NCBI RefSeq assembly: GCF_029227855.1 | Contig: NZ_CP074356.1 | DNA: 64,000 nt | Strand: one strand, 5' to 3' | Source: Escherichia coli | Lineage (GTDB): Bacteria; Pseudomonadota; Gammaproteobacteria; Enterobacterales; Enterobacteriaceae | Part shown: piece after piece, positions 1 to 64,000 of the stretch | How the letters are laid out: every line of letters begins with the position of its first letter | How positions within the stretch are numbered: position 1 is the first letter of the stretch | The notes under the pieces: model-generated | The model's input: only the letters and a program-made list of their open reading frames with translations | Told to the model about the DNA's origin: nothing | Database searches by the model: none | Translations under genes and position numbers: made by a program

Positions 1-1
1 G

Positions 2-406
2 CTGTCAGTGCTGATTATTGACGTTGATAAATTCAAAGAGATCAACGATACGTGGGGCCATAACACTGGCGATGAAATTCTGCGTAAAGTCTCTCAGGCC
101 TTTTATGACAACGTCCGTAGTAGTGATTATGTTTTCCGCTACGGGGGCGATGAATTTATCATTGTTTTGACTGAAGCTTCGGAAAACGAAACGTTACGTA
201 CCGCAGAACGTATTCGCAGTCGGGTGGAGAAAACCAAACTGAAAGCCGCAAACGGCGAAGATATTGCCCTCTCACTTTCCATCGGTGCCGCCATGTTTAA
301 TGGTCATCCTGACTATGAGCGCCTCATTCAAATAGCCGATGAAGCTCTGTATATCGCCAAAAGACGAGGTAGAAACCGTGTTGAACTCTGGAAAGCCAGT
401 CTTTAG
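2..406 (+). CDS. dosC: Diguanylate cyclase DosC, C-terminal GGDEF fragment (5' end outside window)
   Basis: ORF running in from the window edge; RYGGDEF active-site motif; immediately upstream of a PAS-GGDEF-EAL gene as in the dosCP operon. Confidence 0.8.
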   Translation: MSVLIIDVDKFKEINDTWGHNTGDEILRKVSQAFYDNVRSSDYVFRYGGDEFIIVLTEASENETLRTAERIRSRVEKTKLKAANGEDIALSLSIGAAMFNGHPDYERLIQIADEALYIAKRRGRNRVELWKASL

Positions 407-430
407 ATGCGCCAGGATGCAGAGGTAATC

Positions 431-2830
431 ATGAAGCTAACCGATGCGGATAATGCCGCCGATGGCATTTTTTTCCCCGCCCTTGAGCAAAATATGATGG
501 GCGCGGTGTTAATTAACGAAAATGATGAAGTGATGTTTTTCAACCCCGCCGCAGAGAAGCTCTGGGGGTACAAACGTGAAGAAGTTATTGGCAATAACAT
601 TGATATGCTGATTCCGCGGGATTTGCGTCCCGCGCATCCTGAATACATCCGTCACAACCGTGAAGGCGGTAAAGCGCGCGTCGAGGGGATGAGTCGGGAG
701 CTGCAGCTGGAGAAAAAAGACGGCAGTAAAATCTGGACCCGTTTTGCGCTATCGAAAGTGAGCGCCGAGGGTAAAATTTATTACCTGGCGCTGGTACGGG
801 ATGCCAGCGTAGAAATGGCGCAAAAAGAACAGACCCGACAATTGATTATTGCCGTTGACCATCTCGACCGACCGGTGATTGTCCTCGATCCGGAACGCCA
901 TATTGTGCAGTGCAATCGCGCATTTACCGAAATGTTTGGTTACTGCATTAGCGAAGCCAGCGGTATGCAGCCCGATACACTCCTGAACATTCCTGAATTC
1001 CCTGCCGATAACCGCATTCGTTTACAACAGTTGCTATGGAAAACCGCCCGCGATCAGGATGAATTTCTGCTGTTGACGCGCACCGGTGAAAAAATCTGGA
1101 TTAAAGCCTCTATCAGCCCGGTTTATGACGTGCTCGCGCATCTGCAGAACCTGGTAATGACTTTCTCGGATATCACCGAAGAACGGCAAATCCGCCAGCT
1201 TGAAGGCAATATTCTCGCCGCCATGTGCAGCAGCCCGCCATTTCATGAAATGGGGGAAATCATTTGTCGTAACATCGAATCTGTACTCAACGAATCGCAT
1301 GTTTCGCTGTTCGCGCTGCGCAACGGGATGCCGATACACTGGGCGTCATCTTCGCACGGTACAGAAGTTCAAAATGCGCAAAGCTGGTCAGCGACCATTC
1401 GTCAGCGTGATGGCGCGCCGGCGGGGATCCTGCAAATTAAAACCTCGTCAGGAGCAGAAACCAGCGCCTTTATCGAACGCGTGGCAGATATCAGCCAGCA
1501 TATGGCCGCGCTGGCGCTGGAACAGGAAAAAAGCCGTCAGCATATTGAACAACTCATCCAATTTGATCCGATGACCGGTCTGCCAAATCGCAATAACCTG
1601 CACAATTACCTCGATGACCTGGTCGACAAAGCCGTCTCTCCGGTGGTGTATCTCATCGGTGTTGACCATATTCAGGATGTGATTGATAGCCTTGGCTATG
1701 CGTGGGCCGATCAGGCATTGCTGGAAGTGGTCAATCGCTTTCGTGAAAAACTCAAACCGGATCAGTATCTCTGTCGTATCGAAGGTACGCCGTTTGTCCT
1801 CGTGAGCCTGGAAAACGACGTCAGTAACATAACCCAAATCGCCGATGAGCTACGGAATGTGGTCAGCAAGCCGATAATGATTGACGATAAACCATTCCCG
1901 CTCACCTTGAGCATTGGCATCAGCTACGACGTGGGTAAAAACCGCGATTACCTGCTCTCCACTGCTCACAATGCAATGGATTATATTCGCAAGAATGGCG
2001 GTAACGGCTGGCAGTTCTTCAGCCCGGCGATGAACGAAATGGTAAAAGAGCGTTTGGTTTTAGGCGCAGCGCTGAAAGAAGCGATTAGCAATAACCAACT
2101 GAAACTGGTTTACCAGCCACAAATCTTCGCAGAAACGGGTGAACTGTACGGCATCGAAGCCCTTGCTCGCTGGCACGATCCCCTGCATGGTCATGTGCCC
2201 CCTTCACGGTTTATTCCTCTCGCAGAAGAGATCGGTGAAATCGAAAATATTGGGCGCTGGGTCATCGCGGAAGCTTGCCGTCAGTTAGCAGAATGGCGTA
2301 GCCAGAATATTCATATCCCGGCGTTATCCGTTAACTTGTCAGCGCTGCACTTTCGCAGTAATCAACTGCCTAATCAGGTGTCTGATGCAATGCACGCCTG
2401 GGGTATTGACGGCCACCAGCTGACGGTGGAAATCACGGAAAGCATGATGATGGAACACGATACCGAAATCTTTAAGCGCATTCAGATCCTGCGCGATATG
2501 GGCGTGGGTTTATCGGTAGATGATTTTGGCACGGGCTTTTCCGGATTATCCCGCTTAGTCAGTCTTCCAGTAACGGAAATCAAAATTGACAAAAGTTTTG
2601 TCGATCGTTGTCTGACCGAAAAACGCATCCTTGCCTTACTTGAAGCCATTACCAGCATTGGGCAAAGCCTTAATTTAACCGTCGTGGCGGAAGGCGTCGA
2701 AACCAAAGAGCAATTTGAGATGCTACGCAAGATCCACTGTCGCGTTATTCAGGGATATTTCTTTTCCCGCCCCCTGCCCGCCGAAGAAATTCCAGGCTGG
2801 ATGAGCAGTGTGTTACCGCTGAAAATCTGA
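431..2830 (+). CDS. dosP: Oxygen-sensing c-di-GMP phosphodiesterase DosP (PAS-GGDEF-EAL)
   Basis: 799-codon ORF from MKLTDADNAADG; EAL-domain motifs near the C-terminus; synteny with dosC and ddpX. Confidence 0.9.
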   Translation: MKLTDADNAADGIFFPALEQNMMGAVLINENDEVMFFNPAAEKLWGYKREEVIGNNIDMLIPRDLRPAHPEYIRHNREGGKARVEGMSRELQLEKKDGSKIWTRFALSKVSAEGKIYYLALVRDASVEMAQKEQTRQLIIAVDHLDRPVIVLDPERHIVQCNRAFTEMFGYCISEASGMQPDTLLNIPEFPADNRIRLQQLLWKTARDQDEFLLLTRTGEKIWIKASISPVYDVLAHLQNLVMTFSDITEERQIRQLEGNILAAMCSSPPFHEMGEIICRNIESVLNESHVSLFALRNGMPIHWASSSHGTEVQNAQSWSATIRQRDGAPAGILQIKTSSGAETSAFIERVADISQHMAALALEQEKSRQHIEQLIQFDPMTGLPNRNNLHNYLDDLVDKAVSPVVYLIGVDHIQDVIDSLGYAWADQALLEVVNRFREKLKPDQYLCRIEGTPFVLVSLENDVSNITQIADELRNVVSKPIMIDDKPFPLTLSIGISYDVGKNRDYLLSTAHNAMDYIRKNGGNGWQFFSPAMNEMVKERLVLGAALKEAISNNQLKLVYQPQIFAETGELYGIEALARWHDPLHGHVPPSRFIPLAEEIGEIENIGRWVIAEACRQLAEWRSQNIHIPALSVNLSALHFRSNQLPNQVSDAMHAWGIDGHQLTVEITESMMMEHDTEIFKRIQILRDMGVGLSVDDFGTGFSGLSRLVSLPVTEIKIDKSFVDRCLTEKRILALLEAITSIGQSLNLTVVAEGVETKEQFEMLRKIHCRVIQGYFFSRPLPAEEIPGWMSSVLPLKI

Positions 2831-3087
2831 CAAATTCCTCTCGCCCGCACTCGCGGGTTTTCATTTAACGTGACACTGTCACTTAAATACTGTGATTTCA
2901 GCTACGATTCCGGGAGATTCCTTCCTTAACTTCCCCTCTTGCACCAAAACTGCACTACGCTGCACAAATGTTGATCAAAAGTTAAAAAATATAACTTTAA
3001 GCCAGCATTCTGGCGCTTATCCCGGCATGGCATGAGATCTGCATAAGCGGAAAGCGCAGCAATTTTTGTCTTATACAGGAACTGTTT

Positions 3088-3669
3088 ATGTCGGATACCA
3101 CCGAACTGGTTGATTTAGCCGTGATCTTCCCTGATCTGGAGATCGAACTGAAATACGCCTGCGCTGATAACATCACAGGTAAAGCTATTTATCAGCAAGC
3201 GCGTTGTCTGTTACACAAGGATGCGATTACCGCGCTGGCGAAAAGTATCAGTATCGCCCAGCTGTCAGGCTTACAACTGGTGATTTACGATGCGTATCGC
3301 CCACAACAAACACAGGCGATGTTGTGGCAAGCCTGCCCAGACCCGCAATATGTTGTTGATGTGGCGGTCGGTTCTAATCACAGCCGTGGCACGGCGATCG
3401 ACCTGACGCTTCGTGATGAGCACGGGAACATCCTGGATATGGGTGCAGAGTTCGATGAAATGCACGAACGTTCCCATGCTTATCACCCTTCCGTCCCGCC
3501 CGCTGCTCAGCGCAATCGGCTGCTGCTGAATGCGATTATGACTGGCGGTGGCTTTGTCGGTATCACGAGCGAATGGTGGCACTTCGAATTACCCCAGGCA
3601 GCGAGTTACCCACTACTCGCTGATCAATTCACCTGTTTTATATCCCCTGGCACACAGCACGCCAGTTAA
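3088..3669 (+). CDS. ddpX: D-Ala-D-Ala dipeptidase
   Basis: 193 aa ORF, VanX-like zinc dipeptidase (SNHSRGTAIDL, EWWHFE); first gene of the ddp operon. Confidence 0.9.
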   Translation: MSDTTELVDLAVIFPDLEIELKYACADNITGKAIYQQARCLLHKDAITALAKSISIAQLSGLQLVIYDAYRPQQTQAMLWQACPDPQYVVDVAVGSNHSRGTAIDLTLRDEHGNILDMGAEFDEMHERSHAYHPSVPPAAQRNRLLLNAIMTGGGFVGITSEWWHFELPQAASYPLLADQFTCFISPGTQHAS

Positions 3670-3682
3670 TCAGGAAACTGTC

Positions 3683-5233
3683 ATGAAGAGATCGATTTCG
3701 TTTCGTCCTACATTGCTCGCGATCGTCCTTGCCACAACAATGCCGGTTGCGCACGCCGCCGTACCGAAAGATATGCTGGTGATCGGTAAAGCCGCCGACC
3801 CACAAACCCTCGACCCAGCGGTGACAATTGATAATAACGACTGGACAGTGACCTACCCGTCTTATCAGCGACTGGTTCAGTACAAAACGGACGGTGATAA
3901 AGGCTCAACCGACGTTGAAGGCGATCTGGCAAGTAGCTGGAAAGCGTCTGACGATCAAAAAGAGTGGACGTTCACCCTGAAGGACAATGCTAAATTTGCC
4001 GATGGCACACCTGTCACTGCCGAAGCAGTAAAACTCTCTTTTGAGCGGTTACTAAAAATCGGCCAGGGGCCAGCAGAAGCATTTCCCAAAGATTTAAAGA
4101 TTGATGCTCCCGACGAACATACGGTGAAGTTTACCCTTAGCCAGCCATTCGCACCGTTCCTCTATACGCTGGCGAATGACGGTGCATCCATTATCAATCC
4201 GGCGGTCTTAAAGGAACATGCGGCCGATGATGCCCGTGGTTTCCTCGCGCAAAATACCGCTGGCTCCGGACCGTTTATGCTGAAAAGCTGGCAAAAAGGT
4301 CAGCAATTAGTTCTGGTGCCAAATCCGCATTACTCCGGCAATAAACCGAACTTTAAGCGAGTATCGGTAAAAATTATCGGTGAAAGTGCCTCCCGTCGCC
4401 TGCAGCTCTCCCGTGGCGACATTGACATTGCCGATGCGCTGCCGGTGGATCAACTCAACGCACTGAAGCAGGAAAACAAAGTCAACGTGGCAGAGTATCC
4501 GTCACTGCGCGTCACCTATCTGTATCTGAATAACAGCAAAGCGCCACTTAATCAGGCGGATCTGCGTCGGGCCATTTCCTGGTCTACCGATTATCAGGGT
4601 ATGGTTAACGGCATTCTGAGTGGTAACGGAAAACAAATGCGCGGCCCGATTCCGGAAGGCATGTGGGGATACGATGCGACGGCAATGCAATACAACCATG
4701 ACGAAACGAAAGCCAAAGCCGAATGGGATAAAGTGACGAGCAAACCCACCAGCCTGACGTTTCTCTACTCCGATAACGACCCGAACTGGGAACCGATCGC
4801 TCTGGCGACACAATCCAGTCTCAACAAGCTGGGCATCAATGTGAAGCTGGAAAAACTGGCGAACGCCACCATGCGCGACAGAGTGGGTAAAGGTGATTAC
4901 GACATTGCGATTGGCAACTGGAGCCCGGATTTTGCCGACCCGTATATGTTTATGAATTACTGGTTTGAGTCAGACAAAAAAGGTCTGCCGGGTAACCGCT
5001 CGTTCTATGAAAACAGTGAGGTCGATAAGTTACTGCGCAATGCGCTAGCGACCACCGACCAGACGCAGCGTACCCGGGACTACCAGCAGGCACAGAAAAT
5101 CGTCATTGATGACGCTGCTTATGTGTACCTGTTCCAGAAAAACTACCAACTGGCGATGAACAAAGAGGTGAAAGGTTTTGTGTTCAATCCCATGCTGGAA
5201 CAGGTCTTCAATATCAATACCATGAGTAAATAA
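3683..5233 (+). CDS. ddpA: Periplasmic D,D-dipeptide-binding protein (ABC transporter SBP)
   Basis: 516 aa from MKRSISFRP with signal peptide; family-5 solute-binding protein; synteny. Confidence 0.9.
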   Translation: MKRSISFRPTLLAIVLATTMPVAHAAVPKDMLVIGKAADPQTLDPAVTIDNNDWTVTYPSYQRLVQYKTDGDKGSTDVEGDLASSWKASDDQKEWTFTLKDNAKFADGTPVTAEAVKLSFERLLKIGQGPAEAFPKDLKIDAPDEHTVKFTLSQPFAPFLYTLANDGASIINPAVLKEHAADDARGFLAQNTAGSGPFMLKSWQKGQQLVLVPNPHYSGNKPNFKRVSVKIIGESASRRLQLSRGDIDIADALPVDQLNALKQENKVNVAEYPSLRVTYLYLNNSKAPLNQADLRRAISWSTDYQGMVNGILSGNGKQMRGPIPEGMWGYDATAMQYNHDETKAKAEWDKVTSKPTSLTFLYSDNDPNWEPIALATQSSLNKLGINVKLEKLANATMRDRVGKGDYDIAIGNWSPDFADPYMFMNYWFESDKKGLPGNRSFYENSEVDKLLRNALATTDQTQRTRDYQQAQKIVIDDAAYVYLFQKNYQLAMNKEVKGFVFNPMLEQVFNINTMSK

Positions 5234-5234
5234 C

Positions 5235-6257
5235 GTGACCTTCTGGAGTATTTTACGCCAACGCTGCTGGGGGCTGGTGCTCGTGGTGGCGGGCGTCTGT
5301 GTGATAACGTTTATTATCTCGCACCTGATCCCCGGCGATCCGGCGCGGTTACTGGCGGGTGACCGCGCCAGCGATGCTATCGTGGATAATATTCGCCAGC
5401 AACTGGGACTGGACCAGCCACTGTACGTACAGTTTTACCGCTACGTCAGCGACCTGTTTCAGGGTGACCTGGGAACATCCATTCGTACCGGGCGTCCGGT
5501 GCTGGAAGAGTTGCGTATATTTTTCCCGGCGACGCTGGAACTGGCTTTTTGTGCCCTGCTGCTGGCACTCCTGATTGGCATCCCGCTGGGCATACTCTCT
5601 GCAGTCTGGCGAAATCGCTGGCTGGATCATCTGGTGCGAATAATGGCCATTACCGGAATCTCCACACCTGCGTTCTGGCTTGGGCTGGGCGTCATTGTGC
5701 TGTTTTATGGTCATCTGCAAATTCTTCCCGGCGGCGGAAGGCTTGATGACTGGCTGGATCCACCAACGCACGTTACCGGCTTTTATCTGCTCGATGCGCT
5801 GCTTGAAGGCAACGGTGAAGTCTTCTTCAATGCGCTGCAACATCTCATCTTACCGGCATTAACGCTGGCGTTCGTTCACCTGGGAATTGTCGCTCGCCAG
5901 ATCCGCTCAGCTATGCTGGAACAATTGAGTGAAGATTACATTCGTACCGCCCGGGCCAGCGGCTTGCCCGGCTGGTATATCGTTTTATGTTATGCGCTAC
6001 CCAATGCGTTGATCCCATCGATTACCGTATTGGGTCTGGCGCTGGGCGATTTGTTGTATGGCGCAGTGCTCACCGAAACCGTTTTTGCCTGGCCCGGAAT
6101 GGGTGCATGGGTAGTAACATCAATACAGGCGCTCGACTTCCCGGCAGTGATGGGCTTTGCCGTCGTGGTTTCATTTGCTTATGTGCTGGTCAACCTGGTG
6201 GTGGATTTGCTCTATTTGTGGATTGATCCGCGTATCGGACGTGGAGGTGGTGAATGA
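5235..6257 (+). CDS. ddpB: D,D-dipeptide ABC transporter permease
   Basis: 340 aa polytopic membrane protein, GTG start just after ddpA stop; DppB-like. Confidence 0.85.
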   Translation: MTFWSILRQRCWGLVLVVAGVCVITFIISHLIPGDPARLLAGDRASDAIVDNIRQQLGLDQPLYVQFYRYVSDLFQGDLGTSIRTGRPVLEELRIFFPATLELAFCALLLALLIGIPLGILSAVWRNRWLDHLVRIMAITGISTPAFWLGLGVIVLFYGHLQILPGGGRLDDWLDPPTHVTGFYLLDALLEGNGEVFFNALQHLILPALTLAFVHLGIVARQIRSAMLEQLSEDYIRTARASGLPGWYIVLCYALPNALIPSITVLGLALGDLLYGAVLTETVFAWPGMGAWVVTSIQALDFPAVMGFAVVVSFAYVLVNLVVDLLYLWIDPRIGRGGGE

Positions 6258-7150
6258 TGCTAAGCGAGGAAACGTCCGCCGTACGCCCACAAAAACAAAC
6301 GCGATTTAACGGTGCAAAACTGGTATGGATGCTGAAATGCAGTCCGCTCACCGTGACCGGCGCAGTCATCATTGTATTAATGCTACTGATGATGATTTTT
6401 TCACCGTGGCTGGCGACGCAAGATCCCAACGCCATTGATTTAACCGCCCGCCTTTTGCCGCCTTCTGCGGCGCACTGGTTTGGCACCGATGAAGTGGGAC
6501 GCGATCTGTTTAGCCGCGTACTGGTCGGCAGTCAGCAATCAATTCTCGCCGGATTAGTGGTGGTCGCCATTGCAGGTATGATGGGGTCGCTACTCGGGTG
6601 TCTATCCGGTGTGCTTGGCGGACGCGCAGACGCGATTATCATGCGCATCATGGACATTATGCTGTCGATTCCTTCGCTGGTGCTGACAATGGCACTGGCA
6701 GCCGCTCTCGGGCCGAGTTTGTTTAACGCCATGCTGGCGATTGCTATCGTGCGTATCCCGTTTTATGTGCGCCTGGCGCGGGGGCAAACATTAGTTGTCC
6801 GCCAGTACACTTACGTTCAGGCGGCGAAAACCTTTGGTGCGTCACGCTGGCATCTGATCAATTGGCATATTTTACGTAACTCCCTGCCGCCGCTGATTGT
6901 GCAGGCATCGCTGGATATCGGTAGCGCGATTTTAATGGCCGCCACGTTGGGATTTATTGGCCTGGGTGCTCAACAACCGAGTGCTGAATGGGGGGCGATG
7001 GTGGCGAATGGTCGCAACTATGTGCTCGATCAATGGTGGTATTGCGCATTTCCGGGGGCAGCGATTTTGCTTACCGCCGTCGGGTTCAATCTCTTTGGTG
7101 ATGGTATTCGCGATCTGCTTGACCCGAAAGCAGGAGGAAAGCAGTCATGA
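6254..7150 (+). CDS. ddpC: D,D-dipeptide ABC transporter permease
   Basis: 298 aa, DppC-like permease; start overlaps ddpB stop. Confidence 0.85.
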   Translation: MMLSEETSAVRPQKQTRFNGAKLVWMLKCSPLTVTGAVIIVLMLLMMIFSPWLATQDPNAIDLTARLLPPSAAHWFGTDEVGRDLFSRVLVGSQQSILAGLVVVAIAGMMGSLLGCLSGVLGGRADAIIMRIMDIMLSIPSLVLTMALAAALGPSLFNAMLAIAIVRIPFYVRLARGQTLVVRQYTYVQAAKTFGASRWHLINWHILRNSLPPLIVQASLDIGSAILMAATLGFIGLGAQQPSAEWGAMVANGRNYVLDQWWYCAFPGAAILLTAVGFNLFGDGIRDLLDPKAGGKQS

Positions 7151-8133
7151 CCCAACCCGTTCTGGACATTCAACAGCTGCATTTGAGTTTCCCCGGTTTT
7201 AACGGCGACGTTCACGCGCTCAACAATGTGTCCTTGCAGATTAACCGCGGTGAAATTGTCGGTCTGGTGGGAGAATCCGGCTCGGGTAAATCAGTCACCG
7301 CAATGCTGATTATGCGTCTGCTACCAACGGGCAGTTATTGCGTACATCGGGGACATATTTCACTGCTGGGAGAAGATGCTCTTAAAGCTCGGGAAAAGCA
7401 GCTTCGTCAGTGGCGCGGCGCACGAGTGGCGATGATCTTTCAGGAACCGATGACCGCCCTTAATCCGACACGTCGAATAGGTCTTCAGATGATGGACGTG
7501 ATCCGCCATCATCAACCAAAAAGTCGTCGGGAAGCCAAAGCTAAAGCGATTGCCCTGCTGGAAGAGATGCAAATCCCGGATGCCGTGGAAGTTATGTCGC
7601 GCTATCCGTTTGAGCTTTCAGGTGGTATGCGACAGCGGGTAATGATTGCGCTGGCATTCTCCTGCGAGCCGCAATTGATTATTGCCGACGAACCGACTAC
7701 GGCGCTGGACGTCACGGTACAGTTGCAGGTACTGCGTCTGCTTAAACATAAAGCCCGCGCCAGTGGAACTGCGGTACTGTTCATCAGCCATGATATGGCC
7801 GTGGTGTCGCAACTGTGCGATAGCGTTTACGTGATGTATGCCGGAAGCGTGATCGAGAGCGGCGTGACGGCAGACGTTATCCATCATCCCCGGCATCCGT
7901 ATACCATTGGTTTGCTGCAATGCGCACCGGAACATGGAATACCGCGCCAGCCATTACCCGCCATTCCAGGGACGGTACCAAACCTCACCCATTTGCCTGA
8001 CGGCTGCGCTTTTCGCGATCGTTGCTATGCGGCAGGTACACAGTGTGAAAACGTCCCGGCGCTGACAGCGTGTGGTGACAACAACCACCGCTGCGCCTGT
8101 TGGTATCCTCAGCAGGAGGTCATTAGTGTCTGA
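7147..8133 (+). CDS. ddpD: D,D-dipeptide ABC transporter ATPase
   Basis: 328 aa; Walker A GESGSGKS, ABC signature LSGGMRQR; overlaps ddpC stop. Confidence 0.85.
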   Translation: MTQPVLDIQQLHLSFPGFNGDVHALNNVSLQINRGEIVGLVGESGSGKSVTAMLIMRLLPTGSYCVHRGHISLLGEDALKAREKQLRQWRGARVAMIFQEPMTALNPTRRIGLQMMDVIRHHQPKSRREAKAKAIALLEEMQIPDAVEVMSRYPFELSGGMRQRVMIALAFSCEPQLIIADEPTTALDVTVQLQVLRLLKHKARASGTAVLFISHDMAVVSQLCDSVYVMYAGSVIESGVTADVIHHPRHPYTIGLLQCAPEHGIPRQPLPAIPGTVPNLTHLPDGCAFRDRCYAAGTQCENVPALTACGDNNHRCACWYPQQEVISV

Positions 8134-9052
8134 CACGTTATTAACGTTACGCGACGTCCATATCAATTTCCCGGCCCGAAAAAACTGGCTTGGTAAAACT
8201 ACGGAACATGTTCATGCCATCAATGGTATTGATTTACAGATCCGTCGTGGTGAAACCTTAGGGATCGTCGGTGAGTCAGGCTGCGGCAAAAGCACCCTCG
8301 CACAGCTTTTAATGGGTATGCTGCAACCGAGCCACGGGCAGTACATCTGTTCAGGATCACAACGCATTATGCAGATGGTGTTTCAGGACCCGCTCTCTTC
8401 GCTTAATCCGCGCTTACCGGTGTGGCGCATCATCACGGAACCGCTCTGGATTGCTAAGCGTAGTAGTGAACAACAGCGGCGAGCGTTGGCAGAGGAGCTG
8501 GCTGTGCAGGTGGGTATTCGTCCGGAGTATCTCGACCGCTTGCCTCATGCGTTCTCAGGCGGGCAGCGGCAACGTATCGCCATTGCCAGAGCACTCTCTT
8601 CGCAGCCTGACGTGATTGTGCTTGATGAACCAACCTCGGCGCTGGATATCTCCGTGCAGGCGCAGATCCTCAATTTACTGGTAACGCTACAGGAAAATCA
8701 CGGGCTGACTTATGTGCTGATTTCACACAATGTCTCGGTGATACGTCATATGAGCGATCGGGTGGCGGTGATGTATCTCGGACAGATTGTGGAATTAGGA
8801 GACGCGCAACAGGTGCTGACAGCTCCGGCACATCCATACACACGATTATTGCTGGATTCCCTCCCCGCCATTGATAAACCGCTGGAGGAAGAATGGGCAT
8901 TACGTAAAACGGATCTACCAGGAAACCGCACGTTGCCACAAGGCTGTTTTTTCCGCGAACGCTGCCCTCTGGCAACCCACGGATGTGAAGTCCGGCAATC
9001 ATTAACAATAAGGGAGGACGGACGTGAGATCCGGTGCTGGCGGGCGCTGTAG
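8126..9052 (+). CDS. ddpF: D,D-dipeptide ABC transporter ATPase
   Basis: about 308 aa from a GTG start (VSDTLLTLRDV); Walker A GESGCGKST, LSGGQRQR. Confidence 0.8.
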   Translation: MSDTLLTLRDVHINFPARKNWLGKTTEHVHAINGIDLQIRRGETLGIVGESGCGKSTLAQLLMGMLQPSHGQYICSGSQRIMQMVFQDPLSSLNPRLPVWRIITEPLWIAKRSSEQQRRALAEELAVQVGIRPEYLDRLPHAFSGGQRQRIAIARALSSQPDVIVLDEPTSALDISVQAQILNLLVTLQENHGLTYVLISHNVSVIRHMSDRVAVMYLGQIVELGDAQQVLTAPAHPYTRLLLDSLPAIDKPLEEEWALRKTDLPGNRTLPQGCFFRERCPLATHGCEVRQSLTIREDGREIRCWRAL

Positions 9053-9107
9053 AGACGCTAACAACGCATCAGGCAATCACACGCCTGACGCGTCATACGG
9101 CAACGCT

Positions 9108-9539
9108 TTACGATTTCAACTGGTAATCAAGCGTAATTTCAGCTTTCAGTACCTGAGAAACCGGGCATCCTGCTTTTGCTTTCTGGATAATGCCGTCAAA
9201 AGTAGAGGCATCAATACCCGGCACCGCAACTTCGCTCTTCAGTGCGATTTTAGTAATCGCAAAACCGGCATCCACTTTATCCAGCGACACATCGGCGGAG
9301 GTATCAATCGATGTTGGCGTGAATCCCGCTTCCCCCAGCATTAATGAAAGCGCCATTGAGAAACATGCGGCATGCGCTGCGCCAATCAGTTCTTCAGGGT
9401 TGGTTCCTTTTTCGCCTTCAAAACGCGTGTTAAATCCATACGGCTGTTGGTTCAGCACGCCGCTCTCGGTGGATACTGTTCCCTTCCCGCGTTTGATATC
9501 GCCTTCCCAGTGTGCCTGACCTTTCTTATGGATTGTCAT
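9108..9539 (-). CDS. osmC: Osmotically inducible peroxiredoxin OsmC
   Basis: 143 aa OsmC/Ohr family ORF; synteny. Confidence 0.9.
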   Translation of the reverse strand: MTIHKKGQAHWEGDIKRGKGTVSTESGVLNQQPYGFNTRFEGEKGTNPEELIGAAHAACFSMALSLMLGEAGFTPTSIDTSADVSLDKVDAGFAITKIALKSEVAVPGIDASTFDGIIQKAKAGCPVSQVLKAEITLDYQLKS

Positions 9540-9883
9540 TGTTGCTCTCCTGTGGGCTTAAAAAGGAAATTATAGACTACGTGAGAAACAGCACGAGGAT
9601 AAGCAGGATATTCCGAATAAAATCCGGCGAAAACATTATCTCTGTACTTAAATTAAATTCCCACAATAGATAACGGGGAATATATAACCCAAAAGATATT
9701 GTATCAATATTAATCGGATCATCCCAATCACAATCTCTATGAATATCATGGCATTAAAATATAAAAATCATCAACCAGGACTAATCTTAACAACGAAGCG
9801 GCAAATATTTGCCATGCTGAATGTGCTTTATAAATCTGCGATCCGTAGCAGACACCATAAATAAACAGACACGGAGAATCACT

Positions 9884-10099
9884 ATGTTTACTTATTATCA
9901 GGCAGAAAATTCAACAGCAGAACCCGCTCTGGTTAATGCCATTGAGCAAGGCCTTCGGGCAGAGCACGGTGTTGTCACTGAAGATGACATTCTCATGGAG
10001 CTGACCAAATGGGTGGAAGCTTCTGATAACGACATCCTCAGTGATATCTACCAGCAAACGATCAATTATGTGGTCAGTGGCCAGCACCCTACGCTTTAA
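9884..10099 (+). CDS. bdm: Biofilm-dependent modulation protein Bdm
   Basis: 71 aa from MFTYYQAENS; position between osmC and sra. Confidence 0.8.
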   Translation: MFTYYQAENSTAEPALVNAIEQGLRAEHGVVTEDDILMELTKWVEASDNDILSDIYQQTINYVVSGQHPTL

Positions 10100-10200
10100 G
10101 GTGCTATGCTTGATCGGCAACCTAATTTAGGGGTTTAGCACGTGTTTCTTCGCTACGGCGATGTTGTCCTTAAAACTAGCAACAGGATTGAGGAGTTAAA

Positions 10201-10338
10201 ATGAAATCGAACCGTCAGGCACGTCATATTCTTGGACTGGACCATAAAATATCTAACCAGCGCAAAATAGTTACCGAAGGTGACAAATCCAGCGTGGTAA
10301 ATAACCCAACCGGCAGAAAACGCCCCGCTGAAAAGTAA
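10201..10338 (+). CDS. sra: Stationary-phase ribosome-associated protein Sra (RpsV)
   Basis: 45-codon [32 protein letters not shown], below the ORF-track size cutoff; followed by a terminator hairpin. Confidence 0.8.
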
Positions 10339-10370
10339 TTCATAACCATCAGTCCTCAATGACGATTAAA

Positions 10371-10402
10371 CACCATTGCCTGCGCAATGGTGTTTTTGTT
10401 TT
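10371..10402 (+). terminator. Rho-independent terminator after sra
   Basis: Hairpin caccattgcc-tgcg-caatggtg followed by a T-run (tttttgttttt). Confidence 0.5.
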
Positions 10403-10494
10403 TATCTGCTTTATACTTGGGGCCGACGCCCTGGCGGTAAAGCAAAGACGATAAAAGCGTGCCAGGGATGGATATTCAAAAAAGAGTGAGTGAC

Positions 10495-12192
10495 ATGGAA
10501 CCAAAAACAAAAAAACAGCGTTCGCTTTATATTCCTTACGCTGGCCCTGTACTGCTGGAATTTCCGTTGTTGAATAAAGGCAGCGCCTTCAGCATGGAAG
10601 AACGCCGTAACTTCAACCTGCTGGGGTTACTGCCGGAAGTGGTCGAAACCATCGAAGAGCAAGCGGAACGAGCATGGATCCAGTATCAGGGATTCAAAAC
10701 CGAAATCGACAAACACATCTACCTGCGTAACATCCAGGACACTAACGAAACCCTCTTCTACCGTCTGGTAAACAATCATCTTGATGAGATGATGCCTGTT
10801 ATTTATACCCCAACCGTCGGCGCAGCCTGTGAGCGTTTTTCTGAGATCTACCGCCGTTCACGCGGCGTGTTTATCTCTTACCAGAACCGCCACAATATGG
10901 ACGATATTCTGCAAAACGTGCCGAACCATAATATTAAAGTGATTGTGGTGACTGACGGTGAACGTATTCTGGGGCTTGGTGACCAGGGCATCGGCGGGAT
11001 GGGCATTCCGATTGGTAAACTGTCACTCTATACCGCCTGTGGCGGCATCAGCCCGGCGTATACCCTTCCGGTGGTGCTGGATGTCGGGACGAACAACCAA
11101 CAGCTGCTTAACGATCCGCTGTATATGGGCTGGCGTAATCCGCGTATCACTGATGACGAATACTATGAATTCGTTGATGAATTTATCCAGGCTGTGAAAC
11201 AACGCTGGCCGGAGGTACTGTTGCAGTTTGAAGACTTTGCTCAAAAAAATGCGATGCCGTTACTTAACCGCTATCGCAATGAAATTTGTTCTTTTAACGA
11301 TGACATTCAGGGCACTGCGGCGGTAACAGTCGGCACACTGATCGCAGCCAGCCGCGCGGCAGGTGGTCAGTTAAGCGAGAAAAAAATCGTCTTCCTTGGC
11401 GCAGGTTCAGCGGGATGTGGCATTGCCGAAATGATCATCGCCCAGACCCAGCGTGAAGGATTAAGCGAGGAAGCAGCACGGCAGAAAGTCTTTATGGTCG
11501 ATCGCTTTGGCCTGCTGACGGACAAGATGCCGAACTTGCTGCCTTTCCAGACCAAACTGGTGCAGAAACGCGAAAACCTCAGTTACTGGGATACCGACAG
11601 CGATGTGCTGTCACTGCTGGATGTGGTGCGCAATGTAAAACCAGATATTCTGATTGGCGTCTCAGGACAGACCGGGCTGTTTACGGAAGAGATCATCCGT
11701 GAGATGCATAAACACTGTCCGCGTCCGATCGTGATGCCGCTGTCTAACCCGACGTCACGCGTGGAAGCCACACCGCAGGACATTATCGCCTGGACTGAAG
11801 GTAACGCGCTGGTCGCCACTGGCAGTCCGTTTAATCCAGTGGTATGGAAAGATAAAATCTACCCTATCGCCCAGTGCAACAACGCCTTCATTTTCCCGGG
11901 CATCGGGCTGGGCGTTATTGCTTCCGGCGCGTCACGTATCACCGATGAGATGCTGATGTCGGCAAGTGAAACGCTTGCTCAGTATTCGCCGCTGGTCCTG
12001 AACGGCGAAGGTCTGGTACTACCGGAACTGAAAGATATTCAGAAAGTCTCCCGCGCAATTGCGTTTGCGGTTGGCAAAATGGCGCAGCAGCAAGGCGTGG
12101 CGGTGAAAACCTCCGCCGAAGCTCTGCAACAGGCCATTGATGATAATTTCTGGCAAGCCGAATACCGCGACTACCGCCGTACCTCCATCTAA
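10495..12192 (+). CDS. maeA: NAD-dependent malic enzyme
   Basis: 565 aa from [10 protein letters not shown]; malic-enzyme family throughout. Confidence 0.9.
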
Positions 12193-12325
12193 GCCTGCGC
12201 CCGGTGGTGAAAGCTGCCGGGCAATTTTCCTCTCCCTTTTTCAGATCTCATCCATACTGGGTAGTGGCGAATAAATCTCATTTGCCTCACCTGCTATGCA
12301 GAACATCATCCGAAAAGGAGGAACT

Positions 12326-13336
12326 ATGAAGGCTGCAGTTGTTACGAAGGATCATCATGTTGACGTTACGGATAAAACACTGCGCTCACTGAAACATGGC
12401 GAAGCCCTGCTGAAAATGGAGTGTTGTGGTGTATGTCATACCGATCTTCATGTTAAGAATGGCGATTTTGGTGACAAAACCGGCGTAATTCTGGGCCATG
12501 AAGGCATCGGTGTGGTGGCAGAAGTTGGCCCAGGTGTCACCTCATTAAAACCAGGCGATCGTGCCAGCGTGGCGTGGTTTTACGAAGGATGCGGTCATTG
12601 CGAATACTGTAACAGTGGTAACGAAACGCTCTGCCGTTCAGTTAAAAATGCCGGATACAGCGTTGATGGCGGGATGGCGGAAGAGTGCATCGTGGTGGCG
12701 GATTACGCGGTAAAAGTGCCAGATGGCCTGGACTCGGCGGCGGCCAGCAGCATTACCTGTGCGGGGGTCACTACCTACAAAGCCGTTAAGCTGTCAAAAA
12801 TTCGTCCAGGGCAGTGGATTGCTATCTACGGTCTTGGCGGTCTGGGTAACCTCGCCCTGCAATACGCGAAGAATGTCTTTAACGCGAAAGTGATCGCCAT
12901 TGATGTCAATGATGAGCAGTTAAAACTGGCAACCGAAATGGGCGCTGATTTAGCGATTAACTCACGCACTGAAGACGCCGCCAAAATTGTGCAAGAAAAA
13001 ACCGGTGGCGCTCACGCCGCGGTGGTGACAGCGGTAGCTAAAGCTGCGTTTAACTCGGCGGTTGATGCTGTACGAGCAGGCGGTCGTGTTGTGGCTGTCG
13101 GTCTGCCGCCGGAGTCTATGAGCCTGGACATCCCACGCCTTGTGCTGGATGGTATTGAAGTGGTCGGTTCGCTGGTCGGCACGCGCCAGGATCTCACAGA
13201 AGCCTTCCAGTTTGCGGCCGAAGGCAAAGTGGTACCGAAGGTCGCCCTGCGTCCGTTAGCGGACATCAACACCATCTTTACTGAGATGGAAGAAGGCAAA
13301 ATCCGTGGCCGTATGGTGATTGATTTCCGCCGCTAA
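12326..13336 (+). CDS. adhP: Zn-dependent alcohol dehydrogenase (propanol-preferring)
   Basis: 336 aa from [17 protein letters not shown] zinc-binding region, GLGGLG Rossmann motif. Confidence 0.9.
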
Positions 13337-13345
13337 GAGGCTTTG

Positions 13346-13380
13346 CTGCGACTGCCATGATCGGGTCGCAGCCTGTTTTG
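13346..13380 (+). terminator. Rho-independent terminator after adhP
   Basis: Hairpin ctgcgac-tgccatgatcgg-gtcgcag followed by cctgttttg. Confidence 0.5.
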
Positions 13381-13474
13381 CGAGACGCTTTCCGCAATTT
13401 CACTCTTCTTCTTTTCCTCCCCCATCTTTCCCCTCACAATTCGCGAAAACGTAGCGAAATTTGTTGCGCTGCAC

Positions 13475-13509
13475 GGAACAATAGTGATAATGTTCCTTTC
13501 GAAGGAACA
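13475..13509 (+). promoter_or_regulatory. Candidate antitoxin operator: GGAACA-N10-TGTTCC inverted repeat plus a third GGAACA half-site, just upstream of the toxin start
   Basis: Inverted repeat read directly; placement 20-50 bp upstream of the toxin start codon matches autoregulated type II TA promoters. Confidence 0.3.
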
Positions 13510-13526
13510 AGGATGAAGAGATGATA

Positions 13527-13799
13527 ATGAATTTCAGACACAAGGGATTGCGTGACTTGTTTCTTCTCGGCAAAACCTCCGGCGTTATACCGACGCAAGT
13601 CAAACGATTACGCCACCGACTCGCTGTGATTGATGCAGCAAGCTGTCTTGCTGATATCGATATGCCCGGTTACCGACTACACCCGTTAAGCGGTGATCGC
13701 GATGGAATTTGGGCGATATCTGTCTCGGGCAACTGGCGAATCACATTTGAATTCGTCAATGGCGATGCATACATACTGGATTACGAGGACTATCACTAA
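13527..13799 (+). CDS. HigB-like (RelE/ParE superfamily) toxin
   Basis: About 90 aa basic ORF directly upstream of, and overlapping, an HTH antitoxin gene (toxin-first order typical of HigBA). Confidence 0.65.
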
Positions 13800-14083
13800 T
13801 GAAAATGGCCAATCATCCCCGCCCGGGGGACATTATTCAGGAATCACTGGACGAGCTTAACGTCAGCCTGCGCGAGTTTGCCAGAGCAATGGAAATTGCG
13901 CCCTCAACGGCAAGCCGATTGCTGACAGGAAAAGCGGCGCTCACTCCGGAAATGGCGATTAAACTTTCCGTGGTGATCGGCAGTTCGCCGCAAATGTGGC
14001 TGAATCTGCAAAACGCCTGGAGTCTGGCAGAGGCAGAAAAAACGGTGGATGTGTCGCGACTGCGCCGTCTGGTTACGCAATAA
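13799..14083 (+). CDS. yddM: HigA-like HTH (Xre family) antitoxin
   Basis: 94 aa ORF with helix-turn-helix segment [25 protein letters not shown] overlap with the toxin gene; position between adhP and fdnI. Confidence 0.65.
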
Positions 14084-14092
14084 AATAAATAT

Positions 14093-14117
14093 CCTCCGGC
14101 ATAGCCGGAGGTTTTTC
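14093..14117 (+). terminator. Rho-independent terminator after the TA operon (could alternatively be IS200 end structure)
   Basis: Hairpin cctccggc-ata-gccggagg followed by ttttt. Confidence 0.4.
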
Positions 14118-14124
14118 AAATGCG

Positions 14125-14790
14125 CCTATAAGGCTCTCTTACCAGCCGCGCCCTAACAGGCGCACACGATCTGACATTTGCATCCAACTTCGTTACTTAC
14201 GGCCCGTAAACGGGCTGCCCGGATAGGGAATCGATAACTGCTCTCCCATTTTATCCTCTTCAAGCTGGTGCTTTATGTAATCCTGTATCTTCGCCGTGTT
14301 CTTACCCACCGTATCGACGTAGTACCCTCTGCACCAGAACTCCCTGTTCCTGTATTTGAATTTCAAATCACCAAACTGCTCGTAAAGCATCAGACTGCTT
14401 TTCCCTTTCAGATATCCCATAAAGCCGGATACGCTCATTTTGGGCGGGATCTCCACAAGCATATGGATATGATCTGCACAGCATTCAGCTTCCAGAATCC
14501 GTACGCTTTTCCACTCACACAGCTTTCTCAAAATACTGCCTATTGCTCTACGCTTCTCTCTGTAGAACACCTGTCTTCGGTATTTTGGCGCAAAAACTAT
14601 GTGATATTTACAGTTCCATCGGGTGTGCGCTAAGCTCTTTTCGTTCCCCATTGGGACCCCCTTTTGATTTCTTGTTTGACACTTGCAGTTGCCAGACCGC
14701 AAAGTGTTTTAACAAATCAAAAGGGGTTTTAATAACTGGCTCAAAGCTGAAAGCTTTCCGGAACCCCCAGCCTAGCTGGGGGTTTTCTGT
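14125..14790 (-). mobile_element. IS200-family insertion sequence (boundaries approximate)
   Basis: Single Y1 HUH transposase gene plus stable hairpins in the tnpA leader (ccccc-agcctagct-ggggg around 14764-14782); no such element is expected between yddM and fdnI in K-12 from memory. Confidence 0.5.
14193..14651 (-). CDS. tnpA: IS200/IS605-family Y1 (HUH) transposase TnpA
   Basis: 152 aa from MGNEKSLAHTRWNCKYHIVFAPKYRR; HUH motif HIHMLV. Confidence 0.85.
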   Translation of the reverse strand: MGNEKSLAHTRWNCKYHIVFAPKYRRQVFYREKRRAIGSILRKLCEWKSVRILEAECCADHIHMLVEIPPKMSVSGFMGYLKGKSSLMLYEQFGDLKFKYRNREFWCRGYYVDTVGKNTAKIQDYIKHQLEEDKMGEQLSIPYPGSPFTGRK

Positions 14791-14794
14791 GCAC

Positions 14795-14824
14795 AAAAAA
14801 TGGCGCTTCTTAAAGCGCCATTTT
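14795..14824. terminator. Bidirectional rho-independent terminator downstream of fdnI
   Basis: Perfect hairpin tggcgc-ttcttaa-agcgcca flanked by an A-run and a T-run. Confidence 0.5.
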
Positions 14825-14845
14825 CAGCTTAAAGTTCAAAAGAGA

Positions 14846-15499
14846 TTATATCCCTTCTTCACTCTCTTTTTTCGCTTCTGCCTTCTCGATTTCACGATAC
14901 CAGCGCGGATGGTGTTTCTTCGCCCAGCGACGGCTCACCTTTCCTTCGATCATCCCTTTAATCGATCCTTTCACCCAGAATGCCATATACATATGGATCA
15001 GGATGGCGTGGATCAGGATGATACCCGCAGCCGCGTGGATCAGCAGGCTATAACGGACAACCTGTATCGGGAAGTACTGCGCAAAGTACGGACGCCAGAT
15101 AATCACCCCGGTCACCAGCAGCACGAAAATCATGCTCATGATCGACCAGAACATCATCTTTTGCCCGGCGTTGTACTTACCGACATCCGCCACTTTGTGC
15201 TCATTGCCTTTTAATACTTCGACAATGTTCAACAGCCACGGAATATCTTTCTTATCCGGGATGTTGTGATGCACAAAACGCACAAACATAAACATCAGCG
15301 CGACGAAAATCGCAATGCCGAAGAACGGGTGCAAAATGCGTCCCATCTGCGGCGTACCGAAGGTTTGCGTCAGCCATTGCAGCGTCGGGAAGAAGAACGA
15401 AATCCCGGACAGCGCCACCAGGAAGAAGCAAATCACCACGGTCCAGTGACAGGCGCGATCAATAAACTTGGTGCGCACAATCATTTTCGACTTACTCAT
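14846..15499 (-). CDS. fdnI: Formate dehydrogenase-N gamma subunit (cytochrome b556)
   Basis: 217 aa polytopic membrane protein from [12 protein letters not shown]; overlaps fdnH. Confidence 0.9.
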
Positions 15500-16376
15500 G
15501 ATGATCCTCCTCGTCATCGTCCACTTCCTTATTCGGGCCAATACCGATGTAGTGGAAAATCAACCCGGCAAAAGTGGCAATAAAGCCAGCCGCTGCCAGC
15601 GGTTTCAACGCGCCTTTCCACAGGCTTACCGAGGTGTCGATCTTCGGATCTTTCGGCAGACCGTGATACAGCTCCGGCTGATCGGCGTGATGCAGCACGT
15701 ACATAACGTGCGTACCACCGACCCCTTCCGGGTTGTAGACGCCAGCATGTTCGTAACCACGCGCTTTCAGTTTCGCCACGCGCTGTTCCGCCAGCTCCAG
15801 CATCTCCTTCTTGGTGCCGAAGTGGATAGCCCCGGTCGGACAGGTTTTCACACAAGCCGGTTCCTGGCCGACGCTGACGCGATCGACGCAGAGCGTGCAT
15901 TTATATACCCGGTTATCCTCTTTGTTGAGGCGCGGAATATTAAACGGACACCCGGCAATGCAGTAACCACAGCCGATGCAGTTTTCCGACTGGAAATCAA
16001 CAATCCCGTTAGCGTACTGAATGATTGCACCAGCAGACGGGCACGCCTTCAGGCAGCCCGGATCTTCACAGTGCATACAGCCGTCTTTACGGATCAGCCA
16101 CTCCAGCTTGCCGTTCTGTTCGGTTTCGCTAAAGCGCATCACCGTCCAGGACTTGGCGCTCAGATCGGCGGGGTTATCGTAAACCCCGACGCAGTGCCCC
16201 ACTTCATCACGGATGTCGTTCCACTCTGAACACGCCACCTGACAGGCTTTACAGCCGATACAGGTGGAAACGTCGATAAGTTTCGCGACTTCTGCTTTGT
16301 AATCACGCACCTGAGAAGGCGGCGTGATGGAGTTAGTTGCGGACCTTTTGATAATGTCCTGCGTTTCCATAGCCAT
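15492..16376 (-). CDS. fdnH: Formate dehydrogenase-N beta subunit (4x[4Fe-4S])
   Basis: 294 aa with multiple CxxCxxCxxxCP ferredoxin motifs and a C-terminal TM anchor. Confidence 0.9.
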
Positions 16377-16388
16377 CTGTTCGCCCCC

Positions 16389-19300
16389 TTACGCCTTCTC
16401 AATGTTGACTAAGAACGCTTTATATTCCGGCGTTTGCGAGTTTGCATCACCGACATTCGGCGTCAGAGTGTTAGCGATATAACCTTTACGCGCGACACCC
16501 TCAAAGCCCCAGTGGATTGGAATACCCACCGTTTCAACCTGCTGACCGTTTACATTCAGCGGTTTCAGACGGCGCGTTACCACCGCCACCGCGCGGATAA
16601 AGCCACGCTTGCTTGAGACAGTGACACGATCGCCATTATTAATGCCTTTCGCCGCCGCCAGCGTTTCGCTGATTTCCACAAACTGTTCCGGCTGAGCAAT
16701 TGCGTTGAGCAACGCGTGCTTGGTCCAGGTGTGGAAGTGCTCGGTCAGACGATAGGTCGTACCCACATACGGGAACTGCTCTTTTTTACCCATCCGCAGC
16801 GCGTCTTGTTCATACAGACGAACCACCGGGTTAGACACCACGTTCGGATGCAGCGGGTTAGTGCCCAGCGGCGTTTCGATTGGCTCGTAGTGTTCCGGGA
16901 ACGGACCTTCCGCCATTTTGTTGATGGCAAACAGGCGTCCCATCCCTTCCGGCTGCATGATAAACGGCCCGGTTGGCGTACCCGGTGCGGCATTGCCGAA
17001 GTCAGGAATATCGTTACCCGTCCACTTGCTGCCGTTCCACTGGATCAGCATCCGTTTCGGATCCCACGGTTTACCGCTGATATCCGCCGAAGCACGGTTG
17101 TAGAGTACGCGACGGTTGAGCGGCCACGCCCAGGCCCATCCCAGCGTATTCCCCAGACCGGACGGGTCGGAGTTATCGCGGTTAGCCATCTGGTTGCCCT
17201 GCTCTGTCCAGCTACCGGTGTAGATCCAGCAAGACGATGCGGTTGTACCGTCATCACGCAGATGCGCAAAGCTACTCAGCAACTGACCTTTCTTCGCAAT
17301 CAGCACGCCATTAGCATCATAGAGATCTTCCAGCGCATAGCCGTTATTCTCTTTCGCCACTTCGTCAGACTGCGGTTCGTGCGGCTGCTTGTAGTTCCAG
17401 CTCATCTTCATCAGCGGTTCTACGCCTTTACCACCTTCGGCCTGGTACAGCTCGCGCAGATGATGGTAGATACCCGCCAGAATTTCGCCGTCGTTACGCG
17501 CTTCGCCCGGCGCATCCTGACCTTTCCAGTGCCACTGCAACCAGCGACCGGAGTTAGCGATAGAACCATCTTCTTCAGCAAAGCAGGTCGAAGGCAGACG
17601 GAATACCTCAGTCTGAATAGACGCCGGATCGACATCGTTCGACTCGCCGTGGTTCTGCCAGAAGGTAGAAGTTTCAGTCACCAGCGGATCGATAACCACC
17701 ATGTACTTCAGCTTGCTCAGGCAGCTCACCACTTTGTTTTTGTCCGGGAAGGACGCAACCGGGTTAAAGCCCTGGCAGAAATAACCGGTGACTTTGCCTT
17801 CATCCATCATGTTGAAATACTTGATGACGTCGTAGGTCTGGTCCCACTTAGGCAGCCAGTCGTAGCCCCAGTTATTCTCTTTCTGCGCGGCATCGCCGTA
17901 GAAAGATTTCATCAGGCTAACGAAGAACTTCGGATAGTTGCTCCAGTAGTTCACCTGATCAGCCAGCGTCGCTTTCGGCGTGTTCGCTTCCAGATACGAC
18001 TGCAAATCAACCTGTTTTTCTGACGGCAGCGTCAGATAACCCGGCAGGCTGGTAGAGAGCAGGCCTAAGTCGGTCAGCCCCTGAATGTTGGAGTGACCAC
18101 GCAATGCGTTCACGCCGCCACCGGCCATACCCATGTTACCGAGCAGTAACTGGATCATCGCCATAGTACGGATGTTCTGCGCACCCACGGTGTGCTGCGT
18201 CCAGCCCAGCGCGTAAAGGAAGGTGGTTGTGCGATCCGGTGCGCTGGTGGAGGCCAGCACTTCACACACTTTCAGGAAGTCGGCTTTTGGCGTACCACAG
18301 ATGTTTTCTACTACGTCCGGCGTGTAGCGGGAAACGTGCTCTTTCAGCAAGTTCCACACACAGCGCGGATGAGTCAGTGTTTCATCGCGTTTCGCATAGC
18401 CGTTTTCATCGAACTGATAGTTCCAGGACGATTTATCGTATTGACGTTTTTCAGCGTCGTAGCCGCTGAACAGACCGTCTTCGAAAGCAAAATCATCACG
18501 CACCAGCAGACTGGCGTTGGTGTAATGCTTAACGTATTCGGCGTTGATTTTGTTGTTTTCGATCAGGTAGCGCAAAACGCCAGACAGGAACGTAATGTCC
18601 GTACCGGAACGAATAGGTGCGTAAATATCCGCTACAGAAGCGGTACGCGTAAAACGGGGATCGACAACGATCAAGGTTGCATCGTTGTTGTTTTTCGCTT
18701 CCATCGCCCAGCGGAAACCGACGGGATGCGCTTCAGCAGCGTTACCGCCCATCACCATTACGACGTTAGCGTTTTTGATATCCACCCAGTGGTTGGTCAT
18801 CGCACCGCGACCAAATGTTGGAGCAAGACTTGCTACCGTTGGTCCGTGTCAGACGCGCGCCTGGTTGTCTACCGCCAGCATCCCGAGGGAGCGGGCAAAT
18901 TTCTGGGTCAGCATCCCGGTTTCGTTGCTGGCACCGGAGGCACACAGCATACCGGTAGAAAGCCAACGGTTTACCGTTACGCCCTGCTCGTTCTTTTCAA
19001 TAAAGTTAGCGTCACGGTCAGCTTTCATCAGCTTCGCAATACGGGAGAATGCTTCATCCCAGCTAATGCGCTGCCATTTGTCAGAACCTGGCGCACGATA
19101 TTCCGGGTAGCGCAGACGGTTTTCGCTGTTGACGTAATCCAGCAAACCGGCCCCTTTCGGGCACAGCGCACCACGGCTTACCGGATGATCCGGGTCACCT
19201 TCAATGTGATAAATCGCTTCTCTGGCGTTTTTCGCGCCATCACCCAGGCTATACATCAATAGCCCGCAACCTACGGAACAGTATGTGCAGGTGTTACGGA

Positions 19301-19436
19301 TCTCTTTAGCGCGTAATAATTTGTAGTTTCGCGCCTGAGCCAGTGCTTGCTTTGGGGCAAAGCCCAATGCCGCTACTGTTGTTCCAGCCATACCGCCCGC
19401 GCAGATTTTAAAAAATTGTCTGCGACTGACGTCCAT
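16389..19436 (-). CDS. fdnG: Formate dehydrogenase-N alpha subunit, selenoprotein (UGA at 18849-18851 read as Sec)
   Basis: Two ORF-track pieces (16389..18800 and 18849..19436) are in the same frame and joined by one TGA; total 1015 codons; Tat signal RRQFFK; molybdopterin oxidoreductase family. Confidence 0.9.
18801..18851 (-). other. Selenocysteine UGA codon plus expected SECIS hairpin region immediately 3' in the mRNA
   Basis: In-frame TGA at the position of the catalytic Sec; mRNA just downstream contains a hairpin-capable stretch (gcaag-ucu-ugc core). Confidence 0.55.
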
Positions 19437-19499
19437 TGCTTTCCTCTTTTTTCAGGGGTATTACTGCGCGAGGAAACTAACAGTAAAATTCTGAATCTT

Positions 19500-19515
19500 T
19501 TTGCGCGAAATCAAA
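19500..19515. promoter_or_regulatory. FNR-like half-palindrome (TTGCG-N4-ATCAA) in the fdnG/yddG divergent intergenic region
   Basis: Partial match to TTGAT-N4-ATCAA about 70 bp upstream of the fdnG start; fdnGHI is anaerobically induced. Confidence 0.3.
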
Positions 19516-19667
19516 AAGAACACGTGTTTGCCACAAAATAATCCGCCTGCGCAAATTGACCTACCTCAATAGCGGTAGAAAAACGCACCACTGCCTGACA
19601 GGCCAGTTAAAAAAATGCTATAAAATTCAGCTTAATTTTTAACGGCAAGAGAGACAAAACAGCGAGC

Positions 19668-20549
19668 ATGACACGACAAAAAGCAACGCTCATAGGGCTA
19701 ATAGCGATCGTCCTGTGGAGCACGATGGTAGGATTGATTCGCGGTGTCAGTGAGGGGCTCGGCCCGGTCGGCGGTGCAGCTGCTATCTATTCATTAAGCG
19801 GGCTGCTGTTAATCTTCACGGTTGGATTTCCGCGTATTCGGCAGATCCCGAAAGGCTATTTACTTGCCGGGTGTCTGTTATTCGTCAGCTATGAAATCTG
19901 TCTGGCGCTTTCCTTAGGATATGCGGCGACCCGTCATCAGGCGATTGAAGTGGGTATGGTGAACTATCTGTGGCCCAGCCTGACAATTCTCTTTGCCATT
20001 CTGTTTAATGGTCAGAAAACCAACTGGCTGATTGTACCAGGATTATTATTAGCCCTGGTTGGCGTCTGCTGGGTGTTAGGTGGTGACAATGGGTTACATT
20101 ATGATGAAATCATCAATAATATCACCACCAGCCCATTGAGTTATTTCCTGGCGTTTATTGGTGCGTATATCTGGGCAGCCTATTGCACAGTAACGAATAA
20201 ATACGCACGCGGATTTAACGGAATTACCGTTTTTGTCCTACTAACGGGAGCAAGTCTGTGGGTTTACTATTTTCTCACGCCACAACCAGAAATGGTATTT
20301 AGCACGCCCGTCATGATTAAACTCACCTCTGCGGCATTTACCTTAGGATTTGCTTATGCTGCATGGAACGTCGGTATATTACATGGCAACGTCACCATTA
20401 TGGCGGTAGGTTCGTATTTTACGCCCGTCCTTTCCTCAGCGCTTGCAGCCGTGCTGCTCAGCGCCCCGCTGTCGTTCTCGTTCTGGCAAGGCGCGCTAAT
20501 GGTCTGCGGCGGTTCCCTGCTCTGCTGGCTGGCGACACGTCGTGGCTAA
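19668..20549 (+). CDS. yddG: Aromatic amino acid exporter (DMT superfamily)
   Basis: 293 aa, 10-TM EamA-like protein. Confidence 0.9.
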   Translation: MTRQKATLIGLIAIVLWSTMVGLIRGVSEGLGPVGGAAAIYSLSGLLLIFTVGFPRIRQIPKGYLLAGCLLFVSYEICLALSLGYAATRHQAIEVGMVNYLWPSLTILFAILFNGQKTNWLIVPGLLLALVGVCWVLGGDNGLHYDEIINNITTSPLSYFLAFIGAYIWAAYCTVTNKYARGFNGITVFVLLTGASLWVYYFLTPQPEMVFSTPVMIKLTSAAFTLGFAYAAWNVGILHGNVTIMAVGSYFTPVLSSALAAVLLSAPLSFSFWQGALMVCGGSLLCWLATRRG

Positions 20550-20807
20550 AATAATTGTCGGGTCTACGGCCCGGCAGTTAATCAGATAAATTCCGACAAT
20601 ATAAAAAAATAAATTTCAAATACCAGTAGTTCACCTTATATCTCATTTCGACTTCGATCACATATCGATAAATAATATTATTTCATCTATTTTTCTCATT
20701 GTTTTTAATCACCATTCTATTTTAAAAACAGTATGTCATTTATAAATGACGCCGTTTAAAATTCGTTTAGAAAATACGTTTAACGATAATTAAAAGGATT
20801 CTGTTAA

Positions 20808-21909
20808 ATGAAATTAAAAATAGTTGCGGTGGTTGTAACTGGTTTGTTAGCTGCGAACGTAGCACACGCTGCCGAAGTCTATAACAAGGATGGTAATAAA
20901 CTCGACCTTTATGGCAAGGTTACCGCTCTACGTTATTTTACTGATGATAAGCGTGACGATGGTGATAAAACTTATGCCCGTCTCGGCTTTAAAGGAGAAA
21001 CGCAAATCAATGATCAAATGATTGGTTTTGGTCACTGGGAATATGATTTTAAAGGCTATAACGATGAAGCCAACGGCTCGCGCGGTAACAAGACCCGTCT
21101 GGCCTATGCAGGTTTAAAAATTAGTGAATTTGGCTCTCTGGGACTATGGTCGTAACTACGGTGTCGGCTATGACATTGGTTCATGGACCGATATGTTGCC
21201 AGAATTTGGTGGCGATACCTGGAGTCAGAAAGATGTCTTCATGACATACCGTACTACCGGTGTGGCAACCTATCGCAACTACGATTTCTTCGGCTTAATT
21301 GAAGGTCTGAACTTTGCCGCGCAATATCAAGGCAAAAATGAACCCACTGACAATGGTCATCTTTATGGTGCTGACTACACGCGTGCCAATGGTGACGGTT
21401 TCGGTATCTCCTCAACTTATGTTTATGATGGCTTTGGTATCGGTGCGGTGTATACCAAATCCGATCGGACAAATGCGCAGGAAAGAGCCGCTGCTAATCC
21501 TCTCAATGCCTCCGGTAAGAATGCAGAACTGTGGGCTACAGGTATAAAATATGATGCCAACAACATCTACTTTGCAGCTAATTACGCTGAAACATTAAAC
21601 ATGACCACCTATGGCGATGGTTATATCTCTAACAAAGCACAAAGTTTTGAAGTAGTGGCACAATATCAATTCGACTTCGGCTTGCGCCCATCACTCGCTT
21701 ACCTGAAATCGAAAGGCAGAGATCTGGGCCGCTACGGCGACCAGGACATGATTGAGTATATCGACGTTGGTGCGACGTATTTCTTCAACAAAAATATGTC
21801 GACCTATGTTGATTATAAAATCAACCTGATTGATGAAAGCGACTTTACCCGTGCCGTAGATATTCGCACCGATAACATCGTCGCAACGGGCATTACCTAT
21901 CAGTTCTAA
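20808..21909 (+). pseudogene. OmpC/OmpN-family general porin, reading frame interrupted once (about 21145)
   Basis: Signal peptide, [16 protein letters not shown] start and C-terminal ...GITYQF typical of enterobacterial porins; split into 20808..21155 and 21124..21909 by one extra G in a G-run; this position holds a porin remnant (yddL) in K-12. Confidence 0.7.
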
Positions 21910-22072
21910 CATCCTCTCCTGACCAGCCCTTCTCTGGGCTGGTTTTTGATTTAAGTGCTGCTGTATGACTCCTTAAGTAAAAATGAGCAATTTTTGATAT
22001 TTCTGGTCATTCACCTCAATTAATATTATTCCATACCCTGCGGGGACATCTTACTATAATATTTATTGATGA

Positions 22073-34160: not shown

Positions 34161-35006
34161 TTATTTTCCCGCCTCCGGGTGCGTATCAAACGCCGCCATC
34201 ACCAGCGCTAACTCATCCACAGTAAAGCCATGTTTCACATCATCCACGCCCAGACCAAACTGTTCCTGCATCACGGCATATAACGACGCCACATCTGGTA
34301 GATTTCGCTGTTCCACCGCGTGCCCATTTTCATAATGGGTAAAATGAAAATTGGTCAGCGTTAGCTTGCCGCCGTCCGGCAAATGGCGGCACATCAGCAA
34401 ATGATGGCGAAAATGCGACTGTGGCCAGTGCGCCGACCAGAAATTGCCCATCACATAATCGCTTTGTTGCTGCTCGCAGAGATCAAAACGGTACATCGAC
34501 TGCCAGTGCTGATGATGATTAAACTGCAACACCCAATCATCACCCTCCTGTAACAACCGATACTCTCCGTGTGGCGTGATCTGCACGAGATCGGGAACTA
34601 AACGAATCGGCGCGGTTAGCGTCTGTCCACCGAAACCGACATCAGCAATCCATTTTTCCCCTTCCAGTTCCACCAACAGTAAACGATGGGTGCGCGGCGG
34701 CAATGCTGGCGGATTTGATAACACTACACGACCTAACAAGCTGCGAACGTTAAACCCCAGCTCGCGTAACACCCGCTCAAACACGCCATTCTGCTCAAAA
34801 CAGTAACCGCCACGACGGGCTGTCACCAGTTTCTCTTCCAGCGATTGATCATCAAGCTGTATTTCCCTCGGCAGCAAAACGTCGAGGTTTTCAAATGGAA
34901 TGGTGCAATTGTGTTTCAGGTGCAATGCACGCAGCGTATCAATATTGGCCGCAGCAGCTCCCAACCAGTTAATACGGGCAAAATAGTGATTCAGAATGGG
35001 CGTCAT
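34161..35006 (-). CDS. nhoA: Arylamine N-acetyltransferase (N-hydroxyarylamine O-acetyltransferase)
   Basis: 281 aa; NAT family with catalytic Cys in GGYCFE. Confidence 0.85.
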   Translation of the reverse strand: MTPILNHYFARINWLGAAAANIDTLRALHLKHNCTIPFENLDVLLPREIQLDDQSLEEKLVTARRGGYCFEQNGVFERVLRELGFNVRSLLGRVVLSNPPALPPRTHRLLLVELEGEKWIADVGFGGQTLTAPIRLVPDLVQITPHGEYRLLQEGDDWVLQFNHHQHWQSMYRFDLCEQQQSDYVMGNFWSAHWPQSHFRHHLLMCRHLPDGGKLTLTNFHFTHYENGHAVEQRNLPDVASLYAVMQEQFGLGVDDVKHGFTVDELALVMAAFDTHPEAGK

Positions 35007-35180
35007 CAGGCGTTTCCCTTAGTGGTTTTCTCAACTTATAACCTGGAATAGACGCCGCACTGGCTATTTTGTGCGATCGCGGACATGCATCACGTTCGCA
35101 AATCGCCAATCCCGTTAATTTCGTTACTTATTGCGTTACGAGCTACGCTTTTAAAACACCCTTCATAGCGAGGCGATATC

Positions 35181-35750
35181 GTGAGCCAATTCATTCCCGT
35201 CGAATTACACCATGCCAGCCGTCTGTTAAATCATGGCCCAACTGTCATGATCACCAGTTTCGATGAGCAATCCCAGCGGCGTAACATTATGGCAGCAGCC
35301 TGGTCAATGCCGGTGGAGTTTGAACCGCCACGCGTGGCGATTGTGGTAGATAAATCGACATGGACCAGGGAGTTGATTGAACGTAATGGTAAGTTTGGCA
35401 TCGTTATCCCGGGTGTTGCAGCAACTAACTGGACGTGGGCGGTGGGAAGTGTGTCGGGGCGTGATGAAGATAAGTTTAATTGCTATGGTATTCCGGTTGT
35501 GAAAGGTCCGGTGCTTGGTTTGCCGCTGGTCGAGGAAAAATGTCTGGCGTGGATGGAGTGTCGCCTGCTACCTGCAACTTCCGCGCAAGAAAAATACGAT
35601 ACGCTATTTGGCGAAGTGGTATCTGCAGCGGCAGACGCACGAGTATTTGTCGAAGGCCGCTGGCAGTTTGATGATGACAAACTCAATACGTTGCATCATT
35701 TAGGTGCTGGCACGTTTGTTACCAGCGGCAAGCGTGTTACGGCAGGTTAA
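35181..35750 (+). CDS. yddH: Flavin reductase-like domain protein
   Basis: 189 aa; synteny with nhoA and pptA. Confidence 0.8.
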   Translation: MSQFIPVELHHASRLLNHGPTVMITSFDEQSQRRNIMAAAWSMPVEFEPPRVAIVVDKSTWTRELIERNGKFGIVIPGVAATNWTWAVGSVSGRDEDKFNCYGIPVVKGPVLGLPLVEEKCLAWMECRLLPATSAQEKYDTLFGEVVSAAADARVFVEGRWQFDDDKLNTLHHLGAGTFVTSGKRVTAG

Positions 35751-35753
35751 GCA

Positions 35754-35984
35754 TTACATGCTGTAACCGGGTTTCTTTATCAAAGCCTCCATTTGGGGCT
35801 CGATTTCGGCATCCCAGATAGCTTGCCAAGATTCTGGTTGAATCTGCTGTAGAGAAATGCTTATCGAGCTATCTTTACTGTTCAGATGGCGAATAATAAC
35901 GTCGGTAATATCTGCAGCAAGTGCTGCTTTTTGTTGTTCGTCCAGTTCACGCGGAAAACATTTAATGTCTATGTGCGGCATGAT
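35754..35984 (-). CDS. pptA: Tautomerase PptA (4-oxalocrotonate tautomerase family)
   Basis: 76 aa from [13 protein letters not shown] with Pro at position 2 (catalytic Pro1 after Met removal). Confidence 0.8.
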
Positions 35985-36286
35985 TGTGCTCCTTTTGAAA
36001 GATGTCAGTAAAATTAACACACGTTGTGAATGTCGTGTGTCCGGTAATGCGTTTTTACGGCAATAATGCCTACTTGAAATTGTACATATTTGTACTACAC
36101 ACTTTTAAATAAAGCGCCAATGAAAACGTTAACTTGCAGAATATATTCTTCGCCAACATGCCATTAAGAAAACATCAAGTTCCCGGCTTGCCAATTTGTT
36201 AACGCCCATTATAGTTATTCTTGCCCTCACTAAAAATTTTCATCCGTAATTACCCCCAATAAAAATCCATTCTGGAGACGCTTAAG

Positions 36287-38263
36287 ATGCAGCTTAATCA
36301 TATCGTTAAAAGTCTGCTAATAACGGGATTATTCACCACCAGTTCTTTACCTCTCCTCGCGGCGGAAGCTCCTAAAGACGCCACCGCAGCCACGCAACAA
36401 GCAAACAATTTACTCTACAACCAGTTGCCGTTTGCCGATAACACTGACTTTACTGATGCCCATAAAGGTTTTATTGCCCCTATCCCTCAAGACGTGATTA
36501 AGGGCGAACAAGGGAATGTTATCTGGGATCCACAACATTACGCTTTTATCAAAGAAGGCGATAAAGCCCCTGATACGGTGAATCCGAGTTTATGGCGTCA
36601 GGCGCAACTGATAAATATCAGCGGGTTATTCGAAGTAACTGAAGGTGTCTATCAGATTCGCAATCTCGATCTATCAAATATGACCATCATTGAAGGCAAA
36701 GAGGGTATTACCGTCGTTGATCCCCTTGTTTCAGCAGAAACAGCCAAAGTGGGTATGGATCTCTATTACAAAAATCGCGGCAAAAAACCGGTAGTGGCGG
36801 TTATCTATACACACAGTCATGTCGATCACTACGGTGGTGTTCGTGGCGTAATTGATGAAGCTGACGTTAAATCAGGCAAAGTTAAAATCTATGCGCCAGC
36901 CGGATTTTTGGAGGAAGCCGTTTCCGAAAACATCATGGCTGGCAATGTTATGAGCCGACGAGCCAGTTATATGTATGGCAACTTATTGAAACCTGATGTT
37001 AAAGGCCAGGTGGGGGCTGGACTGGGAACGACTACTTCAGCAGGAACAGTCACGTTGATTGCTCCTACTAACTACATCACCAAAACCGGACAAAAAGAAA
37101 CTATTGACGGGTTGACTTATGATTTCCTGATGGCGCCAGGTTCTGAAGCGCCTTCTGAAATGCTGTGGTTTATTGAAGAAAAGAAACTGATCGAAACCGC
37201 TGAAGATGTCACGCACACCCTTCATAACACCTATTCGCTGCGTGGGGCTAAAATTCGCCAACCGCTGCCGTGGTCAAAATATATTAATGAAGCTCTCAAT
37301 TTGTGGGGTGATAAAGCCGAGATTATTCTCGCTCAACATCACTGGCCAACCTGGGGCAACGATAACGTGGTCAAACTGCTTAAAAGCCAGCGTGATTTGT
37401 ATCGTTACATCAATGATCAAACTCTGCGCATGGCTAATCAAGGGATGACCCGTGATGAAATTGCCGCAAACTTTAAACTGCCCTCTTCACTGGCTAACAC
37501 CTGGGCGAATCGCGGCTATTACGGTTCGGTAAGTCATGACGTGAAAGCAACTTACGTGCTTTATCTCGGCTGGTTTGATGGTAACCCCGCGACGCTTGAT
37601 GAACTGCCGCCAGAAGAAGGCGCAAAAAAATTCGTCGAGTATATGGGCGGTGCTGATGCCATTTTACAGAAAGCCAAACAGGATTATGACCAGGGTAATT
37701 TCCGCTGGGTTGCCCAAGTTGTTAGTAAGGTGGTGTTTGCCGATCCAAACAACCAGGCAGCGAGAGATCTGGAAGCTGATGCGCTTGAGCAGTTAGGCTA
37801 TCAGGCTGAATCTGGGCCGTGGCGTAATTTCTATCTCACTGGTGCACAGGAATTGCGTAATGGCGTACAAAAATTACCAACACCAAATACTGCCAGCCCA
37901 GACACCGTGCGTGCGATGACGCCGGAGATGTTCTTTGATTATCTTGCCGTCCATATTAATGGTGAGAAAGCGGCAGATGCCAAAACCGTGTTGAATTTCG
38001 ATTTTGGTGAAGATGGCGGCACCTATAAAGTGGAGCTTGAAAATGGTGTTCTCAATCATACCGCTGGTGTAGAGGCTTCGGATGCTGATGCCACTATCAC
38101 TCTGTCTCGTGATGTATTGAACAAAATTGTACTGAAAGAAGAGACGCTGAAAGAAGCCACGGCCAAAGGAGATGTCAAAATTACTGGCAATGAGGAAAAA
38201 CTCAACGAGCTGTTAGGTTATATGGATAATTTTGAATTTTGGTTCAATATAGTGACACCATAA
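36287..38263 (+). CDS. Secreted MBL-fold alkyl/aryl-sulfatase-like protein (SdsA1/YjcS-like), accessory
   Basis: 658 aa; signal peptide; metallo-beta-lactamase zinc motif YTHSHVDHYGG; family assignment by recalled similarity. Confidence 0.55.
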   Translation: MQLNHIVKSLLITGLFTTSSLPLLAAEAPKDATAATQQANNLLYNQLPFADNTDFTDAHKGFIAPIPQDVIKGEQGNVIWDPQHYAFIKEGDKAPDTVNPSLWRQAQLINISGLFEVTEGVYQIRNLDLSNMTIIEGKEGITVVDPLVSAETAKVGMDLYYKNRGKKPVVAVIYTHSHVDHYGGVRGVIDEADVKSGKVKIYAPAGFLEEAVSENIMAGNVMSRRASYMYGNLLKPDVKGQVGAGLGTTTSAGTVTLIAPTNYITKTGQKETIDGLTYDFLMAPGSEAPSEMLWFIEEKKLIETAEDVTHTLHNTYSLRGAKIRQPLPWSKYINEALNLWGDKAEIILAQHHWPTWGNDNVVKLLKSQRDLYRYINDQTLRMANQGMTRDEIAANFKLPSSLANTWANRGYYGSVSHDVKATYVLYLGWFDGNPATLDELPPEEGAKKFVEYMGGADAILQKAKQDYDQGNFRWVAQVVSKVVFADPNNQAARDLEADALEQLGYQAESGPWRNFYLTGAQELRNGVQKLPTPNTASPDTVRAMTPEMFFDYLAVHINGEKAADAKTVLNFDFGEDGGTYKVELENGVLNHTAGVEASDADATITLSRDVLNKIVLKEETLKEATAKGDVKITGNEEKLNELLGYMDNFEFWFNIVTP

Positions 38264-38309
38264 ATTTACTGCATACCGGGCAGGTATCCTGCCCTTTTTT
38301 GGTTAAAAA

Positions 38310-39407
38310 ATGGCTGAACGAAGAAAAACTCATCACTCATGGAAAACCCGCCGCAATATGGTTATTCGCGGCATGACGATTAGTTTGCCATGGTTTGCTT
38401 TTATCAATGTCAGTTTTGCATTGATAATTTTGCTGCGCCGTGTTCTGTTTAATGACCTTACTCCACCCTGGTTAAATGAAAAAAGCCTTATACATTCTAT
38501 TGATATATCTGCAACGGGTATTCTGCTGATTTGCAGTGGTTTACTACTCATCCCTCGGCAAAAAACATTACCTATCCAGGTGCTATTAGTTGCCCTGAGC
38601 CTGCTATGGTCATGGTGTAGTTATCACTTTATTGCGTACTGGACGCTGCAGTTTGCTTATCCACTATGTGTATTATTAATGCTTAGTGGCGTTGTCGCAA
38701 TTTATTTCCATACCCCATCATTGCTCGCATTTGTCATTCCCTTATGGTTCACCACTCCAATAGCGAGTCTTATGCTTAATCAACAGATCAATATTCATTT
38801 TGCTGTTGTATGGTGTATTTTTTCACTGGCGCTATATGGTGGGCGACTCATTTTGTTACGTTGGTTTGAAGAAGCATGGGTACAAAACAGTTATAACAAC
38901 CAGTTAATTAATCGCCTTGATGCATTAGCACATCGTGCTCCTTTAACTGGGATAGCAAACCGACGTGCAATGAACAGTATCTTACACGACACGATGGATA
39001 ACGGCGGGTCATTTGCTCTTATTATGCTGGATGTCGATTTTTTTAAACGTTACAACGACACTTACGGGCATCCTGCTGGGGATCGTTGTCTAATACAAGT
39101 TGCCGACGCTCTACAGCGTTCAACTCGCCAGTCGGAGGATGTTGTTGTCCGTTATGGTGGCGAAGAGTTTGCCATCATACTTTTTAATGCAACATTGCCG
39201 GAAGCAGAGACGGTAGCAGCCAGAGTGAAGCAAGAACTTAAACTGGCAGCTATCCCACATCAGGCATCTGCTGTTAATGCATTCGTTACGGTTAGTCAGG
39301 GGATTACCTGTTCTGCTCCCGCAAAAACGGCTGAACAAATTATTTCAGATGCCGACGCTGCGTTATACCGGGCGAAAGAAAGTGGGCGAAATCGATGGGC
39401 TTTATAA
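38310..39407 (+). CDS. Membrane-anchored diguanylate cyclase (N-terminal multi-TM domain + GGDEF), accessory; start codon uncertain
   Basis: About 200 aa hydrophobic N-terminal half then GGDEF domain with RYGGEEF active site; the residue at the I-site Arg position is Gln (QSED). Confidence 0.65.
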   Translation: MAERRKTHHSWKTRRNMVIRGMTISLPWFAFINVSFALIILLRRVLFNDLTPPWLNEKSLIHSIDISATGILLICSGLLLIPRQKTLPIQVLLVALSLLWSWCSYHFIAYWTLQFAYPLCVLLMLSGVVAIYFHTPSLLAFVIPLWFTTPIASLMLNQQINIHFAVVWCIFSLALYGGRLILLRWFEEAWVQNSYNNQLINRLDALAHRAPLTGIANRRAMNSILHDTMDNGGSFALIMLDVDFFKRYNDTYGHPAGDRCLIQVADALQRSTRQSEDVVVRYGGEEFAIILFNATLPEAETVAARVKQELKLAAIPHQASAVNAFVTVSQGITCSAPAKTAEQIISDADAALYRAKESGRNRWAL

Positions 39408-39480
39408 GCATTAGGGGACTGGACAGATTACGTCTCTCCTCGCTTAACAAGGGCTGACGGAGGGTAATAATTGTCTATAG

Positions 39481-40032
39481 CTATCTTCTTAGCGATGTCT
39501 TTCTGGTATCACATTGGGTCGGTGCAATTATTTTTCCTTTAATACCCATTATGTTAAGAAATTCAGAAACAGCTGTAATCTCATTGTTTTTTTCATTCGT
39601 CTTGATCTTCCAAGGAATCTGACTGTGCATTATTGAGAACACACTAATAACGTGAATCGCTCCCTTGCGACGACTCTTGTCATAAGAGTACCGGAGCGTT
39701 TTTCCATCAATTGCAATGACGTCTTTATCATCTGAAGAATGGCAGTCAAGCATCCAGTTAATAAAGCACTCATGAAATTTTTCAGGACTGATACAGGATA
39801 CAACTCTGGCAATGGTATCGTGAACAGGAATACCATTATCAAAATCACCATATTGCTTCAAAAAATCGAGATGTGTTTCCCCAAAATCCTCTATATCTTC
39901 CCAGCCTTCTGCACCCGAAATAATGGCACAAATAGTCAACAGTAGAATATCCGATAATTTATGTTCCACTTTCCAGGCTTGTCTGTAATCGGGGGTAATA
40001 GAAATATGTTCCATCAATTTTTTAAATTCCAT
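39481..40032 (-). pseudogene. H-repeat-associated (ISAs1-family) transposase, N-terminal fragment (183 codons), truncated at its junction with the cyclase island
   Basis: Near-identical over about 170 aa to the N-terminus of the full-length H-rpt ORF at 46075..47211, then diverges into a short unrelated tail. Confidence 0.7.
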
Positions 40033-40160
40033 TTTGTTCTCCTTAATTATGTAAGGAGTATTTGATCATGTATAAGCAATAAAAAACAGCTTTAGGTAAT
40101 GAGGAATATCTCAATTTTTAAACATAAAATGCGAATTATTTAGTACAAAAAAGCAGCGTT
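39481..40160 (-). repeat. Direct repeat copy A (H-rpt 5' region plus N-terminal coding part), paired with 46660..47340
   Basis: Matching strings include ccattttgttctccttaattatgtaaggagtatttgatcatgta and ctcaatttttaaacataaaatgcgaattatttagtacaaaaa. Confidence 0.6.
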
Positions 40161-40617
40161 ACGTGATCTTTCCGTGGATCGTCAAATTGTTCGAGAGAAA
40201 ATACCAACATGATGGATTTTACTGTAAAAGTAATGTCGTAGTTTAAAAACTCATCATCCGGTAAAGCCTTGTGGGGCGTGGGCTTTCATACTTTTACCCT
40301 GATGTCTGCTATACGCCGGACACCCTTTACGTAGCATTCGGAATTCACCCGTAAATTTATCACGGCGGTATCACGAAACCTCCGGTTCTGATGCCGCTTA
40401 GGACTAACGACACGTCAACACAGGTTCGGGTTTATTCATTTCACTGTATCTCATATAATCTGAGCACTCCCCCTGCGCTCGCTACTATGACTCTTTACCA
40501 CAGCAACCGGGGTTGTTTGGGATCGGCTTTCAACAGCAGATCCCGGTGGCTATTGCAAGTAAGTCTACTTTCCACATCAGTGTTACTGACACAGAAAATA
40601 ATGAGTTATGATCCTTG

Positions 40618-41103
40618 TCATATTTTTAATATAGCCCCATGAGCTATAGGATCAAAACCTTCTAACCATGAGGTGTTTTTATCGAATAATGCACCTGTTA
40701 TATTTATATCGCCATATCTATCACATAATAAATTAGCGCCACATAAGTCAGCACCAGAAAAATTTGAATCTTTAACGTCTGCATTGCAAAAGGTTGAATT
40801 AGTTAATATAGCACCCTCAAAGTTTGCACCTATTGACCTTGAATTACTAAAGTCACTTCCAGTGAAATCTGAGTTATTAAGAATAGCGTTCATCAGAGCC
40901 GCATTGCGAAAGACAGCATTTCTAGTTGATGTATGTTGAATCATTACATTTCTTAAATGGGAATTTTCAAATTTCGCCCCATCAAGACAATAACCATTGA
41001 GGATGGCACGATGTAGATCCATCCCGCTAAAATCATATCCAGCAAGAGTGGTACTATCTATATCAAGAAATTTATTGGTTATTAAAAACGCGATTCTTAT
41101 CAT
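40618..41103 (-). CDS. Pentapeptide-repeat protein, putative immunity protein for the rhs2 C-terminal toxin
   Basis: 161 aa with about 20 tandem pentapeptide repeats ([25 protein letters not shown] ... [10 protein letters not shown]); start overlaps the rhs2 stop as ATGA. Confidence 0.6.
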
Positions 41104-44100
41104 CTATTCCCCCAATCATCTAACTCCGGAAAAATTTGGCTAAACGGATATAGTGGTGCCGATAATGGACGCGTACCTGGCCGCTCAGGAGGAAGTTTAT
41201 CACATAACAGACCCGCAACCATCCTGTGATTACCATTAACAATCACATTCCCATCCATATCAACCGGTGGTGCTCCACTACCATCTTCCAGCATTTGTAC
41301 GTAGTGAGCTACTACGGGTACTGAGACTTTTTGTTGTACTGTCAACAAGGGACTGTTGGCCACAACCATCCTGATGTTTTCAGGTGTCGCAGGTAAACAT
41401 TTAGTCTTCTCTTGACTAAAGGTATCATCCCACAATTTTGTTAAACCCATCACTGCCTGTTGTCTGTATTTATCCATGGGGTCAGCAATCAACCAAGATG
41501 GACCTGACTGCTCTATGGAATCTTCTCCGGAGAGACCCAACGGATCTATCTTAGTAGTTGGATTCAATGGATACTGATACAGGTTCCATGCACCTCTTAG
41601 CCCAATGGGATCCTGGGTGATATACCGCCCCTGCAACGGGTCATAGTACCGGTTGCGGTTATAGTACAGCCCCGACTCCTCATCATACTGCTGCCCCGGC
41701 AGACGGTACGGCTGTTGCAGTTGCTGCGCGCTGGTTTCGCCCAGCAGGTTTCCCCACTCGTCATACTCCCCCTGCCACGCCGTTTCCCCTACCGGGCTGA
41801 TGAGCGCCTGCGGCAGCCCCCGGTGGTCGCAGTGGTAAAGATGAAGTGTCCTCTCCGGGATGTATTCCGCCTCCATCTGGTTTTTCATCTGTTCCGCCGT
41901 CAGCCCGCACTGCTGAAGCCATGCCTCACTCTCCGCACTCACCGCACCCGCGCGCAGTTCCCGCTCCAGCCTCCCCAGCATCACCGACAGCTCCGCCGGT
42001 AGCGTCACCCCCGTGTCCTCCTGCAACACCTCCGCCAGACTCCGGTGCCGCGCCTTCGCCTGTTCACCATTCTCTGTTTCGATTCTGATGAGCGGCGTGA
42101 AGCTCCCCGGCTGGTATACCGTCTGGATACGCGTGGTGCCGGTCTGTACCGTCGTCAGCCTGTCACCGTCCCACCCGTACCAGGTCTCCTCCGGTTTACG
42201 CGACAGCGACATCCACCCCGTCAGGTCACGCTCCCGCCGCCACACCCGTTTCCCCGTCCGGCGGCCCAGCGGGTCATAGAGGTAGCGGCTCTCCACCTGT
42301 GGTTCGCCGTGCTGTATCCGCGTGTAGAACACCAGGCGGTGCTGGCTGTCGTAATGGTAGTGGTGGGTCCGCTCGTCGTGCATCCGGATAACCCCTTCCG
42401 GGATACGATCCGTCTTCTCCGCCAGCCTGCCGTATTCATCGTGGCGGTAGACATAGTGCGCATCCTCCGCGATGCGGTTATCCGGCCACGCCGTGAAGGT
42501 GCTGTCCGGGTGCAGTTCCGGGTCCGGCAGCCGGTTTCCTGCCGGGTCCGTCGCATACGGGATATCGATATCCAGGTTCGCCGCCGTGGTGTGAACGCCC
42601 GTCAGTCTTCCCGTGTCGCTGTAACGGTACTTCCGGCTCTCCTGCGGGCCGCTGATGCGCACCAGTTGCCCGTTATCGTTCCACGTATACTCACGGTCAA
42701 GCTGCGGAAGGTTCAGGTGCCTGCTCCGGAGCTGCCCTGTGAGGGTGTACGCCATGGCCTGTTCGTACCCCGCTGTACTGCCCGCCCCGCCGAAGCTGCG
42801 GGCCGTCTCACGGTGCAGCCGGTCCCGCGTGTACTCGACCAGCGGCGTTCCGCCCAGCTTCATCCCCGCAAGATAACCGCTGCCATACGTCAGCCACTCC
42901 ACCGGCGGCAGACCGTCCGGCTCCTGACGGGTCGCCAGCCCCTGTTCGCTGTAGACGTGCCTCGTCTCATGCTCCCACAGCATCTCCCCCGTCTCCTGGT
43001 TCTCCACCGTCTGCCGTTCGCCCGTCAGGCGGCCTTTATCGTCATAGCCGTAGTGGACCGCCACACGGTGGCCTTCGCTCAGGTGGCTGATTTCTGTCAG
43101 CCAGCCGTGGTCGTCATACTGCCACTGCTCCGCCGGGTCGCCGTTCACCGTCCGGTGCGTGATGCGCCCGGCGTCATCGTAGTACCACTGCGTGACCTGC
43201 CCCTCATCCTCGCTGCGGATGAGCTGCCCTGTGGCGCTGTACCGGTAACGCTGTGTCCTGCCGTCAAAGCCGCGCTGCTCCGTCAGCCTGTCCACCGGGT
43301 CATACCGGAACGTGGACTGGCTGCCGTTCTCGTTGGTCAGCACGGTGATGCGCCCGGCGGCGTCATACTCCATGCTGCGCGTCAGTCCGCCCTGCGTGGT
43401 GCTGACGGCCTTTCCCCACGCATCATACTGTGTCTCACTCCGGCTGCCGTTCGGGGCAATGATAGCGGTGAGGTCGCCTGCGGCGCTGTACTCATAACGG
43501 GTTTCACGTCCCTGCGCATCCTTCTGACTGACCAGTTGACCACGCGGGTTATAACTGCTGTAAGTGCTGATGCCTTCCTCCCGGTGAACCGCCGTCCTCT
43601 GACCGTACCGGTCGTATTCATACCGCGTCGTGTACCCTGAACAGTCCGTAAATGCCTGAAGCTGACCGTACCGGTTTCGCGTTATTCTCCGCCTCACCCC
43701 GGTTCCGTCTTCCACCGCACAGGGCAGGCCACTGCGGGAAGAATCATAAAACCAGCGCGTAATGTTACCGTTGCGCGAGACCTCTTCCGCCAGCCTGCCC
43801 TGACGGTCATATTTCCGGCTGCGGCGCAGCCCGTCCGGGTACGTCACTGACGTCAGTTGCAACTGGTTGTTGTAACCATACCGTACCGTCCTGCCGTCCG
43901 GCAGTATCACTGAAGTCAGCTTTCCCGACGCCATATGCAGCCGGTACTCCGTCCGCCGTCCCGCCGCATCCGTCTGCGCCTTCAGCCTCCCCGCCTCATC
44001 ATACTCGCTGCGGGTGATGCTCCCGTCCCCATGCTCCTTCTTCACCACCCGCTTCAGGCCGCCCTCGCCCTCCGTGTACAGCACCTCCCGCCGGTTCAGG

Positions 44101-45311
44101 CTGTCCGTGATGGTCACGCGGTCCTGCCCGTACTCAAAGCGGTAGTCCAGCCCCTCCGGGTTGACCTGCTCCGTCACCCGACCGGTATCATCATACCGGT
44201 AGCGGCTCTCCGGCCTCCCCGCATAATGGTGCGCCACCATCCGCCCGGCGTGCTCCGCATCATAAGTAAACCCGCGCACCTGCGTCCCGCTGCGGTCATA
44301 CACCGCCCGCAGTTCTCCGCTGGCCGTGTACGTGTAGCGCGCCAGCGGCGCAGTCGGCAGTTCATCCAGGTATGCCAGGTCGTGTGTCAGCCATACCGCC
44401 TCCAGCCGGATACCGTTATCGGCACCGTACTCTGTACCGGTGGGCAGCGTGTCGGGGAAAACCTGAGAAGAGGAAACAGAACGGGGACTGGCCGGAGAAG
44501 ATAAAGAAGAGGCGCGCTGTTTACGGAAGGCTTTCGCCCGCTGCGCCTGTGTGGTCAGCGCCAGATGAAAACGGCGGCCCGCGCCGTCCGTCACCCCCGT
44601 CACCGCGCCCGCCGCTTCCCCCTCTGCCGCCCGGTGGAAGGCCAGCGTCCGCCCGAAGCTGTCCACCACGCCCGTCAGCACCCGGTATGCGGGCGGCTCC
44701 GGCGGCAGCACCTCGTCCGCCTCCGGCACCCGCTCCGGCCAGCCGAGTATCCACCACGGCCCCTGAAGGCTGTTTGTCGCCAGGTACACATGCGGGCTTA
44801 AGCGGAGACTCTCCGGCAGCACCTGCCAGAGCGCGCTTAGCGGCTGCGAACTGTGCTGCTCCGCCACCCCGCCCCTTGCCAGCCAGAACGACTCGCTGCG
44901 GCTGTAGCTTATCTCGCCGGGAAACAGCGGCTCAAAGTGAATGCTCCTGCCGCCACTGTCGTTGAGTATCAGTTCCCGCTCATGAACCTGTAAGCGGATA
45001 TCGAAGGGCGCTTTCCAGCCGGGACCAAACACCCCCACCGGCGCGGGTGTTCTGGTCCGGTAGCTGCTGTAGGCGCGGGAAAGAATAAACGGCAACGGGC
45101 CGGGCAGCGCAAGATCCGTCTCGCCCGGCAGCACCTTCGCACCCAGTAGCGGGTTCACCGGGTTACCCTTCTGCTCCTCCACCGGGCTGTTGGGACACAC
45201 CGAGCAGGCCACTCCCGTCGGCGCACCTATCAGCACCCCCGCTGAACCCTGCACAATATCCAGTCCCTTGCGGGTCATATCGCCCTGTCGCGCCGCCGGT
45301 TTTCCGCTCAT
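41100..45311 (-). CDS. Full-length Rhs polymorphic toxin (PAAR-like N-terminus, YD-repeat shell, DPxGL cleavage motif, unassigned C-terminal tip)
   Basis: 1403 aa intact ORF; N-terminus [12 protein letters not shown]..; many YD repeats; ...[16 protein letters not shown]...IDPLGL followed by about 145 aa of sequence unrelated to rhs1. Confidence 0.9.
41500..45311 (-). repeat. Rhs core, direct repeat with the rhs1 core at 48540..52088
   Basis: Long near-identical protein stretches between the two rhs ORFs (e.g. [54 protein letters not shown] in both), same strand. Confidence 0.7.

Positions 45312-64000: not shown

Follow-up and report, generated by a model that had tools for sequence, protein, structure and literature searches.

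An Rts1-like, toxin-first HigB/HigA-type module between adhP and fdnI of Escherichia coli, probably repressed through two operator dyads

The window analysed here, a 64,000-nucleotide stretch of an Escherichia coli chromosome, contains in the order maeA, adhP, toxin, yddM, IS200C and fdnIHG an annotated chromosomal pair of a HigB-like toxin and the antitoxin YddM (HigA), an ordinary type II toxin-antitoxin module. We consider it likely that this module, lying between adhP and fdnI, is a type II operon of the same kind as HigB/HigA of plasmid Rts1, repressed through two operator dyads (O1 and O2) in its promoter. Judged from its sequence, it is probably an autoregulated chromosomal toxin-antitoxin module of HigB/HigA type with the toxin gene first, and because both genes are intact in the source strain, the module is probably active there. 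The locus itself was already known: RefSeq annotates both genes, the structure of the antitoxin is available in the PDB (2ICP/2ICT) and the presence or absence of the toxin has been described as a polymorphism (PMC7232551). Since these precede our analysis, its value as a discovery is small; the two-dyad operator model, with a layout resembling O1/O2 of Rts1, is a modest addition that is directly testable with a structurally solved protein. Our reading of the literature found no experimental or biochemical work on the toxin of this pair. The features of the locus are collected in Table 1. The name yddM is also borne by an unrelated gene of Bacillus subtilis.

Table 1. Features of the toxin-antitoxin locus and its 3' flank, in window coordinates.
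Feature	Coordinates	Strand	Basis
O1 operator dyad TGTTGC-GCTGCAC-GGAACA (candidate)	13462..13480		First copy of the 20-nt repeat; one mismatch to TGTTCC-N7-GGAACA
GGAACA-N10-TGTTCC, palindrome of the first-pass annotation	13475..13496		Read as O1 right arm plus O2 left arm around the -10 region
Putative extended -10 TGaTAATGT (TG 13485-13486, hexamer TAATGT 13488-13493)	13485..13493	+	Conservation in 26 promoters
O2 operator dyad TGTTCC-TTTCGAA-GGAACA (candidate)	13491..13509		Inverted repeat; second copy of the direct repeat; exact match
Shine-Dalgarno-like AAGGA, 7 nt before the toxin ATG	13509..13513	+	Sequence
higB-like toxin, 92 aa, WP_000605676.1 (RefSeq: 'RelE/ParE family toxin')	13521..13799	+	PF05015; alignment to 4MCT_B; RefSeq coordinates
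Putative Shine-Dalgarno GAGGA of the antitoxin	13785..13789	+	Sequence; lies within the toxin gene, at its 3' end
yddM / higA antitoxin, 94 aa, WP_000781370.1, HTH Xre-type repressor	13799..14083	+	Identity to 2ICP/2ICT; TIGR02607
IS200C, outside the toxin-antitoxin module	14086..14794	-	tnpA annotation; Y1_Tnp and NF033573 matches; boundaries set by IS-free alleles

The two small, co-directional open reading frames overlap by a single nucleotide with the toxin upstream, an order that the first-pass annotation had recognized, that is evident from the listing of open reading frames and that recurs in every intact toxin-bearing ortholog examined. The overlap had been described as ATGA; in fact, the toxin stop codon TAA (13797-13799) and the antitoxin ATG (13799-13801) share one base, giving TAATG. 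An ATGA string does exist at the gene junction but does not form the overlap. The toxin start must also be moved, from the proposed 13527 to 13521, the position given by the RefSeq record, by a gap-free full-length alignment to Rts1 HigB and by the starts of the orthologs, which share a conserved ATGAT(A/C)ATG here. Nor is the toxin basic, as had been thought: its pI is 6.9, and lysines plus arginines equal aspartates plus glutamates (11 each).

The homology search that the first-pass annotation had proposed as a check on the toxin recovered the HigB family. Specifically, a Pfam search matched residues 4-92 to PF05015 (HigB-like; 64.4 bits, cutoff 27, E = 1.4e-17), and Rts1 HigB (PDB 4MCT_B) aligns over the full length without gaps at 56.5% identity (8e-32), a level that points to a microbial RNase (RelE) fold. 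The toxin retains, at the same positions, N71 as well as H54, R73, D90, Y91 and H92 of Rts1 HigB, the latter five being residues whose roles have been tested experimentally and which are critical for catalysis (PMC5027501). Two basic residues of Rts1 HigB that are not critical are altered (R48M and K57S), and because of these changes the codon preference of the toxin may differ from that of Rts1 HigB. The label 'ParE', applied to this toxin by way of CDD (PMC7232551), was rejected, given that its best family and structure matches and its active-site residues are those of HigB. By homology, the protein would be a RelE-fold, ribosome-dependent mRNA endonuclease that enters the ribosomal A site and cuts mRNA, with His54 as the general base, Arg73 stabilizing the transition state and the C-terminal Asp90-Tyr91-His92 triad contributing to cleavage.

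The second reading frame had been called an HTH Xre-type protein, and both Pfam HTH_3 (PF01381; 7.6e-10) and the NCBIfam HigA equivalog TIGR02607 (93.7 bits, cutoff 47.7, 4.5e-27) confirm it. The protein is 100% identical over all 94 residues to HigA of E. coli CFT073, whose structure (2ICP/2ICT) was solved with neither toxin nor DNA present, and has the same accession as YddM of K-12. Residues S23, T37, S39, R40 and K45, through which Rts1 HigA contacts DNA (PMC12266136), are conserved in YddM, and its recognition helix is invariant in all orthologs compared. YddM, which through the PDB identity can be taken to be a stable folded HTH dimer, would neutralize the toxin by binding it and repress its own promoter. 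As regards such pairing, the analysis showed co-conservation of the two genes and purifying selection on both. The earlier HigBA reading of the locus is thus correct on the sequence evidence (PF05015, TIGR02607, the Rts1 HigB alignment and the identity to 2ICP/2ICT).

Upstream of the toxin gene, the GGAACA-N10-TGTTCC palindrome singled out in the first-pass annotation is indeed present as its sole match in the 64 kb, with no match in 100 shuffles, and so is the additional GGAACA half-site (13504-13509). The first-pass annotation had overlooked the fourth half-site, a degenerate TGTTGC (13462-13467). The whole region consists of a 20-nt unit in two direct copies 29 bp apart, each unit being itself an inverted repeat, and a search for TGTTCC-N7-GGAACA with at most one mismatch found two matches in the window, both at this promoter, with 0.15 expected by chance. 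The left arm of O1 is degenerate and contains a -35-like TTGCGC (13464-13469), and the arms of O2 form in this strain a perfect 8-bp inverted repeat (TGTTCCTT/AAGGAACA). As in Rts1, O2 stops 11 nt short of the toxin ATG. Transcription is predicted to start near 13499-13502, within O2. Because a generic sigma-70 scan of 13300-14250 returned no canonical promoter, it is conservation and the analogy with Rts1 that place the putative -35 and -10 elements and the predicted start of transcription. An alternative -10, GATAAT (13486-13491), was dropped, its second position being A, C, G or T among the orthologs and the register TGnTAnTGT being conserved.

Conservation delineates the half-sites sharply. 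Across 26 distinct orthologous promoters from four genera (Escherichia, Citrobacter, Buttiauxella and Cedecea), 21 of the 24 half-site columns are invariant versus 2 of the 14 columns of the within-dyad spacers, and among 100,000 random draws of 24 columns none had a mean entropy as low as that of the half-sites. In O1, TGTTGCG and GGAACA show little or no variation and the spacer is variable; the arms of O2 are kept throughout the four genera, again with varying spacers. The length of the N7 spacer is fixed in both dyads in all 26 promoters, and the stretch separating the dyads measures 10 except in two Citrobacter amalonaticus genomes, where it is 9, so this variation in spacing stems from a single lineage. 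Invariant or nearly invariant columns (T..TG.Ta.t in the 26-promoter consensus) also occur between the dyads.

The closest parallel to this arrangement is the hig operon of Rts1, a Proteus vulgaris plasmid (4MCT/4MCX, 6CF1, 9CHL/9CHN), which is likewise toxin-first with a one-base overlap, and whose toxin and antitoxin share with ours the catalytic and DNA-contacting residues listed above. After reconstruction of the Rts1 operator coordinates from the sequence of an Rts1-type plasmid and the base numbers in PMC12266136, its promoter Phig follows the same plan: two 20-nt units are 30 bp apart (29 bp here), the left arm of O1 carries a TTGC -35, the -10 abuts O2 and O2 ends shortly before the ATG. 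The bases contacted by Arg40 in O2 of Rts1, C-2 and G+7 (PMC12266136), have positional counterparts in C13496 and G13504 of our promoter, both at 4 bp from the centre of the O2 dyad. The two systems also differ. The Rts1 hig genes are plasmid-borne, whereas this pair occupies a syntenic chromosomal site (adhP-fdnI) in Escherichia and Citrobacter; Rts1 HigA has 104 residues and YddM 94, at ~36% identity; an extended -10 is proposed here, unlike in Rts1; and the half-sites read TATTACA/TGTAATA in Rts1 versus TGTTCC/GGAACA here, a difference matched by the changes T34A, A36S and V38A in the recognition helix.

Repression is most likely mediated by the two dyads, 29 bp apart, each of which would be bound by one HigA dimer. 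O1 would cover the -35-like TTGCGC, and O2 both the predicted start of transcription and the end of the extended -10. In each arm, the G located 4 bp from the dyad centre would be the contact of the conserved Arg40, and HigA on O1 and O2 would occlude RNA polymerase. The operator proposal of the first-pass annotation accordingly survives in part: its half-sites are nearly invariant across four genera, but their pairing into a single palindrome gives way to two TGTT(G/C)C-N7-GGAACA dyads, the junction of which GGAACA-N10-TGTTCC would represent. That a single HigA dimer nonetheless sits on this palindrome over the -10, with the third GGAACA as an auxiliary half-site, we regard as distinctly unlikely. 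The motif matches exactly and occurs nowhere else in the window, the -10 region lies between its arms, and all orthologs conserve both arms; yet 16 bp, or about 1.5 helical turns, separate the centres of these arms and thereby put them on opposite sides of the helix, whereas the distance is 13 bp in both the Rts1 HigA-O2 complex and the N7 dyads. Its spacer is moreover not fixed (9 in two orthologs), and it leaves unexplained the equally conserved TGTTGC (13462) and GGAACA (13504) as well as the 20-nt direct repeat. The two-dyad model has a weak point of its own, in that the left arm of O1 departs from TGTTCC and may be invariant purely on account of the -35.

Granting four half-sites, two HigA dimers might bind them cooperatively as one nucleoprotein unit, in the style of GraA or Pseudomonas aeruginosa HigA, instead of each occupying its dyad on its own, as in Rts1. 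The Pseudomonas systems GraTA and PaHigBA are, like this pair, toxin-first with a RelE-superfamily toxin and an HTH antitoxin, GraA (6F8S, 1.8e-11) and PaHigA (6JPI, 2.5e-08) are detectable homologs of YddM whose dimers cooperate on composite palindromes (PMC6987408), and here the four half-sites always occur together. We nevertheless judge cooperative binding improbable, given that Rts1 HigA, the closest characterized homolog (1.3e-18), binds O1 and O2 non-cooperatively, with a Hill coefficient of 0.87 (PMC12266136), that the palindromes bound cooperatively by GraA and PaHigA overlap whereas the dyads here are 29 bp apart, and that a 1-bp change in the distance between the dyads is tolerated. 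Far less probable still is that the inverted repeat of O2 acts as a hairpin in the 5' leader RNA, affecting stability or translation, and not as a protein-binding site in DNA. An 8-bp stem closed by a 3-nt loop can indeed form from positions 13491-13509 (-8.3 kcal/mol), shortly before the Shine-Dalgarno sequence, but its advantage over shuffles is modest (z = -1.8; 10 of 200 as good), the arms never vary and hence show no covariation, the two extra stem pairs are absent from the orthologs, the dyad itself contains the predicted start of transcription, and O1, with the same layout, forms no good stem. An Rfam search gave no match in the promoter or the toxin; its weak matches were Ysr202 at 14010-14116, far below threshold (31 bits versus a gathering score of 315), and STnc320.

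The distribution of the toxin among genomes bears on whether the module still functions. Essentially all E. coli keep YddM and its two operator dyads: of 5,426 complete genomes, 5,414 match part of a query spanning 13337-14192, mostly the yddM portion only. About three quarters of E. coli genomes, K-12 included, lack the toxin and retain the operators and an unchanged YddM. Where the toxin gene persists, it is frameshifted in ST131 and S21EC, shortened by an in-frame 9-nt deletion in strain A3 and broken in three Citrobacter genomes. It has therefore been lost in at least three independent ways (whole-gene absence, the ST131 frameshift and the in-frame deletion), and since most E. coli lack it or carry a broken copy, it is dispensable. 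These losses, together with the constancy of the YddM protein across haplotypes that carry 12 synonymous differences and its inclusion among the candidate transcription factors of a ChIP-exo study in K-12 (PMC6237786), could be read as signs of a decaying remnant, in which the toxin would be weak or unexpressed in the source strain and YddM would serve mainly as an autoregulated transcription factor or an anti-addiction antitoxin. We hold this to be unlikely for the present strain: the toxin gene is full length with every critical residue in place, the toxin protein is identical to its Escherichia albertii counterpart despite 9 synonymous differences, and dN/dS of both genes against Citrobacter orthologs is 0.04-0.11, indicating strong purifying selection that would be unexpected under neutral drift.

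In K-12, YddM (b1477) is an orphan HigA-family antitoxin: the same protein at the same adhP-fdnI position, preceded by no toxin gene, with its ATG 21 nt after O2. All four half-sites persist upstream of orphan yddM in such K-12-type genomes, and the intergenic region upstream belongs in K-12 to a divergent haplotype without a 56-nt CT-rich segment. The namesake in K-12, HigB-HigA (YgjN-YgjM), likewise couples a toxin-first RelE-superfamily toxin with an HTH antitoxin, at a different locus (the fadH-rlmG intergenic region), and we take it to represent a different sequence family; its structures are absent among the PDB matches to either of our proteins. We infer that the present pair is the same locus as TA20, described as 'ParE-2/HigA-2' in AIEC NRG857c and UPEC CFT073 (PMC7232551): the gene sizes (279 and 285 nt) and the toxin-first order agree, and K-12 and HS retain only the antitoxin of TA20 (PMC7232551). 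The name ParE was given there on the basis of the CDD superfamily, whereas sequence and active site here are those of HigB.

Immediately behind the module, IS200C begins 2 bp past the yddM stop codon. A hairpin at 14093-14111, which the first-pass annotation had included in its interval, belongs to this element and not to the toxin-antitoxin operon; as the terminal hairpin of IS200C, it now forms a terminator-like structure behind yddM. An Rfam match to STnc490 (14661-14784) also lies within IS200C.

Tentatively, the more interesting partner may be the antitoxin: repeated loss of the toxin beside an unchanging YddM is compatible with YddM having been domesticated, so that it would control its own expression and have a separate role, acting either as an anti-addiction antitoxin against plasmid HigB homologs or as a transcription factor with further targets, although we see this as a doubtful proposition; plasmids of E. 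coli and Salmonella do carry toxins about 50% identical to the one described here. For future work, K-12 hosts already express an identical YddM and carry the same operators, so that toxicity and reporter assays need a yddM-deleted background. More broadly, the locus offers a clean natural case of repeated toxin loss in which the antitoxin and its operators have been strictly conserved.

The first-pass annotation correctly identified a HigB/HigA-like pair here, with small errors of coordinates and description: the module is an ordinary, already annotated member of the HigBA family, as both genes are named in RefSeq and the antitoxin structure (2ICP/2ICT) is already in the PDB. Two open reading frames in the same direction were recovered as claimed, both intact, and the coordinates of the antitoxin frame agree. 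The toxin start, originally placed at 13527, moves to 13521 (MIMNFRHKG..., 92 aa), which is the RefSeq start; from there the N-terminus pairs residue for residue with that of HigB of plasmid Rts1, AAGGA precedes it at 13509-13513, and orthologs keep it as ATGAT(A/C)ATG. The ATGA string described as the gene overlap is present, but the toxin TAA (13797-13799) and the antitoxin ATG (13799-13801) have only one base in common. Nor is the toxin basic, with a pI of 6.9 and 11 K+R against 11 D+E residues.

Pfam PF05015 (HigB-like toxin) recognizes the toxin at 1.4e-17, and the protein aligns ungapped over all 92 residues with the solved Rts1 HigB (8e-32, 56.5% identity). Residues critical in Rts1 HigB by experiment (His54, Asp90, Tyr91 and His92, with a contribution from Arg73; PMC5027501), together with Asn71, occupy the same positions in the toxin, which differs at two non-critical basic residues (R48M and K57S). 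The antitoxin is hit by the NCBIfam HigA equivalog TIGR02607 (4.5e-27) and by Pfam HTH_3. It shares all 94 residues with the PDB 'antitoxin HigA' 2ICP/2ICT (100% identity), a protein attributed to E. coli CFT073 (PMC6987408), and it keeps the DNA-touching residues of Rts1 HigA (S23, T37, S39, R40 and K45). Given these family and structure matches and the critical toxin residues, the sequences place the pair securely in the Rts1 HigBA family.

The pair corresponds in gene sizes and order to TA20 (ParE-2/HigA-2) of AIEC NRG857c and CFT073, a locus at which K-12 and HS retain the antitoxin alone (PMC7232551), and a K-12 ChIP-exo study took in YddM, the antitoxin, as a candidate transcription factor (PMC6237786). 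A search that covered the subscription literature only in part found no published description of operators for this toxin/YddM pair.

Features of the toxin/yddM locus in the window, which is E. coli chromosomal DNA. RefSeq gene order in strain JNEC-KY178, 100% identical over 13337-14192: maeA, adhP, toxin, yddM, IS200C tnpA, fdnI/H/G.
Feature	Position	Strand	Remark
Inverted repeat	13345-13372		9 nt past adhP stop
Pyrimidine-tract segment	13374-13436		56 nt
O1 (candidate dyad)	13462-13480
O2 (candidate dyad)	13491-13509
Toxin	13521..13799		RefSeq: type II toxin-antitoxin system RelE/ParE family toxin, WP_000605676.1
Antitoxin (yddM)	13799..14083		RefSeq: yddM: HigA family addiction module antitoxin, WP_000781370.1
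IS200C copy	14086-14794		Inserted 2 bp past yddM stop codon
IS200C hairpin	14093-14111
IS200C tnpA	14193-14651	minus	RefSeq annotation
Rfam STnc490 match	14661-14784		Within IS200C
fdnG-matching ORF	16389-18800	minus	803 aa

The Citrobacter locus likewise adjoins fdnI, which marks the pair as long established in the chromosome and not newly acquired. The listed fdnG-matching frame is short, starting at an internal Met, presumably because the in-frame UGA selenocysteine codon of formate dehydrogenase-N splits the mechanical ORF. Upstream of the pair, the perfect 8-bp inverted repeat (GCTGCGAC ... GTCGCAGC, 12-nt loop) is kept in both the toxin-bearing and the K-12-type haplotype. It probably represents either a terminator for adhP or an element of REP-like type; a terminator scan made no call there. 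Downstream, the IS200C insertion is recognized from its tnpA annotation, its boundaries against IS-free alleles and the STnc490 match. Its terminal GC-rich hairpin, which falls within the interval first assigned to the pair, scores as a bidirectional terminator. In IS-free alleles, another hairpin (AAAAAATGGCACC...GCGCCATTT) comes after yddM, along with a spacer rich in repeats; this native hairpin and the ~180-bp spacer are missing from the window.

The reading that changes is that of the operator. The palindrome proposed as a single operator, GGAACA-N10-TGTTCC, is present at 13475-13496 as the sole match in 64 kb (0 in 100 shuffles), and the extra GGAACA half-site was found at 13504-13509. 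A repeat search, however, favours two dyads: two copies of a 20-nt unit lie 29 bp from each other, at 13462-13481 (TGTTGCGCTGCACGGAACAA) and 13491-13510 (TGTTCCTTTCGAAGGAACAA). Both copies are inverted repeats, TGTT(G/C)C-N7-GGAACA, the second perfect with 8-bp arms, and TGTTCC-N7-GGAACA with at most one mismatch has two matches in the window, both in the operator region, against 0.15 expected. The proposed palindrome most likely joins the right arm of O1 to the left arm of O2. Its own arms have centres 16 bp from each other and face opposite sides of the helix, a span that would probably be too wide for a compact HigA dimer. In the refined operator model, a pair of candidate dyads (O1 and O2) replaces the single palindrome.

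Orthologous loci (one genome per species plus several E. coli alleles) yielded 26 distinct promoters from E. coli, E. albertii, 12 Citrobacter genomes (2 with a broken toxin), 3 Buttiauxella and 1 Cedecea, including four toxin-less-type E. coli loci (three distinct sequences) upstream of an orphan yddM. All 26 carry TGTTGC-N7-G(G/A)AACA-N10-(T/C)GTTCC-N7-GGAAC(A/G), with an inter-dyad N9 in two C. amalonaticus genomes, and both N7 spacers are constant in length. Invariant columns make up 21 of 24 in the half-sites versus 2 of 14 in the intra-dyad spacers, and none of 100,000 random 24-column choices had a mean entropy as low as the half-sites. Because synonymous sites have diverged to saturation, or nearly so, among these genera (dS 0.6 to >1.5), the half-site conservation reflects constraint. 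The comparison establishes both the conservation and the architecture of the operator region. The inter-dyad columns retain T..TG.Ta.T, which may be read as an extended -10 (TG 13485-13486, TAATGT 13488-13493); a generic promoter scan (13300-14250) found no canonical sigma-70 site. In the 100 nt upstream of the C. amalonaticus toxin (L014 and L016), the change from N10 to N9 is the sole length change in the entire operator region, and the extended -10 register relative to O2 is kept.

A Rts1-type IncT plasmid (L001), whose higB/higA has a known promoter, also carries two 20-nt units, 30 bp apart, its O2 being GTATTACA-N5-TGTAATAC. Rts1 contacts were placed on this sequence from the base numbers in PMC12266136, which describes Arg40 contacting G-2, a minus-strand stretch T-1 G-2 T-3 A-4 and a phosphate at G+7. 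The Rts1 O2 centre maps to +3, with the contacted C-2/G+7 pair 4 bp either side; the window O2 is likewise centred on 13500, with C13496 and G13504 4 bp either side. The two systems share a 13-bp distance between arm centres, a -35-like hexamer whose TTGC falls within the O1 left arm, and an O2 that ends 11 nt upstream of the toxin ATG. Recognition-helix residues T34, A36 and V38 of Rts1 HigA are A, S and A in YddM, changes consistent with an altered half-site sequence in an unchanged geometry, and the helix is unvarying in all orthologs with TGTTCC/GGAACA half-sites. We infer that YddM would bind and repress here and that transcription would start in this region. In more distant HigB homologs (~50% identity; metagenome-assembled genomes, L031-L036), the 60 nt upstream of the toxin hold a single dyad, GTGTAACC-N5-GGTTACAC, flanked by a consensus TTGACA and a -10; it shares the 13-bp arm spacing but differs from the window in half-site and in being the only operator.

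Both genes evolve under low dN/dS against Citrobacter orthologs (0.04-0.11), and the E. albertii toxin has exactly the same protein sequence even though the genes differ at 9 synonymous positions. The toxin is nevertheless dispensable, being present in only 1,328 to 1,330 of 5,426 complete E. coli genomes; the K-12-type toxin-less intergenic haplotype occurs in at least 3,019 (coverage ≥80%). ST131 (strain 5392, L041) and S21EC (L006) have a 1-nt deletion (CGCCACC-ACTCGC) at about toxin codon 33, annotated as a frameshift in RefSeq. Spans one base short in 16 of 40 evenly spaced toxin-search rows are taken to be the same deletion, annotation having been checked for the ST131 row (H109) only, and a large fraction of toxin-bearing genomes may thus hold a toxin pseudogene. 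In strain A3 (L043) the toxin gene has lost 9 nt in frame, and three Citrobacter genomes have broken toxin genes.

YddM, by contrast, is near-universal and unchanged: the K-12 protein is the same, under the same accession, although the genes differ by 12 nucleotides in 10 codons, all synonymous. Toxin-less E. coli (L002 2361-2510 versus window 13337-13800) keep both dyads, with the yddM start 21 nt past O2, and the rest of the adhP-yddM spacer in K-12-type genomes does not simply carry a deletion but belongs to a divergent haplotype. The pyrimidine-tract segment, including a pyrimidine-only tract (CTCTTCTTCTTTTCCTCCCCCATCTTTCCCCTC), occurs only in the toxin-bearing Escherichia haplotype, being absent in K-12-type genomes and not recognizable in Citrobacter. 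HigB homologs 47-50% identical to the toxin occur on E. coli and Salmonella plasmids (H35-H37, H46) and would be potential partners for cross-talk with chromosomal YddM, which is universally present. The one mildly unusual aspect of the module is that antitoxin and operators are strictly retained in many toxin-less lineages.

Follow-up and report, generated by a model that had tools for sequence, protein, structure and literature searches.

An intact IS200C element between yddM and fdnI of Escherichia coli, its limits and its terminator-like insertion contexts

A small transposase gene that lies between a toxin–antitoxin module and the 3′ end of the fdnGHI operon raises the questions of what element carries it, where exactly that element starts and stops, and whether its presence says anything about the lineage of the Escherichia coli strain that holds it. 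The window, by which we mean the whole 64-kb stretch of DNA analysed, contains one IS200 copy. The original prediction placed an IS200-family element between these neighbours, in agreement with RefSeq annotation: a 761-bp query over the element finds a 100% identical stretch in E. coli JNEC-KY178, where the ORF between yddM and fdnI is RefSeq/PGAP WP_000526135.1, an “IS200/IS605-like element IS200C family transposase”. The window element is almost certainly an intact, autonomous copy of IS200C, from the IS200 group of the IS200/IS605 family, which spans 712 bp on the minus strand at approximately 14084..14795 and disrupts no gene. IS200C is the E. coli isoform of IS200 and a catalogued element, and its fdnI–yddM insertion is already annotated in public genomes; the name, as we apply it to the window copy, is the presumptive one given by RefSeq annotation.

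Identity of the element

The sole ORF with a family match within the 712 bp is tnpA, and tnpB is absent.

14193..14651, minus strand: tnpA, encoding a 152-aa Y1 HUH transposase, assigned from Pfam PF01797, RefSeq and solved structures

A match to Pfam PF01797 (Y1_Tnp, “Transposase IS200 like”) covers 120 of the 121 positions of the profile with E=3.8e-38; the product carries H61-I-H63 and Y125 and aligns to the solved TnpA structures 2ec2 and 2f4f, those of IS608 (2a6m/2vjv) and that of ISDra2 (2xm3). This bears out the predicted 152-aa Y1 HUH transposase with its HIHMLV motif, within which H61-I-H63 lies. A Y125F TnpA is catalytically dead (Ellis 2015, PMC4513863), so that Y125 is taken as the catalytic Tyr, and a placement of this residue in the GYY motif was rejected. 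A longer, 169-aa ORF with a TTG start was rejected, since the ATG start of the 152-aa ORF has a Shine–Dalgarno sequence (SD), AAGGGGGU, gives the protein that RefSeq lists and coincides with the ATG published for nt 145. The two termini, TGTGCAC... and ...ATATTTATT, are not inverted repeats of each other, so terminal inverted repeats are absent. The “typical IS200 organisation” that had been described from the sequence matches both the RefSeq annotation and Ellis et al. 2015 (PMC4513863).

Among the closest described elements is IS200 of Salmonella enterica (Lam & Roth; Ellis et al. 2015, PMC4513863), which likewise has a single 152-aa TnpA with Y125. It is quoted at 707 bp against 712 bp for the IS200C copy in the window, a comparison to be read with the varying definition of ends in T-runs; listed IS200 lengths span 707–714 bp (PMC6963479).

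There is a negligible chance that the ORF is instead a domesticated RAYT/TnpA-REP gene, or the tnpA half of a tnpB-bearing element of the IS605/IS608 type. The Pfam domain is common to these and the window ORF, and K-12 carries REP elements within the same yddM–fdnI spacer. However, the element in the window is bordered by the stop codon of yddM and the terminator of fdnI, with no REP sequences at its flanks, and it is multi-copy with identical ends (24 places in JNEC-KY178, as many as 35 in other genomes), so it is not a RAYT gene; 712 bp is too small for tnpB, and without tnpB the element is not of the IS605 type. Sequence and leader are of the IS200 type, and the comparison with empty sites, together with the copy structure, already refutes both variants. 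Both end structures are present, and tnpA does not belong to a larger element, as shown by empty sites in which a clean spacer of 50 bp is all that remains.

Copies related to it are widespread: of 5426 complete E. coli genomes, 2042 carry them, at no more than 35 places in any one genome and at 24 in JNEC-KY178, the closest genome, and they also occur on 1207 plasmid records; plasmid copies are 99.4–99.8% identical.

Ends and insertion site

The element lies between a HigB-like toxin ORF (PF05015) with the HTH antitoxin gene yddM, both on the plus strand to its left, and fdnI, which encodes a cytochrome b561-type subunit on the minus strand to its right. The features that define its limits are as follows.

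14084..14795, minus strand: complete IS200C, 712 bp, ends ±1 nt, from homology limits, empty sites and published IS200 numbering
14081..14083, plus strand: stop codon TAA of yddM (higA-like antitoxin; ORF 13799..14083), abutting the right end of the IS
14093..14111, minus strand: right-end subterminal hairpin CCTCCGGC-TAT-GCCGGAGG, with GAAAAA before it and a 9-nt tail, ATATTTATT, after it that ends the element
14797..14824, no strand assigned: host bidirectional intrinsic terminator of fdnGHI and yddM, AAAATGGCGCTT-CTTA-AAGCGCCATTTT, a 12-bp perfect inverted repeat that is not part of the IS

The ends were mapped with six plasmid copies and 30 IMG/VR loci, scanned with the left-end sequence, in different contexts; merging identical sites left ~23 independent contexts. 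In all of these ~23, similarity begins at GTGCACAGAAAACCCCC directly after a TT and ends with CCGGAGGATATTTA directly before another TT. Clean empty sites are found in BEC1-S17-ESBL-07 and 2013C-4830 (L009, L010), where the yddM–fdnI spacer is 50 bp and the empty site reads GCAATAAAAAAATGGCGC (GGTTACGCAATAAAAAAATGGCGCTTCTTAAAGCGCCATTTTCAGC), with seven A from the T of the yddM stop codon to the terminator stem. The window has four A, an unambiguous core of 709 nt (14086..14794) and six A, and ten A against seven, added to the core, give a net insertion of 712 nt. What is left of the 7-nt A/T target, now split, lies in the yddM stop codon and at positions 14796–14800. When nt 1 is set at 14795, the published IS200 landmarks are reproduced, namely the inverted repeat or hairpin at nt 12–34, the stem-loop at nt 69–138 and the ATG at nt 145, and they agree base for base with those of Salmonella IS200. 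Because both termini and the target are runs of T or A, each end carries an uncertainty of ±1 nt.

No longer direct repeat is present at the insertion; the occupied homopolymer site has three extra T/A residues. These are best read as IS termini, as every context has TT to either side of the element; a duplication of 1–3 T, which a homopolymer target would hide, is the less likely reading.

The limits first proposed, 14125..14830, were thus shifted at both ends, one of them by ~40 bp and the other by ~35 bp. They left out the 41-bp right end with its hairpin (14093–14111) and took in the host fdnI terminator (14797–14824), so that positions 14797–14830 are host and not IS sequence; the accompanying view that exact ends cannot be set gives way to ends set to ±1 nt by homology and empty sites. 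The element had correctly been placed next to a bidirectional fdnI terminator. K-12 was considered as an empty site and rejected, its fdnI–yddM spacer being 406 bp and made of two tandem units of a terminator copy plus REPs. Two Rfam matches that reflect terminator-hairpin similarity only were discarded: Ysr202 at 14010–14116 (31 bits against a gathering score of 315) and STnc320 at 14793–14830 (29 bits against a gathering score of 50).

The element entered the 7-nt A/T run that separates the stop codon of yddM from the terminator stem and that on the fdnI-sense strand is a 7-nt T-run after the fdnI terminator hairpin; none of the genes is disrupted, and the YddM protein, WP_000781370.1, is the same with and without the IS. 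The host terminator, whose hairpin defines the target, folds at −13.7 and −13.9 kcal/mol with z of about −5 and is unchanged in empty-site genomes. As read from the sequence, fdnI would keep its terminator hairpin with a 6-T tail, made of five host T and the first T of the IS, and yddM transcripts would now meet the right-end hairpin and T5 ~10 nt past the stop codon. The insertion is probably close to neutral for its neighbours.

The right-end hairpin, which is present in every copy and folds as DNA, is terminator-like on both strands, and on the plus strand it appears to transcripts leaving yddM as a hairpin followed by TTTTTC. For annotation, this means that the hairpin directly after yddM, easily mistaken for the terminator of the toxin–antitoxin module, is the right end of the IS and not part of that module.

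Leader, hairpins and a model of transposition

The remaining structures lie within the element, most of them in the leader of tnpA.

14785..14795, minus strand: left-end terminus 5′-TGTGCACAGAA, the same in all copies, with an A-rich GAAAA just 5′ of the left-end hairpin
14762..14784, minus strand: left-end subterminal hairpin AACCCCCAGC-TAG-GCTGGGGGTT, element nt 12–34, a perfect 10-bp inverted repeat
14658..14727, minus strand: 5′ UTR stem-loop, element nt 69–138, with the SD AAGGGGGU in its 3′ arm (inverted repeat I1, Rfam structure)
14642..14732, plus strand: predicted art200 antisense sRNA of ~90 nt, by homology only, complementary to the 5′ UTR of tnpA and to its three opening codons
14121..14164, minus strand: second right-end inverted repeat (I4), imperfect, with 13-nt arms that are 85% complementary; it also folds

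The two subterminal hairpins lie on the same strand and share one design, with CCCCCAGC-TAG-GCTGGGGG at the left end and CCTCCGGC-TAT-GCCGGAGG at the right, similar stems of 8–10 bp, 3-nt loops and GAAAA(A) before each. The left-end hairpin folds as DNA at −13.6 kcal/mol (z=−3.2) and is presumed to be a TnpA binding site on the top strand; in IS200 it is a bidirectional terminator that shields tnpA from outside transcription (Ellis 2015, PMC4513863). The 5′ UTR stem-loop has an RNA fold of −40.4 kcal/mol (z=−3.9), and its IS200 counterpart sequesters the SD (Ellis 2015, PMC4513863). The extended leader hairpins noted at the outset are two strong ones, at 14762–14784 and 14658–14727, and the role ascribed to them, blocking read-through and translation, agrees with published work on IS200 (Ellis 2015, PMC4513863).

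The leader is nearly identical to the consensus of Rfam RF01405 (STnc490, IS200 leader), which it matches at 14661–14784 over its full length of 1–124 with 144.6 bits against a gathering score of 56 (E=5.9e-31); the match is on the tnpA-sense strand and identifies the leader region, saying nothing of antisense RNA expression. The antisense RNA is placed from published data, in which the 5′ ends of art200 lie at IS200 nt 153/154, three codons into tnpA, and the RNA is ~90 nt long (Ellis 2015, PMC4513863). According to a published report (Ellis 2015, PMC4513863), this antisense RNA is also expressed by IS1541/IS200G of Yersinia, which likewise belongs to the IS200 group; IS1541/IS200G is a different isoform in another host, and it is compared here from publications. 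A simple promoter scan gave no sigma-70 consensus for tnpA or art200, which says nothing either way, given that the promoters described in publications are weak ones that depart from the consensus. IS200 is regulated by a weak promoter, the left-end hairpin as bidirectional terminator, the SD-sequestering stem-loop, art200 and Hfq (Ellis 2015, PMC4513863), and the sequences that match the IS200 regulatory parts are all conserved in the window copy.

How such an element would move can be drawn from IS608 of Helicobacter pylori and ISDra2 of Deinococcus radiodurans, on which the mechanistic model for the family is built (PMC5934647). IS200C resembles them in that its TnpA is homologous to the solved structures (E=4e-19 and 2e-16), each end has a subterminal hairpin, terminal inverted repeats are lacking and insertion is oriented, 3′ of a short target at the left end. 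It differs in lacking tnpB and in its target, a T-run ending in TT beside a hairpin, as opposed to TTAC or TTGAT. An A-rich tetranucleotide stands 5′ of each IS200C hairpin, where the guide sequences of IS608 are found (PMC5934647). At the left end, the GAAAA is presumed to act as the “guide” for a T-rich target, in analogy to IS608, in which GL lies 5′ of the hairpin base (PMC5934647); an AAAA guide leads one to expect a T-rich target, and the pairing of guide and target in IS200C is modelled on the biochemistry of IS608 and ISDra2.

By the same analogy, TnpA dimers would bind the top strand at its two subterminal hairpins, and the tetranucleotide that lies 5′ of each hairpin would specify the cleavage sites by pairing with them. 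The top strand would be excised as a single-stranded circle, which could be re-inserted 3′ of a short T-rich target in single-stranded DNA of the lagging-strand template (“peel and paste”). Expression of tnpA would meanwhile be held very low by the host terminator beside the IS, the terminator formed by the left-end hairpin, the stem-loop that sequesters the SD, and art200. In the window, tnpA is co-oriented with fdnGHI, which in K-12 is on the plus strand at 1.55 Mb in the clockwise replichore, and the GC skew of the plus strand is mainly negative, although noisy over 64 kb; co-orientation and skew together place the top strand of the IS on the lagging-strand template, as the replication-coupled model predicts, and lend this placement weak support.

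Recurrence and target context

IS200 at the fdnI–yddM spacer, with both junctions present, was found in 306–308 of 5426 complete E. coli genomes (~5.6%). The carriers differ in how many A flank the core on its left and right and in the IS allele.

Window and JNEC-KY178: 4 left, 6 right; allele 3 positions off the common allele
7/2 and EFF60, with no fewer than 58 of the best 60 rows: 3 left, 7 right; the common allele, also on unrelated plasmids and phages
GPEC1165: 2 left, 7 right; allele identical to a phage copy (L033)
B19695: 2 left, 8 right; 26 differences (of 709 positions) and a different TnpA, WP_000502112.1
13P477T: 2 left, 7 right; an internally deleted IS

Most carriers have the one configuration (3,7), several of them being ST405 strains (50579417, WCHEC4533). 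In the configurations (4,6), (3,7) and (2,8) the total is always ten, and this constancy points to a fixed 712-nt element that entered the T7 run at different registers, not to two independent slippages. Among the IS-bearing genomes inspected, higB occurs only in the window type, which also has two SNPs in the last 80 bp of yddM. The most parsimonious reading of these sequences is that at least three to four independent insertions entered the same 7 nt and that the site is a recurrent hot spot, because one T-run carries four IS200 alleles at different registers.

A single ancestral insertion, a true lineage marker later blurred by slippage, gene conversion and recombination of the flanks, would be another possible history, and we consider it improbable. 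The predominance of (3,7) with the common allele in at least 58 of the best 60 rows, several of them ST405, is what it would lead one to expect; homopolymers do slip, GPEC1165 has a total of nine and not ten in an assembly with frameshifts, and IS copies within a genome can convert each other. Yet independent slippage on each side does not predict that three configurations should all total ten, and each register comes with its own IS allele, one of them with 26 differences in 709 positions and with another TnpA protein. The alleles moreover match copies found elsewhere on plasmids and phages, and the flanking haplotypes differ, both in higB, confined to the window type, and in the two yddM SNPs.

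With several independent insertions, presence alone is not a clean lineage marker. The suggestion that the element would serve as a strain or lineage marker thus holds in part: the exact junction combined with the allele marks the strain, being found in 1 of 5426 genomes, a figure for a (4,6) configuration that rests on essentially one assembly, whereas the mere presence of IS200 is homoplasic. Salmonella IS200 is regarded as nearly immobile, whereas certain E. coli lineages carry IS200C at high copy number, with as many as 35 places in one genome, and the recurrent insertion suggests that IS200C is, or was, mobile in E. coli.

Recurrence at one terminator is matched by the contexts of the other copies. 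All 25 of the 5′ flanks end in TT at positions −1 and −2, and 22–24 of them have T at −4 and −5; every independent copy examined lies just 3′ of a GC-rich hairpin and a T-run, always on the left-end side and on the same strand. The 45 nt upstream fold at a mean of −17.4 kcal/mol, whereas 1500 T-rich positions of these sequences, taken as controls, have a mean of −7.05 (Mann–Whitney p=1.7e-15), and only 1.4% of the controls reach the observed median fold energy. The preferred site of IS200C is a terminator-like hairpin with a T-run behind it that ends in TT, a context that resembles the element's own right end (a hairpin and ATATTTATT), and this preference accounts for the repeated hits on the fdnI/yddM terminator in E. 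coli. On plasmid pNMBU-W05E18_02 (L003) two copies stand in tandem, the second of them immediately behind the first one's right-end hairpin and T-rich tail. IS200C copies have been described in T-rich regions (PMC6963479), and IS1541 of Yersinia between pheL and pheA, in the attenuator–terminator region (PMC3082878), a placement that fits the terminator preference of IS200C. Terminator-like sequences are also enriched just upstream of IS elements, most of all for IS200/IS605 (bioRxiv 10.1101/2025.07.22.666184). Within the papers covered by a literature search for an explicit account of hairpin-directed IS200 targeting, these statements on T-rich regions (PMC6963479) and on terminator enrichment (bioRxiv 10.1101/2025.07.22.666184) were all that was found.

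Two explanations of this preference have to be weighed. TnpA may need only a short T-rich target, with insertions after terminators being those that survive purifying selection, as they are neutral and shielded from read-through. We regard this as a serious possibility, though not the one we favour: by analogy to IS608, the guide-like AAAA 5′ of both IS hairpins would suffice to select a T-rich target, intergenic insertions are generally the tolerated ones, and the bioRxiv study (10.1101/2025.07.22.666184) reads the enrichment of upstream terminators as limiting transposase expression. However, survival does not readily explain why ~23 of ~23 independent sites have a hairpin a few nucleotides from the left end, on a constant side and strand, when T-rich controls rarely do, or why the hairpin context of one insertion (L005) lies within an annotated CDS. 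The tandem copy, moreover, uses the right-end hairpin of the IS itself as its context, and the independent insertions at the fdnI/yddM terminator fall within 3 nt of each other. We lean towards direct recognition of the hairpin by TnpA. A fuller proposal, which we put forward tentatively and judge to be somewhat less likely than not, is that TnpA chooses its targets by structure, taking a terminator hairpin and its T-run in single-stranded DNA as a mimic of the right end, so that terminators would be hot spots of variable register that at least three to four alleles have entered independently.

If such structural targeting is true, IS200 would be a terminator-homing element, and its presence or absence at such sites would be homoplasic for typing; at the fdnI–yddM spacer, only the junction register together with the IS allele is a safe marker. 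Landing at a hairpin and T-run is also why IS200C insertions are usually harmless, and the uniformity of this context offers a simple, testable rule for where IS200C lands.

Tandem and internally deleted IS200C copies and the Rfam annotation of the leader

At two other loci, IS200C departs from the simple insertion.

L003 (plasmid pNMBU-W05E18_02), 196-1061: direct tandem of two IS200C copies
L043 (E. coli 13P477T), 1163-1504: internally deleted IS200C at the same site as the window copy

In the plasmid tandem, the second copy begins directly past the right-end hairpin and T-rich tail of the first, as if the right end of the first copy had itself been used as a target. The 13P477T copy has a core of 522 nt, compared with 709 nt in the window, and its tnpA is annotated as partial; this internally deleted element illustrates decay in situ.

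The element's leader has a match in Rfam.

Window 14661-14784, minus strand (tnpA-sense): match to Rfam RF01405, 'STnc490'

This match covers nt 12-135 of IS200, including the left-end terminator hairpin. STnc490/art200 was defined as an antisense RNA spanning approximately nt 64-153 of IS200 (Ellis et al. 2015, PMC4513863), and the Rfam model therefore disagrees with the published sRNA in both strand and extent.

The higBA-type module and composition of the window

The antitoxin gene that abuts the insertion, yddM/higA, lies immediately downstream of a toxin gene on the plus strand.

Window 13521-13799, plus strand: intact HigB-like toxin ORF (PF05015)

With both genes present, the higBA-type module is complete. 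In K-12, in the two empty-site genomes and in all other inspected IS-bearing genomes, yddM stands alone as an orphan antitoxin, with a yddM-adhP spacer of ~145 bp. Among 5426 complete genomes, 1328 have the toxin region, and only 16 of these carry it at 99% identity or higher to that of the window.

Base composition also varies along the window. G+C content is 0.43-0.46 at ~16000-28000 and ~0.51 in the rest of the window, with the low-G+C stretch starting within or beyond fdnG; this segment may have been horizontally acquired. Between 40000 and 56000 (~16 kb), GC skew is strongly negative (-0.09 to -0.14) and AT skew is negative too, which probably reflects a long run of minus-strand genes.

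The fdnI-yddM spacer in K-12

The spacer between fdnI and yddM is 50 bp in the simple, empty-site genomes but much longer in K-12.

L002 (K-12 MG1655 locus), 1593-1998: fdnI-yddM spacer, 406 bp

It is made up of two tandem units of ~170 bp, each containing one copy of the terminator hairpin and a REP pair. The terminator region hit by IS200 has therefore undergone remodelling through REP/BIME expansion as well.

Follow-up and report, generated by a model that had tools for sequence, protein, structure and literature searches.

An otherwise complete OmpD-type porin gene on an Escherichia coli chromosome is split into two reading frames by a single extra G, and this base is most probably a local length error of sequencing or assembly and not the mark of a real gene loss. 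The gene lies in a stretch of 64,000 nucleotides (hereafter the window, i.e., the whole stretch of DNA that was analysed), an E. coli chromosomal segment with the gene order fdnGHI, yddG, porin, leucine-rich-repeat (LRR) genes, narU and narZYWV. The porin, its lesion and its immediate neighbours are as follows:

19668..20549, + strand, next gene upstream of the porin, yddG (EamA/DMT aromatic amino acid exporter)
20808..21909, + strand, complete porin gene of 1102 nt, one more than the 1101 nt of the intact allele (Porin_1 match)
20808..20870, + strand, signal peptide of 21 aa (residue 22 is where the alignment with most mature PDB porin chains begins)
21140..21142, + strand, GGG run, which is GG in every other copy examined (alignment with the intact allele)
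21153..21155, + strand, premature TAA stop in the shifted frame
21344, + strand, G>C transversion private to the window, Arg179Pro after repair of the frame (alignment)
21921..21954, + strand, terminator-like hairpin of 9 pairs, 6 of them G-C, followed by a T-rich tail (TTTGATTT)
22073..24660, + strand, AT-rich leucine-rich-repeat gene region, counterpart of yddK/yddJ

Two abutting ORFs are found on the + strand at the porin locus (20808-21155, 115 aa, and 21124-21909, 261 aa), and they share the Porin_1 profile between them (Pfam PF00267, gathering cut-off 23.7 bits), the first matching profile positions 1-84 (107.8 bits) and the second positions 85-337 of 337 (328.3 bits), which identifies the pair as one complete porin gene with a single change of frame. 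Aligned with the intact allele of the nearest genomes (WP_000768393.1, 366 aa, 1101 nt), the window porin shows one gap column (the extra G) and one substitution (G>C at 21344), and is otherwise identical. The frame shifts at codon 112, and the predicted product consists of 111 native residues followed by GLWS, with the shifted frame reading ...EFGSL-GLWS up to the TAA at 21153-21155, while the downstream frame is wholly open to the native stop. Deleting one G in silico gives a protein of 366 aa whose signal peptide ends in AHA, directly ahead of AEVYNK, and whose C-terminus is GITYQF; the PEFGGD constriction-loop motif is present in the repaired protein, and the combination of a cleavable signal peptide and a C-terminal Phe (...ITYQF) is that of a general porin. 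Thus, the preliminary description of this DNA, which had recognised a porin gene with a single extra G that is readable from signal peptide to C-terminal TYQF apart from the frame change, is borne out on both counts by the two Porin_1 halves, the single gap column and the 366-aa repaired frame. It had placed the insertion in a G-run near 21150; the additional G is indeed present in the sequence, but its site lies 8-10 nt upstream and the run comprises just three G. The terminator-like hairpin starts 12 nt past the porin stop codon, and in a promoter scan 5' of the porin, shuffled sequence matched at least as well.

No other copy examined shares the extra G. A 91-nt query with the run at its centre was matched in 1,117 genomes, all at 98.9% (90 record bases against 91 query bases), so that none of the 1,117 complete E. 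coli genomes carrying the stretch has the additional base and no 100% match to the query was obtained. Likewise, a 34-mer containing GGG had no match in the GTDB species representatives and none in metagenome contigs, where its GG version, used as a positive control, was found on 14 contigs. An exact-sequence look-up of the 115-aa fragment found none on record as a called protein, and one with the yddG variant of the window was equally negative.

The insertion is also not the only length difference in its surroundings. The nearest complete genome, JNEC-KY178, is 99.953% identical to the window over 64 kb, with 12 mismatches and 16 gap openings, and 15 of the 16 indel events that separate the two lie in 21140-32266. 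These 15 events are distributed over the genes of the region as follows:

21140..32266, no strand assigned, tract of 11.1 kb with all 15 window-private indel events (difference list against JNEC-KY178)
Porin, + strand, +G at 21140
LRR region, + strand, insertions of A at 22754 and of T at 24547, deletions of A at 24490 and at 24552
narU leader, deletions of C at 24921 and of T at 24930
24967..26351, + strand, narU, private 1-nt deletions at 25021, 25121, 25252 and 25522, with no substitution
26446..30182, + strand, narZ, private -GC at 29088, -A at 29182 and -C at 29717, leaving ORFs of 936, 152 and 140 aa
31723..32416, + strand, narW, private 2-nt deletion (-CA) at 32266, truncated to 194 aa

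The differences were polarised with two independent outgroups, CE2050 and MS14384, both of which agree with JNEC-KY178 at 15 of the 15 tract indel sites, and the indels are therefore derived in the window. Three are insertions and 12 are deletions, each of 1-2 bases, 14 of the 15 fall in mono- or dinucleotide runs, and their density within the tract reaches about 1.3 per kb. Such clustering is very improbable by chance (P of about 3e-10 for 15 uniformly placed events to span no more than 11.1 kb of 64 kb). Substitutions are few: three private ones are located in or next to the tract, i.e., 20167 T>A (Phe167Tyr in yddG), 21344 G>C and 27502 C>A, and all three are transversions, whereas the other 52 kb or so have four polarised private substitutions, of which three are transitions. 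The ratio to be expected is roughly one indel per ten substitutions. At that ratio, 15 indels against 3 substitutions in 20167-32266 have a P of about 6e-13, and even if indels are taken as a quarter of all mutations, P remains about 3e-7 for 15 of 18 private changes. The 5' segment of narU illustrates this imbalance, as four gaps (571 against 575 nt) and not a single mismatch separate it from its best match in 5,402 genomes, and narU, narZ and narW are all fragmented in the window only. Indel frequency in the tract rises with run length, a trend that fits replication slippage and sequencing error alike and does not separate them, and the Dcm or Dam motif contexts of the error sites, checked by eye, gave no consistent pattern.

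Isolated private transversions occur outside the indel tract too. At window position 1791, a private A>C transversion lies in dosP, and the 601-nt segment that contains it, present in 5,343 genomes, has a 100% match in none of them. Within the tract, the second LRR gene (23402-24657) corresponds to a 'leucine-rich repeat domain-containing protein' of 418 aa but is shortened to 368 aa by the private loss of an A at 24490, beyond which lie the +T at 24547 and the -A at 24552; in O157:H7, the corresponding gene carries the annotation T3SS effector EspR1. The sixteenth indel (44871) is a frameshift in JNEC-KY178 and not in the window: the RHS core gene at 41100-45311 (- strand) is intact in the window (1403 aa) and annotated as frameshifted in JNEC-KY178, whose copy is without one G (context CCCCGCCCC, window position 44871). 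The surrounding region of ISAs1, RHS and vgrG contains internal repeats (39482-40151 with 46660-47330, and 41599-43674 with 48383-50475, at 91% and 82% identity, respectively), and cross-matches to JNEC-KY178 show two RHS cassettes in tandem.

Given that no more than about one indel in 64 kb is to be expected between genomes about 1e-4 per site apart, a tract in which private indels are dense and confined to short runs, substitutions are few and conserved genes are broken points to an artefact rather than to gene decay, and we infer a technical origin for the indel cluster. Many length errors in sequence of low quality that extends over about 11-12 kb (from about 21.1 to 32.3 kb in the window) would account for the pattern, and this stretch might represent a single or unpolished long read, or one low-coverage clone. 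The extra G would then be one of many base-calling or assembly errors and would be absent from the DNA of the organism. A gene of 1.1 kb such as the porin should by itself collect about 1.5 indels at the density of the tract (about 1.3 per kb), and the observed insertion thus needs no further explanation. The preliminary description had left the choice between a recent inactivation and a sequencing error; owing to the absence of the insertion from all 1,117 genomes and its position in a cluster of 15 private indels within 11 kb that breaks narU, narZ and narW, we favour the latter.

Natural loss of this porin is nevertheless common and repeated in E. coli, and a real knockout would be unremarkable in itself. 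The porin segment was matched in 4,277 of the 5,426 complete RefSeq E. coli genomes, and 1,111 of the 4,277 (about a fifth of E. coli genomes) have the full-length porin, the gene being intact in about 1,110 of the 5,426. The remaining matches (about 3,170 genomes) consist of the first ~280 nt and the upstream region alone, annotated as 'yddL: porin'. K-12-type genomes match the window from 20600 to about 21085-21091, at about 99% identity, and in K-12 J53 the stub is a 276-nt incomplete porin pseudogene. K-12 yddL (b1472) occupies the same site, directly 3' of yddG, and keeps 276 nt, whereas the window has the whole 1.1-kb gene with one inserted base and one substitution. This agrees with the earlier remark that K-12 has a more degraded remnant here, as yddL is described as a 276-nt 5' fragment, i.e., an incomplete porin pseudogene (PMC3079680, PMC9976479); the annotations of the 96-aa yddL are conflicting (PMC9976479). 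One metagenome contig (L018, 622-1590) has unrelated sequence in place of the initial 223 nt of the gene, and a protein cluster of 57 members (P0014, 269 aa), in which 73% of the porin is matched at 100% identity, may be the same 5'-truncated form. Truncation from the 5' side thus looks like a second natural route of porin loss, beside the 3' deletion of the K-12 type. Where it is full length, the porin is under strong purifying selection, with pN/pS of 0.02-0.06 among intact alleles and 11 of 12 complete metagenomic copies intact.

Against this background, one could read the lesion as a real, isolated pseudogenisation, in which GG slipped to GGG (+1) in this strain only and the nearby indels are errors or unrelated. 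The lesion is, after all, present in the sequence as given, and porin loss is frequent in the species (a yddL stub in most genomes, and the 5'-truncated form). However, the insertion is restricted to one record, the gene is otherwise strongly constrained, and at a divergence of about 1e-4 per site, some 0.01-0.02 real private indels are to be expected in 1.1 kb, whereas the indel density of the tract alone predicts about 1.5 events over the same length. We therefore consider such a pseudogenisation highly improbable.

Another reading takes the whole 11-kb cluster as real, e.g., as a localised burst of frameshift mutagenesis in one long error-prone patch of repair synthesis. The 15 indels and three transversions are contiguous and derived in the window, as would be expected from a single patch, and it would also suit this reading that short mono- or dinucleotide runs hold 14 of these indels and are hit more often the longer they are. 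If true, the burst would have silenced the OmpD-type porin, the EspR1-like LRR gene, NarU and the NarZ/NarW nitrate reductase genes at once. Yet none of the changes is found in any other genome, an unpolished or low-coverage stretch of assembly is a simpler account of the same data, and no natural mechanism is known to us by which 11 kb would acquire about 1.3 indels per kb and hardly any substitutions, all of which renders a burst highly improbable. Two further candidates were rejected: a mismatch-repair mutator background, the signature of which is transitions, since the indels are local and not window-wide and the accompanying private substitutions are transversions, and import by recombination, since it would bring substitutions and narU has four gaps and no substitution.

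Regulated expression at the G run, be it by a phase-variable slipped-strand switch or by a programmed +1 ribosomal frameshift, is hardly credible, as even though the lesion falls within a mononucleotide run and nothing interrupts the downstream frame before the native stop, the run is just 3 nt, neither the long repeat tract nor the run-length polymorphism of a phase-variable contingency locus was found (GG is invariant in 1,117 genomes and 14 metagenome contigs, and the locus is not polymorphic), every other allele examined in full reads in one frame without a conserved shift site, the frame change is absent from the homologues checked in full, and no recognisable combination of slippery codon and stop motif was seen in 21140-21155.

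PGAP names the full-length gene 'porin OmpC', and the intact allele passes the NCBIfam OmpC subfamily model (NF007841) marginally (495.3 against a cut-off of 484), while it fails the equivalogs of OmpF (459.2 against 583) and PhoE (457.8 against 599). Matches to the solved structures of OmpK36, OmpC, OmpK37, OmpF and PhoE cover the full mature length (E-values of 1e-127 to 1e-100), with most PDB alignments running from residue 22 to the C-terminal Phe, and the OmpN-like OmpK37 scores about as OmpC and OmpK36 do. The window porin is thus alike over its full length to these trimeric 16-strand porins, but it is a separate paralogue, falling below the equivalog cut-offs of OmpF and PhoE and just above the OmpC subfamily cut-off. 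Among protein clusters, a porin of Citrobacter koseri (78% identity) is closer than the Salmonella 'porin OmpD' (P0034, 72% over 100% of the length), and the E. coli clusters named NmpC/Lc and OmpC reach 65-69% (NmpC/Lc about 67%). The label 'OmpN/OmpC-type' given in the preliminary description consequently holds at family level, where the OmpC subfamily cut-off is just passed, but the closest named relative by sequence identity and gene order appears to be Salmonella OmpD.

Salmonella enterica OmpD, an NmpC-type general porin, has the same Porin_1 architecture, and its surroundings follow the order of the window: fdnH and fdnG (- strand), a 293-aa EamA gene (+ strand), the porin (+ strand) and, later, narU and narZ. 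C. koseri has the arrangement seen around Salmonella OmpD, and the porin of the window is likewise located next to yddG, between fdnG and narU. Given these common flanks, it is the positional orthologue of Salmonella OmpD, and it is also the full-length form of yddL / z2239. The 3' sides differ: in Salmonella and C. koseri the porin is followed by GFA, MFS (- strand), TetR, a 462-464-aa MFS gene and a narZ-like gene, and where these loci (L024, L025, L026) carry GFA, the smvA-like MFS and TetR (GFA, smvA and smvR in Salmonella and Citrobacter), the E. coli window has the AT-rich LRR block, with a GC content of 34% in the LRR genes against 44% in the porin.

Neither the porin and its locus nor the K-12 remnant is new. 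O-island 62 of O157:H7, between yddG and narU, starts with the porin ORF z2239, which is followed by LRR ORFs, and K-12 yddL resembles the 5' end of z2239 (Okeke et al. 2011, PMC3079680). The yddG-narU island occurs in phylogroup D strains, O157 and O55, and the whole of O-island 62 has been treated as a recent acquisition (PMC3079680). The O157 allele of z2239 is about 98% identical to the porin described here and intact, and Okeke et al. 2011 was the sole paper brought up by a search for functional work on z2239, its locus tags included. As the porin is syntenic with those of Salmonella and Citrobacter, it seems to be ancestral at the yddG-narU site, and the imported part looks to be the LRR block only, with its GC content of 34%, which would refine the 'O-island 62' picture.

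The relevance of the extra G lies mainly in the quality control of sequence records. Taken at face value, this record adds a porin 'loss', with consequences for conclusions on antibiotic permeability and on phage receptors, together with losses of NarU and of nitrate reductase Z, and it is likely that none of the three is real. A modestly useful side result concerns the porin itself, as yddL and the 'O-island 62' porin are the E. coli counterpart of Salmonella OmpD, at a chromosomal site that is conserved.

Follow-up and report, generated by a model that had tools for sequence, protein, structure and literature searches.

The window analysed here, a stretch of 64,000 nucleotides from Escherichia coli, carries two neighbouring genes on its plus strand, one for an alkylsulfatase (36287..38263) and one for a MASE5-GGDEF diguanylate cyclase (DGC; 38310..39407), which lie between the backbone gene pptA and a large Rhs locus. 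This arrangement raises the question whether the pair is a recent, strain-specific acquisition or an old part of the chromosome that most E. coli have lost, and what the two products might do, separately or together. Both genes are ordinary, already annotated chromosomal genes, and their open reading frames and Pfam domains agree with an earlier note on this DNA, which had described the products as a secreted alkylsulfatase with an MBL motif and a membrane-bound GGDEF cyclase. The explanation that we find highly probable, when taken as a whole, is that they form an old backbone pair, subject to ISAs1-linked loss, and encode a sulfatase and a competent MASE5 cyclase.

Distribution and ancestry of the gene pair

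When the pair was scored as present in genomes containing at least 80% of the segment 36021-39480, it was found in 438 of 5426 complete E. coli genomes (8%), about 92% being without it. The pair is thus accessory rather than universal in this species, as had been supposed, and K-12 lacks both genes, as the earlier note had also stated: in MG1655, pptA is followed by 99 bp, ydcC (H-repeat), yncI, ydcD and rhsE. Occurrence in only 8% of complete genomes, a G+C content of 40-47% across the pair versus about 52% in the flanks, and the adjoining mobile elements could all be taken in favour of a strain-specific, horizontally acquired module, whose cyclase would be the DgcX-like additional DGC reported for some pathogenic strains. 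We consider such an origin extremely improbable, because the genes hold the same position in sister species and in those E. coli in which no island separates the cyclase gene from yncG, because a remnant of the sulfatase gene is preserved at the ISAs1 junction of some pair-less genomes, because the genes are not found on E. coli plasmids, and because DgcX is a different protein.

The backbone flanks of the locus, pptA on the left (35754..35981) and yncG on the right (55370..55987), are both on the minus strand, and between the cyclase gene and yncG the window contains an inserted 16-kb ISAs1/Rhs/VgrG island (39400..55371), which is not part of the gene pair. Its limits follow from homology to the island-free E. 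coli FDAARGOS_1268, which ends at 39399 and restarts at 55372, at the yncG stop codon. The island comprises an ISAs1-family remnant (39408-40173), an Rhs core gene (41100-45311), an ISAs1 element (45747-47211), a second Rhs gene (48310-52088) and VgrG (52155-54368), as well as a group II intron fragment, a pentapeptide-repeat gene and yncH. FDAARGOS_1268 has the order pptA, sulfatase, cyclase, yncG, ansP, free of Rhs and IS sequences, and in 87 E. coli genomes the cyclase gene and yncG are likewise joined directly, the island being absent; in island-free genomes yncG adjoins the cyclase stop codon directly. The same order was found in E. whittamii, in Escherichia sp. E1V33 and in two divergent GTDB 'E. 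coli' species representatives. A recent island should be absent, leaving an empty site, at the syntenic position in sister species; instead, the pair occupies this position in four other Escherichia lineages, and E. coli free of the Rhs island retain it. Across species, synonymous divergence of the sulfatase gene follows that of nhoA and yddH. A search of PLSDB did not find the E. coli gene in mobile form, the single E. coli match being a 4.9-Mb chromosome record filed as a plasmid, and the homologues otherwise found there reside on Pantoea and Rahnella megaplasmids (about 48% identity).

As judged from these comparisons of gene order, the pair is old backbone, to which the Rhs/ISAs1 island was added later. 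The two genes would belong to the Escherichia interval delimited by nhoA-yddH-pptA and yncG-ansP, a minority of E. coli having retained them and most lineages being devoid of them. Their low G+C content makes it possible that the pair was itself acquired, but if so, this happened before the diversification of Escherichia. Thus, neither the claim of the earlier note that the cyclase constitutes a strain-specific input, nor a reading of the pair as an insertion between pptA and the Rhs locus, can be upheld, and the polarity is the opposite. In K-12-like genomes the ISAs1 terminus (AGGG[C/A]AAGATTACG...) meets the position equivalent to 36070 of the window, and in another pair-less group the same terminus meets 36356, in codon 24 of the sulfatase gene. 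Some genomes without the pair therefore keep the sulfatase promoter and the first 23 codons fused to the ISAs1 end, which shows that in those genomes the genes were deleted. In at least some lineages, the loss would have proceeded by deletion beside the ISAs1 (H-repeat) end of the adjoining Rhs island. The order of events is a reconstruction, as the ISAs1 copy adjoining the cyclase gene in the window is a degraded variant, about 91% identical, and not the direct precursor of the K-12 arrangement.

A separate matter is the behaviour of the single genes. The arrangement is yddH, sulfatase, yncG in C. sedlakii, and yddH, cyclase, pptA, yncG in three Citrobacter spp., and these gene orders speak for the old age of the locus. 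On the other hand, E. albertii has the sulfatase gene only, and several Citrobacter have one of the two genes. The pair is thus not a strict unit, and we counted this against the explanation that we prefer.

The evolutionary reading of the locus is thereby turned around, K-12 and most E. coli representing the derived, deleted state. The locus would clearly exemplify how Rhs/H-repeat elements wear away the chromosomal backbone and, in doing so, trim the c-di-GMP network. Carrier and non-carrier genomes of E. coli offer natural isogenic contrasts.

The alkylsulfatase

The 658-aa product of the first gene gives Pfam matches to Lactamase_B (1e-16), Alkyl_sulf_dimr (PF14863, 1e-62) and Alkyl_sulf_C (PF14864, 3e-44). 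The motif THSHVDHYGG lies at residues 175-184 and includes the HxHxDH signature (HSHVDH, aa 176-181; 36812-36829). All seven zinc ligands are kept (H176, H178, D180, H181, E287, E306 and H351), among them the two family-specific glutamates, and they align to H192, H194, D196, H197, E303, E322 and H367 of SdsAP (PMC5426288). By its domains and zinc ligands, the protein is an MBL-fold type III alkylsulfatase. Its N-terminus, MQLNHIVKSLLITGLFTTSSLPLLAA followed by EAPK, resembles a Sec signal peptide (predicted for aa 1-25; 36287-36361), and the N-terminus of mature SdsAP aligns at residue 26; a Sec-exported, periplasmic type III enzyme of the SdsAP/SdsA1 kind, with a binuclear zinc site, may be assumed. 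A dN/dS ratio of 0.03-0.09 points to purifying selection.

Searches against sequences of solved structures gave the highest score to 7tl5 (1192 bits), the closest one to the sulfatase, which was deposited as a 'Lactamase_B domain-containing protein'. SdsAP of Pseudomonas sp. S9 (4nur, 1036 bits) aligns gap-free over 633 residues, and both this enzyme and SdsA1 of P. aeruginosa (2cfu) have the same layout of MBL, dimerisation and SCP2-like domains; they are secreted, as is predicted for the sulfatase, while the host of the latter is enterobacterial. The K-12 alkyl/aryl-sulfatase YjcS (4pdx) shares family and architecture, but with 702 bits versus the 1036-1192 bits of SdsAP and 7tl5 it is clearly a paralogue, and its gene is presumably at a different chromosomal locus. 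Two residues that SdsAP requires for activity towards SDS and that determine substrate preference, Y246 and G263, correspond to Y230 and G247 of the sulfatase (PMC5426288). From this conservation we infer an SDS-type activity: the two-zinc site would cleave primary alkyl sulfate esters, that is SDS-like amphiphiles, to a fatty alcohol and sulfate, and these compounds are presumably the substrates. The predicted role would be detoxification, or scavenging of sulfur or carbon.

The cyclase and its relation to DgcX

The start of the second gene assigned by RefSeq (38358) gives a protein of 349 aa. The 16-aa N-terminal extension that precedes it is open and encodes a peptide (SW.xR..MV) conserved in orthologues with identities as low as about 50%; for this reason the 365-aa form is probably the correct one. 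The MASE5 domain (PF17178; aa 25-206, 38382-38927) was matched at 4e-43 over model positions 2-192 of 192, and the GGDEF domain (aa 210-362, 38937-39395) at 3e-46 in Pfam and with 153 bits in NCBIfam. Given this nearly complete Pfam match, the cyclase is a MASE5 sensor-domain protein. Hydropathy and an AlphaFold model (pLDDT 84) both show six hydrophobic helices with periplasmic loops almost absent, the model consisting of six transmembrane helices, a stalk and the GGDEF domain. A Foldseek search against the PDB yielded no experimental structure of MASE5; the top match over the full length, ImcA of P. aeruginosa (8wcn), reached a TM-score of only 0.40. To our knowledge no MASE5 protein has been assigned a signal. 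With MASE5 as the sole input domain, embedded almost wholly in the membrane and connected through a long stalk helix to the GGDEF domain, the cyclase should convert a membrane-borne signal into c-di-GMP.

Degenerate GGDEF proteins do exist in E. coli, CdgI being an example (PMC5635695), and the protein might accordingly be enzymatically inactive, or act chiefly as a c-di-GMP receptor or scaffold. We regard this as very unlikely. The GGEEF motif (aa 283-287; 39156-39170) and the metal- and GTP-binding residues, which align with those of WspR and PleD, are invariant across 73 homologues (D241, K246, N249, D258, R281, GGEEF, K356 and R360), and a dN/dS of 0.18-0.22 is indicative of purifying selection. 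A receptor role is further disfavoured by the fact that receptors usually bind through the I-site, which is precisely the non-canonical part of the protein. A catalytically competent DGC thus remains the preferred reading. Five residues upstream of GG(D/E)EF, where an RxxD motif would be expected, the cyclase has QSED (within RQSED, 39126-39140), and alignment to WspR places Gln274 at the register of the RxxD arginine, exactly as the earlier note had remarked. The arginine one residue upstream (R273) is invariant, and among the 73 homologues the MASE5 family has R-x-x-x-D, not RxxD. The enzyme would therefore lack the canonical feedback site, and it is plausible that product inhibition has been lost.

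The suggestion that the cyclase is DgcX-like did not survive direct comparison. Authentic dgcX was recovered through published mutagenesis primers (PMC10459773 supplement), from which the wild-type sequence was reconstructed; an exact 41-nt match identified 88 of the 5426 genomes as DgcX-positive, while the published 40-nt knock-out primer had no match in them, probably owing to an OCR error or a strain-specific flank. DgcX (L014:2942-4270) is a 443-aa MASE4-GGDEF protein with an RKDD I-site, encoded amid prophage remnants (tail-fibre, recombinase), and it was portrayed alike by Richter et al. 2014, as an extra DGC of EAEC/O104:H4 adjacent to prophage (PMC4287979). What the two proteins share is that they are accessory in E. 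coli, absent from K-12, and anchored in the membrane, with a GGEEF cyclase domain. They differ in the sensor domain (MASE5 versus MASE4), in the I-site (QSED versus the intact RxxD of DgcX) and in location, dgcX occupying prophage-adjacent loci (attB, argW-dsdC), and their 32% identity is confined to the GGDEF domain. The window contains neither the dgcX start-primer sequence nor prophage genes near the cyclase gene. The cyclase is not DgcX, and this correction removes, together with the label, the implication of pathogen-specific biofilm signalling.

That the cyclase might be paralogous to one of the named K-12 DGCs was considered as well and dropped, as every NCBIfam equivalog scored under its cutoff. 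Since no model of a K-12 DGC matches it, the cyclase is probably DgcY. In the 2016 nomenclature of Hengge et al. and of Povolotsky and Hengge, in J Bacteriol 198, DgcY is reportedly a DGC of the E. coli pangenome that K-12 lacks, and MASE5 is said to have been defined in that 2016 work on E. coli GGDEF/EAL proteins. No source name in the protein cluster of the cyclase reads DgcY, and full-text literature searches for DgcY and MASE5 found no E. coli description.

Transcription and a possible functional link

The sulfatase gene is preceded by an intergenic region (36021..36286, plus strand) in which a consensus scan located a candidate sigma-70-like promoter, TTGCCA-16-TATAGT (36188-36215), and a GGAG Shine-Dalgarno sequence lies 9-12 nt 5' of the ATG. 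Fifteen nucleotides past the sulfatase stop codon an intrinsic-terminator-like hairpin begins (38278..38304, plus strand; GGGCAGG-TAT-CCTGCCC, then TTTTTTGG), which ends 6 nt ahead of the cyclase ATG. Across 4 genera, 9 orthologous loci have a hairpin at the equivalent position, with compensatory changes in 4 of its 7 pairs; in Leclercia it has no T-run. The sulfatase would thus be driven by its own promoter region and closed by a conserved terminator-like hairpin. The consensus scan revealed no sigma-70-like promoter for the cyclase gene, whose reading frame starts so close to the hairpin that a standard promoter does not fit. As this leaves no space, the cyclase gene is most likely transcribed either by read-through or from a promoter within the 3' end of the sulfatase gene. 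When 35700-40700 was scanned against Rfam, no RNA family was reported within or between the two genes, and hence no known riboswitch or attenuator there.

Adjacency of the two genes recurs outside E. coli. In a small sample of about 20 loci, sulfatase orthologues (85-88% aa identity) adjoin a MASE5-GGDEF gene (47-51%) in three chromosomal contexts and two orientations: sulfatase and cyclase genes in tandem between pptA and yncG in Escherichia, in tandem between tynA and feaB in Lelliottia, Pseudenterobacter and Leclercia, and divergent, between usp/emrE-like genes and ttcA, in Salmonella. This repeated pairing, a mildly new point, suggests a functional link, though it does not prove one. It also offers a candidate class of ligands for MASE5, namely alkyl sulfates or long-chain alcohols.

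SiaD of P. aeruginosa is among the best matches of the GGDEF domain; it is soluble and controlled by a phosphatase/kinase/partner switch, whereas the cyclase described here has a MASE5 membrane domain, and we know of no sulfatase gene adjacent to that of SiaD. In that bacterium, SDS induces c-di-GMP-dependent aggregation via SiaA/D, so that an alkyl-sulfate detergent is tied to the output of a DGC (PMC4768041). This is an analogy only, albeit a precedent for a functional module in which MASE5 would sense alkyl sulfates, or the fatty alcohol released from them, and raise c-di-GMP to promote matrix formation or aggregation on detergent exposure. The adjacency in three contexts and two orientations, and a sensor almost free of periplasmic loops, which fits a lipophilic signal, are consistent with it. 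However, either gene is also found alone, a terminator-like hairpin separates them, the sample is of about 20 loci, and our literature search found no paper connecting the two; we think such a module unlikely, if worth keeping in mind. Still more doubtful is its broader form, a sensory module conserved in Enterobacteriaceae, in which MASE5 would detect alkyl-sulfate amphiphiles or a fatty alcohol and signal through c-di-GMP with no canonical product inhibition. If true, it would represent a circuit leading from detergent or host sulfolipid to biofilm, no longer carried by most E. coli.

We lean slightly towards inherited synteny only, with the sulfatase scavenging sulfur or carbon and the cyclase answering an unrelated membrane cue. 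The transcription units look separate, loss of a single gene is frequent (the cyclase gene occurs without the sulfatase gene in E. cloacae, Hafnia, Pantoea and Citrobacter spp., and the reverse holds in E. albertii and C. sedlakii), and the evolutionary rates are very different, the sulfatases being 85-88% identical between the same genera versus about 50% for the cyclases. What such inheritance accounts for less readily is that the pair stays together through at least two relocations and one inversion. Proteins with the same MASE5-GGDEF architecture and about 50% identity to the cyclase are Enterobacter ludwigii EL-703 and DGC3134 of Pantoea sp. YR343, and the Pantoea and Hafnia copies have no adjoining sulfatase gene. 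For Pantoea DGC3134, promoter activity has been observed in biofilms as well as on roots (PMC7232144, PMC8294551).

Other genes of c-di-GMP turnover lie at the opposite end of the window, as had been noticed before: dosP is complete (407..2830; NCBIfam DosP equivalog, 1641 bits), and of dosC, the upstream GGDEF protein, just the last 129 aa fall inside the window.

Locus order and loss of the gene pair

The sulfatase and cyclase genes occupy 36287..38263 and 38310..39407 on the plus strand, between pptA and yncG, exactly where the earlier note had placed both reading frames. That note saw in them a strain-specific c-di-GMP input, at a place where K-12 runs straight from pptA to H-rpt/rhsE. The pair is indeed accessory in E. 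coli, as the segment bearing it was found in only 438 of 5426 complete genomes, always in a single, chromosomal copy; it is not, however, an insertion into the MG1655 arrangement (pptA, 99 bp, ydcC(H-rpt)–yncI–ydcD–rhsE–yncH–yncG), since the same locus order occurs in island-free E. coli and in other Escherichia. The apparent insertion is a retained ancestral state. The lone place of a 'plasmid' in the E. coli count is explained by NZ_CP134663.1 (PLSDB hit H64), a 4.9-Mb replicon filed among plasmids which is evidently a chromosome.

In the island-free genome FDAARGOS_1268 the order is narZYWV–yddE–nhoA–yddH–pptA–sulfatase–cyclase–yncG–ansP–yncE–pqqU–mcbR, with the stop codons of the cyclase gene and yncG adjacent and no Rhs or IS between them. 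This direct junction is common to 87 genomes, and the same order was observed in E. whittamii, in two divergent genomes that represent GTDB species and are labelled E. coli, and in Escherichia sp. E1V33, where the sulfatase gene is degraded. E. albertii bears the sulfatase gene only, homology to the window ending at 38311, just beyond the hairpin which follows that gene. The order is yddH–sulfatase–yncG in C. sedlakii and yddH–cyclase–pptA–yncG in three Citrobacter spp. At synonymous sites the sulfatase gene diverges by 0.18 from that of E. whittamii and by 0.8-0.9 from those of more distant Escherichia, values within the range of nhoA and yddH; its dN/dS is 0.03-0.09, and that of the cyclase gene 0.18-0.22. 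The low G+C content of the pair, 40-47%, suggests that if the pair was acquired, this happened before the genus arose.

Homology between the window and the island-free genome ends at 39399, eight bases 5' of the cyclase stop, and restarts at 55372, the yncG stop. The intervening 16 kb comprise an ISAs1 remnant, a group II intron fragment, a pentapeptide-repeat gene, two Rhs core genes, one more ISAs1 element, VgrG and yncH. In K-12-like genomes window position 36070 abuts the ISAs1 terminus AGGG[C/A]AAGATTACG, and in another pair-less group the same terminus lies at 36356, leaving the sulfatase promoter and the first 23 codons. Such junctions in some pair-less genomes are the mark of a pre-existing gene deleted next to an IS. 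An unannotated stub in E. coli CUVET21-1780 (L002 6305-6345) consists of the sulfatase promoter region and codons 1-23 fused to the ydcC (ISAs1) end; the pair was therefore deleted. About one tenth of the entries listed for the spread of the segment are of this type.

The two proteins and the comparison with DgcX

The 658-aa sulfatase consists of three Pfam domains, namely MBL, alkyl-sulfatase dimerisation (1e-62) and a C-terminal SCP2-like domain (3e-44). A PDB search gave gap-free alignments to 7tl5 (1192 bits) and to SdsAP, the SDS hydrolase of Pseudomonas sp. S9 (4nur, 1036 bits); matches to E. coli YjcS (4pdx, 702 bits), Pisa1 and SdsA1 were weaker. Because YjcS scores below the former two, the protein is a paralogue of K-12 yjcS and not its copy. 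All seven zinc ligands described for SdsAP (PMC5426288) are present in the gap-free register (H176, H178, D180, H181, E287, E306, H351), and so are Y230 and G247, the counterparts of two SdsAP residues at which mutation abolishes SDS hydrolysis (PMC5426288). The N-terminus is a predicted Sec-type signal peptide, and the alignment of mature SdsAP begins at residue 26.

The 365-aa cyclase combines MASE5 (4e-43) and GGDEF (3e-46) Pfam domains. Hydropathy and an AlphaFold model (pLDDT 84) agree on six membrane helices joined by very short loops; in the model the last helix runs on as a long stalk that enters the GGDEF domain. The GGEEF motif and every metal- and GTP-binding residue are invariant in 73 homologues, and none of the NCBIfam equivalogs of named E. 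coli DGCs reaches its cutoff. RefSeq/PGAP starts the protein at 38358, the second Met (349 aa), versus 38310 in the earlier note. The 16-residue extension is open and, in orthologues with as little as 50% identity, still conserved as a peptide; the longer frame is therefore probably right. The upstream 16-23 residues are conserved across genera as SW.xR..MV, and an in-frame stop lies just 5' of the first ATG; such a pattern suggests that many records systematically place the start too far downstream.

Alignment to WspR places Gln274 (RQSED-VVVRY-GGEEF) at the canonical RxxD Arg position, as had been claimed previously. R273 and D277 are invariant across the MASE5 family, giving R-x-x-x-D, so the canonical I-site register is absent from the family as a whole.

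DgcX, to which the earlier note likened the cyclase, was reported to have about 270 hydrophobic N-terminal residues and an intact I-site, and to be encoded beside lambdoid prophage DNA (Richter et al. 2014, PMC4287979); it is a MASE4-GGDEF protein with E359/E360 in its GGEEF motif (PMC10459773). We restored the published GGEEF mutagenesis primers to their wild-type sequence and searched for it in 5426 genomes, 88 of which contained it. One gene, extracted from the argW–dsdC region among phage remnants, encodes a 443-aa protein with MASE4 and GGDEF domains, starting with MIINKVPKK as predicted by the cloning primer. Its I-site register is RKDD, whereas the window cyclase has Gln274 at the Arg position, and the two align only across the GGDEF domain, at 32% identity. 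The proposed likeness was thus wrong. In the 2016 nomenclature, the MASE5 cyclase that E. coli carries outside K-12 is presumably 'DgcY'. Both genes are unremarkable and annotated, and belong to known families; what the earlier note observed is confirmed, and its interpretation is supported in part.

Expression and the recurring neighbourhood

Upstream of the sulfatase gene lie a candidate promoter, sigma-70-like, and a good Shine-Dalgarno sequence; the stop of the gene is followed by a GC-rich hairpin with a T-run, ending 6 nt before the cyclase ATG. Nine orthologous loci, drawn from four genera, have a hairpin at that place, and 4 of 7 pairs show compensatory changes; the Leclercia hairpin is devoid of the T-run. 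Between the hairpin and the cyclase start, a consensus scan found no promoter-like site and an Rfam scan found nothing. We infer from this layout that the cyclase would be expressed by read-through or from a promoter within the sulfatase gene.

The same sulfatase orthologue (85-88% aa identity) adjoins a MASE5-GGDEF gene (47-51%) at other loci. In Lelliottia, Pseudenterobacter and Leclercia the pair lies between tynA and feaB, and in Salmonella enterica GCA_007770585.1 (L098 3736-7128) it is divergent, with a shared 285-bp intergenic region, flanked by usp/emrE-like genes and ttcA–dbpA. With the Escherichia locus this makes three contexts and two orientations. A related Salmonella copy resides on the 263-kb plasmid CP074266.1.

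A membrane-buried sensor adjoining an amphiphile-handling enzyme invites the idea that the two form a module, in which MASE5 would sense alkyl sulfates or the released fatty alcohol. A precedent is known from P. aeruginosa, where SDS triggers aggregation dependent on c-di-GMP through SiaA/D (PMC4768041). A strict module is disfavoured by the occurrence of the cyclase alone in E. cloacae (there too between tynA and feaB), Hafnia, Pantoea, C. koseri and some Citrobacter, and of the sulfatase alone in E. albertii and C. sedlakii. We consider the sensing idea rather unlikely. Our literature search found no paper linking this sulfatase to a MASE5 cyclase. What is left is a modest lead, a class of candidate signals for MASE5, a domain still uncharacterised.

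The island and neighbouring loci

Within the island (39400..55371), a group II intron domain fragment lies between the ISAs1 remnant and the pentapeptide-repeat gene, matching group-II-D1D4-2 (Rfam RF01999) at 40442-40550 on the minus strand over the full model length (48 bits versus a gathering score of 36, E 1e-7). The pentapeptide-repeat gene (161 aa, 40618-41103, minus strand) overlaps by 4 nt the stop of an Rhs core gene (1403 aa, 41100-45311, minus strand); as Rhs immunity genes are usually found at this place, its product may be the immunity partner of the C-terminal toxin of that Rhs protein. At 45747-54368 follow another ISAs1 copy, a second Rhs core gene with about 74% identity to the first, and a VgrG gene, which together make up an orphan vgrG–rhs island that separates the cyclase gene from yncH/yncG. 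Both Rhs core genes are annotated as frameshifted in RefSeq, in the matching genome. Shorter versions in other E. coli contain VgrG only (CUVET21-1780) or ISAs1 elements only (AST215). The otherwise island-free FDAARGOS_1268 bears an IS621 (IS110 family) copy between yddE and nhoA (L095 4923-5903).

E. coli has two strikingly distinct forms of narV (32413-33093). That of the window is 97% identical in DNA to the AST215 allele and 99% in protein to that of the K-12-like AR_0019, but only about 84% (DNA) and 88-89% (aa) to those of FDAARGOS_1268 and other Escherichia; its protein is nevertheless 98% identical to NarV of Citrobacter sedlakii. A contig of a MAG labelled Citrobacter sp. (DXKH01000040.1), with 95-100% protein identity to the window and 100% for yddH, is probably an Escherichia contig mis-binned into that MAG.

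An ISAs1-like terminus, AGGGGACTGGACAGATTACG, lies directly 3' of the cyclase stop (39400-39440; also at the compared loci L011, L012, L015 and L018). The cyclase ends with RNRW-AL* in island-bearing genomes versus RNRW-EK* in island-free ones. E. whittamii and other Escherichia lineages share the AL* form together with this tail, and therefore the IS junction is old, or was moved by recombination.

Follow-up and report, generated by a model that had tools for sequence, protein, structure and literature searches.

A group II intron fragment and two truncated ISAs1-family elements downstream of an rhs immunity gene in Escherichia coli

The Locus and Its Composition

The 64-kb stretch of DNA analyzed here, referred to as the window, is a part of the Escherichia coli chromosome in which an rhs gene is followed by a small pentapeptide-repeat gene, presumably the Rhs immunity gene, and by a truncated H-rpt element (Table 1). 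The genes narI, yddE, nhoA, yddH and pptA, an alkyl sulfatase gene and a GGDEF gene lie to the left. The pentapeptide-repeat gene overlaps the rhs stop codon by 4 nt. Its product is also matched by NCBIfam pentapeptide families and is annotated by PGAP as "pentapeptide repeat-containing protein" in L001 (numbers of this kind denote loci fetched for comparison). Between this gene and the truncated H-rpt transposase gene there is a gap of 585 nt (40033-40617), under which no feature is annotated in the 30 best-matching RefSeq genomes. It is this gap that we focus on.

An earlier sequence-only reading of the same DNA had described the gap as free of ORFs above 83 codons and richer in GC than its AT-rich surroundings. 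Both descriptions hold. The sole ORF of at least 40 aa encodes 83 aa (40391..40642, plus strand), and the longest stretch between two stop codons runs to 95 codons. With sliding windows of 200 nt, the GC content is 0.445-0.48 over 40200-40599 and 0.29-0.36 beside it. Divided by part, the core at 40302-40550 has a GC content of 0.50, compared with flanks of 29-39%: 0.39 at 40177-40301, 0.34 at 40551-40617 and 0.29 at 40033-40176. The immunity gene and the truncated H-rpt ORF have values of 0.35 and 0.375, respectively. This bump in GC is simply the foreign base composition of a group II intron, of which the core is a remnant. The same reading had given the ORF-free part as about 470 bp beyond the H-rpt repeat. 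The correct figure is 441 nt (40177-40617), as the H-rpt left inverted repeat occupies 40164-40176. The value of about 470 fits position 40151, where similarity to the other H-rpt copy of the window stops.

By megablast, the 585-nt query matches 5,332 of 5,426 complete E. coli genomes, the median number of places per genome being five, and the whole stretch is present in just 144 of them. Strains with this locus include JNEC-KY178, CFSAN061763 and KE55. Within these 144 genomes the mosaic is 99-100% conserved, which is expected of a recent clonal lineage and is uninformative on selection. Read from 5' to 3' on the minus strand, the order is rhs, the immunity gene, a tail of 67 nt, nucleotides 80-339 of the intron, nucleotides 1-125 of an ISAs1-family element that we call type B, and nucleotides 1 to about 695 of H-rpt. 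The identity, order, orientation and exact junctions of these pieces are matters of observation, and one intron and two insertion sequences account for 518 of the 585 nt of the gap.

Table 1. Features of the rhs locus and of the gap downstream of its immunity gene (window coordinates)
Feature	Position	Strand	Evidence
rhs gene, 1,403-aa Rhs protein	45311-41100	-	
Pentapeptide-repeat gene, 161 aa, presumed Rhs immunity gene	40618..41103	-	ORF; Pfam PF00805 Pentapeptide, 69.8 bits
AT-rich tail directly after the immunity stop codon	40551..40617	.	GC 0.34, close to the immunity gene (0.35)
E.c.I9-like bacterial class D group II intron, internal domain I fragment, nt 80-339 of 1,887	40302..40550	-	RF01999 and blastn
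EBS1 hexamer CGUGAU (probable)	40370..40375	-	Covariation with 5' exon ends
Second ISAs1-family element (type B), first 125 nt: left inverted repeat CAGGGTAAAAGTATG... and leader	40177..40301	-	Match to L030
H-rpt (ISEc1-like, ISAs1 family) left terminal inverted repeat CACGGAAAGATCA	40164..40176	-	Pattern CAGGGAAAGATCA, 1 mismatch
H-rpt 5' leader, between the inverted repeat and the transposase ATG at 40032	40033..40163	-	Widespread match
H-rpt transposase gene, N-terminal half	39482..40032 (ORF to 39481)	-	NF033564 transpos_ISAs1, 168.5 bits

An Internal Piece of Intron Domain I

The core of the gap was recognized through its structure as well as its sequence. The Rfam model RF01999 (group-II-D1D4-2) matches 40442-40550 on the minus strand with 48 bits against a gathering score of 36, and the match also passes when the entire 64-kb window is scanned at gathering thresholds (E = 1.2e-6). 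It is the sole significant Rfam match in the region. The proposal in the earlier reading that the segment might be a structured RNA is thus borne out in part: the core derives from domain I of a group II intron, though it is a decayed internal fragment rather than an RNA gene in itself. The several stem-capable stretches that it had remarked upon are real, yet modest by energy alone. When 40302-40550 is folded on the minus strand, the z-score is -1.75 and 9 of 200 shuffled sequences fold as well. The firm structural evidence for the region is the covariance-model match. Intact relatives score 90-105 bits on RF01999, and the fragment falls short of this because the first hairpin of the model has been lost and the last is damaged.

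Searching the E. coli genomes by blastn with 40178-40617 as the query gave a consistent delimitation, with minus-strand query positions 69-316 (40549-40302) being the only ones to match an intron elsewhere. These matches fall into three classes. The identity is about 84% in ECOR29; some 2,300 genomes have a shorter piece at about 88%; and about 175 genomes have a match at 70.6%. In this last class the intron is complete, includes an ltrA gene and splits an H-rpt transposase ORF (L003, L006). Compared with the full-length intron of L005, the fragment is 83.5% identical over nucleotides 80-339 (blastn); its identity is 85.4% to L007, 84.2% to L002 and 70.6% to the E.c.I2-like intron of L003. Of its 249 nt, about 10% are substituted, and a further 12 nt have been deleted. 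It is also the only intron-homologous stretch of the window.

What is missing is considerable. The homology begins at intron nucleotide 80, so that the 5' splice site GUGYG and the preceding exon with IBS1 and IBS2 are absent, and the 67 nt upstream of the fragment have no similarity to the 5' end of the intron or to the stub of the H-rpt repeat. The sequence GTGTC at 40594 was considered as a possible 5' end, as a GTGT...ACAC hairpin close by has a vague likeness to the beginning of the L003 intron; it was rejected, there being no homology upstream of 40550. At the other end, the intron homology stops at nucleotide 339 and domains II-VI are missing. The model for domains V and VI (RF00029) has no match anywhere in the window, compared with 58 and 62 bits in L003 and L005. 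A reverse transcriptase/maturase was not found either, as there is no ORF of more than 83 aa and the longest stop-to-stop pieces in the six frames match no protein family. On anatomical grounds, the remnant presumably cannot splice, reverse-splice or move: its catalytic core is missing, and along with domains II-VI it has lost the 5' splice site and the reverse transcriptase/maturase.

One recognition element of the intron has probably survived. The hexamer CGUGAU (40375-40370) is complementary to AUCACG, the six bases with which the 5' exon closes in L002, L005 and L007; in all three, the boundary between exon and intron reads ...GATCACG|GTGTGCCG. In the E.c.I2-like intron the aligned bases are CGTCCA, and there the 5' exon closes with TGGACG. 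This covariation with the exon ends suggests that CGUGAU is the probable EBS1 of the fragment.

Relation to E.c.I9 and E.c.I2

Two class D introns, E.c.I2 and E.c.I9, specifically target Rhs-associated ISEc1 at two different positions, and both are listed as being "in a Rhs region" (Leclercq and Cordaux, PLoS One 2012; PMC3522654). Table S2 of that study includes, among the fragments of E.c.I9, E.c.I9-1/tr1 of 193 bp (Sakai, EDL933, IAI1 and others) and E.c.I9-tr2 of 159 bp (BL21, REL606). The fragment of Sakai and O157 among our loci (L009, L004) fits E.c.I9-1/tr1 in both length (193 nt) and locus (an Rhs region of Sakai). The blastn class with 84-88% identity was therefore assigned to E.c.I9, because Sakai (L009) carries in an Rhs region the 193-nt fragment seen in L004. 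Roughly 2,800 E. coli genomes have fragments of the E.c.I9 type.

A full-length example of the E.c.I9 type is provided by L005. This intron has 1,887 nt (3502-5388), scores 92 bits on RF01999 and 61.9 bits on RF00029 (domains V/VI), and encodes a reverse transcriptase/maturase of 440 aa (TIGR04416, 424 bits). It occupies the same chromosomal locus as the window, between the Rhs cassette and pptA, and is inserted 15 nt into the left repeat of H-rpt, with the junctions ...CAGGGGAAGATCACG|GTGTGCCG...CTACTCACT|AGAAGTACAC....

The window fragment resembles E.c.I9 and its catalogued fragments in lineage (83-85% identity overall and up to 91% over the distal 149 nt), in place (between the Rhs cassette and H-rpt, and in the same orientation as both) and in fate, being a dead piece of domain I which the left end of an ISAs1-family element has cut on the 3' side. 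It differs from the catalogued fragments in being internal (nucleotides 80-339), whereas they keep the 5' splice site and a 15-nt stub of the repeat; in being cut by the type-B element, whereas theirs were cut by H-rpt; and in its 12-nt deletion. Judged by its sequence, the fragment is E.c.I9-like, diverged by more than 10% and not in the published catalogue, and under the Zbase rule of PMC3522654 it would not bear the name E.c.I9. To E.c.I2 it is related more distantly, with 70.6% identity over the fragment. E.c.I2 shares the host element family but has a different homing site, inside the H-rpt transposase ORF after ...CTGGACG, with CGUCCA as EBS1. No copy of E.c.I2 is found in the window. 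In one metagenome contig (L027), a full-length and 100% identical copy of E.c.I2 lies in the H-rpt just downstream of the same mosaic.

A closer full-length parent was sought and not found in any of the collections searched. Among the 5,426 complete E. coli genomes the best candidate is 85% identical overall and 91% over the distal 149 nt, and plasmids gave five weak matches. With one genome per species there were 17 loci, the best being 90% identical over 143 nt in an Escherichia sp. contig; the remaining loci are at most 73% identical, except for two short local matches of 57 and 40 nt. In metagenomes, a fragment-specific 26-mer retrieved six contigs, all with the same mosaic at 99%. Part of the divergence of the fragment from its relatives could be decay in place.

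Two Truncated ISAs1-Family Elements

Both insertion-sequence stubs in the window start with the CAGGG... repeat of the family, as do H-rpt/ISEc1 and other Rhs-associated ISAs1-family elements. Of elements roughly 1.3 kb long, 125 nt and about 695 nt remain in the window, with no right end and no complete transposase. A pair of ends flanked by a target duplication is not present, since neither fragment has its right end.

The left boundary of H-rpt is supported in several ways. The pattern CAGGGAAAGATCA, with one mismatch allowed, is matched five times in the window, compared with 1.0 expected by chance, and the exact consensus CAGGGAAAGATCA stands at the other H-rpt of the window (47355-47343). 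Matches to the query in other genomes end at query position 141-147, i.e., at about 40176. Query positions 1-145 are matched in 5,332 of 5,426 E. coli genomes (98%), usually under or beside an "ISAs1 family transposase", and the leader is 98.3% identical to that of the second H-rpt at 47212-47330. The transposase gene covers positions 1-142 of the 314 in the NF033564 profile and is thus incomplete, in agreement with the PGAP annotation "ISAs1 family transposase, frameshifted; incomplete". Compared with the native H-rpt, the truncated copy is 91% identical over 40151-39482, after which the homology stops, leaving about 695 nt of an element of roughly 1.3 kb.

The nature of the 125 nt between H-rpt and the intron piece became evident from a metagenome contig, L030. 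Positions 40303-40177 (minus strand) align without gaps to L030 526-652 with 106 of 127 nt identical (83%; E = 3e-35). In L030, the matched stretch starts with CAGGGAAAAAGCATG and is followed, 47 nt further downstream, by an ISAs1-family transposase gene, which matches NF033564 with 71 and 293 bits in two ORFs split by a stop. For the 87 nt at 40177-40263, it was L030 that first gave a similarity. The first 34-38 nt of the type-B stub match the repeat at the right end of the native H-rpt of the window, a score that none of 2,000 shuffled sequences reached. From the 34-nt part of this match, 40264-40301 had been considered an inverted H-rpt right end on the plus strand. This was rejected, as L030 shows that all 125 nt are a left end, and the match reflects the terminal inverted repeats of about 36 nt in the ISAs1 family. 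The stub ends before the ORF, so it has no transposase gene, and it has no right end. The 125 nt are found in 145 complete E. coli genomes, with a median of two places in each. The 3' part of the type-B element is also present in the window at about 46060-45722.

The 67 nt that remain, between the intron piece and the immunity gene, were found in no genome without this immunity gene, the two being present in the same 143. They have no similarity to any fetched locus except their own copy in L001, and no terminator or promoter was called within them. Most simply, this tail would be the 3' end of the imported Rhs tip/immunity cassette.

Junctions and a Proposed History

At both internal junctions of the mosaic, from intron to type B and from type B to H-rpt, the truncated piece gives way to an ISAs1 left repeat precisely at base 1 of that repeat. 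Copies of the E.c.I9-type intron elsewhere are cut at nucleotides 193 (L004/L009), 460 (L007) and 757 (L002/L008), and the junctions of L004/L009, L007 and L002 read a complete H-rpt left repeat directly after the intron cut. No 3' part of the intron was found within the 3.5-4 kb of fetched flanks of L004/L009, L007 and L002/L008. Given the exact position of the two junctions in the window, the cuts would be best explained by one of two routes: an adjacent deletion mediated by the insertion sequence (intramolecular transposition), or an insertion after which copies of the insertion sequence lying in the same orientation recombined. A simple insertion would not suffice, because the rest of the intron is absent beyond the insertion sequence.

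From the anatomy of the junctions we infer the following order of events, as well as the mechanism of deletion. An E.c.I9-type intron would first have retrohomed into the left repeat of an ISAs1-family element (H-rpt) adjoining an Rhs element; full-length copies of this type in other strains sit today in the H-rpt left repeat next to Rhs. The joining of a type-B left end would then have cut the intron at nucleotide 339, and the left end of the present H-rpt would in turn have cut the type-B element at its nucleotide 125; H-rpt itself is truncated after about 695 nt. The first 79 nt of the intron and the 5' exon would also have been lost, probably when the AT-rich tip/immunity cassette with its 67-nt tail was recombined in.

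The same parts could have been assembled by another history, in which the junctions are ordinary illegitimate deletions unrelated to insertion sequences and their coincidence with ISAs1 termini is fortuitous. Plain deletions or recombination have clearly also happened at this locus, given that the 5' boundary of the intron piece (40550/40551) and the 3' truncation of H-rpt (39482) coincide with no recognized element end. For the internal junctions, however, such a history has only a slim chance of being correct, as random deletions would be very unlikely to place the two junctions of the window and at least three independent junctions elsewhere at base 1 of an ISAs1 left repeat.

Our preferred reading, to which we assign a probability of roughly 0.87, is that three truncated mobile elements lie stacked as fossils in the segment, in the orientation of rhs and downstream of the Rhs toxin/immunity cassette, and that the segment has no function of its own.

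Could the Segment Have a Function?

The gap has no function detectable from its sequence. Promoter and terminator motifs do not exceed the expectation from shuffled sequences, and none lies inside 40177-40617. The intron fragment might nevertheless have been exapted as a functional structured RNA, either as a stabilizing 3' UTR of the transcript of rhs and its immunity gene, or as a trans-acting RNA whose EBS1 loop pairs with AUCACG of H-rpt. Hairpins of domain I are still recognizable in it (48 bits), as is the probable EBS1 hexamer; the adjoining H-rpt left repeat contains the complementary GATCACG; and read-through is plausible, as the immunity gene directly precedes the fragment on the same strand and no terminator is predicted between the two. 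Against this, the folding energy is not exceptional (z = -1.75), helices have been lost and intact copies reach about twice its covariance score. Other lineages keep 159, 193, 460 or 757 nt of the same intron, a pattern which fits random truncation and not a selected RNA. A resemblance to the small RNA RsmY, the only other Rfam suggestion, was rejected at 15.8 bits against a threshold of 57 (E = 0.23-0.57). Exaptation is thus very improbable. Slightly less probable still is its most specific version, in which a domain I RNA made by read-through would pair through CGUGAU with AUCACG of H-rpt and so dampen transposase expression or transposition, or would stabilize the toxin-immunity mRNA. A better-founded view than exaptation is that the cuts at ISAs1 left repeats (intron nucleotides 193, 339, 460 and 757; type-B nucleotide 125) may represent a fossil record of repeated H-rpt/ISAs1 adjacent deletions in Rhs loci.

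Orphan arrays of toxin tips and immunity genes do occur downstream of Rhs genes, in the same position relative to rhs and the immunity gene as the gap, and the sequence-only reading had accordingly entertained a decayed orphan immunity gene or toxin tip, as would be left after displacement of an Rhs C-terminal cassette. In L005, too, a pseudogene annotated "RHS repeat-associated core domain" and small ORFs lie between the main immunity gene and the intron. Yet this is the least probable of the explanations considered: it is largely refuted for the 518 nt positively identified as intron or ISAs1 ends, although the 67-nt tail could in principle be such debris, and, in contrast to these arrays, neither a remnant of a coding sequence nor anything resembling an Rhs core or tip was found in the gap. 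A coding remnant was rejected on the longest stop-to-stop pieces of all six frames, as neither the ten longest of the 13 pieces of at least 25 aa (Pfam) nor the six longest (NCBIfam) gave a match with an E value of 1 or less. Outside its intron part, 40178-40617 has no blastn match (word size 11; 5,426 E. coli genomes) beyond the same locus in 143-144 genomes, with the exception of 40177-40301, the type-B left end, which has a second place in most of these genomes and occurs in one other genome.

Significance

The segment matters little in itself. An unannotated gap of 585 bp in about 144 complete E. coli genomes is explained as debris of mobile elements, and it can be dropped from the candidates for RNA genes and for orphan toxin-immunity modules. 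A possible annotation would be a group II intron fragment at 40302-40550 and partial ISAs1-family elements at 40177-40301 and 39482-40176. Dead fragments of the E.c.I9 type beside Rhs-associated H-rpt were already documented; here such a fragment is nested with a second ISAs1 stub. To the dead group II introns of Rhs regions it adds one more E.c.I9-like fragment, internal and more diverged, in agreement with the published picture of these introns as being inactivated and not proliferating (Leclercq and Cordaux, 2012; PMC3522654). The exact junctions between repeats and fragments, in the window and at other loci, provide anatomical, indirect evidence that Rhs-associated ISAs1 elements have taken an active part in remodeling the loci in which they reside.

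Elements around the rhs gene

The intact rhs reading frame in the window (1,403 codons, 4,212 nt) differs by a single-base indel from its copy at L001, the JNEC-KY178 locus, where the Rhs core gene is 4,211 nt long and is labeled 'frameshifted' by PGAP. At 40033-40617, by contrast, the JNEC-KY178 copy matches the window with 100% identity. No significant Pfam domain was found in the C-terminal ~200 aa of the Rhs protein, past the DPLGL motif. The cognate gene downstream encodes a pentapeptide-repeat protein with a Qnr/MfpA-like fold class, which hints that the Rhs toxin may have a DNA-binding target such as a topoisomerase.

Upstream of rhs, the 3' third of a type-B ISAs1 element directly abuts the right end of an intact-looking H-rpt, which makes a further nested ISAs1 pair. 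Also upstream of the gene is an H-rpt left-repeat stub that stands alone. Its 5' context ('aaaccattagagtaaccaaat...ggaggaat') is the same as that of the full-length E.c.I9-type intron at a further E. coli locus (L005), but an unrelated palindromic sequence, TTAAAGTTGTGATTATCATCACAACTTTAA, follows on the 3' side where L005 has the intron. Other Rfam matches in the window are an sRNA and a selenocysteine insertion element.

Coordinates of the intron, ISAs1 and rhs features and of other Rfam matches
Feature	Location	Strand	Remarks
Cut E.c.I9-type intron	L004 3894-4130		to be compared with window 40176-40302
Cut E.c.I9-type intron	L009 (Sakai) 1300-1540		same comparison
Cut E.c.I9-type intron	L007 3296-3790		same comparison
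Cut E.c.I9-type intron	L002 3905-4700		same comparison
Truncated H-rpt, left end	window 40162-40176	-	GGAAAGATCACG followed by TAACGC
Pentapeptide-repeat gene	window 40618-41103	-	
Rhs C-terminal region	window 41100-41699	-	
rhs ORF	window 41100-45311		
Type-B ISAs1, 3' third	window 45722-46060	-	ORF end ...LSLILAGCGPS*; right repeat ...TTTCGCCCTG
Intact-looking H-rpt	window 47355-46065		
H-rpt left-repeat stub	window 47522-47534	-	CAGGGGAAGATCA; within 47590-47480
STnc490 Hfq-binding sRNA	window 14661-14784	-	Rfam, above threshold, 144.6 bits
SECIS_3 selenocysteine insertion element	window 18796-18854	-	Rfam, above threshold, 84.3 bits
Rhs core gene	L001 8068-12278		
Window mosaic and downstream H-rpt with E.c.I2-type intron	L027 9805-12963		

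Introns and H-rpt left ends

The left end of the truncated H-rpt, separated from the dead intron by just 125 nt, contains the 5'-exon sequence GATCACG, a match to the relic's probable EBS1 (CGUGAU). It resembles a vacant E.c.I9-type 5' exon, although the 3'-exon side is not AGAAGT.

The window mosaic is also present in the metagenome contig SKEE01002008.1 (L027), where the downstream H-rpt is full length, in contrast to the truncated copy of the window. At the canonical site in its transposase ORF, this H-rpt carries a complete E.c.I2-type intron of 1,890 nt, 100% identical to that of the E. coli locus L003. On this contig, an intact E.c.I2 intron therefore lies within ~1.3 kb of the dead E.c.I9-like relic.

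Cut E.c.I9-type introns occur at four other E. coli loci (L004, L009, L007 and L002). The truncation point varies by locus (nt 193, 460 and 757, in Rhs and O-antigen loci), and in every copy a complete H-rpt left repeat starts, with its base 1, exactly at the cut. A left-repeat stub of 13-16 nt lies 5' of each cut copy, and in O157 strains the stubs form a tandem pair, CAGGGAAAGATCA CAGGGAAAGATCATCG. Together, these cuts and stubs suggest that ISAs1 elements repeatedly deleted adjacent DNA or targeted themselves.

What the first reader, a model, noticed from the sequence alone, without database searches (positions are those of the whole stretch)
40618..41540. Unassigned Rhs C-terminal toxin paired with a pentapeptide-repeat immunity protein
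Seen in sequence: the about 145 aa after IDPLGL in rhs2 (…[25 protein letters not shown]…[31 protein letters not shown]…DDWGNR) match no toxin family I can recognise. The ATGA-coupled downstream gene is a nearly pure pentapeptide-repeat protein of about 20 repeats. Established knowledge: pentapeptide-repeat proteins such as Qnr, McbG, AlbG and MfpA form DNA-mimicking beta-helices that protect DNA gyrase/topoisomerase IV from poisons. Inference: the rhs2 tip may target gyrase/topo IV or another DNA-binding enzyme and be neutralised by DNA mimicry or target protection. A pentapeptide-repeat immunity partner for an Rhs effector is, as far as I know, not a described arrangement.
Basis: partly seen in the sequence, partly recalled or inferred. 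Interest (0 to 1): 0.8.

Follow-up and report, generated by a model that had tools for sequence, protein, structure and literature searches.

The report
ParB-like Rhs toxin, pentapeptide-repeat immunity
An E. coli Rhs contact-weapon protein ends in a small toxin with the ParB/sulfiredoxin nucleotide-binding fold, and its overlapping downstream gene encodes a pentapeptide-repeat protein; this pairing recurs across many bacterial phyla and I found it in no catalogue, but nothing links it to DNA gyrase.

Summary
rhs2 (41100..45311, minus strand) ends in a 143-aa tip after DPLGL. A 161-aa pentapeptide-repeat (PRP) gene (40618..41103) overlaps its stop codon by ATGA.

The tip matches nothing in Pfam, NCBIfam or PDB by sequence, but it is not unassignable. 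It belongs to a family of at least 329 protein clusters, always at the C-terminus of carrier proteins. Its model (pLDDT 94) has the ParB/sulfiredoxin fold, and its GNHR motif aligns with the GCHR motif of sulfiredoxin. This matches the "Tox-ParB" class predicted in 2012 (DGHHR motif).

The PRP is almost certainly the cognate immunity protein:
- A homologue lies directly downstream in 54 of 65 loci from more than eight phyla, whatever the delivery system.
- It diverges faster than the toxin.
- Decayed orphan copies sit in Rhs orphan-immunity arrays of other E. coli.

It fails the Qnr and MfpA family thresholds, and its model shows no C-terminal helix. Gyrase targeting is therefore unsupported.

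Some relatives carry HAD-phosphatase-like partners instead, which hints at phosphotransfer chemistry.

Verdict: a new variant of a known kind. The PRP is a previously uncatalogued immunity type for a ParB-fold toxin class that, as far as I know, has never been tested biochemically.

The parts
41100..45311 (-). rhs2: intact 1403-aa Rhs effector. It has an RHS-core-type N-terminus, YD repeats and a C-terminal tip.
   Evidence: ORF. The N-terminal 265 aa match NF041261 RHS_core positions 1-262 (E=4.6e-154). Annotated 'RHS element core protein' in RefSeq E. coli genomes. GC is about 65% in the core.
41532..41546 (-). DPLGL motif that ends the conserved Rhs core. By established knowledge of Rhs proteins this is the site of C-terminal autoproteolysis that releases the tip.
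   Evidence: Translation. The same PxxxxDPxGL context occurs in rhs1 and in homologue P0002.
41415..41531 (-). 39-aa variable linker (pre-toxin segment) between DPLGL and the toxin domain.
   Evidence: Homologues match from about tip residue 40 onwards. The columns before that are poorly conserved.
41103..41414 (-). Toxin domain of 104 aa (protein residues 1300-1403) with a ParB/sulfiredoxin fold.
41223..41234 (-). GNHR motif (residues 1360-1363), in a strand-Gly-helix element. It is equivalent to GCHR of sulfiredoxin and to DGHHR of Tox-ParB, and is the predicted NTP-phosphate-binding or catalytic site.
   Evidence: In the family alignment G is present in 144 of 144 sequences, H in 143 and R in 139. 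Aligned with the sulfiredoxin GCHR. Lies at the junction of strand 57-60 and helix 62-70 in the model. Reverse complement of cctgtgattacc read.
40618..41103 (-). Pentapeptide-repeat protein of 161 aa: the predicted cognate immunity protein.
   Evidence: Pfam Pentapeptide hits. Homologue directly downstream of the toxin in 54 of 65 loci. Family-specific conserved residues include H31, R32, R51 and the T144-x-W146-P-x-G-F-D-P cap. Beta-helix model with pLDDT above 90. PRP folds in PDB match it.
41100..41103 (-). ATGA stop/start overlap, which suggests translational coupling of toxin and immunity genes.
   Evidence: Sequence. The same 4-nt overlap (distance -3) recurs in many of the related loci.
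52155..54368 (-). vgrG at the head of the cluster. Context only: it implies T6SS delivery.
   Evidence: TIGR03361 VI_Rhs_Vgr, E=5.4e-188, 625.7 bits against a cut-off of 186.
39481..40032 (-). Degenerate ISAs1 (H-repeat) transposase remnant that bounds the module downstream.
   Evidence: ORF. Annotated as a frameshifted ISAs1 family transposase in strain KE55.

Best explanation
This is a T6SS-associated Rhs polymorphic-toxin module. After cleavage at DPLGL, rhs2 releases a tip of about 143 aa. The last 104 residues of that tip form a ParB/sulfiredoxin-fold domain belonging to the Tox-ParB kind, with a DG[N/H]HR motif that reads NGNHR in E. coli.

By analogy with every characterised member of that fold, the toxin binds a nucleoside triphosphate through the Gly-x-His-Arg element. 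It then acts on a phosphate-containing cytoplasmic target, either by phosphoryl transfer or by phosphodiester cleavage of nucleic acid.

The translationally coupled 161-aa pentapeptide-repeat beta-helix is the cognate immunity protein. It most likely neutralises the toxin by binding it directly and blocking its substrate or NTP face, possibly as a mimic of a nucleic-acid substrate. It does not act by protecting gyrase.

Shown here: gene anatomy, fold, motif, family breadth, conserved toxin-PRP synteny and the divergence pattern. Inferred: proteolytic release, T6SS delivery, NTP binding, the chemistry and direct binding.
For: Anatomy and context: with vgrG upstream and the RHS_core match.

Toxin family: 329 clusters, always C-terminal. 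Carriers include Rhs, DUF637/filamentous haemagglutinin (CdiA-type), Hint/intein, wall-associated and SpvB/TcdB proteins.

Immunity: a PRP homologue lies within 250 nt downstream on the same strand in 54 of 65 loci, and within 30 nt or overlapping in 47. These loci span Proteobacteria, Bacteroidota, Bacillota, Actinomycetota, Myxococcota, Planctomycetota, Verrucomicrobiota and Acidobacteriota. Only 56 ORFs hit the PRP profile in all 330 kb. Three loci were checked by hand. The PRP is less conserved than the toxin in 92% of pairwise comparisons; toxins about 81% identical have PRPs about 54% identical. Degraded orphan PRP copies lie among other immunity genes downstream of another Rhs element in about 132 E. 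coli genomes.

Chemistry hint: relatives carry HAD-phosphatase-like partners in place of the PRP.
Against: No experiment exists, and neither toxicity nor rescue has been tested.

In E. coli the acidic residue of the DG[N/H]HR motif is Asn (NGNHR). It is Asp or Glu in 135 of 144 relatives, so this allele could be attenuated.

The single-chain AF2 model of toxin, linker and PRP gave pTM 0.66. By my estimate, unpacked domains would give about 0.55 and confident docking about 0.8. No PAE or coordinates were available, so direct binding is neither shown nor excluded.

Conserved synteny would also be expected for a target-protecting or product-sequestering partner.

The PRP is only mildly acidic (net -5; family median -6), which is weak support for nucleic-acid mimicry.
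Confidence: 0.6

Rival explanations
1. The tip poisons DNA gyrase or topoisomerase IV, or another DNA-binding enzyme. The PRP protects the target by DNA mimicry, as Qnr, MfpA, AlbG and McbG do, and does not bind the toxin.
For: The partner is a true PRP beta-helix. Qnr, MfpA and AlbG structures are among its significant matches, both by sequence and by fold. It is mildly acidic. Conserved synteny does not by itself exclude target protection.
Against: - The PRP scores 20-37 bits against Qnr and MfpA equivalog models whose cut-offs are 240-500 bits.
- It is 161 aa, and its model contains no helix of 4 or more residues, so no C-terminal helix is predicted.
- Its best fold matches are synthetic solenoids and cyanobacterial Rfr proteins.
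- It diverges faster than its toxin. From my own knowledge gyrase is highly conserved, so a protector of it would be expected to evolve slowly.
- The toxin fold (ParB/Srx) has no known link to topoisomerase poisoning.
- Alternative partners in the same toxin family are HAD-phosphatase-like proteins, not DNA mimics.
Confidence: 0.07
2. The toxin is specifically an NTP-dependent phosphotransferase (a kinase), like sulfiredoxin and the free serine kinases of the same fold. It phosphorylates an essential molecule such as an RNA or tRNA end, a nucleotide or a protein. The PRP blocks it by binding. In other lineages a HAD phosphatase gives immunity by removing the phosphate.
For: - The closest structural matches include the ATP-dependent phosphotransferases sulfiredoxin, SerK and SbnI.
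- GNHR aligns with the ATP-binding GCHR of sulfiredoxin.
- Six of the 11 loci without a PRP encode HAD-like proteins immediately downstream. Four of these match PF18143 HAD_SAK_2 (E=1.5e-22). Two are 118-aa proteins with a DVDDTL motif that start on the ATGA overlap.
- The catalytic DxD, TTS and DDD motifs are invariant in 124 HAD homologues.
- Stand-alone 127-aa ParB-like genes sit 18 nt upstream of HAD_SAK_2 genes in two different Bacteroidota genome contexts.
Against: - All of this is inference from partners found in other lineages. The HAD-paired Bacteroidota proteins are the most divergent branch (E about 1e-17 to 1e-20) and have no delivery domain, so they may not be toxins at all.
- HAD-fold proteins could act merely as binders.
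- PMC3482391 favoured a nuclease role for Tox-ParB.
- One of three HAD_SAK_2 genes examined was next to a STAS protein instead.
Confidence: 0.3
3. The toxin is a ParB-like metal-dependent nuclease (DNase or RNase), as originally predicted for Tox-ParB. The PRP is a nucleic-acid-mimicking inhibitor that plugs its substrate groove.
For: - Nucleases dominate among polymorphic-toxin tips, and PMC3482391 predicted a nuclease role with DGHHR as a metal site.
- From my own knowledge, MfpA is described as a DNA T-segment mimic; an MfpA-gyrase fragment complex, 6zt5, is listed.
Against: - From my own knowledge, NTP binding is the best-established activity of this fold, and nuclease activity of ParB-fold domains is poorly established. 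PMC3482391 itself notes that the original nuclease label rested on erroneous assumptions.
- A stand-alone phosphatase partner would not repair a cleaved polymer.
- The E. coli allele lacks the acidic residue of the motif.
Confidence: 0.25
4. The PRP is not an immunity protein. It is a T6SS or Rhs accessory factor (chaperone or adaptor), like the TagAB and TagB pentapeptide proteins of some T6SS clusters.
For: Pentapeptide proteins are known T6SS accessory components in vgrG islands (PMC3942780; the Burkholderia glumae reference cited).
Against: - The PRP follows the toxin domain, not the secretion system. It is found after the same tip on CdiA-type, SpvB/TcdB, Hint and Gram-positive carriers.
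- It lies downstream of the toxin with a stop/start overlap, which is the canonical immunity position. The accessory PRPs described in PMC3942780 lie in the vgrG islands, between the major rhs element and vgrG.
- Decayed orphan copies sit in an orphan-immunity array.
Confidence: 0.04

Closest known systems
Tox-ParB polymorphic toxin domains (Zhang, de Souza, Anantharaman, Iyer & Aravind 2012, PMC3482391)
   Same: A C-terminal ParB-fold toxin domain on RHS or filamentous-haemagglutinin carriers, with a strongly conserved D-G-H-H-R-type motif. Here the family consensus is DG[N/H]HR, and the Bacteroidota branch has exactly DGHHR. The phyletic spread is wide and delivery systems are multiple (T5SS, T6SS, T7SS-type and others).
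   Different: This family is not detected by any Pfam ParB model. The partners that paper lists for Tox-ParB are Imm20, Imm27 and Imm-SuFu, not a pentapeptide-repeat protein. The E. coli allele reads NGNHR. As far as I know, no member has been tested experimentally.
Sulfiredoxin and the free serine kinases SerK and SbnI (ParB/Srx-fold ATP-dependent phosphotransferases)
   Different: There is no catalytic Cys (Asn in its place). Sequence identity is 9-19%. The toxin carries extra conserved residues (T-x-Q, V-S-x-P, D-W-G-N) that sulfiredoxin lacks. Its substrate is unknown.
Qnr, MfpA, AlbG and McbG topoisomerase-protecting pentapeptide-repeat proteins
   Same: A right-handed quadrilateral beta-helix of A(D/N)LXX-type repeats, a small cytoplasmic protein and a protective role against a toxic agent.
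   Different: It falls far below the family score thresholds. It is shorter (161 aa, against the 183-221-position Qnr and MfpA profiles), and its model shows no C-terminal helix. It is genetically tied to a protein toxin domain, not to a gyrase poison or a resistance plasmid, and it evolves fast. It has family-specific N-terminal (MIxIxFETG...LHRA) and C-terminal (YDxxTxWPxGFDP) caps.
Tse6/Tsi6a of Stenotrophomonas rhizophila (bioRxiv 10.64898/2026.07.13.738213, July 2026)
   Same: A PAAR-Rhs effector whose tip has unknown function. Its cognate immunity is reported as structurally similar to a pentapeptide-repeat protein. Orthologues occur on Rhs, HINT, TPS and other carriers in Actinomycetes, Planctomycetes and Proteobacteria.
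   Different: That tip is described as rare (37 strains) and was provisionally called a nuclease, with no ParB/Srx assignment. No sequence was available to me, so identity with the present family is unresolved.
Classical Rhs toxin/immunity modules of Enterobacteria. From my own knowledge, examples include Dickeya RhsA/RhsB with RhsI; the Salmonella Rhs main and orphan genes are described in PMC7043789 (abstract).
   Same: A GC-rich YD-repeat core, DPxGL, an AT-rich polymorphic tip, an immediately downstream immunity gene, flanking H-repeat/ISAs1 elements, orphan modules and vgrG linkage.
   Different: Only the identity of the tip (ParB/Srx fold) and of the immunity protein (PRP).

Membership tests
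Rhs/YD-repeat polymorphic toxin (T6SS-associated) | RHS element core with a conserved N-terminus and YD repeats | tested here: met
   The N-terminal 265 aa match NF041261 RHS_core positions 1-262, E=4.6e-154. RefSeq annotation is 'RHS element core protein'.
Rhs/YD-repeat polymorphic toxin (T6SS-associated) | A PxxxxDPxGL motif that separates the conserved core from a variable C-terminal tip, with a drop in GC content | tested here: met
   IDPLGL followed by a 143-aa tip. GC is 65% in the core and 34-45% in the tip and PRP gene.
Rhs/YD-repeat polymorphic toxin (T6SS-associated) | Linked vgrG or PAAR for T6SS loading | tested here: met
   VgrG (TIGR03361, 625.7 bits) at 52155..54368, upstream of rhs1-rhs2 on the same strand. 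Actual secretion was not tested.
Rhs/YD-repeat polymorphic toxin (T6SS-associated) | A cognate immunity gene immediately downstream that neutralises the tip | tested here: inconclusive
   Position, ATGA coupling and conserved synteny are met. Neutralisation itself cannot be tested with these tools.
ParB/sulfiredoxin superfamily (Tox-ParB kind) | ParB/Srx alpha+beta fold | tested here: met
ParB/sulfiredoxin superfamily (Tox-ParB kind) | Conserved G-x-x-R (DGHHR or GCHR) phosphate-binding motif at a strand-helix junction | tested here: met
   In 144 sequences G is invariant, H is present in 143 and R in 139. The family consensus is DGNHR, and a subset has DGHHR. The motif aligns to the sulfiredoxin GCHR. 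The E. coli allele has N in place of D.
ParB/sulfiredoxin superfamily (Tox-ParB kind) | Significant match to a curated ParB sequence model (Pfam ParBc or related) | tested here: not met
   No Pfam hit for the tip. The only hit is ddrB-ParB at E=0.35 for the domain. The profile search against PDB sequences found nothing significant. Membership therefore rests on fold, motif and hhalign P=1.3e-3.
ParB/sulfiredoxin superfamily (Tox-ParB kind) | NTP binding or phosphoryl-transfer or nuclease activity | not testable with these tools
   Needs biochemistry.
ParB/sulfiredoxin superfamily (Tox-ParB kind) | C-terminal position on polymorphic-toxin carriers | tested here: met
   Nearly all listed matches end at or within a few residues of the protein C-terminus. 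Carriers are Rhs, DUF637/FilH, Hint and SpvB/TcdB proteins.
Qnr / MfpA / AlbG / McbG topoisomerase-protecting PRPs | Pentapeptide-repeat right-handed beta-helix | tested here: met
   Pfam PF00805, PF13599 and PF13576. Strand periodicity of 5 in the model. Foldseek PRP hits.
Qnr / MfpA / AlbG / McbG topoisomerase-protecting PRPs | Reaches the curated family score (NCBIfam equivalog or exception models) | tested here: not met
   MfpA 37.2 bits against 360. Qnr 32.3 against 240. QnrB 33.5 against 460. Others lower.
Qnr / MfpA / AlbG / McbG topoisomerase-protecting PRPs | C-terminal alpha-helix that mediates tail-to-tail dimerisation into a DNA-like rod (feature taken from my own knowledge of the published structures) | tested here: not met
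   DSSP on the model finds no helix of 4 or more residues in the PRP part, and the protein ends in a conserved T-x-W-P-x-G-F-D-P cap. The oligomeric state itself was not tested.
Qnr / MfpA / AlbG / McbG topoisomerase-protecting PRPs | Binds and protects gyrase or topoisomerase IV | not testable with these tools
   Needs biochemistry. Indirect evidence is against it (faster divergence than the toxin).
T6SS accessory pentapeptide proteins (TagAB/TagB type) | Encoded in the vgrG island, between the major rhs element and vgrG, independent of the toxin tip | tested here: not met
   Here the PRP is downstream of the tip and co-varies with the tip across non-T6SS carriers. The TagAB/TagB description comes from PMC3942780.

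The most novel reading that the evidence does not exclude
The ParB/Srx tip is a secreted NTP-dependent kinase toxin. It phosphorylates an essential nucleic-acid end (for example tRNA or another RNA) or a metabolite. Evolution has found two unrelated antidotes for it: a pentapeptide-repeat beta-helix that mimics the substrate and plugs the enzyme, and HAD phosphatases that erase the modification. As far as I know, this would be the first biochemical activity shown for the Tox-ParB class, the first PRP whose natural ligand is a protein toxin rather than a topoisomerase, and a case of enzymatic (reversal) immunity alternating with inhibitory immunity within one toxin family.
Probability: 0.22. 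Interest if true: 0.8.

Novelty: new variant of a known kind. Interest (0 to 1): 0.6.

Why it matters
**An untested toxin class.** ParB-fold toxins were predicted in silico in 2012, and I found no paper that gives them an experimentally defined activity. This family is large (at least 329 clusters at 50% identity), spans more than eight phyla and rides on T5SS, T6SS and Gram-positive carriers. It is also present in 143 of 5426 complete E. coli genomes, many of them from human, animal or clinical sources.

**A new natural role for pentapeptide-repeat proteins.** From my own knowledge, the PRP superfamily is very large, yet only a few members have a known function, and those mostly concern topoisomerase protection. 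A PRP family with a clear, genetically defined protein partner would add a second natural role. It would also give a tractable system for asking what PRP helices recognise.

**A testable hypothesis for the chemistry.** The alternation with HAD phosphatases suggests phosphoryl transfer, and this can be tested directly.

**Practical value.** The finding allows E. coli Rhs tips now labelled only 'RHS element core protein' and 'pentapeptide repeat-containing protein' to be annotated as a toxin/immunity pair.

Tried and rejected
**Sequence searches of the tip.**
- Searches against Pfam, NCBIfam and PDB returned nothing.
- A 42-sequence profile against PDB gave only insignificant SRP54 N-domain hits (E of 0.2 or more), which I rejected as chance.
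- A Pfam scan of all alignment members gave no ParB hit below E=0.1.
- The word-indexed homologue search found only 4 close relatives. The exhaustive representative search was needed to see the family.

**Test for direct toxin-PRP binding.** I predicted a single chain made of toxin, a (GGGGS)x6 linker and the PRP, using a paired 30-row alignment. It gave pTM 0.66. The tool returns no PAE or coordinates, so I treat this as inconclusive.

**DNA-mimic idea.** I looked at charge. The PRP is only mildly acidic (net -5; family median -6), so this does not discriminate.

**Stenotrophomonas Tse6/Tsi6a.** I tried to establish whether it is the same family. The preprint text gives no sequence or motif, so this stays unresolved.

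**Literature.** Searches for pentapeptide immunity with Rhs, CdiA or polymorphic toxins, and for characterised ParB-like effectors, found no description of this pair. Two searches on HAD and RNA-repair links returned nothing useful.

**The 118-aa DVDDTL partner.** It reaches only weak scores against HAD-like references: baculovirus 38K at E=0.026, phrog_1238 at E about 7e-4 and Pfam DUF705 at E=0.16. I therefore call it HAD-like and do not claim more.

**Rejected readings.**
- The PRP ORF is a chance ORF: rejected because of the Pfam hits and cross-phylum conservation.
- The PRP is a T6SS accessory protein: rejected because it follows the tip onto non-T6SS carriers.


Full report
**1. Observation**

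The window is an E. coli chromosomal segment. Neighbours of the finding include yddE, nhoA, yddH and pptA, and the 923-bp query is 100% identical to strain KE55.

On the minus strand the order is:
- vgrG (52155..54368; TIGR03361, 625.7 bits);
- rhs1 (48525..52088, apparently frameshifted) with its tip and a small downstream gene;
- an ISEc1/H-repeat transposase;
- the intact rhs2 (41100..45311, 1403 aa);
- a 161-aa ORF (40618..41103);
- a decayed ISAs1 copy.

The ATG of the downstream ORF overlaps the rhs2 stop codon as ATGA. GC content falls from about 65% in the core to 34-45% over the tip and the downstream gene.

The downstream protein hits Pfam Pentapeptide families (E=1.8e-8 and others). 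The tip hits nothing in Pfam, NCBIfam or PDB by sequence. The module occurs at 99% identity or more in 143 of 5426 complete E. coli genomes.

**2. What the tip is**

An exhaustive HMMER search of 1.84 billion cluster representatives found 329 proteins at E<=1e-3 and 118 at E<=1e-10. The match is essentially always at the extreme C-terminus of proteins that range from about 100 to 2388 aa. That is the signature of a polymorphic-toxin tip.

The conserved unit is the last 104 residues. Its consensus is T..I......T.Q..VS.P.V.RYV..L..G...PPIKVDG..IVDGNHRY.AG...P...PG...P...ID..DWGN. In 144 sequences the Gly is invariant, His is present in 143 and Arg in 139.

Foldseek against AFDB50 recovered family members that UniProt already labels "ParB/Sulfiredoxin domain-containing protein". 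They sit on Rhs, DUF637/filamentous-haemagglutinin, Hint/intein and wall-associated carriers.

I compared the family profile with human sulfiredoxin. The comparison aligns PPV(D) with PPID and GNHR with the ATP-binding GCHR signature, P=1.3e-3. Pfam gives only a sub-threshold ddrB-ParB hit at the same motif (E=0.35).

Zhang et al. 2012 (PMC3482391) described "Tox-ParB": ParB-fold tips on RHS and FilH carriers with a strongly conserved DGHHR motif. They predicted nuclease or phosphotransferase activity and listed Imm20, Imm27 and Imm-SuFu as partners. The present family (DG[N/H]HR; the Bacteroidota branch has exactly DGHHR) is that kind of toxin or a sister branch of it.

So the tip is unassigned by sequence models but not by fold. 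One caveat: in the E. coli allele the acidic residue before the Gly is Asn (NGNHR), whereas 135 of 144 relatives have Asp or Glu.

**3. What the pentapeptide protein is**

I scanned one genome per species (GTDB r220) with the toxin motif. This gave 65 confirmed loci in Neisseria, Aggregatibacter, Pseudomonas, Achromobacter, Pantoea, Budvicia, Sinorhizobium, Flavobacteriia, Sphingobacteriia, Bacillota, Actinomycetota, Sorangium, Pirellula, Verrucomicrobia, Acidobacteriota and others.

I built an HMM from four hand-checked partners: the window protein, L002, L003 and L006. With it, 54 of 65 loci have a homologous PRP ORF on the same strand within 250 nt after the toxin stop. In 47 it lies within 30 nt or overlaps. 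Only 56 ORFs in the whole 330 kb hit that profile.

Of the 11 loci without a PRP:
- two are cut by the contig end;
- six have HAD-like genes (see section 4);
- one (L061) has an unrelated 158-aa protein immediately downstream;
- one (L017) has only a 958-aa ORF starting 126 nt after the toxin stop;
- one (L069) is a weak, partial toxin match.

The PRP follows the tip whatever the carrier. Examples are an SpvB/TcdB-type 2388-aa toxin, DUF637/CdiA-type proteins and Gram-positive proteins. This rules out a T6SS-specific accessory role.

The family has its own conserved features: an N-terminal cap, an invariant L-H-R-A motif, an invariant Arg, and a C-terminal Y-D-x-x-T-x-W-P-x-G-F-D-P cap. Divergent Cys-rich variants in Neisseria and Aggregatibacter keep the FHR motif.

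Across 435 pairwise comparisons the PRP is less conserved than its toxin in 92% of cases. For example, toxins about 81% identical have PRPs about 54% identical. The two identities correlate (r=0.71). This is the usual behaviour of toxin-binding immunity proteins.

About 132 further E. coli genomes carry only a decayed fragment of this PRP gene (95% identity). It lies among other immunity genes (NTF2-fold immunity protein, DUF6258, YbbC/YhhH) in the orphan array downstream of another Rhs element.

I therefore regard the PRP as the cognate immunity protein with high confidence, although rescue has not been demonstrated.

**4. How it probably works**

From my own knowledge, every well-characterised member of the ParB/Srx fold binds a nucleoside triphosphate at the Gly-x-x-Arg element: sulfiredoxin and the serine kinases SerK and SbnI use ATP, and ParB, KorB, Noc and PadC use CTP. 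The tip conserves exactly that element, so I infer NTP binding.

Two chemistries are plausible: phosphoryl transfer to a target, or phosphodiester cleavage, which is the older Tox-ParB prediction.

An unexpected clue favours phosphoryl transfer. Six loci without a PRP carry small HAD-phosphatase-like genes in the immunity position.
- In four Bacteroidota loci the partner matches PF18143 (HAD_SAK_2, the HAD domain of "Swiss Army Knife" RNA-repair proteins; E=1.5e-22). Its DxD, TTS and DDD catalytic motifs are invariant in 124 homologues.
- In Mitsuaria and Paucibacter the partner is a 118-aa protein with a DVDDTL motif I that starts on the ATGA overlap. The HAD-like assignment there rests on weak scores.
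- Working back from the HAD side, two of three HAD_SAK_2 genes examined, in unrelated genome neighbourhoods, are preceded at 18 nt by a stand-alone 127-aa ParB-like gene homologous to the tip (E=3e-23 and 8e-18).

A lone phosphatase can undo a phosphorylation. It cannot repair a cleaved polymer.

This inference is drawn from other lineages, and the Bacteroidota proteins lack delivery domains, so I hold it at about 0.3.

For the PRP itself the most economical mechanism is direct occlusion of the toxin, possibly by mimicking a nucleic-acid substrate. The single-chain AF2 test gave an intermediate pTM of 0.66 and is inconclusive. The charge is only mildly negative.

**5. The gyrase hypothesis**

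Nothing found supports it.
- The PRP is far below the curated Qnr and MfpA thresholds.
- It is short, and its model has no helix of 4 or more residues. From my own knowledge, the topoisomerase-protecting PRPs dimerise through a C-terminal helix.
- Its best structural matches are synthetic solenoids and cyanobacterial Rfr proteins, not Qnr, MfpA or AlbG.
- It evolves faster than the toxin.
- The toxin fold has no precedent as a topoisomerase poison.

I give this model about 0.07.

**6. Comparison with what is known, and novelty**

The Rhs architecture is classical. ParB-fold tips were catalogued in 2012, and I found no paper that characterises one. In the held text of that catalogue (the first 300,000 characters) the word "pentapeptide" does not occur, and its tables pair Tox-ParB with other immunity families.

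Full-text searches found no paper that describes this pair. The one near-precedent is a July 2026 preprint. It reports that the immunity protein Tsi6a of a Stenotrophomonas Rhs tip, Tse6, resembles a pentapeptide-repeat protein. That tip is described as a rare domain of unknown function and was provisionally called a nuclease. I could not determine whether it belongs to the present family.

I classify the finding as a new variant of a known kind: a conserved, widespread pairing of a ParB/Srx toxin with a PRP immunity protein, and an alternative HAD partner that suggests the chemistry.

**7. Verdict**

- Observation: confirmed.
- Interpretation: partly supported. Immunity: yes. Unassignable toxin: no. 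Gyrase: no evidence.
- Interest: 0.6. The module is not categorically new, but it opens two long-standing blanks to direct experiment: what ParB-fold toxins do, and what non-topoisomerase PRPs bind.

Noticed in passing
window 47929..52088 (minus strand): rhs1, directly downstream of vgrG, looks frameshifted at the core/tip junction. The 1187-aa ORF ends '...GEYDEWGTC*'. The sequence then continues in another frame as a 203-aa ORF ('[11 protein letters not shown]...YDPLQGRY...[43 protein letters not shown]...') that matches RHS_core positions 1188-1261. This is either a pseudogene or a sequencing error. Its tip and the 135-aa downstream ORF (47558..47965, no NCBIfam hit) were not analysed.
   Followed up: partly
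L078 5001-5319 (E. coli EC42405, NZ_CP043414.1 373644-373962), and about 131 other genomes: A decayed orphan copy of the PRP immunity gene: about 95% identity to query positions 202-521, annotated as two partial CDS. It lies in the orphan array downstream of another RHS element next to rbbA/yhhJ, among an NTF2-fold immunity protein, DUF6258 and YbbC/YhhH genes. The 143 genomes with the full module also have a second matching place.
   Followed up: partly
L058, L065, L067, L071 (about 3340-3810); L072 3600-4465; L074 3599-4465: In Bacteroidota, stand-alone ParB/Srx-like genes of about 127-150 aa with an exact DGHHR motif are followed about 18-24 nt downstream by a 145-158-aa HAD_SAK_2 (PF18143) phosphatase-like gene with invariant catalytic motifs. 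The HAD family has at least 1887 members in the protein database. The two-gene cassette occurs in different genomic neighbourhoods and has no delivery domain. It may be a toxin-antitoxin-like or a kinase/phosphatase pair.
   Followed up: partly
L011 1173-1526; L034 348-701 (Mitsuaria, Paucibacter): Tips from the main clade (about 45% identical to the E. coli tip) are followed, with a 4-nt overlap, by a 118-aa protein carrying a HAD-type DVDDTL motif I instead of a PRP. HAD similarity is weak (38K/AC98 at E=0.026; phrog_1238 at about 7e-4). In L011 the toxin itself appears frameshifted.
   Followed up: partly
L007 584-1033, L009 1155-1604, L008 3279-3836, L010 3311-3709: The partners in Neisseria, Aggregatibacter and an uncultured gammaproteobacterium are divergent, Cys-rich pentapeptide proteins ('SFTNCNFINCSFITA...') with an extra N-terminal segment. 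They start 48-108 nt after the toxin and keep the (D/N)FHR motif.
   Followed up: no
L001 12039-13252 (E. coli KE55): In strain KE55, which is identical over the tip and PRP, rhs2 is interrupted by an IS3-family ISEc31 element. The effector there is a pseudogene while the PRP gene stays intact.
   Followed up: no
L032 553-1304 and 2950-3237 (Candidatus Thiomargarita nelsonii): One contig holds two copies of the toxin domain. One is followed directly by a PRP. The other has no PRP, and the next ORF is an unrelated 189-aa protein about 400 nt away. This may be an array of orphan tips.
   Followed up: no
window 45732..47211 and 39481..40032 (minus strand): H-repeat (ISAs1/ISEc1) transposase genes flank rhs2 on both sides: one intact 378-aa copy plus a 121-aa fragment upstream, and a decayed 183-aa copy downstream. 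This is typical of Rhs elements and a plausible route by which the module was acquired.
   Followed up: no
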